Source of the DNA: Adineta vaga
Taxonomy: Eukaryota; Animalia; Rotifera
Direction of reading: 5' to 3'
Length of the DNA stretch: 64,000 bases
Assembly (NCBI GenBank): GCA_021613535.1
Contig: CP075495.1
Location: 12,772,001 to 12,836,000 of the forward strand
Shown: positions 1-64,000 of the stretch, piece by piece
Numbering within the stretch: the first letter of the stretch is position 1
Layout: every line of letters starts with the position of its first letter
Notes under the pieces: model-generated
What the model was told of the DNA's origin: nothing
The model's database searches: none
The model's input: the letters and a program-made list of their open reading frames with translations, nothing else
Position numbers and translations under genes: made by a program

Positions 1-572
1 TAAGAAATATATCTGGATCATGGGCTTGTACTCGACCGATTAATGTTCCTGGTGGTGTATCTTCGGGTATTATAAAATGAAAATGTTCATTTTCAAATTG
101 TGGCACATGATCATTAACATCAAGAATAACAATCGACAATTGAATAGTTATTATGTCATTTTCATCCATATCATTTTCTGTAACTAATTGTCTTCGTATT
201 GTGAACATTGGTGTTTGTTCACGATCAAGTAAACGAATAACATGTAAATTTAATGTACAACTATCATTTGTTATTAATAAAACTTCAAATGGTACATCAT
301 GACGATAAAAATTCGATTTCATAGAATACATGGAACAAAATGATGAATCAAATGTATCAATAATTTGTGTATGACCTATTGGTACATCCTCAGAAACAAA
401 TAGCCTATTTAAAAAAATGTATATATAAAACTAAACAAAACTCGAAATGATTTCAAAATACTTACATATATGTTCGATTACGATCTGATTTAACTGCTGA
501 AGAATCTTCATCATTTGTTTGTGTTAGTAAGATAACGGAGGAAAAAGTCAAAATACTAATTAATCTGAACAT
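1..572 (-). CDS. Cadherin/protocadherin, 5' part (runs off window start)
   Basis: ATG at 572 with signal-peptide-like MFRLISILTFSSVILLTQT. Intron at about 403-465. Cadherin motifs SED, LDRE, DVNDHVPQF, PED and AHDPD. Confidence 0.85.
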
Positions 573-2012
573 TCTAGATCTATAGTAATGTTCAACTATG
601 ATCGCATATGTTGGTATTTAGATGTATCAACGAATATATATATATATATATATTTGTATGAATAGGGGTGTCACATAACACTTAACATACGATTAAAGAA
701 TAGTTCAACGAGTTCCAAATGACGACAATTGTTGTTTGATGACATTGATGTTTTATTCTTCGAACTACTGAACAATTTCTTTTTTTTTGTTACGTATAAA
801 TGCCGATATATCGGTATACCAATTATCTAGTTTATTCTTTCATTCATTCGGATTTTTTTCTTCTTCTTCTTCTTCTATTGAATATACATATTTAAAAAAA
901 AAGAAATGAAGAATATTGTGACCTGAAGGCTTTCGATTCCTTTATCAAACCAATTCACTCACTTGTACTATATTAAAATAAGAATAAGATAGGATGGTTG
1001 AGTGCATACGATTATTGAATTTGAAGTCGACAATCTCTTTTTCTCTCAAGATGATGAACTGAATAAATAGTCAAAAATGAAGACGTAAATCACATATGCA
1101 AGACATACATCCAATACGGATATACCGCCTATTGTAAGGCATTTACTTTCTTTTGCCTTCAGGTAATGAGCACTTGCGTGCTCATTGTACATATAGATAC
1201 ATGACAACGACTAATTCACTATGTATATAGACTTACTTGTTGTCTATCGGTCTGATTGTCTGTACAGGAAAAAAAGAGAGAAAAGAAGATGCTGTTTGTA
1301 TTAACAATAGATCATTAAATTAAAAGTTCGCTATTCTTCTACTATGTCTTCTGATCTTTGTAACAATGTCTTGGAATTTGAATTTAATTTTTTTTTCACA
1401 TCAATTATTTTGCCTAAAGGTAATCGTACCTTCTATTGTATAACTAGTAAAATACTTATATAATTTTAATAGGTTGAAAAGAGTAAAGAACTTGATTTTA
1501 TCCCTTGATGTATTATGAAATATTCATGTTCAATAAGAACGAAAGGTTATATATGAATAAAAGTAATATCTCATGTCAATCAAGAAAAAAAACGAATAAA
1601 ATCGAAATGACTTTTTCATTGATGATCAGATCGAATTAAACTATAATACTCATTTATTCATCCTTTCTCAATACTTTCAAATGGTTTATTTTGTTAAGGA
1701 ATATAAAACGAATAACTTGAATCATCAATCAGTTATGAAGACGTATATATATAGTGGAAAGATTTAACAAATGAATGAGTATTTCGCTTTTGAATACAAG
1801 AAAAAAAAGAACTAGAGTAACGATGAGAAAAGATGTATTTTTGTTTTCATCAAAAATCAATTGGAACATATAACATAATTAGATATATTGAGAGCAAAAC
1901 AAGATTTCTATTATTGTTCTTTTTCAAGAAATTGATAATTACTAAAAGACAGAAAAGAAAAGACGTTGTTCGGAAGAAATCTTTTTTGTAAACTGTACAA
2001 ATAGAACATCTA

Positions 2013-4233
2013 TTAACAACATCGATTTAAAATAGCATTATTCGATGGACCATTTGTCGTTGATAATGAACTAACGAGTTTATTTGGATCAATACTTTCG
2101 ACAATCATTGATAAACAATCTAAACTTGATACATTTGATGTTGAATGATGTGGTAAGACGACTTCAGCATAGTCTAAATATAATAGACATCTATTTATAT
2201 ATTTATCAATAATTGACTGACTGAGAAATGACAACAGCAACAAAATCGTCTACATTGATGAGTAATTCTCATGATGATGATGATGATGATGATGATGATT
2301 ATGACAGTACCTCCGCCTTAGTTCGATGAAAAAGATACATATCAGACATACTGTCTTTCAATCGTAGAACATGTGTTGTTGAAACATCAAAAAAAAACAT
2401 TCATTTGCATCATCATCATCATCAACACGCTATTTAGCACGTTTGACGAAGCGAAACATATTATGGAGAGAAGAGAAGAGAAAAGAAACGAATCTTATGA
2501 TCCGTTTGATTTCTTTTCATTTGTTTTTTTCTTTAATACTTATTTCGACACTAATGTTTTAAATGATCGATATATTTCACATGTAAAATCGATTATTATT
2601 TAACGATTGATATATTCATAGAAGAGAAAACATCATGTAATGAATTCTATTCACTTACTATCAAGAGTTCCATAAACAGATGGTGTTGATGAATTAGTAT
2701 TGTAATCCGTAGTTGTTGTTGCTGCTATTGATGATGAGGTATTATATTTTTCACTGTAGTTTGTCGTTGACGATCTTGATTTTAATAACTAAATAAATGT
2801 ATATAGGAGAAAAAAAAGATCAATGTCTGGTCTTTTTCTACTAAGACAATAGGAGAAAATGTGCAGAATGACACGATCATCTTCTTTAGAAATGTAAACA
2901 TTCAATTATTGTTGATAAGAAAAAGAAATGAACAATGATCAAACATATTTATTAGAGTAAAGAGAGAGAACTTGATATTAACAGTGTATAGCATCTTTGT
3001 TCTGTTCTTTCTGTTTTTCTTTTGTACTCTTAACGAGAGACTTATTCTGATAGATATAGTCGAGTAAGAATCGAACTATGTAGAAAAGAGAAGAGCTAGC
3101 TAATGAGAAGGTCGATTTACAACTACAAAAGATATTGAGTTGTCTTATTATGGAAGATAATGTTATAACTCAATCGAATTCATGGATTATTTTCTGAGAA
3201 TACATAAATAATGAATAAAATTCTTACGTCATTTGAATTCGTTGTTGTTGTTGTTGTTAAAGATGGTTTTTGATCTAAATCATGTCTGATTGATCTTGAA
3301 CTAACACCTGCAGAACGAAGTAAATCTTCGAGATTTTCAATATATTCAATCGCATTTCGTAGAATTTCCACTTTTGGTAAACGTTGACTTGGATTTGGAC
3401 ATGTACGTTTTTTTAACGTTTCAAACGCTTCATTAACTTTACGTAAGCGTCTTCGTTCACGCATTGTAGCAGCTTTTCGTCTATCAACGGTTACAGTTTT
3501 ACGTTTACATGCTTTACATGCCCATAAAAGGCATCGACGTGTACCATCACAAGAACCAGTACCTGGTATCGATGTATTATTTGGATCGGTTGTTGTACCT
3601 GTATGATGATCATTTCGATGTGGTGTTAATGCTAAATTGGATTGTTCATCGCCCGATTGACTTGAAGGTGATCGTGATCCAGCTGCTGAAGATGACATAA
3701 TTGAACTCGTTGGTGAAACATGTGAATGTGTTGTTGTTGATTGTATTTGTGATGTTGAATAAAAGCCATTAGTATTGTTAAGATGAACTTTTTCTGGATT
3801 AAGTTCTGATGATGATGGCTGGTGGAGAAAGTGATGGTGCTCGAAGATGAATATATGATGAATTAGTTGATTGTAGAGTTGAATAATGTGGTAAAAATGA
3901 GGATGAAGAAGAAGATGTATTCGTAGTTGGAGTTAGTGATGAAGCATCAAGATCATATGTTGAATAGTTACGAATATTTGTTGGATATGGATGTTGTTGC
4001 TGTTGTTGATGTTGTTGTTGATGATGATGATAAAATTGTGATGCGTAAGATGGTGCAAATTGAGCAACAGCAGCATATTGTCCATCAACAGTTGAATACA
4101 ATTGAGTTGCAGAAGTATTAGCATTGTTTGGATGGAAATAAGCACCATAAGATGAAACAGAAACAGGTGCTGCCGAAGATACCGATGGACCATCACAGTA
4201 CTGTTGTTGACAACTGCGAAAATCTGTCATCAT
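2013..4233 (-). CDS. MyoD: Myogenic bHLH factor (MyoD/nautilus/hlh-1 family)
   Basis: [12 protein letters not shown]...[52 protein letters not shown]. Last exon carries helix [16 protein letters not shown]. Exons about 4233-3228, 2789-2657 and 2173-2013. One frameshift near 3819. Confidence 0.95.
2271..2299. repeat. (ATG/CAT)n microsatellite in MyoD intron
   Basis: About 9 tandem atg units read directly. Confidence 0.9.
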
Positions 4234-7200
4234 TGTGATTCGATTTCAAGAGATTATAATACTTAATGTAGAGATGTACAATCGAACAATATGTATCAAA
4301 TATAAAACAAAAGTCTATTACTGGATTTCGTAATGATGTATCTTCTTTTTCTTTTCTCTCTTATTCTATTTCTTCTCGTTATTGTCTTCTTCTTCTTCTC
4401 TCTGGTTTCCTTTTATCTGGTTGGTCGATTGAGACTATGTTTGATGGAAGGATCGAATAGCAATTAAGAAACGTTTTTTTTCTTCTTCTCCTTTCTCTCT
4501 TAGTATTGATGATGCTGATGTACCAGCAAACTGATAACAGATGAAGGCAAAGAAATCGAGTACTCAATGATAAGATATTTAAGTTGAGAACGAATGATCA
4601 AATTAAAGTGTGAGAATATTCTTTTTTTTACTATTATATGAAACAATACATCGAAACAAACATATTTTACTCATTCCATTATAAATTGTTTGTAAGAAAA
4701 CAATTTGAAAAATTCAATCTATACGAAGGATTGGTATGTTTTGATGGCATTGCTTGATTGAAAAATCCAGAGAAAAATAACTGATCGATCATGATGTTCG
4801 AGTAAGATAAAAACAGGTGTGTGTTTTGTCGAAGAAATTACTATTAGTCATTATTGTCTGTAAAAACGATTACAGTAGAAAAGACATTTATCGATTGTCA
4901 AGAAAGATAATGGCACAATTCAACTAGAGAAATAGAACAATACTACACAAATGATGATCATTCTATGAAAGACAAGAAACAAAATCAATTATATTCATGT
5001 CAAAAATGTATAGATGGATATGTATCTCTAAGAAATAAATGAATATCGACAATCGTTTGAATGCAAAGAAAACATGGAAGAAGATATTTTATTTATTCAT
5101 GTTTTGTTTTGTTTGAGAAAAAAAGGAAAATTTCGAGAGATGAAAGAGAAGAGAAAAAATTAGTATAAATGACAAAAGGTAATTACTTCGTTTTTTTCTT
5201 TTACTTTTATCTCTATATGAGCTCGAAGCTACTCCCTCGGTGGGGAAACACATCGATGATGTTGGACTTTGTTAATTGATATGTTGGAGTTCTATTCCAC
5301 TGAGAATGATATGCTTACATTGGATCGATACCGATGAGTAAAGAACAAAGCAAATTAGGCTGTGATTTTCGTCTCAAGAATCGTGGGTGGTCGATATTTA
5401 TATATACATATATATATATATCTAGAAATACGTATATACACACATACATGCTGGAGAAGAATCTTCTTAATCTAAAATGTTAAATAAACATACGTATATA
5501 AGAACGTATATGTCCTTGCGAGAGAAAAAGAAAATCGCCTATGAGCATTGGGAATTCATATGAGATAACAAGAGCACATCATTTATTAATATAGAATTAC
5601 AAATATTTAGAAGTTAATAAGAAAAAATTTGTTTTCTATATGAATTATACATCTGAAAGAAGGAGAGCAAAGCATTGATAATTGTTTGAAAATAGTTTTC
5701 ATGGTTAGATGATTTTTTTTTTCATTTCGAATGCTAATGATATATCGATCGCTGATCGATTCGGCATATTCTTTTTAGCTAAAAAAAATTGATACACTAT
5801 TCGTGATGGTTTAAGAATTAAAAATGCAGAGAAAAAAAGGCAAGCTCATTAGTTCCGGTAATCAATTGATCGGCATGTTGAAGAATAAGTCAGAGCTAAA
5901 GAGAAGAAGAAACACCGACACGTTGATGCTTCTTCGTTTTTCGAATTGTATTTAATGTTTCCCCAGAGGGGGTGAATGTTTGATCAAGTGATGGAAAAAA
6001 ACCTATCAATGTTATGAATCGAATACGGTCGTGTCTTTTGCTGAATATATTTTAATGAAGGAAAAATTCATTTTCATAATGATTTATAACTACACTGACT
6101 TGTTTCATTTTTCTCAGAGCAAAGTAATAATTTCGATTTATGTAAATGCGCATCATCTTTCAAAAGATATTGTTTTCTGCTTATCTTGAAAAATAATGGA
6201 GTAAAATGAATATGTACTGATAATTAATCAAGATAGGAATCGAATTTTTAAACTTTATACTTGTGTATTTGTTCGATATACGAAGAATGACTCTTTTTTC
6301 GTCAAAAAAAGTTTTGTTTTGTGTGTTTTAAAAATGGAGCGCATCCAGTTTCCTCAGATAAATCTAAAAGATATAATTTATCAATAATTGAAAATCAAAA
6401 AACGACACAGTATTTCATATTTGATGTTTCTTATAACAAGACTTGTCTAACGTCTTTCATTGGACAACAAAGCGATCGTACAGAAATATTTTCGCACGTT
6501 GAAGAATTTCCTCAAAAAAAGCAAACAATACATCATAAACAATATGGCAACCTAACGTTCGATAGGTAATTGAATAGAAGAGTAAAGCAAATTATTTGTA
6601 AACGATAAAAATCGTAAATTCCTATTCAATGAATTCGTGCTTGTCATAATTATTAGAATAGTGTCGATTGAGAACAGCAGGATGTTAAAAAATTCTACAC
6701 CAGCAAACTTTCGTTTGATAAAATATTCCGGAAAGTGATTTCTGTTTGCCTTTCCATCAATATACTAAAGCAAATATTTATCTTTTCTTTTCCATAATTC
6801 TCTTTCTTTGAATAACAAAAGTCAAGTGTTGATTGATAAAATAAAATCAAGTTTTACATAAAACATCCAAGGCGATTTATTGTTATAAACCGAATAGATA
6901 GAGACAACAGTTATAAAAATGCACAGATTAAATGATAAATGACAAAGAAAATAATAACAACAACAACAATTATGATAAAAATATTTCTTTCTTCAACGTT
7001 TCAGCTTAATTCAGATGATTCACAATTTGTTGATTTTGTTAAACAAAAGACGAATATTTTTTTCAAGAATAAACTCTCTATCAATACATCGAAAAATACG
7101 ACATTTATATTTTTTATATAAAAAACCATGAATAGTAAGGAACATTACAGGACAACAATTATAAATGATAGTCGAATGTATTTATACGTATATATGGTTT

Positions 7201-7239
7201 TTGATTCAGATACTTTTCTTCGTGTGTAGCTTCTTTTAT

Positions 7240-8222
7240 TTAATCAGCCAATGGAATATGTTCAATTTCATTATCGGGTGGTCGTTGATAACCAGGATTA
7301 CCAACCAAATAAAGAATAATACCAGCGAAAATCAGAACAAAGACGCCAAAGAAACAAATTAAATTTCGTTGATACTTTACACTATTATCTTTGTAGATTT
7401 CCTTACTAAAATAAACATCAGAACATTCAATGAAATAAAAAATAATCATCAATCATCTGATTTTTCTTACAAAATACTATATTCTGTAATACCCATAAGA
7501 ACAGATGCAACAGCAAGTGAAAAGATAGCTTTACCCCAGAATTTATGACTAAAATAAAGAAGAAAAAAGAGTGAATTACGAAAATAAATATTAACATCAA
7601 CCTTGGCATATAAGCTTTACGAATTTCTTCACTTAATTTCGGAAATAGAAAACTAACAAAGCCACACACCCATTGTGCTCCGAATAAAATCACTGCTGTT
7701 AAACCAACCCATGAATGTAATGAATAAAGATTTTTCTTTGGTGGATTCGCATAATTATGATTATCAAAAACTGCTTTGAGACCAATAGTTGCGAAAATAA
7801 ATGAAAGTGCCAATAAAGAACCATGTAAAATTTTCACACGTAATTTTTTCACATCACGAAATACTCGATAAGATAAAATCGCTTAAAAAAAATAAACATG
7901 AAAATCAACACAACGAACAGATATAACTCACCATCTCCATAGAAAAAAATCATACCCAACGTCATAAATAATGGGTGATAATTAAATTCTTTGTCGATAT
8001 CCTAATAAAAAAGGGAAAAGATAACAAAAATATAGTTAAATAGTATTCAGACTAAATAAGTGTCCTTACAGTCCAACCAAATCCACCGCGATATTGACCG
8101 AAAAGGATTGCAAGAAGAATGATAGCAAGAACGCCAACAATTTGCGAACTTAATACCATTAACGAAAACCATTGTAATGTTACTCGAGTTGAACCAATTT
8201 CATCAAACTTTCCTTTGCCCAT
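7240..8222 (-). CDS. Cytochrome b561 family protein
   Basis: Spliced exons give FNYHPLFMTLG, KILHGSLL, AVFDNHN, NLYSLHSWVG and HKFWG, the His heme-ligand motifs of CYB561/CYBRD1. Confidence 0.93.
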
Positions 8223-9014
8223 GTTTACTACGATATGAGAAAAATAATCTGCAAGAGACAAACATTAGTCTTTATTCTCAAAAAAAAGTGATTCGATCGG
8301 TAGTGTTTCTTCTTTCTCTTTACATGATAAGAATAGAAAAAAAAGAACGTTGATGTCCTACTGACATATGCTCATGTTTGCATTAACAGAAGAAAAGTTT
8401 TTTTCTAGATCGACTAAATATGAATGAATGAATGAATGACAATCAAAAAATCTATGACATTAGACAATTGATTGATTATTTATGCAAATCTGAAAGCCAT
8501 CGTCATCCATACAAGCAAAACATAACTTACAAATAAAATAGGAAAATTCGACAACAAATTGACCGATTAAAATGAGCAGATATAAAAATAATAACTGAAT
8601 TCTATACGAAAAGCTATGTAATGTAACATACACAACTACACATTGTCTATTTTGTATCAAAAGTAAAGACGACGTAGATCTTTTATTTTCTACCGTATAC
8701 AATCAGCAACAAATAAAAACTGCCAGAAACAATTAATATGTCTTCAAACACAATGCCAAGAGAAGAGAACAGCAACAGCGAGAGAAATTGTTTATACATA
8801 CTTCCATATGATCAACTATAACATGTTATTCATAGAGTTTTATTTACAGAATTGGATTGGTTAACAAGAACAACCAATCATATTTACTCTCCATTTCGAA
8901 ATAATCATCAAATTGTTTTGAATTGAAGAGAATCCATGTCCATAGTTATATTTCCTACTACTACTACCGATTTCTCTTGTTTTTTTCAAGATATTTTATA
9001 ACCTGCGATAAAAA

Positions 9015-10958
9015 ATGCCTCCTAAACAACAACCAAGTAAAAAAACAGTCGACAAAGTGAAAGCGAAGATCGTTGAAGTAAGGAATAGAAATTGTTTCAA
9101 ATAAGAAATAAACAAAAACGATTTTCGTTAATATTTCCTAGGACAAAACATTTGGTTTGAAAAACAAAAAGGGTTCAAAAAATCAGAAATTCATTGCTCA
9201 AGTACAAAATCAAGTGCAAAATGCTGGCAAATCAGCACGAGAAGTTGGTTTTCCTTTATAATTTATCTAAGATATTCTAAGAAGTCATTTATCATTGCTA
9301 GATTGCTAAAATGCAAGAAGAAAAAGAAAAGCGAAAAGAAGAAAAGAAAAAAGCTGAAGCTGAATTACAAACACTTTTCAAACCAGTTATTAGTCAACAA
9401 GTTTTACCTGCTGGTAAAGAATATCGTATTCGATTGACGATGCCATTGAATTTATTTTGATTTAAGGTGCTGATCCCAAATCGGTCTTATGTGTCTACTT
9501 CAAACAAGGATCATGTACAAAAGGCGCTAAATGTAAATTTTCACATGATCTTGCCGTTGAACGTAAAGCAGAAAAACGTAGTTTATATGATGACGTACGT
9601 GATAGCGGTAATAAAGAAAATGGTATGTATAGATAATAGAAGAATGAAATAAATTTGAATTGATGACTATTTAGAAACAATGGCAAATTGGGATGATGCA
9701 CAATTAGCTGAGGTTGTTGAACAAAGACATGGTGAAGAAAATCGAAAGAAGAATGCAACACAAATCGTAAGTCGTATTGTAAAAGACATCAGAAGAAGAA
9801 TTAGGAAGTGTTTTTTGTTTTCTTTGCTATAGGTTTGCAAATACTTTCTTGAAGCTGTAGAGAACAATACTTACGGATGGTTTTGGGCTTGTCGTAAGTT
9901 ATTTATTTTCGACAAAATAAATATTCTACGAAAGATTGATTTTTCCTTTTCCTCTCTTAGAAAATGGTTCTGCTTGTCAATATAAACATGCTCTACCGCC
10001 AGGTTAGTGTTTCATCGTACAAGTGAATTTCAGTTGAATGTATATTCTATCCATATAGGTTTTATGTTGAAACGTGATAGAAAATTGTTGGATGATCAAA
10101 AAGAAACCATATCACTTGAAGATTTAATTGAAAGTGAACGTGCTTCATTAGGTATTAGTGTAACTAAAGTTACTCTGGATACATTTCTTGCATGGAAAAA
10201 ACGAAAAATAGAAGAAAAGAAACAACAATTAGTCAAAGAAGAAGAGAAAAAACGAAATGATTTTGTTAAACATGGTCGTTTAATGGGTCTATCTGGTCGA
10301 GAAATGTTTACATTCAATCCAGATTTAATTGCTAATGACGATGAAGACGCAGATAATGATATTGATTATCGACATCGATCTGATGATGAAGATGATGATG
10401 AAGAAGAGATGAATGATGAAAATGAACAGGGAACTGTAGGAGAATCGAAATGAAATGAACTATGAAATTCGATTTTTATTTTTAGGCATCAGCTATTCGC
10501 AAGCCAGCGATACGGGATTTAAATGATATTGATTTATTAGCACAACAAGCCCGTGAAGCTGATAATACGGGTACTATAGCCACTGAAGATCGATTTGACA
10601 ATTATCGTAGGATGGAACGAGAAAAACAAGAAAGACGAAAAGTATTTGCTGAACAAGGTTTGAACAAAAGAATATTTTCAAATAGAATAAAAAAAAACAA
10701 TTCATCATTTTTATTTTAGCTGCCCTTGCTGAAGAAGCAAATAAACTAGATCAAGCAACTGGCGGTGGCGCTGCTAGTGCATCTGCTTCAACTTATGATG
10801 ATACGGCCTCAACAGTTAACAATGAAGATGATGATGATGCCGAAGATGATAATGATGAAAATGCCGACAACGAAGAAGTACAAATTGATGAGGATTTATT
10901 TGCTGATGATCTTGAAGATGTCGAAGAGCAACTACGTGAAACAAATTTTACATCCTAA
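9015..10958 (+). CDS. ZC3H15: Zinc finger CCCH protein 15 (DFRP1)
   Basis: [10 protein letters not shown]...[75 protein letters not shown] and [14 protein letters not shown]. Acidic tail. Confidence 0.95.
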
Positions 10959-11224
10959 AAAAATTTGTATAAATAGCATTGCTCATGCATGTCTTTTTCT
11001 TTGCCTTCAGTCTTTGACATATTGAATGTGTGGGATATTTATATTTTTCTTTCTTCCTTTGTTAATGTTCCACCATGATTTATTTGAAGACTGAATGTGC
11101 TCAGACTATTTTGGATGCTAATAAACCCAAATAACAACAAAAAAAAATACATGAACTTAGAATTCCAACTAATCAAAATCTTTGATTGTTTTGTTTTTCG
11201 ATTATTTTCAGATCAGTCGAGCAA

Positions 11225-12780
11225 ATGCGTGTGTGTCGTTGTTCATTACGAAGATTGTTTTCATTTTTAAAATTAAGTGATATACATATTTGTCGTCGAT
11301 TATCATTAATATATCAGATATTCTATTATAATAATGATGATTCAATTGATCTTCGTATTGATACAGTTCTTCAACCGTTATTTTTCATTACGGATCGTCT
11401 AGCGAAATACTTAGGAAGATTATTCATATGTTTTTTCTTAATTATTATGTCAGTTGTTATTTATATATTTTATACATCAATATTTATTCATCTATATCAA
11501 GCTATTCATCATGAACATAATTATTTGACTTTTCTTAGTCATATTATTGTATCACATTGGCTTCTCATAAATATCATGTTTAATTATATTCAATGTACAC
11601 GAGTTGATCCAGGTTCATCACCAAATTTTGGTTATGTAAAACCTTATGATTTCGATAAAGCAAATCGAGATTTAATGAAAAGACATGAAGCAATTATTGA
11701 TAAGAATAATAATAATAATAACGCAAATGAAGTAACGATAGTGAATTTATCAAATGATGGTAAGTAGTTCGAAAGTTAACTGATGATTTTTGAACTATGA
11801 ATAAAAAGATAAGGAATGAATCGGTTATTGAACAAAACAGTAAAGGAGGCAAACAATTTCGTGAGCAAATTCTAATTACTGAAACTTGTAACATCATGAA
11901 TGGAAACGAAGATCATCATTTGTTTTGATCAAATCTACTGTTTGAAACAGATATGATTAATGGGCAATATTGTGACAAGAGATTTTCATGTTCTCATAAT
12001 TTATATGAAAATCTCTTTATTCTTATTTTTTTAGATGCTGATTATACTGAATTATCAACTAATACGCCTCTCAATTCGTCGAATTCAATCATAAATTCGA
12101 AAATAAATTGTCAAAATGTTTGTCGAAAATGTATTTTTCCCAAACCTTCTCGTGCTCATCATTGTTCGATATGTGCACGTTGTATTTTAAATCAAGATCA
12201 TCATTGTCCATGGATCAATAATTGTGTTGGTCATTTAAATCATCGTTATTTTTTTCAATTTTGTTTTTTTCTAACACTTGGCTCTCTCTATGCTGCAACA
12301 TTAGGTTTTACTGAATTTCAACATTTTCTATTCGGTCGAAAAGTATTCTCCTATTTGGATTTACTTTTTGGTCGACATTTAAATGAAGTCGACGTTTTAC
12401 CAACTGTAACGAATCCATCCATGTATTATACATTTTTATTCTTATTTATTGTTGCTATTACTGCTGGCGTCGTTCTATTTGGCTTTACTCTGTGGCATTT
12501 TTGGTTAATATCACGTGCAGAAACAACAATTGATTTTCATACGAACTCGTCGGAAAGAAAACGTTTGAAACAGATTAAACAAACATTTATCAATCCATAT
12601 GATTTAGGTTTTGTTTTAAATTGGAAAATGTTCTTAGGATTGAATCGATGGTATGAAATACTTTATAGAAATTTTTTACCATCCACACATCGACCATTTT
12701 GTGATGGAATTAATTGGCCAAGACGAAAAATACTAAATTCATTTGAAGAAAAGAAAACTTTAGAAATTATGAATGTTTAA
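11225..12780 (+). CDS. DHHC palmitoyltransferase, ZDHHC16-like
   Basis: CRKCIFPKPSRAHHCSICARCILNQDHHCPWINNCVGHLNHRYFFQF, TM helices, ETTI and NPYDLG. Intron about 11760-12033. Confidence 0.92.
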
Positions 12781-13337
12781 ATGATTTCTTTTTATCTGTG
12801 ATTCAATTCTATGAACAAAATTAAAGTGTGTATATTATAAGACGAATTTTTTGCCTTTAGTTCTTCCATGATCTGTTGCTTTTTCTTTTCATATCATTTG
12901 AGTTACATTTTCCTGTTAGAAAAATAATTTTTTTATTTTCAAAATGAAATTTATTTTATTTCCTTTCAAACTTTGTTTATAAGAAAAAACAAATGAAGAT
13001 CGAAAATAAAATGTCAAATAAATAATGGATAATTATTTGAATGAAATACAGAGCACAAGTGTCTTAATACACTTTACTCAAAAACAAACTGTGAATATTC
13101 CATGACTATTTTGAATGTTTCTTTCTTCTATATAACCATTCACATTAAGAAGAAAATCATCTCGCCGGCAGGTGAGACGGTTTGAATAGGTTTTATCAAG
13201 AATATGAAAAAGACAAATCACCTTATCTCTCTACTGGATTTTATTTTTGAATACTTAAAAAACCGTGTTTGTCTGTATCAAAGCGAAAAACTGAAGAAAA
13301 AGAAAGAAATGGAGCCGATTACATCTTCAAAGCTCAC

Positions 13338-13369
<32 letters not shown>
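13338..13369. repeat. (AAT)n microsatellite
   Basis: About 10 tandem aat units. Confidence 0.9.
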
Positions 13370-13373
<4 letters not shown>

Positions 13374-13948
13374 CAAATACAGTTACTACTATAAACTGTT
13401 TATAAACACGACTGATGGATGAATTCGTGCACGCGCAAACTGAAAATAACTGATAGAAAAAAAAAACATCACTCTATATATTAATCAGTCAAACTACTAA
13501 AACAAACGCTAAAGAAAAAAAAAGAAGAAGAAGAAGAAGAACTGAAAATGATTCTCTGAAATAATATCTGACGTTGCAAACAACGAAGAAGAAAAGACAA
13601 TCACTATGACTTAAGTAATTTTTTGTTTGATCGTTAAGAATACAAACAAAAAAACAGAAGAAGAAAAAATAGAAGAAAACATGATTCATAATACTTATGA
13701 TGCGATAACGACATCCGAAAAAATAACATAAAGAAGAAATAGAAAATTCACTGATATAAAGAGAGAGAGGAAAATGAAAGATACTTGGTTTTTCATCACT
13801 CGGAACTATTTGCGGCAAAGTATTATAAAAAAAACAACAAAGAACGTCTGCTTGCAAAAAGACCGAAAATTATGTGACAACTGAAATAAAATAGAAACTT
13901 GGTTTGTTTTTTATTTTATTTGAACTATTGGATTGAAAATTTACCTGT

Positions 13949-16176
13949 TTATAAATTACTACCAGGCCATCCATTAGCTAGTGCGGGCCAAAGAGACGCA
14001 GGACTACCGGATGGTGAATTACTACCAATTGGACCGAAAATTGCAGGCATTGTTCCTGTTAAATTATCATCAAGACCAAATGTTTGCATACATTGTGTAC
14101 GAATCATTTTTTCGTATGGAGTTGCAACATGTCTATTATTATCATCACCAGCTGCTTGACAATATTTAATTGTATGAGCTAGTTAAAAATATATTGATAT
14201 TTATTAAAGAATGATTGAGAATAGAATTACCTTGAGCACCGGTTGCACCACAGATTGGACATTGGTAAGCACGTAAAATCGGACAGGTAACATTACCAAC
14301 GGAATCTTTTAATGAATGACTTGTATAGATTAATTCATTTTCACCATTATTACGACAAAAAACACAAACCTAAACAAAACAACAGTTCAAATTATGAATT
14401 CAAGAAATGTTCGGATTTTTACTTCTTTTTTCATTCCACATCGTCGTTTCCATCTTGCTTCTCGAATAAGATGTTTTATTATTTCAATATCAATTTTTTC
14501 GGAACGTAGTGGTCGATTATTATTATTAGAGGCGAGAATTTGTTGAGCTGCAGAACTTAACGTGATATTTGCACTAAAAGCAGCCATTTGATGTTGTTGC
14601 TGTTGATTTTGGCGTAACATAGCTGTCATTTCTGCTAAAAGCCAAGCATCATTCGATTGAAATTGGTTCATCATAGATTGAGATGGTTGTTGTTGTTGTT
14701 GTTGTTGTTGCTGCAACGCTTGAGGATGAGAAAGTGGAGGCATGCCAATAGGAAGTAAAGGACGATGCTGTTGTGGTGGTTGTTGCGTTGAAGATTGAGG
14801 ATGTGCAGATGGTGGTGGAGGAGGTAATTGTTGTTGTTGTTGCCATAACGGACGTTGTGTTTGCTGAGGTATGGGTAATAATTGTTGAGCTTGATGCGTA
14901 ACAGGTGATTGTGGATGAAACGGTGATCCATGACCAAATGGTCCGTTCGTTGGTGTTGGATTATTATTCGATTGGAAAAGAGAATTTGTTGGATTCATAC
15001 GTTGTGGAAATGGTGAATTGGTTAGATGAGGTGGTGGAGGTGGTTGAAGCGGTGAAGATTGTTGGAGAGGTTTAAAATTCAGTTGAGGCGTTGAAGGTGC
15101 ATATGAATTACTGTTAATACGCGAACGAGATAAAGATGAAAGTGAAAGTGTATCATCATTCATTGTACCATTAGAATTCATTAATGTAGACCATGATGTT
15201 GAAGCTGGTGCACAAGATGTTGTAAGATTTGATGGCAAACTATCAACAAGATGATCCATATAGGAATACAAATTATTTGGTTCTAAATGCAAAAACAAAA
15301 CGAGACAATTGTTTCGATTAGAATGAAATTATTTATTGTGTGAAAGAAAGCAAACCATTAGTCATTTCAGAATGTTGAATAGTTGAACTTGATTGATGTC
15401 TAGTAGGTGCAGCTGGTGAACTAACAGATGTTATTGTCATTGGAAGATCAAATGCTATAAACATATAAAAATTCATATGAATTGAAAAGATTTGATCTAT
15501 GAAAAGACAAAGATACATACTCGTTGATGACGTAAATGTTGAATCAGATAAACGTCGATGACCAGTTAGATATCGATCAAAACTTGTTGGTGCTAATAAA
15601 TTAGCTGTAGTTGCTGTTTTTGGTGTTACATCGGTTGGACGTGAAAATAACGAATTAGTTGTACGAATTTCATTTGTAGTCGGTCCTAACGACCAATTAC
15701 TACCAGTTATATCTGCACTTCTTGGTGGTGTTAATGGTACATTACTATTATTCAATGTCATTGTTTGAAATGCACTTGTTGCACCACTTAATGAATCAAG
15801 TAAACGACGTGGAATCAGTGGTGTTGGTGGAGGTGTTGCTTCGACAGACATCATTTTCATGGGTGGTGGTTTGAATGCACCTTTATTAAATGCAATAGTG
15901 AGTGATAAATTATATTCATCGAGAGATTTCATATTAGAAATGCTTACCCAAACCCATTCCACTGATTTCATCAATCGATGATGAAGAAAGTGTCGCATTA
16001 CTAGTTGGTGCAGTCGATGAACTATCTTCGTCGTCTTCAACATTATCTTCTTCCCGATAGAACAAATCATCATCTTGTTCTACATCTTCATCAATCGTAC
16101 TAGATAATGGTGAGTATTGATCAACTAAATCAGATTCGTCATTAAGTGAATAACCGCGACCGAGAATTGATTCCAT
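13949..16176 (-). CDS. nanos: Nanos RNA-binding protein with long low-complexity N-terminus
   Basis: Spliced C-terminus [53 protein letters not shown] is a double CCHC nanos finger. Six coding exons; TAA at 13949-13951. Confidence 0.95.
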
Positions 16177-18306
16177 TGTTATATTGTTTTATTTTATTTG
16201 ATTCGAATTGTTTTTGATTGTGATTAAATGGATGAATATATTATCAAAGATAAAGAATATTACGATTACAAACACACACACATACACTTTCTTTCTCTCT
16301 AAAATACACAGTGAATTCAGAGATATTTTCGCCAGGCATTTACTTCATCACAAAGAGATCGATTTCGATTCTTCTTCTTTCTCATTTGGTCATGTGACAA
16401 GATTTCTTTCGAAGAAATAACCAGGGAGAGAGCGATAGAGGAAAGAGTGAAGATTTTCTTCTTCTCGCTTTACTAGACGAATATTCGAGACGAAAAGACG
16501 AGAAAAAATTCGTGGAATGTACCTCGAATGAGATATACACATATGTGTATATAGATAACTTACAAGAAGAAAGAAGTTAAAAGCTATTTTAATATGTTGG
16601 ACAAGAAATACCCTGGATATGAAACAAGATGTGAAATATACCAAAAGAAAAATAAGCATTTAAATATGATACAAAATGAAAAGTCATTTGAGTGTATTTG
16701 ATTTAAACATACGATTATGATTTTGACAATAAAGATTCGATAATATCATGTTGAATTATAATTAAAATCGTAAAATTATTTCATAAATTTCAATTATACA
16801 ATTAAGTAATTCTCATTTAGTTTGAGACTTTTCTTTCTATATTGACAATATTAAACAACAAAGCACGTAAAATAACAAATATCCGTAACTTTCACATCTT
16901 TGAACTTGATGTTTTTCGTTGAATCATATCTACAGTTTAACATCTTTTTGGACAATAAATGTACCCTGTTTGTTTCAGATGATTTTATCAATTACTATTC
17001 GATCAACTTCGTCCATATCATCAGCTATTTCATCATACTATCAACACATTCATCTCAAGATAATTAATTCTATTATGATTGTAATATTCAAATAAAATCA
17101 AACAAATAATTAAGATTTTTACCACAATTTAAAATTCTTTTAGTAAGATTGATTAGATGACTGTGTTTCTTCTTTATATACCACATGTGTTCGAAGAAAA
17201 TGAAAGTAATCTTTTCTGATCGACAAGATGTGAACTTTGCTAAAGTGCTAATCGACATAGACATGCTCTTTACCATCTTACAAGTTTATTTTCCTAACAA
17301 TTTGTGTATATACAGAGAGAGAAAAACTTTATAATACTTTTCTGCGAGTAATTTAATAATCATTCATTTGTATACATATAGATTATTTCTTTTAAAAAAC
17401 CTTTTCTTTCTCTTCATCTGTTATATGTAACTGATCCTTTCCTTGCAAGAACTAATTATCTCATTTGTTTGTTTGACTAATAAGTAGAACATAAAAACGA
17501 AAAGCTCATTTTTGTCTTTGTACACATATGTGTGGATGTGTGTGTTAAACGAATATTATTCATTAAAAACTTCGAAAAAAAAAATCAATTTTCTTGTCGT
17601 TCTGTAGTATATAATTGTAACAGTTCATCTAGCAGATATGTATTCATTTCTATTGAACAGACAAGAACAATAACAACGAAAAACAACAACAACATTAAAA
17701 TCAATAGGAAGAAGTTCATCATTGAACAAACTATATGCAAATGACGAACGAACGATACAGATAAGAGATATTATCTTGGCATTTCTTAATTTTATGCAGC
17801 ATCAACTTTTTATTTGCTTGTTGTTTTGAGAAACAAAAAAGACGAGTTTGTTATTTCTTCTAACTAACTGATCTTTTGCCGCGTCAAAGCAGAAATAGGA
17901 AAAGAAAAGATCTCTTCCTGTATCCATCCATTTGGGAATTGTTCGAAAACATAACAATCGATATACGTTTTCTTAATTTAAGCTTTCATATTCAAGTTAA
18001 AGAAAAGATAATAAACGATTTGTTCATCAAGTTAGATGAAAGTACAAGAGGTGGAGATTTTCAATTGACTAAGTTTTAGCGTACTTAGCTCGTTTGTGTT
18101 GATCGATGAAGACAAATCATCTTGATGCCTGCCTTCATAGAAGGACGAGATAGGAGTGGAAGTTTCATCTCTTTGTATAATAAATGAGCCGTTGACATAC
18201 GTGCGTGCGCACAAGATATCAACGACAATCATTCTAATTGCCCTTTGCTCGTGCAAAAATCAAGTTAGAAAGAATATTTCGTTGTTGCTTTTCTTTCTAT
18301 CACACT

Positions 18307-18343
<37 letters not shown>

Positions 18344-18969
18344 CGTTCATCATCAATAGTACAGATGCATACCGCAAGATAAAATTTTGTTACTTTAGTT
18401 GATTTTTGTTTTTCGTCATCTGTTGTTTATACTCACTTTATTTTCTCACGTAAATAAGAAGAAGAAGAAAAAGGAGAAGAAGTTTTCTTGTTCACATACT
18501 GGATCAAACGAAGAGAACATACATATATATGGATAGAGTATCTTTCTTGTACATATGGACCAATCGGCAAATTTACGCACTTCGACCATGTATCTATCTG
18601 GCAGCCAGCCGAAGGGAAAAGAAAATCGACGAGCAAGAAATGAAGGAGAGGGGAAGAGAGAGAGAGAAAAAAAGGCAAGAATAAGAGTAGTGCCATTAAT
18701 CTTCTTCTTTGCCGACAACGACACAGTACATTCTATTTCTTTATTCGAATGGTATTGCCTCTCTTTTCCTTCTCTTTTTCTCTCTCAACTACGACGGTGG
18801 CTTACATTCGGTTCTGCAGATAACTGATTAATAAAATTAGAGCCGTGTGCATACAGATTACATTGCCGGTCGAAAATTCAGTTAGAGGAAAAAAAACGGT
18901 TCAAATATATTGAATTAACACCTTGCCTTCAATTGACAATTAGTCCCAATTCACAGCCATCAATTTACT

Positions 18970-20826
18970 ATGATGCATCATCCTCATTCAGGTAATTTTC
19001 TTAATTTTTCTTTCCTCTTTATCTTTATTTCATTTATCCAAACAAAGAAAAATTGACTTGATTATCTTCATTGAAAATGAATTATATCATTAACTATATA
19101 TCACATTGCGAACGTTTTACCATGTATACATACATATCAGAGAAGATTGATTCTTTTCTTTCTTTTTTTTTGTGCTGGCTTGATGTGGCTTCTTCGAAGA
19201 TGATTGAGTTGTTATTACTCAGCAGGTATATCAAGCGTATGTGCGTGCCTCCACGCCTATTGCAAGAGAATAAGAGATAAGCAGACAGATCGAACGTGAT
19301 TATTGCTACTGATTTCATTTCCGTTCATTCCTTCGGGAAAAAAATTACGTTCGAAATCAAGACTTTTCGAAAGATAAGAACTCATGAATGAAGAAGATGA
19401 AATTTGAATCATTCTTCTTTTTTTTTCAGAATCACCATGTTTAGAATCGAGCAAGAAATTATGTCTTCAACATAATAATACGAATAGTGGTTCATCATCT
19501 GATGAAGGTGATGCGACAAATGATTCAAATGGTAATGATACAAAACGAAAAAAACGACGTAATCGTACAACATTTACATCATTTCAATTGGAAGAAATGG
19601 AACGTGTTTTTCAAAAGACTCATTATCCAGATGTTTATGTTCGTGAACAACTGGCTCTACGATGTGATTTGACAGAAGCAAGAGTACAGGTATGTCGAAC
19701 ATCAAATGAAAATATATCATATTCACAAACACATCTGGTAATGATTCGAATATTTCTTTTCTTCTCTCTTCGCATGATGGCCAATCAGAAGAAGAAAAAA
19801 ACAAAAGAAATCTTCTCTTGCCTTTATTTTCTTTCTATTTCGCAGTGGATACTTTAGAAGACAACCATAGAATACGAATGTCAAAGGTCTATTAAACATG
19901 TCAATAAAGATAACTTTATTTAGTAGAGAAGAAAAAAAGAAAGTTATTCTATCAATTCTAAAATAACAATATGTGTTCGTATAGATCGGATAATGAGTCT
20001 GTTGATAGATAATGATAAAGGACCAATCAAAAAATAACAATAGATAGATGATGATTACAAGAATACTATATGGAAGACATTTCTTTTTTGCTTCTTCAAA
20101 GAAATTCTAGTAGTAACCAAATATTTCTTTTAGTTTGTGAGATAGAAAGAATATTATTGCATCGAATGATATAGATTCAATAACTGTATTTGGACGAATA
20201 AAAGAAATTGACTAAAAACAATTTTCGCTATAGGTTTGGTTTCAAAATCGACGTGCAAAATGGCGTAAACGTGAACGATATACAAATACACCTCAAATAC
20301 GTTCATTAACGGTACCAACAACAAATCCCTATGATATTTCATTAATCTCAGCTGCAAGTGGTCAATATCCATCCGTATGAATACAATCAATCAATTATTT
20401 GACATTATAATAATCTATTGAATCGTTTCATTTTTTTTCTTCCTCTAGTTAGCAAGCAGTAATGGTTGGTGTTCGTCATCTACAGGACCTTTAGGTCATG
20501 TTTCTCTTCGTGATCATCATCATCATCATCATCAACAACAACAACAGCAGCAACAGCAACAGCAACAACAATCTCCACAAACAGCTTCATCATGTCAAAA
20601 CCTCTCATCATCTCCGTCCATGATGATGTCAAGTGCAATACCAAATTTTATGGGTATGCCTTATGCATTTCCACCGCCTCCACCACAACAAACATCACAT
20701 CCAACCAATAATTTCAATCCATGTCCATATACTGGTTATAATCTCAATCCTGATCATCGTAGTACCTCGATTGCTGCATTACGTCTTAAAGCTCGTGAAC
20801 ATAGTGTAGCACTTGGTGGCATGTAA
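18970..20826 (+). CDS. Alx: Alx/Cart-family paired-class homeobox protein with OAR domain
   Basis: [47 protein letters not shown]|[15 protein letters not shown] and OAR motif [15 protein letters not shown]. Exons 18970-18991 (start tentative), 19430-19689, 20234-20374 and 20448-20826. Confidence 0.92.
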
Positions 20827-22345
20827 ATATCGATACATTTCTTTTGTTCTTATGTTTGTTGCGTCATTCTATGTCAGTGGAACAGTGGTGGATTGTCTCT
20901 GTGTGTTCGTATGTATTTGTTTGTGTGTGTGTGTGTGTGTATTTAAAGAGAACAAAAAAAGGCGAAAAAAATAATCAACAGATGTTCTAAGTTTTGCTTA
21001 TCTATCGGCTACCTGAAAGAAGAAAATGTAAAAGAAAGACAAGATTCTTTTCTCATGGGTTCTAATGTCTTCGTCAAGTGTTCAATTCAATGGGCAATTA
21101 TCTCGAAACAAGTAAAATTGGATGATGATATTGATGATCGATGATAAATTGACTCTTTTCTTTTCTTTTATTCTATAAAGAAAGAATATCAGACAAGTTC
21201 AAAGTCATTCTACTTTCTTTATTATATATTTGATTGTATACTTTAGACAATCGAGTGATTGAAGTCAATCATCAATGATGATGATGATGATGGTTAATTG
21301 TTCACTGATAGGATCATCATCATCATCAACAACATCTATTCCCACTAGACAAACATGTCCACATCCCAGTCGTGTGGCGTACGCCTGTATTATACATTGA
21401 GATATACTATGAACAGCAATAGAACAGCATTGTTCACACGTTTGTTTCTTGAAAGAAAACAAAACACATGAACGAACAGAGAAGTAACAAGCAGACATGC
21501 TGAGCATGCCGTCGTTTGTCTGATGATATTTGAAGGTTGATACGCTCTATAAGATGTATATATCAAAATGAAGAAGTCAAGACAAGACAAGAGAAGACAC
21601 TTGGAGCATGGCGGGTGGTTTATCAAATTCATGAGGCTACTTATCAAAAGGTTCAACAATAATGAATATATACGAAAATCTGTTTTTACTATTGATACAG
21701 TTATTCTAAAATGACAAGAGAATATATTCATATTGATGATCATAAAAAAAATGGTTTGAAAAACTATTCACAGATGAATATTTTTAGTTTTAATATATGA
21801 TTTCTTCAGTTTTCTATTCTCTATATTTATCAAGTATTAGACAATGATTATGAAAAACATTCTTTATCCTTATTCGAATGCAGTAGAATAGGAATGCCTA
21901 GAGATTAAGAACAAGTACTATTAAAGTATTCATGAAGAAATGATGAATAATCTATGTCCCAATAGGTTATGATGTTCTCTTGTTTCAAATATAATAACAA
22001 AAACAGTTTTGTAGCACTCGATTGCCTCGAATGACACGAACGTGCTTATGTATATTGATTGATAAAAAAAACATGTAAAAAAGGATACATACCGTAGTTA
22101 AATTGAATATCATGCATAAAATATGCAAGCGCTGTCGTTTTTTTTAAGCTGACCTTAAATAAAAACATAGATCTTCGCCTTTTGTCAAAAAAGTATAGTA
22201 GATATTTTAATTCACAATATATCATACATGAGAAAAAAGGCCTACTCAGTAACTTATTTAAATCTAATCAGTTGATTTTTCTATTTGTTTATAATAATAA
22301 TGATAATAATAATAATGTTTTCAGAAGTATTTTATTGTGTTGCAG

Positions 22346-23637
22346 ATGACTACAGTATTCTTCGATAATGCGACTGATTTAACTCCGATTATAATAGATA
22401 TTGTACCATCAACAATAAGTGTATTTACTACAAATTTATCTTTGAATGCAATACAAATTTTGATGAATGGAAATACAACAGCAGCTGTAACTGCCGCTAC
22501 TACTGCTAGTGAATCTGTACCAATATGGATTGGTTTTCTCGGATGTTTAGTGGCATCGATTTTTTTCGGATCAAATTTTGTTCCGGTAAAACAATTCTCT
22601 GCGGGGGATGGAGTATTTTTTCAATTTGTTTTTTGCGTTGCTGTCTATATGGTTGGCCTCATTGTTGATCTTATTTTAAAGAATGATCATTGGTATCCAT
22701 TAGTACTGATTGGAGGTAGATGAAAACTTTTTCTTTATTATTTATCATTGGAATTGAAATCTTTTTAGGTACCTTATGGACAACAGGAAATCTTGTAACA
22801 GTATTTTGTATAAAAACGTGTGGTCTTACAGTTGGCCTACTTATTTGGGGAACGACAAGTTTAATTATGGGTTGGGCAGGTGGTCGATTTGGTATATTTG
22901 ATATTAATCCGCAAGTTCCATCTACAACAGCAAAATTAATTATGAATTATGCATCAGTAGTCTTAGCTGCGATCAGTGCAATTTTCTTTCTATTTATTAA
23001 ATCAACTAATACACCACGTGCTGTACCACGTGTTGAAATGATCAATGGAGAACAAGCATCTGTAGATATCGTGAAAATCGAAAATATCCCTGTTGAAACA
23101 GAAGAAATTCTCGATACTGATTTTCCCTTTTTGAATAAAATCAGTAATCCTATTCAAAAACTTTTAGGATATATTTTAGCTGCTTTAGCTGGTATATTCT
23201 ATGGTTTAATGTTTATTCCCGATCAATATATTCGCGATCATCCTGAAAAATTCATGTATAAAAACGAAAAACCACCTAATAATGGTCTCTATTACATTAG
23301 TTCACAATATGCTGGCATACTTTTTTCATCTACTATTTATTTCATCATATATGCAGTATTGAAACGAAATCGGCCAACTATTAATGCATCTATTGCCCTA
23401 CCAGCTATGATGAGTGGTTTTATGTGGGCAGTAGCAAACATTGGATTTATTGTTGCTATTAGTTCATTGAAAAGTGCAGTAGCTTATCCAATAGTCAGTG
23501 TTCTACCAGGTATTGTTACGAGCTTATGGTCATTATTTTGGTTTCGAGAAATTCAAGGAAAAAGAAATTATATATTTCTTGCGATTGGCATGGTTGTACG
23601 TTGTATTGCTGCACTTCTTAGTGGTCTTTCGGCTTGA
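22346..23637 (+). CDS. TMEM144: Transmembrane protein 144 (DMT-fold transporter)
   Basis: FFGSNFVPVKQFSAGDGVFFQFVFC, LWTTGN, GWAGGRFG, PAMMSGFMWAVA and WFREIQGKRN. One short intron near 22716-22768. Confidence 0.92.
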
Positions 23638-23825
23638 TCAAAAAAATTACCTATGAATTCTGTTTTATGACGAAGAATACGTTTTTCTTTTCTTTTTTTA
23701 ATTAATTTTTTGAAGTAATAGAAAATAAAAAGGTAACATTAAATATCAAGATTAATCCATGAATGATAGTTTTGTTAAATGACTGAATTTTGCTTTGTAT
23801 CAAAAGAAGAATATATAGATTAAAA

Positions 23826-25474
23826 TTAACTCGATGTTGTTTCATTCGTATTTTCTTTATTTGTTTTATCCTCTGAACTTGGTACTTGAACATTTGTCTA
23901 AAGAAGAATGAAATCGAGAAAATATATTTGATTTCGAATAGAAAATCAACTCTACTTTTTCGCTATCTTTCGCCATTTTAGCAAAGATTTTTGCATACAA
24001 TTGTTTTTCTTGTTGTTGATAAGCTTTCAAATGTTCACGACAAGTTTGAATATGTTGATTAGCTGCTGTATTTGATGGATTTAATTTCAATACTTGTTGA
24101 AAATCTTTTATTGCTTCTTCATATCGATTCATTGCTATTTGACTTTGTCCACGACGAAAGAGACATTTTTCATTTTTCGAATCTAATTCCAGTGCTGCAT
24201 CACATGCTCGAATACATTCAGCATGTTGATTTAATTTCAAATGGCATAAACCCATATTGGAATTAGCTGTTAATTTTAATTCATGTGCTTTCTTTTTATC
24301 ACTATCGCTTTCATAGTTTCCTGATTTAAGATATTCAGTGATAGTTTTATATTTTTTACAGGCAACATAATAATGACCATCCTAAAAGAAACAAATTCAT
24401 TTTAAAAAAAAGAAACATCCAAATAGATGAATTACTTTGAACAATTCACCAGCACGTTTTTTTAATTTTTCGGATTCTTCAAGTTTATCCGCCTCGCTCA
24501 TGGAATATTTATCAACACCCTAAAATATGTGTAAAATTTACTTTTTAAGTTAGATAAAATTTCTTTTAGGCAAACTTTTTCAAAATTAAGTAATGTTACG
24601 ATATATTCGACTTGAGCATTTTTCGGAATATTAAATTTATCCGAACCAAATAGTGCTTTAGATTTTAATTTTAATTGACAATGTTCACCTTTTGTCATTC
24701 GTGTGATAGCATATTCAAGCCTAAAGAGAAACTTATAGGTAAAAGAATTTTAGAACTAGGAAATTACAGACCCTTCAAGAATATTTTTTAAAAAACCTTC
24801 ACCAATTGTAAATTTTACTGTTCGTTCATCGAAAACATGACCCTCATGAGTACCTTTGAGTGTTACTTCAACAGGACTACCATCACTTGGTTTGGCCCAT
24901 CCTTCTCCTCGTTTATAAATTCGTCGTAAAATACTCTGATCTTTTCCATCACTAATATCATCACCTAAATTATAATGAAATCAATTTTGTTTGTTTTCAG
25001 TTCAAACTCTTCGAAGAAGAAGAAAAAGAACAATCATACCAATGAAATCAAAGAGTTCAACTTCAAATATTAATGTCGCATCCGGTCCGATTTTATCTCC
25101 TGAACCAGTTTCACCATATGCATATTCAGGTTTACATACTAATCGACATATTTCACCACGTTTCATTGTTGCTACACCGATATCCCATGCTTTAATAACA
25201 GCACCTTTACCAATTTCAAATTCAAATTTTTGATTTCGATCTCGACTACTATCAAATTTTGTTCCATCCAATAAAGTACCAACATAATGTACGAAGACTT
25301 TATCATTTGGTAATGGTTGATCATCACCAAAACCTTCTTTGATAATTTCTTTTAAAATACCTGTGAAAAGAAATTAATATATTAATTGATGAAGAACGAG
25401 ATAGTAAATGATTACAGACCTCCATCTTTTGATGGGGAAATATCTTCGCCTTTAAATTCACTGTCTGTTGTCAT
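23826..25474 (-). CDS. FKBP4: FKBP4/FKBP5-type peptidyl-prolyl isomerase with TPR repeats
   Basis: [49 protein letters not shown], a second FKBP domain, and TPRs ([19 protein letters not shown]). Confidence 0.93.
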
Positions 25475-25798
25475 TTCAATCAGTTGGTAAATTCCTGTAG
25501 AATGAAAATAAAAAGAAATCTTACCTACCAACTTACGTACATTGAATCCTAGAATATTCCATTAGATGTCGCTAAATTAGAAAATTTCACCTATTTCATA
25601 TTGATAATTTTTTCTGAATTTTTAAAAAATTAATTGTTTTTTCATTAAATTTAAGAAAGATATGTTTTTCTACTAAAAATATCAAAATCAACTTAGTTTA
25701 TATTCGTTGTCAAAGAAATGAATAGATCTATGGTAGCATTCTTATTGTAGCTTCAATAATATATCGCGTCAGGTCTTTCTTCTTGGAAAAACTCGAAA

Positions 25799-28700
25799 AT
25801 GGCAACACAATATTTTGAACATAGACTTGAATTAGGAAATTATTCAGAACAACCTCATTTTCAATTGATGGAATGGCACCCATCGTTAAATATTCTTGCT
25901 GTAGCTTCGATTAATGCTGGAACAAATATATTCTTCTATGGAGAAGATGTAAGTCGGATCATATTTACTTAATTCATATTGATAGTTTTTCTCTATTTCA
26001 ACTAAGGGCGAGCATGATGAGGCAGCTCGTGTACAACATACAAGTAATGCATATAGTATAGCATGGCATCCTGTAAAGAAAACATTAGCAATTGGTTTTT
26101 CAAGTATGAAATGAATCATAGATTGAGAGCTTGTTTTTGTTTATGAAAAGTTGTCTTTTGTTATAAATTAGATGGCGAATTAATGATCTGGAATGGATCG
26201 AATCGACGATTGGAAAGTGTTATTGTGCATAAGAGTTGCATTACATCTTTGACATTTAATACTGAGGGAACGCAATTATTATCAGCTGATCAGGTATAAT
26301 AAAAATGAAATTAATAGAAGAAGATAAAATAGTTTATTTTCATTGAAATCTACTATCATTTTGTAGGAAGGTTTGATCATTATTTGGAAAGCAGATTCTC
26401 TTGCACAAGTATCTCAACAAAGCGTTATGTTTCAATTAAATATACCTGGTGAAGCTATTACTTATGTATTATGTAAATCAACGCCAGTAGGTCGATCTGA
26501 TCAGTATGTACGATAGAAAATTGAACACAGAAATGAAAAAGATGATTTTTATAGAGACTATCGTGATCTAGCACGAGCAGCAGTGGAAGGTGATCAGACT
26601 GCATTAGATATGCTTGCAATGAAAACAAGTCGAGTACAAACATATGAAACAACAATGTTTTTTGTTGGTACAGATAAAGGCAATGTTCATATTGTAACGG
26701 ATAGAATACGAAAAGCTTGTTCAGCTGATGATGGTATTGTACGTTTGTTACATTCATACGAACATAACATTCTCATTGTTATTACTGTAACAAATATGAT
26801 GACACAATACAATATTCAACAAATCGAAACACAATCGGAAGTTCTAATTCCAACACATTCAGTAAGATAATAAAAGAATATTATTGATTAAATTATGACC
26901 TATGGGTTTGTGTTTTCAGGGAAAATTACCTGGTCGTCCAATGGATTCTGATTTTACATTAATAGGTACAGGTTTATTCGCTTACGTAACTGGTGAATCA
27001 ACAATACGAATGATTGATTTGAATTCATCGGATAATATTCTCTTGAAACTGAATCCATCTATGGGTTTTGCAAATAATGAAGTTTTAACATCCATATCCT
27101 ATAGTACAATAAAAGGTATATTATTGCATAGATTTTCAATTCATTGAAAAGAAAAAACTTCACTTTTTTTTGTCATGTCAGGAATTATTGCTGCTGGTAC
27201 TAGTCGAGGAAATATTGCCTTCTGGATCTACACTCCGAATCGTCGTACAACAGATATGGAAAAACATTGGAATCTTCAACGAGCTAAACCTATATGTAAT
27301 GGGTTACCTATTCGAAAATTGAAAGTAAGATATTATCAATGAAGATGTGAATATTGATGTTTTCGTTTAGTATTGTCCACAACGAAATTGTCTTGTCGCT
27401 AATTTAAATTCGCAATTATTTATGCTTACTAATGAAAATATGTCAGCAGCTTATCGAGATAATGTAAATTATTTGATGCATGTTTGATCTCATCTAGTTC
27501 CAAGTGAATTATTTTTATTTAGTTGGCCGTTGTTCAATTGAGTCCTACCGTGATTCATGTGGCATTTTTTCGATATAGTATTGTTAAAGAAGAAGAACTA
27601 GATATGCCATTTAAGAATTTATGTGTTTCAAAGGTAAGAATTTGTTTAATTTTTGTTCGATATTGAAAAAAATGATGAATTTGGTGTTTAGAATCATATT
27701 GCTGTTTGGAATAAAAAACAAATTCGTGTTTATGAACTTATTTGTGATGCATCGAAAGCAGATGCAGAAAAAGTTGTTTGTAATAATAAAGGTCTTGTAG
27801 CTTGTTCACCATCGAATGTTGTACTATATGATCAACTTTTGTTCGTACATGAAAATGGTCGTGTTAATGTTGTTTCTTTTCAAGTAAGAATTCTTTGAAT
27901 TGTATTTCATATAGATAATCAGTTTTTCCTTTAATGAAAATAGGGAACATCTCGTCAATCATTAACATTCGGTCAGAATGAAGGTGAAGTATCAACAATC
28001 AGTTCAAATACATCCTTTCTTGTGATGGGTTCAACCAAAGGTTATGTAAAAGTGTTCGATATATCTCGCCGGTAAAAAGGATCTATTGAATTTCGAATTC
28101 GACGAGTTTTTTTTCCACATTTTAGTGAATTACGACAACTTGGCAAAACATTGAATATAAATACACATACACCATCAGTTGATTCTATACGAGAATTAGC
28201 AATAAATTGTACTGGATCAAAAGTTACAGTGTTGACATCACAAGTGAAAAAATTATTTTTTTTCGAAATGAAAAATTTGATTCTTTTAACTTGTTTTAAT
28301 AGACAAATCTTCAACCAAGTAGTCGAATATATGTCTGGGATGTAGAAAAAGATTCGGTAACTAATTTTGATTTCAGTTCCGAGAAATTACCAGGAAGTGA
28401 TTATGGACTTATTAAACAAAAAGATCATACTAACAAAAATACACCACAATATCGTCGATATCCATCCAATGTTCAATGGGATCCAGAAGATGCTCGATTG
28501 ATGGCCTTAGAAATTTATTTACATCAACAAAGATTTGATTTAAGTACATCATTGACTGCTGATGATCTGCTTTTAACAAGTAGAGGAGTTGGTGATGGAA
28601 ATTCGATGCTTGCAACTGATCATACGGCTGTTTCTCGAGAAGCAACAGCAGTAAATCATGAAGATTTGGTAAAATAATTTTCACTCATTATTCATTTGTA

Positions 28701-31700
28701 AAAACGGATAATCATTAAAAAATTGTCTATTTCTCTCTAGGCTGAATCATTGATTGTTAGTATGTTCTGTACACCAGACAATCAAATTTATCCCAAAGAA
28801 GTCTTTCCACGTGATGCATCTTATCGTCAGTTAATGGCAATTAAAATTCCATTTTATTTCTTCGTTACACGAGTAATACGATTGTTTTCATTCACATCAT
28901 TGAAACAAACGCATCATTTACTTTTTTTTTCTATTAGGATAAAAATGCTGAATCACATATACATTCAGTAAAATCTCGTAAATCTTTGACTGAAACCAAA
29001 CTTGAACCACCGGAAAATACTGATGAAACTATAGCTATTAAAAACTCTCGTATTCGTATTCAATTACCCAAACTTGATGCAATTGATGCAAGTGGTCTTT
29101 TTCCTCAAACAAATCATCATGATAATCAATCGAATGGATTCTATACTGATTCAGAACTTGGCGGTAGGAAACAATACCTTTATTTTTGATACATATTCGA
29201 TTTCTTTTCCTTTTCTAGAAAGTGTCATCTATTCAGATTATTTAACAGGAAAAACGATGGGTGATTTTGTTGGTGTAAATGGTCTTGAGAAGAATATTAT
29301 TGAAGCAATTATGAATTTTAGTTATAATTTAACATTAGGAGATCTTGATGCTGCATTTAAAGCAATAAAAATTATTAAAAAGTAAGAAAAAATACTTGAA
29401 GAATAGGAATCAAAAGTATTCTAAATTATGTTTTCGTGTTATTTAGAGAAAGTGTTTGGGAAAATTTAGCACGTATGTGTGTTTTAAATCGACGTGCTGA
29501 TGTAGCAAAAATATGTCTTGGTAAAATGGGTTTATTTCGTGGTGCACGAGCTTTACGTGCCGTTGATCAAGATAATCCTGATACAAAAATAGCTGTTTTA
29601 GCAATACATTTAAATATGAAAGTATGTTCGATTGGATAGATTTGAAATAATGTATTTTTTTTTTCGTTGATTTGAATTTCAAAGGAAGAAGCAGAAAAGA
29701 TTCTCCTTCAATCAAAACAATATGATCTTCTCAATCAATTATATCAATCAACAAATGAATGGGAAAAAGCAATTGATATAGCTACACATTATGATCGAAT
29801 ACATTTACGAAATACCTTTTATAATTATGCGAAGCATTTCGAAGAAAATAATCAATTAGACAAAGCTATTGAATAGTAAATATGAAAAATTTCAATTTCT
29901 CTCAATATATTATTATTCAATGTTGATAGCTATGAAAAATCAGGAACACAAATAACAGAAGTACGACGAATGTTTCTCGATCGAAAAGATATGACAGGAT
30001 ATAAAGCATATACAGCTAATAAAAATGATCCGTAAGTTTAATATTGATGATCAGTAAAATTGTAATTACATAATCTTTGCATTAGGAAATTATTTCGTTG
30101 GTGGGGTCGATATTTTGAAAGTCGAGGGAAAATTGACGATGCTTTAGGATGTTATCGTAAAGCGAACGATAATCTATCACTTTGTCGATTACTTTGTGAA
30201 CAAGATCAACCAACAAAAGTAAAAATATATTTGATACATTTGATTCTATTCTCTCATGTCAATTTTGTTAGGCTATTGAATTATGCTCAGATACTGGAAA
30301 TAAAGCGGCTTGTTACCATATGGCACGATATTTTGAAAAGAAAGGCGATTTTAAACAAGCCATTGCTTATTTTCAACAAGCATCTGCGATTAGTAATGCA
30401 ATGCGACTTTGTCGAGTATGTTCCGAACGGATATTGAACGATATAAACTAATAGATAATATATTCTATTCATTTAGGATAATCGTTTGGATGAATATATG
30501 GCTAATATTGCTGTACAAGGTACACCTGATGATATGCTTGAAGCCGCACGATACTTTCAAACTCTACCTATGCAAGAAGATCGTGCTATTTTACTCTATC
30601 ATAAAGTATATTCATATAAGAAAATAGAGAACAATATATACATGTAGAATCTAATTTAGGCTGGATTGACTTCAAAAGCAATTGATCTAGCATTTAAACA
30701 TGAACGATATTCAGCATTAGCACAAATTGCAGATAGGTGAGTTTTTTCTTTTTTAGAGGAAAATTTCGTTTCGTAAGTTTATGTTCTTTTCTTTTTATTA
30801 ATTTAGTGTTGGAAAGAATGTTGATCCAACTCAAGCTACTCGAATGGCGGATTATTTCATGCAATTGAAACAATTCGATAAAGCTGTTGATTTACTTGCT
30901 GCTATTGATCGAGTTAGTTTTTATTAAAATTTTATATTCTACAGATTTTATGATCATTATCGTTATTTAACTAGGTTGATGAAGCGGCAGATTTAGCAAT
31001 TCGAAATGAAATACCATTAACAGAAGAATTACTTGAAAGATTAAGTCCAGCTAAACGTACGATCTCATGATTTTTAGTTGAGGATTTTTCTTCATACTTT
31101 TCGAGATTTTGTTTTTTCAGCTACAATTGAAGAAGATATACCTAGATATCAAGCTATCTGTGAAAAATTAGGTGATCTAGCTGCCAGTCAAGGAGCATAT
31201 GCTGGTGCGGCCAAGAAATATCTTGATGCTGGCAATAAAATAAAAGTAGAATTTTATGTTCATTTGTCTTCAAATCTTCTTCTTTTTATTTTAGTCAATT
31301 CGTGCATTGATTCATTCGGGTGATGTAGAACGTATCACTGTATTTGCAAATGTTGCACGTAATCGTGAAGTTTATTTACTCGCTGCGGATTATTTGAAAA
31401 CATTGGATTGGAAAAAACATCCTGATGCATTACAAAACATAATGACTTTCTATAAAAAAGCAAGAGCATTCGAAAGACTTGCACAATTTTATGATATGTG
31501 TGCTCAAGTATGTTAGGAACTTTTAACAGTTGGAAAATAAAAGAATTATGTATCTTTGTTTCTTAGATTGAAATTGAAGAATATCATGATTACTCAAAAG
31601 CATTAGGTAAAAGATAAGATTTCAATTGATCTATCATTTTTATACAATTCGATGTTTATTCATCTAGAGGCATTAATGGAAGCATATAAAATATTGCGAG

Positions 31701-32330
31701 ATAATGGAGAAAATACATTTACGAAAGATGAAACATTGCAAAATTTGGAATTAAAATGTCGAAATATAAAACGATTTCTTGATGCTCGAGAGTAAGAAAA
31801 TAGATTTAGAATTGATATTATCATGTTTTTGTTCAGTCGATATACTAGTGATCCAGAAACTGGCGCTCGAGAATTAGCTGGTCTATTAAGCGATCAAAAA
31901 ATTTTTAACGGAGTTCAACCAGGTGATCTCTATGGTATATTAATTGAACATTTTGCACGTCGAGAAAAGTATAAACAAGTAAAATAAAAACAAAATCTTC
32001 GTTACATCATATATTAAAGGTTCTATTTCAAAAATAGGCTGGTATGCTCTTGGATGAATTGCAACAACATGTTTCTGAACCTTATTTTTCTCATTATGTT
32101 AATCCAAGTATACTGTCAGCTATCTATAGTGCAACTGGACGTAAAATGGGTGCATCGGATAGTACGGTTTATGACAATGATGATGGAGATTCAACAGAAA
32201 GGGAAGATATGATGATGATAATGATCAAAATGATCGACGACAACAACAAAAACATGGACATTTAGGGAAAAATCATACGTATGCTGAAGAGATTGATGAT
32301 AATCTTGATTATGGATCGATCGATGATTAA
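25799..32330 (+). CDS. IFT140: Intraflagellar transport protein 140 (IFT-A)
   Basis: About 30 exons: MATQYFEHR..MEWHPSLNILAVAS (WD40), FSYNLTLGDLDAAFKAIK, VWENLARMCV, DRIHLRNTFYNYAK, NKAACYHMAR, SGDVERITVFA, DMCAQIEIEEYHDYSKAL. Apparent frameshift near 32200 in the last exon. Confidence 0.95.
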
Positions 32331-32679
32331 AAGCAAAATGTTTTGTACAAAGTTTTGTTTTTCTATAAACAAAGAAGATTTCTTTTGAAAAAGAAAATAA
32401 TTTCGGCTTTGTTTGTTTATTTACAAACAATAAAATCATCTCTTAAATAAACATCAAAATGTTACTGAAAAAATATGATTATCCAACACCAGTGATTGTT
32501 CGATATGAGTCATGATGATTGATTTCGATAATACATTGTCATTATTTATTTGCTATTTATTCAAATTGTACGATAGTGTTAATAGAACAAAAACGGATGC
32601 AATCGATCTATATTACATTGATAACGGAAAAATCTGTACGAGAATAAAATTTATATGTAAATGATCAGTTTCTTAATCA

Positions 32680-33415
32680 TCATTCCATATGTGCATTAGC
32701 ATGTTCTAGACGATTGATACGTGTAAAACTTGATGGAAACATCATATAACAAAGAGGACATTTATTATCCGAATCATCTTTAGAAGAATCGTTTGGTTCT
32801 GACGTTGAGTTTGCTTGTTGTGAATCACTAAAAACCTAGAAACTGTTTAAGAATGAATATTCAAATAAATAAAATATACGTTATATGCTCTGAATTGAGT
32901 GTTGAATCAGATGATCGTGTTTCTGATGAAGCGTTATTTTCCGTTCTTTTATCATCGTTCCTTCTGTGTCTTCTTCGATTTCTTGCACTTTTTAAAGCGT
33001 CTTTATCTGTCTCTTCAGTTCTTTCAACAACATTTAAAAAATCTACTTCAGACTTCGAATATCTAAGTTCACTGAGTTTATATTTTAATTTTTGACATGC
33101 TTTGCGTAGTTCATTAAATAAACTTTCTTGTTGAGCATTGTAGTAGTTATCAGTGACTTCCAGATTTTCTTCCAACTGTTTCTTTAGTAAACATTTTTCA
33201 TTGTTGTATACATTATCCAGAAGGTATTTTTGTTTCGTAGCGTGATCATTGATTTCTTGGATAAAATTAGAACACCATTCATCTATTTGAACAATTTTTG
33301 ACTTATAATCGTCTTCCATAATCTCACAATGTTTCGCAAATACTGCATTAATTTCATTCACATATTCATTTGTTAGACGTGTTTTTCTACAACGTCTTTC
33401 ACTTCCATCTGTCAT
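32680..33415 (-). CDS. Coiled-coil protein with C-terminal UBZ1-type zinc finger, tandem copy 1
   Basis: 184-aa helical ORF followed by an exon encoding CPLCYMMFPSSFTRINRLEHANAHME*. Homologous to copy 3 (LFNELRKACQKL vs LFNELYNACQLL). Splice frame at 32836-32880 is problematic. Confidence 0.75.
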
Positions 33416-33962
33416 TTTATGAAAATCTAGAAAATCTAATCTTTTTTTTGCATAATTATTGTTGTCAAAAAATCGTCATGAAACATTCTTTTTTTGTCAG
33501 TGTACAAAAAGTGATGCATTACCGACAACTTTCTGTGCCGTGCAATAGAAGAATTGTGAAAAATACATTAGACAACGTGAGAGAACACGCTGGCAAACAA
33601 ATAATCGGAAGAAAAGAAACAACAACTGTCATATAGTATAGCTTATTATGCAGGCGTTTATTTTATCGAAGTTGCTTGTAGATGTGTTCTCTGAAAAAAA
33701 GAGTGTTCCGATTCAGTTGTTTTCAGTTGAAAAGTAATCTCATAGATGTCTCATTGAAAATTCGAACATAATAGACTAACTAATACTTGACTTGATAATT
33801 CTATATTTCGAAAAAAAACGTGTGTTATTTTGTTTTTCTTAGATAAAACATGCATTTGCTGGTACATTATAGCTTCTTATCGGAATGTAAAGCATAATGA
33901 AAACAAAATCAATAGAAAAAAAAAAGAAAGAATGTCTCAAACCACATTTGAAGATTTTTTGG

Positions 33963-34490
33963 TCAACGATAATCATTGATATGGACATTTCGATCAAGAG
34001 ATGTCATTGTTGCTGGGTATATCATAAAACACGTGGGACATTTATTGTTTGAATCATCATTGTTAGTCGATGAGACGCCATGAGCATCAATTCTCGTTGT
34101 TGATGATTGTTCGCTAACCACAATTGAAAAACATTCGACCACTGAGCAGTTCAACATATTCAAACTTACTTTGTTCATTCTGAACGCGTCAGAGTAGAAC
34201 CCACGGATAATGGTTTATTTTCTTGCTCATTTTTCCTATCATCGTTCATACTTATATTACTTTAATGTAATTGATATTTTCTTAATAGTTCCTCGAATAG
34301 CTACTTAATATTCTAAGTTGGAACATTCAGCACGAAGTTGCTCGAATAATTCCTTTTGTATTGTGATCAGCTGGTTTCGCATTTCTTCCCAATGTCGATA
34401 GAATATCTCTCGAATATGATTTTCTTCGTTCGAACTGGCGGAATAATACCTATTAGGTGGATTCACATAAAGTGTCATCTGGCAAGAAAG
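33963..34490 (-). pseudogene. Decayed paralog (copy 2) of the coiled-coil/UBZ family
   Basis: NEENHIREIFYRHWEEMRNQ is fused directly to KELFEQLRAECSNLEY*, implying an internal deletion plus an in-frame TAA. Terminal CPTCFMIYPATMTSLDRNVHINDY lacks the last His. Confidence 0.75.
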
Positions 34491-34723
34491 ATCTGCAATA
34501 TATCAAAAAAATATATTTATGTACAAATAAAGAATATGTTTACAATTGATACTCTAAGTTCCACATTTACTAAGAACCGTATTGCTATAAACTAAATTAA
34601 ATTCTGCTATTGTATTTTTTGAAAAACATCTGTTCTATTATATTTATCTTTAAAATATACAAATAGAAAAACGACATTCAACTATCATTTATATCAAGTA
34701 AAACAAAATATTACATCCGAATT

Positions 34724-35463
34724 TTAATTATCTGTATAATGTTCATTTACATGTTGAAGACGATCATCTCTTGTTATATTCGTTGGATATAGCATAAAGC
34801 ATATGGGACATCGAACGAATTGATCATTGTCGGTATCATCTGTTTGAGCATTATAAATCGAAGTTTGTACTTCGGACGAATTCAAACTGCATCAAAAGGA
34901 TCAACTTTCTTATAAAAACTATAACATTTTGAAACAAACTCACTTCGAGTCTGTCAATGATGCTTTAACAGATAGATCTTGATTTTTAGCTTCATTCACT
35001 TGAGATTCATTCTTTTCCCTCTCATTGACCATACATGTTTCCCTTCTTTTTCTCTCTATTTGTTCTTCAACAGTTATCAGTTTATATCCATTCAATGTTC
35101 CAGTCGCAGATTCTAGTTGTACCATTTGAAATTCTAATAATTGACATGCATTGTATAGTTCATTGAATAATTCAACATTCTGAGCGTCACAGTATGCACG
35201 TGTCGTTTCCAAATGTTCTTCACATTGTTTTTGACAACGATGATGCAGTCGATTATAATCCGCATCGATAGATTGAATTAGTTCATCCGCATATTTATGC
35301 ATATCTTCGATTGTTTTCTCACGCCATGTATTAATTGTTTTACAGTTGCTGAAAATTGCTCTTTTATTTTTTCCTCATGATGAATAAATATTCCTCGAAT
35401 AGCATTTTCCGCATTAGTATTATTCGGTAACGGTTGACAAGATGGATTCAACGAGAAGGCCAT
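34724..35463 (-). CDS. Coiled-coil protein with C-terminal UBZ1-type zinc finger, tandem copy 3
   Basis: ORFs 35278-35463 and 34940-35302 join across a 1-nt frameshift near 35335. Phase-2 intron about 34888-34943. Last exon CPICFMLYPTNITRDDRLQHVNEHYTDN*. Confidence 0.8.
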
Positions 35464-35724
35464 TATTCTCCAAATATCTACAATTGTATATACACATTAA
35501 TATTTATAAATATGAATCGTTCATCGTTTCTATGGTACCGATTTCTCTTTACTAAAAAATTCATTTGCTTAACGCTTATTAGAGAGAGAGAGAAAAAAAT
35601 AAATGGAATGAATATAAATGTTTCCGGTGATATGTTGCCGAGCAAATCGTTGACAAACTTAAAAAATAACTATTCTAACATTATTAGTCTTTTCTTTGAT
35701 TTCATACTTATTTATACATATCGT

Positions 35725-38700
35725 ATGGCTGCTAGTAGTCACCGAGTCAGTTTTTCTGACGATAATCCATCACGAAATAAAAGTTACTCGTCATCTCAAT
35801 CATACAGATCATTCTTAAATATTGACGTAGATGAAGATAATATTCATCAGGAAGATAGACTTTCAGCGATATGTAAGTGGAATGTGCAAGAAATCGATTC
35901 GACGACTGCAACATCACCGATATCAAATATAGCACGGAAACAAAGATCCAACTCGAAGTTATCGATACCATCAACATTAAACACCGACGAAGTTCAAAGG
36001 GAAAAAGAGGTTCGGACAATATTAATGAAACTATAACAAAACAATTAAATGAACGAAAAGATTCTGAAAGTCAAAACTTAAGTGCACGCGGATTATTTCT
36101 TATACCACCAGAAATCTTTGAAAGTAAGTTACAATCTAGAAAATCATCTTTCTATATAACTTATTTTTAGTTTTGAATCTTCGTCGATTAATTCTATCAA
36201 ATAATAATCTCGCTCATTTGTCATCAACTATCTGTTCATTGGTGAATCTGGAATATCTTGATATATCACATAATCCATTGATTATAGAAAGTGATTTTTC
36301 GGATGATTTATGTTTTCCACAAGAATTTTCTTGTTTAAAAAATTTGCAAACATTAATTTTAGTTGAATGTAATTTAAAACATATTCCAGCAGTTATCTGG
36401 AATACAACTAGTTTACAAACACTTGATCTAAGTGGAAATAAAGTCGGATACATTTCAAGTGATATTGGTAAGTTGAATAGGTGTAATTCTATCATTCGAT
36501 CGAATTAGAAACTACTGAATTATAATCGTAATGTTTTGATATTCGTTGTTTTTCAGGAAATTTAATTCATATTCGACATCTTCGTTTGTGTCGAATGAAT
36601 CTTGTTACACTTCCAGCAGAAATTGGCTTTTGTGATCAAGTTCAAACAATAAATTTACTTGATAATCCCATTGATAATCTGCCTGAAACCTTAATTGAAT
36701 GTTGTCAATTATTTGAATTAAAATTAAATTATAAAAGATTTCATACATTACTCGATGAATATATCATAGAATTAATCAATGAAGGCAAAATTCAATCTCA
36801 GCACATTCCATCGGTAATATTTGAACTTGAAAATTTACGTCTATTAGATTTAGAGGAAACAAAAATAAATTTCATACCAATTGAACAAACATTATTCAAT
36901 TTAACTGAATTATATCTATCAAAAAATTCATTCTTTGCAATACCTGAATCAGTATGTATGATACCACAATTAAAAATACTTGATATTTCATCGAATTCTA
37001 TTCATACTCTATCAAAACAATTAATTAATCTCATACGATTAGAACAATTAAATTTATCACACAATAAATTAACGATACTTTCACAATTATTTGCTCGTTT
37101 ACCAATGTTAACCAAATTAATAGTTAGCCATAATCAAATTGATACAATTGAAAAAGATTTTTTACAAAGTCAATCATTATTGATATTGGATTTATCTTAT
37201 AATAATCTAAGATATCTTCCATACGAATTTTGTCATTTTACACAATTAGAAATGCTCGATCTACGATACAATCAAGTTGAATATCTACAATTATCTATGT
37301 GTCAAATGATTGGTCTTAAAACACTGAACTCTTTCAATGATGTTCTTCAACGAACTGGTCTTCATCTTCTAGGTAATCGAATAACTGATCCACCGAGTTC
37401 TATTTGGAAATCAACAGATATACAAATGTTATTCAATTATATGGAAATGAACGAAAAATGTTCATCGAATAGTTTCTATCATCTAAAAATAATTTTTATT
37501 GGACCAAAAAACTCCGGTAAAACAACATTTGTTATGAAACTTATTCAAAATCAAAAACATGTTTTGCGTACACGAAAAACTCTTGATAGATATATTTCTA
37601 CGATTCAAGATAAAGATCATCAACCAACATCAATTAATAATGATTATCTCTCTAGTTGTAGTAGTAGTAGTCATTCAGAAGTAGGTAGGGCATATCCACC
37701 ACCTTTGGAAACTTATCAATCAACTGAAACATTAACTAATATGATGAATAAATCAACATTTATCACGAAAAATAATTTATATTGTACAATTTTTGATATA
37801 ACAAGTGAACCAAGTTTTGAAATATTATATCCATTAATTTATGATTCAAACGCTTTATATATATTACCGATAAATCTAACGAATCTACTTAAAACATTAC
37901 AAAATATGAACAAGTAACAATATATTTCAAAATAACTCAATTGAATAATATATCTGTTTATTTTTCTAGAGATGATAGCCAAAGTTATACTGAATTGTTG
38001 ACCAAGGAATGGTTGCAAGAGCATATATTTCGGTATTTAGAACCATTATCCGATCTTTGCGAACGAGTAGGTATTGCTATCATTGGTCTTATTGATAATT
38101 CTCACATGTCATTGCTCGTTTCAAACGAACAAACACTTCTCGATGAAATTCATTCTCAAACAAATACATTTTTATCTGATATGAAAGGTCAATATGAGAA
38201 TATGAATCTATATTCTCATTGTTTTTCAACACCAATTCAATTCAATAATCCCGACATCTTATCAACATTTATTCAACAATTGGAAACAATCGCTCAACAA
38301 TGGAATTTTCGACATCATAAATATAAACAACAACTTGTTCAGCAACGTCTGGGTTTCTATCAACAGAATACTTTCGTTTTCAATTATGAAACTTGTTTCA
38401 AACATTTCGAAGAAAGAAATCTATCCGCATCAATTGTATTCAATGAGAATATGGATGGTGATGCAATCGAAATAAATCAACTAATCATGCAAGATGAAAT
38501 CAATCAAATGTCATTCGATGAATGTCTAAATTATTTGAAACTTCTCGGAGATATTCTACACTTTGGTCCGCAACCTCATTCAATCATTATTCTTAAACCT
38601 GATTATCTTATAAATAAAATCTTTGCTCATACACTATTTCGACCTCATCTTGATCGTTGGTTAAATTATCATACTAATGTAGTATTTCAATTTTCGGGTT

Positions 38701-39358
38701 ATTATTCTTCAGAAGAACTATTCGAGATCGATCGACAACGTTTGATCACACGTGGAGAATTCACATGGCGAATGTTAAAAGTTTTATTTTATGAACGTAC
38801 ATCAAATAATATCGAAATTAATGAACTAAGTATCGTGGATTACTGTCGTTTGATGCAACGATTATCTTGGCTATTTCATTGAATCAAATTTTAATAGTAA
38901 AAGAAAAATGATTTATTTCTACAAGTAATTTATTTTCTATTCTAGATTGTGAATATGCAACATGTTATTTTGTTTGTCCATGGTTAATGACTCAGATAGA
39001 CTGTAACATCGATTCACTTAACTTATTCAAACAGCTGAAACAAGAAGAATACTTGATAGATCAAAATTCGATGCATTCAATCACAATTCATAATAACCAT
39101 TCAAACTGCCTACCATATGGAATCTATCAACGATTATTAATTTGTTTACATCCTCTATTTAAAAAACGATTCGATTATGAAAAGTGCACATTCGGACAAA
39201 CGATGGATAAAAGTTTTCTTAAACTCGAATATATCAATGAAAAACATTACATTCGACTAACAGTTAATAATACTAAATTACTCGATTACATTCAAACGCT
39301 TCTCCTACAACGACTTTTCTCATTCTATCCCTGTGGAAAATTTCGAATAGAAACATAA
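35725..39358 (+). CDS. LRR-Roc-COR (ROCO, MFHAS1-like) protein
   Basis: About 15 LRRs (LxxLxLSxNxL), GNRITDPP cap, KIIFIGPKNSGKTT P-loop, Roc-like TIFDITS..NALYILPINL, COR-like LNYLKLLGDILHF..IILKPDYL and LPYGIYQRL. Frameshifts near 36010 and 38862. Confidence 0.85.
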
Positions 39359-39616
39359 ATAAAAATTCACATCATTCTTTTTTTATTTCTATGCTGTAAA
39401 AAATAAGCGAAAGGAAACAAAAATATTCGTCATATGAGTAGAACAAATCGTAGAATTAAAACTAGTTTGTATTAGCTACAACATATGGATGAACTTGAGA
39501 GCAAAAACCGAGAGGTAATTTATACCGTGATATAATACATATACATATAGTTATATACATACACACACTGTTGCTGAATTATAATACAAAGTGACAGAAA
39601 GAAAAGGCCAAAATGA

Positions 39617-40262
39617 TTAATCAGTAGCAGTAGGTGGTGGTGATGAAGTTGTAGCTATATTATTCTTTTTATCAGTAGCTAACTTATTATCATCATTTTC
39701 ATCATTCTCATCATCTTCCATTAATTGTTGATCAATATATTCTCGAACACGTCGTTCATAATCTCGACGATGATTTTGATAGAGCATTGCTGCTTCTGAA
39801 TTTGCCGGTGATGCAGGATTTGGATCAGTTAATAGAGAACGAATTGAAACAAGTAACGTTGAAACATCTAAACTAGCGCTCCAACGATGTTGTAAAATAT
39901 CCAGACAAATCGATCCGTCCATATCTGAATATGTAAAAATATGTTTAAAAACAATACAATGAAACTTTTCTCTTACAGATATTTGGATGAAAGACTTTAG
40001 TTACAAATTTCACATCAGGTGGATGATTTGGATAATCTTGAGGAAATTTAAGTGTTAAAACAAAACTTGCATCCTCAAATAGACTATCTTCTGGTCCGTC
40101 TAATATCGCATTCCATTGAAAAATATTATCAGAACTAGCAGGTGCAGCATTGATTCCTTCAACTGGATTTTGTGTCATATCACGTAAATCACGCATCAAA
40201 CGACGTTGAGCAGTGGTGGATGTCGTCGTCGTCGTCATTGATACAACAGACGATGAACTCAT
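39617..40262 (-). CDS. Ubiquitin-conjugating enzyme E2, RAD6/UBE2A-like
   Basis: [37 protein letters not shown]|[16 protein letters not shown] and [15 protein letters not shown]. One intron about 39925-39977. Confidence 0.92.
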
Positions 40263-41538
40263 ACTTGTTTGATAGAAATGAAGTATTATGTTATTAACAA
40301 AATAATCTAGAAAAAATATAATCTCGATTTGATTATGGTTGTCTTGTAGAGGACAATAATCATGTGGTAAGATGAAAAAAATAAGCAAAAGAAATGGCGC
40401 AGAAGAGTAATCGAACAGTACATATATACTTCGAACGTTAGTTGTTTATGACAAAATTTTAATGACTAAATATGCACTAGAATGTTGAAATACTAATTTT
40501 ATATTCTGATCTGACTGTCTTATCATCATCTAGAACATTCGGAAAACAACATTTTTAATGACCAATCGAAGAAAACAGATGTCGTCAAGTTTGCTTAGCT
40601 CGTCGAAGTTAAACAACCAATAGATATAAGACAAAATGATATATGGTATATAGAGAGAGAGAGAGAGAATAAGATAGAATGAACTAGGAATGGACGAAGA
40701 TACAATAGAAGTATTTGAGGGACAAAAATTGGAAAACAAAATATCAGTTGAGCATATGTTATTATATATATGAAAGAGATGTATCTATTATCATTTATCC
40801 TTATTTTTTCTCGTGTACTAATAATGAATTAATGTATAATAGTTCCTACGTTTGTTTTTATTAATAATGTTAAAACATCTGAAGAAACTTTGAGAGAAAA
40901 TGCACACTCCTTTCTCAACGAATCTTCTAGTAGCATTATCAAAAACGAAATTATTACATTGTATTATAATAATCGATCGCTTAATCAACAAGAAGCTCCA
41001 TGTACTATAATGTGAAGGATTTATTAATAGTTATGTAACAAAAGTAATGTACATACTGTGTTGTTTTATAACCAAGAACAAATACTATTGTTCAATAAGA
41101 AAATCTATATGAACAATAAGTATGTGTGTGCTAGTTCATTCGATTAAAAATTTAAGTTATGCATCGATAGCTATATAGAGCATCCGATGATGTCTGAATA
41201 TGTGCGATGTCAGATGTCGCTTTAGCAACTTATCAATTTGAATGAGTTACTGATGATTGTTAACTCCTACGAATGATGTATTTCTTACTTTATATAATTA
41301 AACTTCAGTTTATAAGTTTAATCTTGACACACATCAATGCATACTTAAAGATGATCTTATGATTCATTTATGTACAATATCATACACATTTACACATGAG
41401 AGACAGTGCACACAGTGACTATATATGTACACTGATTGGTTTAGTATATTGTTTCGATAGATATTCGTACAGAAGAAGAAAATACCCAAATTTGATATTG
41501 ATGTCATCATTTTTTTGTTTCTCTTCTATTGAGTTCAG

Positions 41539-44500
41539 ATGGCATTAAATCTTCTTGTTATTGTTGAATTTGGTGCTCAAAAACAACGCATTTCTCTTAA
41601 TCCAAATAATTCATATAAAGATATATGTGATCAAATTTATTCACTTTTCAAAGTTAAATCCAGTCAATCGAAGTATATTCTTCAACGTCAAGATTCTCTT
41701 AGATCCGGATTATTTGTGAATATTGATGAACAAGCATTTCTAAACGATTTAAAATATGAAGCAATGAATAATAACACAAATTCAGTGATGCGACTACGTT
41801 TAGTACCTGTAAGTTCAATAAATTCGGAATTTTTTTATCTTTAAAATTTGTTTTCTTCTCGAACGAAAATTTCAGGTAAAACCGACAAATGGAGTTGGGA
41901 ATGGAGAAAAAACATGGTCAACATCATCACAATATCAACATGATGAAAGTGATCGAGGAAGTACAACATCAGCAACAACAATTGACATTAAACAATTGAT
42001 TAAAAAATGTTTAGCAAATCTTAAAGGTAACGTCCCATAATAGAAAAATAGAGCATACGGTTTTGTTCAAATAAAAAAAAGAGCAAAGGAGAATGATAGA
42101 AGAAAATTATTTTTACTGAAGAAAGATTTTTAGTAAAATTCCAAATTCTGATATTTTAGAAACTACTGATAATATTCAATTGCTCGATCGTTATCTTCAT
42201 CCAGTAAGATTCATTCTATTAGTTTCACTAGGTGATTCTTATTTGTTTTTTTTTCTACAGGAAGATTATATTGATGATGAATATCAATCAACAAAAAAGT
42301 CTTCAGTTAATATTCAACAACCGATATTACCACCAATTAACACTCTCAATGGTCAGATTTTGCAAGCATCAGTAATGTCCAATTCTCGTCTGCCTTCGTC
42401 AGATATCATCGATGAACTTGTTCCAGCTCTTAATCATCTAATGAATAATCAACCATCTTTATCAGCATTGTCTTCATCAACAACATTCCTTTCGAAAGAT
42501 AAACCTATCGAAACATCGCCTGCAGTTCTTCCATCTGTAGTCAACAAACAAATACAACCAGTTATACCTACAACAAATGTACCATCACGAACTACAACAA
42601 AATCATTTAGCAATCGACTTGGTATGATGAGTACACCAAATCATATACAAACATCAGTTGTTCAAGAAGTTAAACCAATTCCTATAGTTCAAAAATCGAA
42701 ATCACCTGTACTTTATAAACCATCAACAAATTCATTTTCAAATAAAAATTCAATTGAATCCCATATAAATGAAGTTTCTACAACATCCGTACCGAAATGT
42801 AAGTTTGATTCTGATTTTTCTTTATATTTATTTTAATATAAACGTTTTTTTAATAAGGTACTATTGAATTGAAACAATTTGAAAAAGATATTACCATTGA
42901 AGGTATCGTTTCGGTTGCATCAAATGCATCCTATTTCTTTCTACAACTTATTGATCAACGAAAAGATGATTTTGATCGTTTATCAAAAACTCTACAGTAT
43001 GTTTCGTCTTAATTTTACTTCTTCTTTGTTACTTCTATTTATTTTTAGTGAATATTATTCTAATCTTGATAAAAATATTCAATATCATCCATTACCTGGT
43101 GATTATTGTGTAGCTATGTATACAGAAGATGCTCGATGGTATCGTGCGCGAATTATTCGATATCTTTCAGGTTTGTTTCTCGTCATTTATTCGTTTGTCT
43201 CTACGATTTCCTTCATGAATAATATAGATCAAACATGTGAAGTATTTTATATTGATTATGGTAATATGGAAGAATTATCAACTGAATTAGTACATGAAAT
43301 TCTACCAGATTTTACTCGAATACCTGCTCGTGCTATTGCATGTACCATTGCTGAAGTAAATACTTATAGATTTTACATTATTTGAAAAATGAAACTTTCT
43401 TCTAATAGATTCTACCACCCATCGGACAAGAAGGTTGGACAAAACGAGCTACATTTGCATTTGCTTCACGTTGTAGTAATGAACGTGTTCAAGCAACAAT
43501 CATGGAATCAATTAATATTAAATGGCCGATGCATGTTGTTGAACTTCGTGTATTAAAAACACAAGAGGTATATATATATACATAGAGAGAGAGAGAGAAG
43601 TCGAAAAGAATCTTATTGATTAAATAATGATCTTTTTCTTTCTTATAGGATATTGGAGCATCACTTGAAAATTGTAAAGTTGCTCGGCATGTCTCGAATC
43701 ATGAAATCTATGAATTTTGGTCAAATAAAATTCGTTTGGAACAATATATCTTATACAATTTACAAGAACCGACACCTTCACGATTTCCATCTAATGAACA
43801 AGGTACATCTTCTTATTTCCACTATATGACTACTAATGCAGTTAATTTTTTACCATCAACTATGATCAATATTTACGATGACAAATTTCATAGTATTATT
43901 GATAAAGTTAGCAAAGATTTGGCATTTGTACATCGATATTAGTTTTTATACAGATACACATATACTTGTACTTTCATTTTCTTTTTTCATACCATATCCT
44001 TTTGAGTCATTTGACGTCTCCTTTCCTTTTCTTTCTCTACAAAGTATGTTACTGAATGATATATACATATGCATATACATATGTATAAACATGCATGAAA
44101 ATACATATTTTTTTGTCTCACTCTTTTTACATATCAGTAAACCATATGAAGGTTATTGTTACTGTTAGTTTTTGTTTGTTTGTTTGTTCTCATATATTGT
44201 GTCTATTGGAGATATAGTCTATTGAATAGATAAAACAAAGACAGATGAAGAAAAATAAATTAGATTTAAAGAAATTTGTTTTAATTCTTGATCAGAATAT
44301 TCTAAAACAGAAAAAAGAAACTAAGATTCAGTAGATTCATTCTAAGTTCTCTACTCATCTATTTATGCAATTGAATGAATTATTTTTTAATTTCTCTTCT
44401 AGTACCAAGAAAAGTTGAACAAGAAGAATGTACGGATACATTTCTTTCATTCTCTTTGGAACAATCATCGTCAACAATTAACGAATCAATACGAGATAAA

Positions 44501-45780
44501 ACACCGGTATTAGAAGAAAATATTGATCAAACAAAATCAAGTACTATTGACAATGGAGAACAACATGAACCTGAACAGAATCAACAAGTGATATATGATA
44601 TTGTCATTGAAGAGAAACTAACAGAATCAAAAGTTAATACACCGATTACCCCGTCATCTACTTTGAATCCTGAAGCGACACCCTTTGGTCTGTTACTAAC
44701 AAATGAAATTGTAAAAACTGAATCATTATCTACAGGAGATGAAAGTGATGATGAAAAAGATTCCATTAAAACACCAATTACTTCTGGTAAGAAGTTTTAT
44801 TCTTAGTCTCAGAATTATAGTTTAATATGATTTTATTTCAAAGATTCATCTGAACGTCCTCGAATGCCTATCAAAGAAGATGTAATTGTCGATACTAATT
44901 TAATGCCATCAATACCTTTAATTAAATCTTGGTTACCAGTAGAAATTACACATATTGAAACACCAACTCGTTTCTATATTCATTATGTCTACGGTCCTAG
45001 TTGGAATCTTGGCAATGGTTCAACACGTAATTGAATCTTCATCCGAATTTATTGCTCTATTCAAATCATTGTCTTTTATAGCTGAATTGATTGATAGGAA
45101 GGAAATACTAGAGAAAAATATTGTTCTAAAAGAATTAACTCAAGAAATGACGTAAGATGTTTATTGTATCTGAATAATATCATTTATTAATTTATTTAGT
45201 GAATGTTATAATAAACATAAACGAATTTGTCCAGGTGATAGTTATGATGAAGGTGAATTAGTTGCTGTAAAATCACGTTTACGATGGCATCGTGGTCGAT
45301 TCATACAATACAAACCAAATATTGATTTTGCACATGTAAATCTATAATTTATTAGTTCTAATTTGATATATTTCTATTTTCCTAGATATTCTTTGTTGAT
45401 TATGGTTATACACGCTCATTACCTATTCAAATGATTCGACCTATTAATAATCGTTTCGTAGTATGATAGAATTGATTTTATTTGTTAGTCAAATAGGATA
45501 TACTAATCTTTGTTTTTAGTTACATGCAGAACAAGCTCATCTAGTTCATTTACATCAACCAGGTCAACGTCGTGGTCGAATAGAATGGAATACAAATACG
45601 ATTGATGAATTTCGACAATTGACTAAAGAGGGTACACATTTATATGCAAGAATTGTTAAAGAACCAAATACAATTGATCTTATGTCATTTGATCCATTGA
45701 CGAAAAGATGGTTTTCATTTTATGAACATTTCGTTAAACATTTAAATGATAATGATAAAATAGAAGCAACAACTGAATAG
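41539..45780 (+). CDS. Tudor-domain protein with two extended Tudor domains and a PB1/ubiquitin-like N-terminus
   Basis: PGDYCVAMYTEDARWYRARI..VFYIDYGNMEE..FTRIPARAIACTIA, and EITHIETPTRFYI..GELVAVKSRLRWHRGRF..IFFVDYGYT. About 14 exons. Confidence 0.85.
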
Positions 45781-46244
45781 ATATTCATTGTTCTTTCCTA
45801 CATTTTTTCTTGTCTTTTGTGTAATAAAAATATTTCGGAGAGTCTTTTTCTCAGTTTTCTGTATTGATCGTTATTTCTCAGAAAAAGTTTTATATCAAAA
45901 TCGTTAATGAATATCGAAAAATTCAGAAAGCAAATAATTCTTTTCAGTCTCTGATCAATAGATTTCAAGTCGTATATTGATGAACAGTGAAAGTCATTCT
46001 ATAGACTGCAATACAATCGATATCGTTGACAATTTTCTTTTGCATATAAAATACTTACCATTGTGGTTGATGCACTACTATTCAAAGAAATATAAAAGGT
46101 AACTAAAAGAACGTCTCACTATCGAAAGTAATCAAAGTGACGCTTTTGTGAAATGACGCATCATCTGAAAAGGAAAATGATAAATAAAATACACAGACGA
46201 CTTTTCGTGTTTATTAACATTCGTAAGATTATTTTTATTTCGTT

Positions 46245-46862
46245 ATGGCCAATACAAATACTAGTAAGAAACTTCATCGACGAAAGATTGATATTGATGG
46301 GAATTATCTTCCTTATTCTGGCTATACTATTGTTGCTCATGCTATACATCCGTTACCGAAACCATTAGTTGAACTTGTTAATTATCTTTTTTCTAGTGAA
46401 ATTCGAAATTATTATTCATTTCTTCCATCTACAAGTTATCATGTTACTATCAATCCACTTGAAAATGTTTGTGATCAATATAAATCTCTTTTAGTAGCAG
46501 AACAACAGAAATTAAAAGCACAGAATACTTCGTTCATATGTACAGTAAAAAGATTAATTCGTTCACGAGTCATTTTGATTGAAGTAGACTTTCCTGATGA
46601 TGATAATCATACATTTGAAATGATTATAAAAAATGTTCGATCCAATGAATTACGTCAAGTTGATATTCTACATGAATATACACTTTCATGGCATTTAACA
46701 TTAGCTTATCAATATAAAGATATTGAAAATGATATGATGGAATCAAAACTAGATCAAATAATCAAAAACATTCCTCAATCAGCAGCAATGCGTTTTAAAA
46801 TTCCACTCGATCACATACGAATATGCCATTACAATGACATGACAAAATTTACACCGATTTGA
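46245..46862 (+). CDS. 2H phosphoesterase, DUF1868-like, intronless
   Basis: KIDIDGNYLPYSGYTIV, FLPSTSYHVT and WHLTLAY. Two HxT motifs about 80 aa apart, in DUF1868-like context. Confidence 0.8.
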   Translation: MANTNTSKKLHRRKIDIDGNYLPYSGYTIVAHAIHPLPKPLVELVNYLFSSEIRNYYSFLPSTSYHVTINPLENVCDQYKSLLVAEQQKLKAQNTSFICTVKRLIRSRVILIEVDFPDDDNHTFEMIIKNVRSNELRQVDILHEYTLSWHLTLAYQYKDIENDMMESKLDQIIKNIPQSAAMRFKIPLDHIRICHYNDMTKFTPI

Positions 46863-47053
46863 TTAAGAAAAGAAATTAATTAAACAGAACGAAAAAGCAA
46901 AGCGCGACTACCGATTTTTATTTTCACATGAGAGTTCTAAATAACAAATAAAAACGAATAGATTGATTGTTTTTGTTCTCAATGAGTAAAAATGTAATGT
47001 AAATCAAATGATGAGTAGATAGTAATAATCATAAAACTTGAGTATTTATTGGA

Positions 47054-48256
47054 TTAAAGTTCTTCTTTTTGATTTTCAAGATCAGCGCCAAAATCTGTTA
47101 TTTGTGAAACAGCAAATGAAGTATAAGCTTTAACAATTTCATCTGGTGTACAATAACCATTTTGATCAGCATCGCATTCTTTCATTAAATGATCGGTTTC
47201 TTCTTCAACTGTTGATGATAATGTTGGTAAATAATAACGAGCAAATTCTTCATAATCACCAAAACCATCTTTATTTGTATCAAGTTCTTCACCTAAGGAT
47301 TCAGCTGTACCACTTTCAGCTTCTATAGAAACATAATTTAGAAATTCAATATCAATTTTTATTCATAGCAAACAAAACATACCTGTCATTTTTAAGTATT
47401 CATCATTCGAAATCTTTCCATCGTTATCATCATCGTATTCTTTAATGATACTATTAATTTCAAGTTTTCGTAAATCTTCATAATTTTCTGGTCGAAGAAA
47501 TTTTTGAAACTGTTCATATGTTAAATATTGATCACCATCTTCATCAAGATGTGTCCATTTGGCTTTATCCGATAAATAATTCTAAACAAGAGAAAATGAA
47601 ATCTTCAAAATAATATTAATTCAAATCTTACTCGTCGTGTTTCACGTGCACGTAAATCTGATTTGTCCATTGTTTCTAATTCATCAACATTTAAATCACC
47701 ATAATTATCTCGAATATATGATTGAAATGCGACTTTTTCAGTCTTATTTGGATCAAGTGTCGAAATGAAATCATTGGCTTCATTTAAATGTTGACCTCTA
47801 CAATATAGGTTTTTAGTTTTATAGAATATATTCAATATAAGACAAAATCTACTTGACTCGTTCTTCAATATAATTACGCATTTCTTCACGAGAAATTTTG
47901 CCATTTTGATCGGTATCAATGTTCATTGCGATTATACGAAGTTTTTCTTCTTGATCTTCTACACTTCCAATTTTCATTCCGCCTAAAATTTTATTAAATA
48001 TTTCACTTATAAAGATTTCATGCAAACTTTATAAATACCAGTTAATAAATCTTTGTGTGCTTCATGATCATGATGATCATCTGAAATAATATGTTTAGAT
48101 GATAGAAATAGGTTATCATATTATGTAGAAAATAAACTTACGTCCATCATGATCATGATGGTGATGTCCGTGACCATGTTCTTCGTGTTCTACATCGGCG
48201 AAAGCAGCCAGAATCAATAAAGAAATACACGCAGTAGCTATGAATAAGCGAACCAT
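47054..48256 (-). CDS. CREC-family (reticulocalbin/calumenin) EF-hand ER protein
   Basis: Signal peptide, His-rich segment, EF hands DTDQNGKISREE, DEDGDQYLTYEQ, DDDNDGKISNDE, DTNKDGFGDYEE and DADQNGYCTPDE. Ends SQITDFGADLENQKEEL*. Confidence 0.9.
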
Positions 48257-48776
48257 TATGTTAAAACTTGAAAAGATAGAAATACGTTCCTCTAAAAAAA
48301 AGATAAATAGTTGACAAAATATCGCGAAACTTTTTAATAGAAAGAAATATATCGAATGCGATAGTCTTCGAAGAAAAGAAGTTATAAAGCAAAACATTTT
48401 TTGTCAGACTATTGATAAAAGCTGTGTTCTGATTCTAAGAAACTTTCATTAATAGAGCGAAAAAAGTGTGATTGATGCATCTGTTGCCATTCTGGATTCA
48501 AAATATTTTAGATTCAACTCTCTTCTATCGCTGCTTATAAATATATGGCATGTACATTGGTATTCCGATAAGACTAGTTCGTAAAATGTGGAGAATGAGC
48601 CGTAACGCTTACGTTTTCAGTCGATGTGTCTAATGTCTATCTATCTATCTAGATTTGTCCTTTACGCATTGGTTGTGACGTTACAACTAATAGTATATCC
48701 ATACTATAGAGTTCGTTATAAACGTTGTCATTCGCTAACAAGATAAAGTTAAAAATTAAGTATGTTAGATTAACAC

Positions 48777-48822
48777 AAAGAAATAGTAAAGATTATTTAT
48801 TCAAAAATAAATCATTTGCAAA
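48777..48822 (+). repeat. About 46-bp direct repeat, copy 1 (copy 2 at 50179-50226)
   Basis: aaagaaatagtaaagattatttattcaaaaataaatcatttgcaaa vs aaagaaataataaagattatttattcatcaataaatcatctttgcaaa. Confidence 0.75.
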
Positions 48823-49463
48823 CAGAGATGGACAAGTCAAGTCGAAAAATGGATTTGCGTTCAGGTGTTTTATTCACTTCAGTTTTCGTGTCCAGACTGA
48901 AATGTATCGAAAAGTTTAATAAATTATAAACAGAATATTCTTAGAATGAATTGGTGTCGAAATCAAATGTGAATTTGTGAGTATGATCAAGGGCTTTCTC
49001 AGTTTTTATTGAGCATATCATTTCCCAATAGACTGACTAGCAAAAATACATTTATATGTTTGTATTAAAATGGTCAAATTAGTAAAACTTTTACATGAAT
49101 CAAGAAAACATTTCTTTTGATAATTTGCATTCATGTCAAGGTGATATCCAAATAGAAACAGAAAGCTCAATTTAGTGCGAGATTATGTACTTCAACACCT
49201 TCATCAAATCTGACAATATCTAAAAGTGCTCGTGACAAATTCTTCCATGACTTCTAATATGATACAGAAAAAAACGATGGTCAGTTGAATGTTTGCTATG
49301 CCAACAATCGAAAAGAGTTTTTCACAAGTTAGATTTTACTTCAAATTTTACTCGACACGCACAAGAAGGCCATAAACAAGCTTTTGATACACGGCAGAGA
49401 TTGGTAAGTTAAGTCCCGTCCGAATCACTTGACTTGAGTTTTCAGTTGACTTGTCCATTTTTG
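48823..49463 (+). mobile_element. Decayed hAT-like DNA transposon relic with BED-finger remnant
   Basis: Imperfect TIRs cagagatggacaagtcaa (48823-48840) and ttgacttgtccatttttg (49446-49463), 16/18 match. Internal DKFFHDF*YDTE/RWSVECLLCQQSKRVFHKLDFTSNFTRHAQEGH resembles a BED zinc finger with a stop and a frameshift. No clear 8-bp TSD. Confidence 0.65.
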
Positions 49464-50522
49464 TATACGTATATTAAGTTAAAACAAAGAACTATGAATA
49501 TAGAATCTATAACAATTCATACGGTCTTTAATTGCATATATGCGAGCCCCAGCATCAACGGATTAACACAGTTCAAATAGTTTGTTATTTGTTCAATTTT
49601 CAAGTGTACATAAAACGCCTTGCAAAAATATCAGTGCTCAATGGCAACTTCATTTTTTGTTATAAATAATGATTCAAACATATGATATCTGTTGGAGATG
49701 CCTAAATCAATACAAAAAATGCATTTTACAAAGCAAAGTAAGACATAGAACGTAAAATAGTACAGAGAAAATGAACAAATTAAATAAACATAAGCGATAT
49801 GGTGTTGATGATGAAGTAATTAGTTAATGAAACAATAACTTGATCTAACCAGGATCGAGCAATTTAACATGTAAATTCATAAGTTTTCCAAAGTCATTTT
49901 TTACAAGAGAAACAGGATAAATTATAGTTCAAGAAAATAACGAAAAATGCTCAAAAACTCACTCATGAATAAAGCTCCCGTTTGAGATCAATCACTAACT
50001 ACTATCTATAAATTTGTTTTTTACACATTGATTGTGATGTTCCAACCAGTAGTACTTTGGGCGAAACGGTCCATTTACCGCCGTAAAGATACCGTTTTGT
50101 CACGATTTACATTGTGAAAGCGCATTCTAAACATTATTGTTCATTAACGAGGTACTAATTGATTAGACTCAATTATATAAAGAAATAATAAAGATTATTT
50201 ATTCATCAATAAATCATCTTTGCAAATTATAGTTCAAATAAAATACTATTTCCGCATATTGAATTGAAGTCTATGCTTTTGTTGTGTGTGACTGTAAAGA
50301 AAACCTGATCGGATCATCGGATCATGGAAAGGAAAATGAAGGAGAAGGACGCGCCACAGTAGTAGAGTTATAGACAGGATTGGTTAATTGATTCCTCCAA
50401 TGTGCCCTATTTTTGTTTTTTTCTTTCCTATTCCTTCCTTCTCCTTCATCCATTATCATCACTACTCACTAGGATCATAGTTCATTTTTCCCGTAGCATC
50501 TTTTCTCTAAAGGTCTGTCAAA

Positions 50523-51169
50523 ATGGCAGCACAAGTTCAAAAGCATATTCGTAATATTGAAGAAACACTGAAAGGATATTTGTATGAAGGTCCTCTCACT
50601 CCCTATTGGGGTTTAATTGAACAGAAAACCAAGGTCAAACGTGAACGTGTCGCGCTAGGTATACTTGGTTTCATTGCCATTTACTTGGTTCTTGGATGGG
50701 CAAAAGATTTTGTCTGTAATTTTATTGGTTTTATTTATCCGGCTTATGCCTCGTACGTAAAAAAACTGATATTGAATATAAAATAAAATAAAATTTGATC
50801 GTACATAGAGTTTTGGCTGTTGAATCATCAGTAACACATGATGATACTGAATGGCTAATCTATTGGATTGTTTATGCATCATTTGGCATTGTAGAATATG
50901 TTGGTTATACTTTTTTTCATTCGTTACCATTTTATTGGCTTGGTAAATGTCTATTTCTCATTTGGTTAATGGCTCCAGGAGAAAAAGGTGGTTCTCATTT
51001 TCTATATCATCGTTTCATACGTCCATTTGTATTAAAACATCATCCTGTCATTGACAAACATATACGAGATGGTATGATTAATACTATTTTACAAAAAAAA
51101 ATTACATAAATTCTTCTTCTTCTAGCTAAAGAACAAATCAATAAGTTTTCAAACAATGGTAATAAATAG
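50523..51169 (+). CDS. REEP5: REEP5/DP1/Yop1 ER-shaping protein
   Basis: IEQKTKVKRE, CNFIGFIYPAYAS, DDTEWLIYWIVY, LPFYWLGKCLFLIWLMAP and LYHRFIRPF. Three exons. Confidence 0.92.
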
Positions 51170-52176
51170 AGCGATTGTTAAGAATTTTATTTACTCATGG
51201 TATATGGTAATGATGGTGATGGATAATCGACATACTTATTTTACATTTGCTTTTGTTCCTTATTTATAAACAAAAGTCTGTTTAAGTAGTATACATAAAA
51301 ATAGAAAAAAAATGATTGTTGTGTCTTTTTCTGATTTGGTTTTGTTCTCATTTTATTTTATCTCATTTAATAACTTCAAAGTTTTGTTTTCAATTTGACA
51401 ATTATTATCAATTATTTGAAATTTGCTGTTGTTTTGTAGACGAATTCATCAATGATTTTTGTATGTTTCAATAAAATTCATCTTACTGCAGTCATGTATA
51501 TAACATTCAGCTTTTAGTCATTAGTGACGTAGAAAAAAATTATATTTTATTGTTCTTTTGTGAAAGTGAAAGAATAAATGATTTTAGAATTATAGAAATA
51601 TCATTAAAGAAGAGTATATTTCAATATCCATTGACCAATGCGTATATCATTTCTGTTGTATTACTATTTCTATGAATAATATTCTCATGAAAACTATGAC
51701 ATGGAAGAAAAGTTACGTAGGATCTTTTTGCCTTCTATCAAACAATTTTATTATCTAAAAAAATATCACTTTAGAATTAATAACTCGCATTTGATCGATT
51801 CAATCAATAGGCACTTATTTTATGTAAACTAGTACCATCTATCGTAATATATTTGTTAATGAAATTTAAATGAAATAAATTGGGAATTTTTAGAAAATAT
51901 TTCATTTATTTTTATTAAAAAATATTTCTGAATGAAACTTTTTCTTTCGCTTGTCAAACCTCCACCATATGTTTCGATAAAGTAATATAGCGATGGTGTT
52001 TTGAAACAATAAAATTGATCATATCTCAGGCGCGGAAAAAAAAGGATATAGACATTGTATCTCAATCGATAAAGCGCCACCTGCTACATAAATGTAATTG
52101 TCATCATTGCTAATATTTGATTTTCAATATATTCCTTTAGATTATCCTAATTTCTGATAAGCAATCATCGAAAACA

Positions 52177-54398
52177 ATGACTGCTCGCGATCAAATTCGT
52201 GCTATGTTGGATCAATTGATGGGAACAGATAATGGTATGTTTGAACAAACTCAGCGAACAATAATAGATTTATATGGAAAATAATATTCTGAGAATTGCT
52301 TTTCTATTAATATTATCATTGTCAGTATATGACGAGAAATCAAAGAATGTGTATTTTATTTAATCTGATTTTTAATCCGTTACATAAACTGTCTTTGAAC
52401 GGTATGTTTTTAGTTAATGTCATGATGGGTTTGATAAGCTGTGCGAGCAGCAGCAGCATCAGCACTTCGAAGTTAATTCTTGTGAGTATACGGATGATAA
52501 AATCGAGAAGTGGCTCCTCTGTGTGAGTAGAATATATTATCTATAACATTGAATTGATATCATCATTAACGATATCTTCATATTTATTGATTTAATATAT
52601 TTATTATGTTCATATTTTTTTGAGTTCGATAAAATTTTCTTCGTAGCAGAGAGGGTACGTATTCGAGGAGATCAAGTAAGTAAACAAACCAGTGGTTTTC
52701 TTTTAATCCGATCTCTAGATAATGAACAAATGTTAAGTTTTTTCGTTATTATTTTTATTTTCAATAACCTATTACAGGTACAGCAAAATCAACCATGTCG
52801 TTTGAAGATCGTCGAGTATGTCGACCATTTTTATTGAGTTGTTGTCCTCATGAAATTCTTTCTGGAACGGTATGAAATATTACTTTATATTTATATTCAC
52901 ATTCAAAGTGTTTTTTTTCTAGCGTGTGGATATGGGAGAATGTAACAAAATACATGAATATGCCTTACGTGCTGATTATGAACGTGCTGCAGCGAGTCGT
53001 AATTTATATTATGAAATGGATGTAAGCTTATTGATTGGAGAAAAAAAATCGTTTCTATAAATTTAGTTTTGTAGGCATTAGATGTTTTGAATAAATTCGT
53101 TGCTGAATGTGATCGTAAGACTGAACATGCAAAACGAAAACTTCAAGATACACAAGAAGAATTAGGCGAAGAAGCAGCGAGAAAAGTATAACTTCCTTTT
53201 TTGAATGATATGTATTTTAGAATTAAAAGCGACATATATATATATATATATTTAGATGAATTTAATACATGAACTTGGTGAACAAATTGGTACAAAATTA
53301 GCTAAAGCAGAAGAATTAGGTGCACAGGGCATGGTAGATGAATCGATGAAACTATTAGAAGAAGTTGAAGAATTACGAAAATTAAAAACAGATTCAGAAC
53401 AAGATTTTCGTTCAACAATGCCAGCATCAACTTATCAACAACAAAAATTACGTGTTTGTGAAGTATGTTCAGCTTATTTGGGTATACATGATAATGATCG
53501 TCGATTAGCGGATCATTTTGGTGGAAAATTACATTTGGGCTTTATACAAATACGTGAAAAACTTGATGATTTAAAAAAACGTGTCGGTGAATTGAATGAA
53601 AAACGTGACCTTGATAGAAAAAATCGTCAAAAGTAAATCTAAACGAAAAGAAATTTATGAATATATATATATATATATCAATATTAATCATTTAGTTCAC
53701 CTATACCATCATCGTCATCGTCGTCGAGACATGATCGTCGCAGCGGTTATCGTCCATCACCGAGAAGTCGAAGTCGTAGTCCATCGAAAAAAGTGTCTAC
53801 TAGAGATAAAGATAGACGACGATCACCTTCAAGGTAAAATAGATCTTTACAACATCATATTTACTTTATTTTTTGTTTTCAATATATTCTAGATCAGATC
53901 GTCGTTCATCTAAACATTCACGTAGCCATCGTTCTTCACGCTCACGTTCACGTTCACAAAGTCGACGACATAGTAAACGTTCACGTTCACGGTACGTATC
54001 AGTGTTACTTTCCAGTCAAAATCGAACGTAGCAGAAATGATCAAACTAAAGTCGAATTTTGAATAACTTTTGCTGAATATAAAATGTTATTTTTATTTAG
54101 TTCTGGTTCATCTCGTCGTCATCGTCGTTCACGTTCACGTACATCAGCATCTCGACATCATTATCGTCATCATCGGCGTGATTCTAAATCACCTGTACAT
54201 TCATCAACAAATTCTAAACCAAATGGTAGTGACGATTCTCAACGTAAAGATAAATCTAATGATAAAATACCATCTAGTCATGTGCATAAAGATGATAATG
54301 ATGATGATGATGAAGAAACAACACGTATTCTAGAAAATATTCAACGAAGTATGGTAGAAGGTCATACGAAGGAGCAATCAAACATACCGATGGAATAA
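52177..54398 (+). CDS. LUC7L2: U1 snRNP-associated LUC7L/LUC7L2 protein
   Basis: MTARDQIRAMLDQLMG, VCRPFLLSCCPHEILSGTRVDMGEC, QQQKLRVCEVCSAYLGIHDNDRRLADHFGGKLHLGF, and an RS-rich tail. Confidence 0.95.
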
Positions 54399-55091
54399 AT
54401 TTATTAAATAAATTAAAACAAAACTAATTTCATCTGTATATGTACCTTTCATATTTGTTTATTTCAATGTATGTATGTTATTGATATTTGTCTTTACAAG
54501 AAAAAAAAACAGGAGATGAATTCATGATGAGAAACAGAAAAAAAAAGAAAGAAAGAGTTTTTTCATACGAAATTTTTCTTTTAGATAAAATCTATCAAAA
54601 TAGAGTTCGATTTCGAATTTCGTCTTACTTGTTATTTAATTTCTTGGTTATTATTTTCTTTTATTCTAATTATTCTTGTTTGGTATCGGTACGGTCATAG
54701 TATTAGTCAACAATTATCGAAAACAAGTAAGTCATTTTAATCGAATGGTTTAAGCTAGATGAGAACGAATGTTCTTGGGATCGAGATCGTGTTTCTGCAT
54801 TATTTTCATAATGAATTATGTAGAGTCGTATTTCTCGAAAAATTAAACCTATCGGATACCATTTCGAAATAACCGTCATCAATGATAATTTCGAAAATTT
54901 GACCCGAAACAATATTGAGAAAACAAAATTTTAATTAATTCAACATCTTCTCTTTTCTAGTCTCAAATAGTGAATTACACGGTCGATCACGATCGCATAA
55001 TTCATTGAATACATTAACAACTAATTCCATCGGTACCACCGCCGGTGTTCCTTCAAAGAAACTTGATTAAATAATGTACTGATTTTTCCAA

Positions 55092-57113
<2,022 letters not shown>

Positions 57114-57496
57114 AGAAATCATACTTTCTTCTTTTCTTTTTGTATATGAATTCTATCTTGTTTTTTGTCTATGTCTGTATGTATGTTGTCTTGTACATAA
57201 ATATGACATGATCAACCAGTCAGCCACACATCGACGATGTTATATTCTTCTCTCTTCTAGTTTATTGCACTATGGTTTTTCTCTTGAATGGTATGCGTCG
57301 TCAGTCTTTATATTAGATTCCCTATCTGTCGTACACTTCTTTTTTTCTTGTTTGTTTCTTTGTTTGTTTGTTTTAGAAATTGCATACACATTCATTGTTC
57401 TCAATAAAAAAATGATGAGAAAGATCGAACAAATGAAACATTGTCTGAAGAATAAAACTATACACATGTATGATATTTTGTCTTCTAGTTCTAGAT

Positions 57497-59106
57497 ATGT
57501 CGAATATTAAGAAATTCTTTTCGAAAATGAAAAGTGAAGTGAAATTTGCTAGAGCAGGTGATGGACATCGACTAAATGATCCGATACCGGCATCCACTCA
57601 ACGCAATACGACAGCACAAGCATGTCCACAAAGAAATTCACAACAAAATTCTGATCGTAGTGCAGCTGCTCGTGCTGCTGCAGAAGCTGCACAACAACGT
57701 TTTCAACATCAAACATCAACGCAACAGACCTCAAGTATGTCTATAAATCTCTAATGACAAGTTCTTGCTGAATTTTAATTCTCAATAATATCATATAAAA
57801 CTGTTAATGATTTGAATCAGGGAGAAGAAAAAACCATTTTGAAATCTTTTAGCTAGTCGTACAGCAGACAGTGTTCGTCGTCAAGCTCAACGTGAACTTG
57901 AACAAGAAAAAGCACTTGAAAATCAATTTCAACAAGCTTTAGAATTAAAAGAACATTATTTTGGCAATCGACAAGTATGTTTCTATTTCATTTCTTATTT
58001 TTCTACATATTGCTATTTACCTACAGATTAGTATTGAAAGTTCTCCTGTAGTTGATCATTCCAATTTTCTCTTTAAATGTCCAGATGTATTTGGTGAAGA
58101 AGTTAGTTTACCTTATAATGAATTACAACAACAAATAGAAGAAACTCTTCGATTACAACTTGATTCTGAACCTCTTGTTGCTGCTACACTTCTTTTCTTA
58201 ACAACTAATCAAAAAGAACAAGAAAAATTAAATACTGGCAAAGAAATCATCTGTAAATATTTCGATAATATAATTGCGAATCCTGATGAAGATAAATATC
58301 GTCGAATTCGATTACAAAATAAAGTTTATCTTGAAGTAACTGAACATTCTTTTTTACAAATTTTTCGATCAAATAATTCATGACTATTCGTTTAGAAAGT
58401 TGCACCATTAAAATATGCACTCGAATTTTTACAAGCTAGTGGTTTTTTCATATCTGATGATCAGGAATCAATTGTCTATCAAGATGGTTCCATTGAACCT
58501 TTACAATTAGCACAAGATACATTAATGAATGGTGAACCAATTCAAGTACAACTCGATCGAAATTTAAAACTTTTTCAACCAACAAAAGATCGACCATCGA
58601 TTCCGCCTGTTCAACTTTTCCCACAAGATCCATTATTTTATCAATCAACAGTTGGAGATGTTTTACGTGAAAAACAACGACAGAAAGATCTTGTTGAAAA
58701 AGAAGAAATGCTTCGAACCAAAGCAATGCGTGAACGTGATCAAAAATCGGAATCAAATGCTCAATATAAATATACAGTTCTTCGTATTCGAATGCCAAAT
58801 GAAATGATAATGCAAATGATTTTTCAAGCCAATGATTCTCTTTCATCATTGTTTGATTATTTACGTTCTTATTGTCTTGTACATGATTGGTTACCATTTT
58901 CATTACTATCCAATGCTGATCGACGAATTTATACTAGTCAAGATGAAAATGCTTTCACATTTAATCAATGTGGTCTTGTTCCAGCTGCTGTATTATCATT
59001 TCGATGGGATGAACAAGCTTTACGTGATGTACAAAAACAAACACCTAATTTTCCAGCTGATAATTTTATTAAACCCGAAATACTTGCAAATGCAAATCGA
59101 TTATGA
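57497..59106 (+). CDS. UBXN6: UBX domain protein 6 (VIM, PUB and UBX domains)
   Basis: IKKFFSKMKSEVKFARAGDGHRL, RAAAEAAQQR (VIM-like), KYFDNIIANPDEDKYRRIRLQNKVY (PUB), MLRTKAMRE and YKYTVLRIRMPNE (UBX). Confidence 0.93.
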
Positions 59107-59266
59107 ACTGTATAACTAAAATATATCTATTTATTTTTTGTAATATTTTATGTTTGGTTTGCTTAACATCAGTTTTTGTCTTATATTTTCGCTCGAAGTT
59201 TATGCTATATGTAACTGTATGTATGTATTTCAGAAACAGCTGATTGAAAAAATATAGTTGATAAAA

Positions 59267-61844
59267 ATGAAATCAGATGTATTAAAGTTATTCCGTGCGG
59301 CTATTGGTGCTGTTGATCCATATCTATGTGTTAAACATCATCTTGTTTTTAATGCTCATCGTACAAATGATGAAAAGAAAGAATTACATATTGAAGACAA
59401 TGATGTCATACTTGATCATAATCTTTATATTGCAGCCTTTGGAAAAGCTGCGCTAGGTACATTAAACATAGAATTCTTGAACAAAATAATATATTTCATT
59501 TTTCTCTAAGGCATGTGTCGAGCTGTAAATGAACTGTATCATGAGCATATTATTAAAGGTATTGCTAGTATTCCTGTAGGTACTATTGAACAAGCTAAAA
59601 GGAAAGATGTTCATTTATATAAGTATCTGTGTATTTGAATAAAGTTGTTTTTAGAGATGGAATTTATCCATCATGGAATTGTTCATTTGATGTTTATGAA
59701 GGTGCACAAAATAATTTACCTGATCATGCTGCAATGACGACTGCTCAACGTATTCAAACAATGATTTCAAAGACAATGAAAGCCGATGACATTTTATTAG
59801 TGCTCATTTCAGGTAAAGTGACGTACACAAAAGAAAAACATTCGTCAAGATAAGAATACTGATGATATTTCGTTTTTATCCTTAATTTGTGTACAGAAAA
59901 GATTTTATCGACCAAACATCGGTCCGGGATTTTCTGAATAGTCATCAAAACGTCGTTGCATGTGTTCATTGTTGGATAACAGTTCAGCCAAATAATTGTC
60001 ATCATTTGTTGATGGTGATCGACTTTCTTTGCGTCGAATTACTGAATGTTCAGGATATAAACTAAAAGGACGTTTACGTATGAATATGCCTAAATTTGAT
60101 CCACGAAACAGTGGAATAGCATTGCGTGCATGAGCATCAATACGACGTTTTTCTAAATTGAATTGTTGTTCATCTACGAATGAAGTTGAACCTGCTGCTT
60201 GTTCAGTGTACATAACAAAACATAGAAGTAATAAACCTACAGTACAAAAACAGAAAGAAAATCGTCTAAATATTAATTAAGGTTATGTACCGATAATGCC
60301 GACGAATTGCATGAGAGAAACCATGATGAGATTCTTTAAGAAATATGACTAGATAAGAGCGTTGAAAGTATATCTATTTATATATGTGAGTTCTATATTT
60401 TAGTTTTATTATATATGTGTATGCTCTATTGAATTTTATCTCTTTTCTCTTCTTGTCTCTCTTTCTTTCTTCTTAGCCTTTTTTTCTTCAACAAAACTTA
60501 TCATGCAAGACATGACATAAGCGACATTAATGAAGATTTAAGAAAATTACATTGCATGAGATCTCTATGTTAAGTTGTTTGGAATTAGTAATATTTTGTG
60601 GAGGTGTACGTGCATGTATGTAGAGCAAATCGAAATAGAATGCGTGATTGAAAACATACTCGATATCTCTTAATGTTTTGAAAAAATAAACAAATTCAAA
60701 ATTGATTTAGGTGGTGGCTCCGCATTACTACCATTACCTATTGATATACTTTCACTAGAAGAAAAATATCAGATCATAAAATTATTACAAAGTAAAGGAG
60801 CAAATATTCAAGAATTGAATACAGTTCGGCAATCGATGAGTCAATTGAAAAACGGCGAACTTGCTCGAATAGCGAAATCAACAACTGTAAATAATGAATG
60901 TATTCTTTTTCTGTTACTTTACTTATTACTTTTATTTTTAATCTTAATCTAGATTATTTCATTCATCCTTTCTGATGTCATCGGTGACCCATTAGAATTT
61001 ATTGCGTCCGCACCAACATTCTACAGTGGCAATAAAAGTCATCAAACACTAGAGATTTTTAAGAACTATAATCTACTAGATTCTATTCCTACACAATTTA
61101 TTCAAAATTTAAAAGAACATGAAAATCAAAATGATAAACAAATGTTGTGAGTAGATCGTTTAAGTTGAATAAACATTCGAATGAAATATGACATCTTTTA
61201 TAAGATTTTCAACGAAACAAATTCATAATATTATCGTAGGTAGTAATCGTATTGCACTGGAAGCAGCTGCTCATTTATGTAAACAATCTAACATCTGCAT
61301 TCCATTCATAATGACCACTTGTTTACAAGGTGAAGCACGCGAAATAGGACGTCATCTGATTGAACTTATCACAACAGAACCATCGGAATTAATTTATACT
61401 AATGATATTGCTTGTTTCTTTACTGATAAATCTACATTTGAAAGATATCAAGTGTTCGTTAAAGAAAACAAACGTTATTGTTTATTATTAGGTGGTGAAA
61501 CGACAGTAGTCTTGAAAGATAATCCAGGAAAAGGTGGTCGATGTCAAGAACTTGCACTATCCGCTGCATTAACTATCGATAATCAAAATAAGAATATTTC
61601 AGTACTTTTATTAGCAGCTGGTACTGATGGTATCGATGGACCAACAGATGCTGCTGGTGCTTTTGCATTTACCGGTATGATTACTGATCAAAATGATATT
61701 CAACGAGCTCGTAATGCACTTGATAAACATGATGCATATACATATTTAAATGAAACAAACAATGGAGAAAATCTTTTTAAAATTGGACATACAAACACAA
61801 ATGTAATGGATATTATTCTAGTGCTTGTTGATAGAAAAGAATAA
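59267..61844 (+). CDS. GLYCTK: Glycerate kinase (MOFRL family)
   Basis: AFGKAALGM, EGAQNNLPD, LVLISGGGSALL, GANIQELNTVR, SDVIGDPLEFIASAPT, GGETTV..GKGGRCQELAL, AAGTDGIDGPTDAAGA and TNVMD. One enlarged intron at about 59813-60710. Confidence 0.95.
59905..60324 (-). CDS. Nested neuropeptide precursor (121 aa) with sulfakinin/CCK-like amidated C-terminal peptide
   Basis: Exons 60324-60291 and 60236-59905 with a 54-nt GT-AG intron. Signal peptide MVSLMQFVGIIGLLLLCFVMYTEQAAG. Basic sites KRR, RKR, RRK and RR. Ends RR-FDDYSENPGPMF-G-R-stop. Confidence 0.85.
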
Positions 61845-62198
61845 CGATTATCTTTTCAAATAAATTGCTACAGTTTCAAATTTATCTCCTGTATTATCAG
61901 TTATGACAGATTAATGCACTCAAGACTTTTGCTAACTCTTAACATCTGTTCGCGTTTTTTGTTCTTTCATTATGAATATTATTAGTTTTATTTTAATTAT
62001 TTCCTTTTCTCTATCTATTGTTTCTTTTTGACTTCTTCTGAGTAGAGAACGTGATATATCATCCTGTCAAATATACTCTATTACTTCCCTGATTAGTAAT
62101 AATGTCATGAGAAAAGAATACTTGAAAAAAACTAAAAATCAATCGAAAAAAGCGCAAATTTGTGTATAAAATCTATCTTAAATGTTTCATCATTTCGT

Positions 62199-62660
62199 AT
62201 GTTCAATGCATCTAATCCAACATCTCGTGATAATTCGTTTGTTCAATCATCAACCTCAGTATCAATCGAATATTTCGATGATCAAGATCTCTCCGCATTA
62301 CAATTTTGGATGCTCATAGGTACTTCTGACATCTTCTTTCAACGTTTTCATTTCAGTTGAACCTAATAGGAATTTTCGTATCTTTCTTAATTCTTATATT
62401 AATTGTTCTAAGTATAATTATATATTATGAATTATTTATTGAAAATAAAAATGAATTAACCGAAGAACATGCAACACGATTGAGAGATTTCAAAGTAAAA
62501 TAATATCCTATTGAAATAATATAACTTTGCTTGTCTTGATTTTCTAAAGGAAATGACTGGTCTTGAAATTGAATTAGAAGATATTCGATCCATTTTAATG
62601 AATGAATTTATTTTAGAAGCATGGAAACGTGAAAAACATAGACAAGAAAGACATATTTAA
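62199..62660 (+). CDS. Small (118 aa) single-pass membrane protein of unknown family
   Basis: Exons 62199-62319, 62370-62494 and 62550-62660 join in frame via GT-AG introns. N-terminal NAS sequon, TM FWMLIGIFVSFLILILIVLSIIIYY, charged helical tail. Confidence 0.75.
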
Positions 62661-62715
62661 ATAATAACCGGAATAAGATATTCACTCAGTGGCTGGGTGT
62701 TTCTTTTGTTGTCTA

Positions 62716-63369
62716 CTACCAAGACAAATATATAAACATAGAATATAAGATCAAGAAAACAAATGAACAAGATAATTTTGTACTCATCGATGACAGCCAT
62801 TGATTATTGGTTTGATTCGATAGTTGTTTTTGTAATTTCATACTACGATATTGATAATTGTCATTTTTTGAATAACGTCGATAATATTTTTGTACATCGA
62901 TAATTAATCGAAAATTTTTTGTACGACATAAACCATCGAATTTTTGATTAATACCTGTTTGTTGTCCATTTGATGTTGAAATAAAATAATACGAATGTCC
63001 ATCGAGAAATTCCGGCATATTTGGATATGGTAAATATTTTGAAATCGATAATGTATATATCATACGTTTCGAACTATGAGGTTGATCACAACGAATCAAT
63101 GGTTGATATTTTTCTGTAAAACATAAATTATAATCGATTTCTGAAACTAAATATAATGTATTATATTCAACGGATGATGAAGGATGATTTGAATGTGGAC
63201 AAAGAAAATCAATTGTATCACCAAGACGAACATTAAATACCGATGATTTAGATTGAAAGAATGTATTTGAAGAATTCCATTCAATTTGATAGTTTTGTCG
63301 ACGACGAATTTGACAAGATGATAGATGAACAATATTTAAGATGAAATAAATAACGATTAAATATAACAT
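62716..63369 (-). CDS. Ephrin (cupredoxin fold, probably GPI-anchored)
   Basis: Signal peptide, IEWNSSNTFF, VRLGDTIDFLCP, LYLVSEIDYNLC, EFLDGHSYYFISTSNG, GLCRTKNFRL and a hydrophobic C-terminus. Confidence 0.92.
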   Translation of the reverse strand: MLYLIVIYFILNIVHLSSCQIRRRQNYQIEWNSSNTFFQSKSSVFNVRLGDTIDFLCPHSNHPSSSVEYNTLYLVSEIDYNLCFTEKYQPLIRCDQPHSSKRMIYTLSISKYLPYPNMPEFLDGHSYYFISTSNGQQTGINQKFDGLCRTKNFRLIIDVQKYYRRYSKNDNYQYRSMKLQKQLSNQTNNQWLSSMSTKLSCSFVFLILYSMFIYLSW

Positions 63370-64000
63370 AATTTCTATAGAATAATTGTGAACTTCAGAA
63401 AAATAAGATGAATTTTTTTCTGAAATAATCCGATGTTCAATTCTATTTATCTATATATAGAGACGATGTGCTGAGATTACATAATCAATGACAAGCTGTG
63501 AGATTGTGACAAACATCATGTGCGTGTCTAATTTTTCTTTTTCGTATTGAACATTCCAAATTCTCTCTCTCGTTCTCTTTCTCTCTGTCTGATGACAAGC
63601 TATACATTCGAAGGTGATTTGTTGTCAAACGATGTTCATTAGTCAAGATTATACCGCTTCGATAAAATCGTAAAGAAACAAGACAAGAAGAAGAAAAATT
63701 AGATTCACACTTTTCGTTCAAGCATCTCTGATGATGAATGATGACAAGAGGTGATTTATATTCACTGATGATGATTCAATCTATGTTTACAGTTGAGAAA
63801 ATAGATAATGCCTAAAGGTATTTTGTCTTCGTATCATTGTTATTGTTGTTATTATTATTATTCTTCTTTTTCGTGAAGATAAACGTAGTGGTATGGATCA
63901 ACAACATTCTTTAATTGATTTTATGTACAGTTTTGTTTATCTATGAGAAATTATATTCACAGTTAAGGTTCATTTGATTCATTCGGTGATGTGTCATTGA

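Follow-up and report, generated by a model that had tools for sequence, protein, structure and literature searches.

The closest described counterparts of the gene reported here are the arthropod sulfakinins and the vertebrate CCK/gastrin peptides. In these systems, an acidic-flanked Tyr suited to sulfation and a C-terminal Phe-amide, made from Gly and a basic residue, occur together in a peptide at the extreme C-terminus of a small precursor. Drosophila DSK-1 is FDDYGHMRFamide, and the Tyr precedes the final Phe by six residues in CCK-8 and by five in insect sulfakinin. As far as the sequences given in the PMC8557429 supplement go, the known spiralian sulfakinins end in ...GGGRFamide, as in phoronid DYGIGGGRFamide.

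Amidated neuropeptide precursors of bilaterians in general are small proteins in which a signal peptide, di- or tribasic sites and a Gly that donates the amide accompany conserved peptides split by fast-evolving spacers. Nested antisense genes of animals are small opposite-strand genes with their own promoter, placed in a host intron and with synteny across genera. Features of each of these classes, some of them predicted, are shared by the rotifer locus. No branch has been sampled less for the evolution of neuropeptides than the rotifers and other Gnathifera, termed the "next frontier" in the text of Thiel et al. 2021 (PMC8557429), and about 20 neuropeptide families are reported for rotifers by an HMM survey, the 2024 NP-HMMer preprint.

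We analysed a gene lying in a 64,000-nt stretch of the Adineta vaga genome (hereafter, the window; locus G000:C2:12772001-12836000), from an assembly of 100.8 Mb in six contigs with 30% GC. An earlier note on this DNA had proposed a divergent sulfakinin/CCK-type peptide or, as a fallback, a new peptide family, and the fallback proved the best fit. It is probable that the gene is a bdelloid neuropeptide or peptide-hormone precursor of 121 aa, situated in the long intron of a glycerate kinase gene and transcribed from a promoter of its own. Judging from the sequence, the C-terminal product probably carries a sulfate and an amide, as a sulfakinin does. This resemblance is functional and architectural; homology is not demonstrated.

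Structure and transcription of the nested gene

The introns of the host gene measure 54, 53, 898, 66 and 58 nt (X1 contigs, + strand), and the sole long one contains a minus-strand gene with two coding exons (sequence and gene model; Table 1), in agreement with the earlier note. Four host introns read GT..AG, and the 53-nt joint is listed as AG..TT. The nested reading frame starts with an ATG at 60324 (-) and ends with a stop codon at 59907-59905. Exon 1 encodes the first half of the predicted signal peptide, and homologous sequences occur in the paralogue on contig C5, in Rotaria and in other bdelloids. The borders of the nested intron on the minus strand are GT at 60290-60289 and AG at 60238-60237. 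Exon 2 is laid out as G-LLLLCFVMYTEQAAGSTSFVDEQQFNLE-KRR-IDAHARNAIPLFRGSNLGIFI-RKR-PFSLYPEHSVI-RRK-ESRSPSTNDDNYLAELLSNNEHMQ-RR-FDDYSENPGPMF-G-R-stop, its translation ending ...QRRFDDYSENPGPMFGR-stop, and this order of peptides and basic sites is exactly the one given previously. The exon 1 translation, the junction Gly and the exon 2 translation together equal the NCBI entry "hypothetical protein I4U23_009756 [Adineta vaga]" (P0001), 121 aa; the gene model is therefore already in the database, though without a name.

Table 1. Features of the nested gene, its host intron and upstream sequence (positions in the window).
Feature	Position	Strand	Details
Host intron of glycerate kinase gene	59813..60710	+	898 nt; joint 59810->60709 (cut +2, GT..AG)
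Nested mRNA	59765..60385	-	5' end near 60385, poly(A) site near 59765
AATAAA polyadenylation signal	59792..59797	-	from sequence; antisense within host exon 3
Exon 2, coding part and stop	59905..60236	-	remaining signal peptide and pro-peptide
Predicted peptide 2, FDDYSENPGPMF	59908..59949	-	residues 108-119, Gly120 (amide donor), Arg121
Predicted peptide 1, IDAHARNAIPLFRGSNLGIFI	60079..60141	-	residues 44-64; KRR and RKR either side
Nested intron	60237..60290	-	54 nt, phase-1, GT..AG
Exon 1, coding part	60291..60324	-	34 nt; MVSLMQFVGII and first base of Gly12
First conserved non-coding block, TCTCATGCAATGTAATTT..AAATCTTCATTAATGTCG	60522..60561	-	upstream of peptide gene
Second conserved upstream block, (A/C)AATCACGCAT	60640..60650	-	

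Transcription was assessed with cDNA-derived contigs of four runs aligned to positions 59200-61900. A splice joint at 60234->60289 (54 nt skipped; CT..AC on the plus strand and, with cut +2, GT..AG on the minus strand) was present in contigs of X1 (study P1) and X8 (study P4), so that the predicted 60291/60236 junction is contained in two independent studies. The X8 contig has 60385 as its last genomic position and continues into a cap-switch (SMART-type) adaptor, which we take to be the 3' part of the SMART cap-switch oligo; the adaptor marks this position as the 5' end of an mRNA and shows the orientation to be minus. Depth of the X1 contig ceases at about 60382. At the opposite end, the X5 contig carries about 21 T preceding 59765 on the plus strand, corresponding to a minus-strand poly(A) tail, and this poly(A) site lies 27 nt downstream of the AATAAA. 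The spliced mRNA is about 567 nt long. That the runs derive from cDNA is evident from the adaptor, from the poly(A) and from splice joints found on either strand.

The nested 3'UTR, including the AATAAA, overlaps the final 48 nt of host exon 3, and the nested gene is thus not purely intronic. The claim that it sits inside the intron holds for the coding part and fails for the transcript as a whole. This reach of the 3'UTR and poly(A) signal into the upstream exon of the host distinguishes the rotifer gene from other nested animal genes. By our own estimate, an ORF of this length is expected by chance about once per 64 kb at 30% GC; we count the gene as real because of its splicing, polyadenylation and purifying selection, not because of ORF length alone. 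Variants in other samples comprised two synonymous and two spacer substitutions (S83T, M104I), leaving the conserved peptides untouched.

Two non-coding blocks upstream of the gene are conserved between genera. The first is identical or near-identical in A. steineri and the Rotaria A copies, and both are degenerate yet recognisable upstream of the B copies, the host-free paralogues described below. The first block is likely a promoter or enhancer element. Taken together, the two blocks suggest, and are consistent with, an autonomous promoter of the nested gene.

Predicted peptides and constraint in the family

The protein is predicted to begin with a signal peptide, as expected of a neuropeptide precursor: the N-terminal hydrophobic core IIGLLLLCFVM (mean Kyte-Doolittle 3.2) is followed by a small-residue region, and the remainder of the protein is hydrophilic (mean -1.0). 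This feature is conserved over the exon junction in all species compared, which agrees with the previous suggestion that splicing supplies it. Two predicted peptides lie within basic sites and are separated by divergent spacers, again as in neuropeptide precursors. The first, 21 residues long and non-amidated, contains the core IPLFRGSNLGIFV, which varies less than any other block of the family. The earlier note had overlooked that this internal peptide holds the best-conserved block. The mature part of the protein contains no Cys.

In the processing pathway that we infer, the signal peptide, split over two exons, would route the protein into the secretory pathway, where a tyrosylprotein sulfotransferase (TPST) would sulfate Tyr111 (encoded at 59940-59938) in its acidic, turn-rich context. 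Prohormone convertases would cleave at KRR, RKR, RRK and QRR, a carboxypeptidase would trim the basic residues, and PHM/PAL would use the C-terminal Gly to form an amide. The context DDY-S-E-N-P-G agrees with the known TPST preference. At RKR, cutting by convertases may be impeded by the invariant Pro that comes next. A TPST orthologue is present at C2:12340570-12341260 (human TPST2 match, E 3e-48) with a partner on C5, and a PHM-type copper monooxygenase is encoded at C6:4738937 (E 3e-40). The conserved products would be the 21-residue non-amidated peptide with the IPLFRGSNLGIFV core and FDDY(SO3)SENPGPMF-NH2, both presumably signalling via GPCRs after release from neurons expressing the precursor.

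A database search yielded 64 homologues. Adineta steineri and several species of Rotaria account for those that carry a species name, and metagenomic or read-assembly sequences for the remainder. An exhaustive profile search of 1.8 billion representatives added a member from Didymodactylos carnosus and found no kin outside bdelloids; all named sequences among the 78 homologues are bdelloid. Within the reach of sequence searches, the peptide family is a bdelloid-specific lineage, and in having no detectable homologue outside Bdelloidea the precursor differs from generic bilaterian amidated neuropeptide precursors. Pfam matches to MGT5A_N and PspB were weak, far under the cut-off, and were dismissed. 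The peptide strings and "PMFamide" had no match in the searchable full-text literature, and the family was not found among the Rotaria sequences in the searched text of the De Oliveira 2019 supplements.

Comparison of homologues revealed two near-invariant blocks, IPLFRGSNLGIFV-RKRP and QRR-FDDYSENPGPMF-G(R), with variable spacers between them; the signal-peptide sequence is also variable. The core IPLFRGSNLGIFV was identical in 61 of 76 sequences and directly followed by RKRP in 75. In the second block, FDDYSENPGPMF was identical in 60 of 77 sequences and preceded by QRR in 56; the C5 copy of A. vaga has RH instead of RR ahead of this peptide. The precursor ends in GR in 62 sequences, in Gly then stop in 14 and in AR in one, where Ala replaces the amide-donor Gly. 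Terminal or penultimate Gly is thus kept in 76/77, including the ORFs that stop directly after it. The Tyr stands eight residues before the final Phe, also in 76/77, and this spacing is fixed even in Didymodactylos (HEYDDSAGPMFG) despite different flanking residues. Conservation of the cleavage sites, the C-terminal peptide, its Gly amidation signal and its acidic-flanked Tyr is therefore borne out by the 76-77 sequences compared.

Selection was estimated by pairwise Nei-Gojobori comparison of codon alignments from seven genomic copies (dS 0.35-1.3). The dN/dS ratio was 0.04-0.25 in the two peptide blocks and 0.28-0.76 outside them, reaching 1.07 outside them in comparisons with Didymodactylos. 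Constraint on the blocks is not explicable by the host gene, because the coding part sits in an intron. At the level of sequence, conserved blocks, variable spacers and this dN/dS contrast are the classical marks of neuropeptide precursors. The nearest language-model neighbours (ESM-Atlas; DH31-like, PDH, galanin, NPFF, tachykinin and CCK precursors, 0.87-0.91) are unspecific and under the recognition threshold, and constitute weak evidence.

Host gene, nesting and paralogues

The host is a GLYCTK-type glycerate kinase with DUF4147 and MOFRL (Pfam domains of the orthologous host genes), single-copy in the A. vaga assembly. Nesting in GLYCTK is common to A. vaga, A. steineri and Rotaria sp. Silwood2, and the neighbouring PUB/UBX, zf-C2H2, LUC7 and Ephrin genes also match in the latter two. 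In Didymodactylos, an intact peptide gene lies between weak, collinear, stop-containing GLYCTK-like fragments (E about 1e-3), which are suggestive of remnants of the host gene. The nesting is old.

A second copy of the peptide gene is located at G000:C5:6940861-6941178. It is 58% identical to the nested copy, with identical two-exon structure and intron phase, and its sequence is matched by loose ends of cDNA contigs at 60068 and 60117. The two copies are whole-genome-duplication paralogues, both kept and both transcribed. The B-type block around the second copy comprises MFS, aldo-keto reductase, the peptide gene, zf-C2H2 and LUC7, without GLYCTK, and this host-free arrangement was found in A. 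vaga, A. steineri and Rotaria.

Since the C5 paralogue is transcribed without GLYCTK, the host is incidental to the peptide gene, which does not depend on it. The earlier suggestion of a metabolic signal hosted by a metabolic gene is weakened by the survival of this paralogue; a functional link between the two genes is unlikely, and we rejected such a tie on the strength of the host-free copies. A duplicate that has outlived its host also sets the rotifer gene apart from other nested animal genes, and makes it a clean example of a nested gene surviving host loss after whole-genome duplication.

Relation to sulfakinin/CCK and alternative readings

We consider it somewhat unlikely that, in bdelloids, this gene is truly orthologous to the CCK/sulfakinin precursor of bilaterians, with a CCK/SK-type receptor and a C-terminus diverged so that GPMFamide replaces G-x-M/G-R-Famide. 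The peptide starts with FDDY, identical to the N-terminus of DSK-1, stands at the precursor C-terminus ending F-G-R-stop, and has a sulfation-type Tyr context in a genome with a TPST gene. A pattern search of the A. vaga genome found no canonical GGGRFG[KR] sulfakinin gene, so that the role is not visibly taken; a lone match to the pattern was due to chance, in a non-peptide context. Sulfakinin is likewise never mentioned in the main text of the 2024 NP-HMMer preprint. Set against these points, the Pfam models Gastrin (PF00918) and Sulfakinin (PF08257) gave no match at E<=10 for the four family members tested, and similarity at the profile level was confined to bdelloid kin. The C-terminal core, N-P-G-P-M-F-G(R) in 60/77 sequences, is NPGPMF rather than GHMRF or GWMDF and has neither a G-x-(M/G)-(R/D)-F-amide nor a spiralian G-G-G-R-(F/W)-amide ending; it lacks Arg or Asp at position -2, before the Phe, and the Gly-rich core that defines DYGIGGGRFamide-like peptides of the same superphylum. 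The spacing of eight residues from Tyr to Phe is close to the seven of the phoronid peptide, though longer than it, and exceeds the six of CCK-8 and the five of insect sulfakinin. To our knowledge, the second, better-conserved non-amidated peptide has no counterpart in sulfakinin/CCK precursors. The earlier assignment to the sulfakinin/CCK family was thus not upheld by the Pfam models, the bdelloid-only profile search and the ...NPGPMFamide terminus.

Receptor searches bear on the same question. A scan with PF00001 (7tm_1) gave 1955 first-look candidates. The TM3 signature I-S-x-E-R-Y-x-A-I-C picked out eight loci, of which those tested were opioid-, ghrelin- or orexin-like, and the TM7 signature N-P-x-x-Y-C-F-M-N picked out an orphan pair and a tachykinin-like receptor. 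The best candidate pair scored 71 bits with orexin receptors versus 60 bits with CCK1R in PDB comparisons. An Atlas search with the exon of an orexin-like receptor was uninformative. No clear CCK-type receptor emerged from the two motif-guided scans, which may tell against CCK/sulfakinin orthology, although these scans were far from exhaustive and do not show absence. In an extended form of the orthology reading, which we regard as unlikely, FDDY(SO3)SENPGPMF-NH2 would be the long-missing gnathiferan CCK/sulfakinin with a remodelled C-terminus, co-released with the IPLFRGSNLGIFV-core peptide acting on a separate receptor. If this were true, rotifers would signal satiety or feeding through two ligands, and the sequence range of CCK-type ligands would be extended.

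Two further readings depart from a neuropeptide altogether. That the gene encodes a small secreted protein or peptide serving outside neurons (gland, antimicrobial or stress-related), in which the basic sites and terminal Gly are conserved for other reasons, is improbable in our view. Restriction of the family to bdelloids would fit such a role, as would the high contig depth of both paralogues in whole-animal libraries, depth being a poor measure. Conservation is, against this, concentrated in short blocks between di- or tribasic sites, the mature part is devoid of Cys, and the language-model neighbours are neuropeptide precursors. The Gly is moreover terminal or penultimate irrespective of the last Arg, which has the look of an amidated neuropeptide precursor and is unusual in other secreted proteins. 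Finally, the nested transcript might matter chiefly by regulating glycerate kinase as a natural antisense RNA, its coding capacity being secondary. Such a function could draw on the 48 nt over which the transcript runs antisense to host exon 3, on host and nested transcripts found in one run, and on nesting conserved in the Adineta and Rotaria A copies. Host-free paralogues, kept and transcribed in three species, largely refute it. The intact Didymodactylos gene beside weak, stop-containing GLYCTK remnants also speaks against it, as does the strength of purifying selection at the codon level in the peptide blocks; we regard it as extremely improbable.

The reading that we prefer remains a bdelloid neuropeptide or peptide-hormone precursor, one that is well supported, expressed and strongly constrained yet labelled just "hypothetical" or "unnamed" in current databases. 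Its practical value is moderate, as a ligand candidate for an under-sampled phylum, and a new principle is not claimed. Adineta vaga serves as a model of asexuality and of tolerance to desiccation, and the gene provides two concrete peptides for synthesis and receptor deorphanisation in this species.

The neighbourhood of the host gene and its possible decay

The GLYCTK host lies between a PUB/UBX-domain gene on its upstream side and, downstream, an ephrin-like gene; both neighbours recur in A. steineri and Rotaria. Around the paralogue of the peptide gene on contig C5, the duplicated syntenic block has lost GLYCTK and PUB/UBX and retained zf-C2H2 and LUC7. This paralogue is transcribed and reaches a high contig depth in the cDNA-derived run X5; its peptide 2, the predicted amidated C-terminal product, starts with SDDY and is preceded by an RH rather than an RR site. 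In Didymodactylos carnosus (contig L015), an intact peptide gene is flanked on both sides by GLYCTK-like matches. The GLYCTK-exon matches at 5149-5430 and 6751-7166 are weak, collinear and interrupted by stops, and GLYCTK on this contig may be a host gene in decay.

Features located in this part of the analysis
Feature	Location	Strand	Remark
Peptide-gene paralogue	G000:C5:6940861-6941178 (L002 1397-1821; L008 4258-4682)		
PUB/UBX-domain gene	window 57961-59106	+	upstream of GLYCTK
Ephrin-like gene	window 62716-63369	-	downstream of GLYCTK
Non-coding blocks 5' of peptide gene	window 60522-60561 and 60640-60650	-	Adineta-Rotaria conservation
Paralogous long-ORF pair	G000:C2:3101785 (L062) and C5:14283975 (L063)		460-472 aa
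Receptor pair	G000:C2:7356197 (L051) and C5:10969050 (L052)		TM3 motif ISFERFIAIC

Upstream blocks and the Rotaria gene model

The conserved upstream blocks contain ATGCAAT and CATTAATG, putative sites that we take to resemble those of POU or homeodomain proteins; degenerate versions of both blocks lie 5' of the host-free B copies. In Rotaria sp. Silwood2 (stretch L003, about 4945-4980), the annotated protein P0010 begins MNSSFLFLLYFIEG, a start that, from its sequence, looks like intron read-through. Because the conserved exon 1 (MVSFMQLVCVTG) sits immediately 5' of this start, the database model is probably mis-started.

Receptor-like pairs

The long-ORF pair combines an extracellular-looking N-terminal region with a very long loop that carries a poly-Cys run. 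Its TM6-TM7 end reads NPIIYCFMN; these ORFs look like unusual orphan GPCR halves. For the TM1-3 exon of the L051/L052 pair, the nearest solved structures were orexin receptors (E 8e-19), a similarity that makes an allatotropin/orexin-type receptor the likely identity of this pair.
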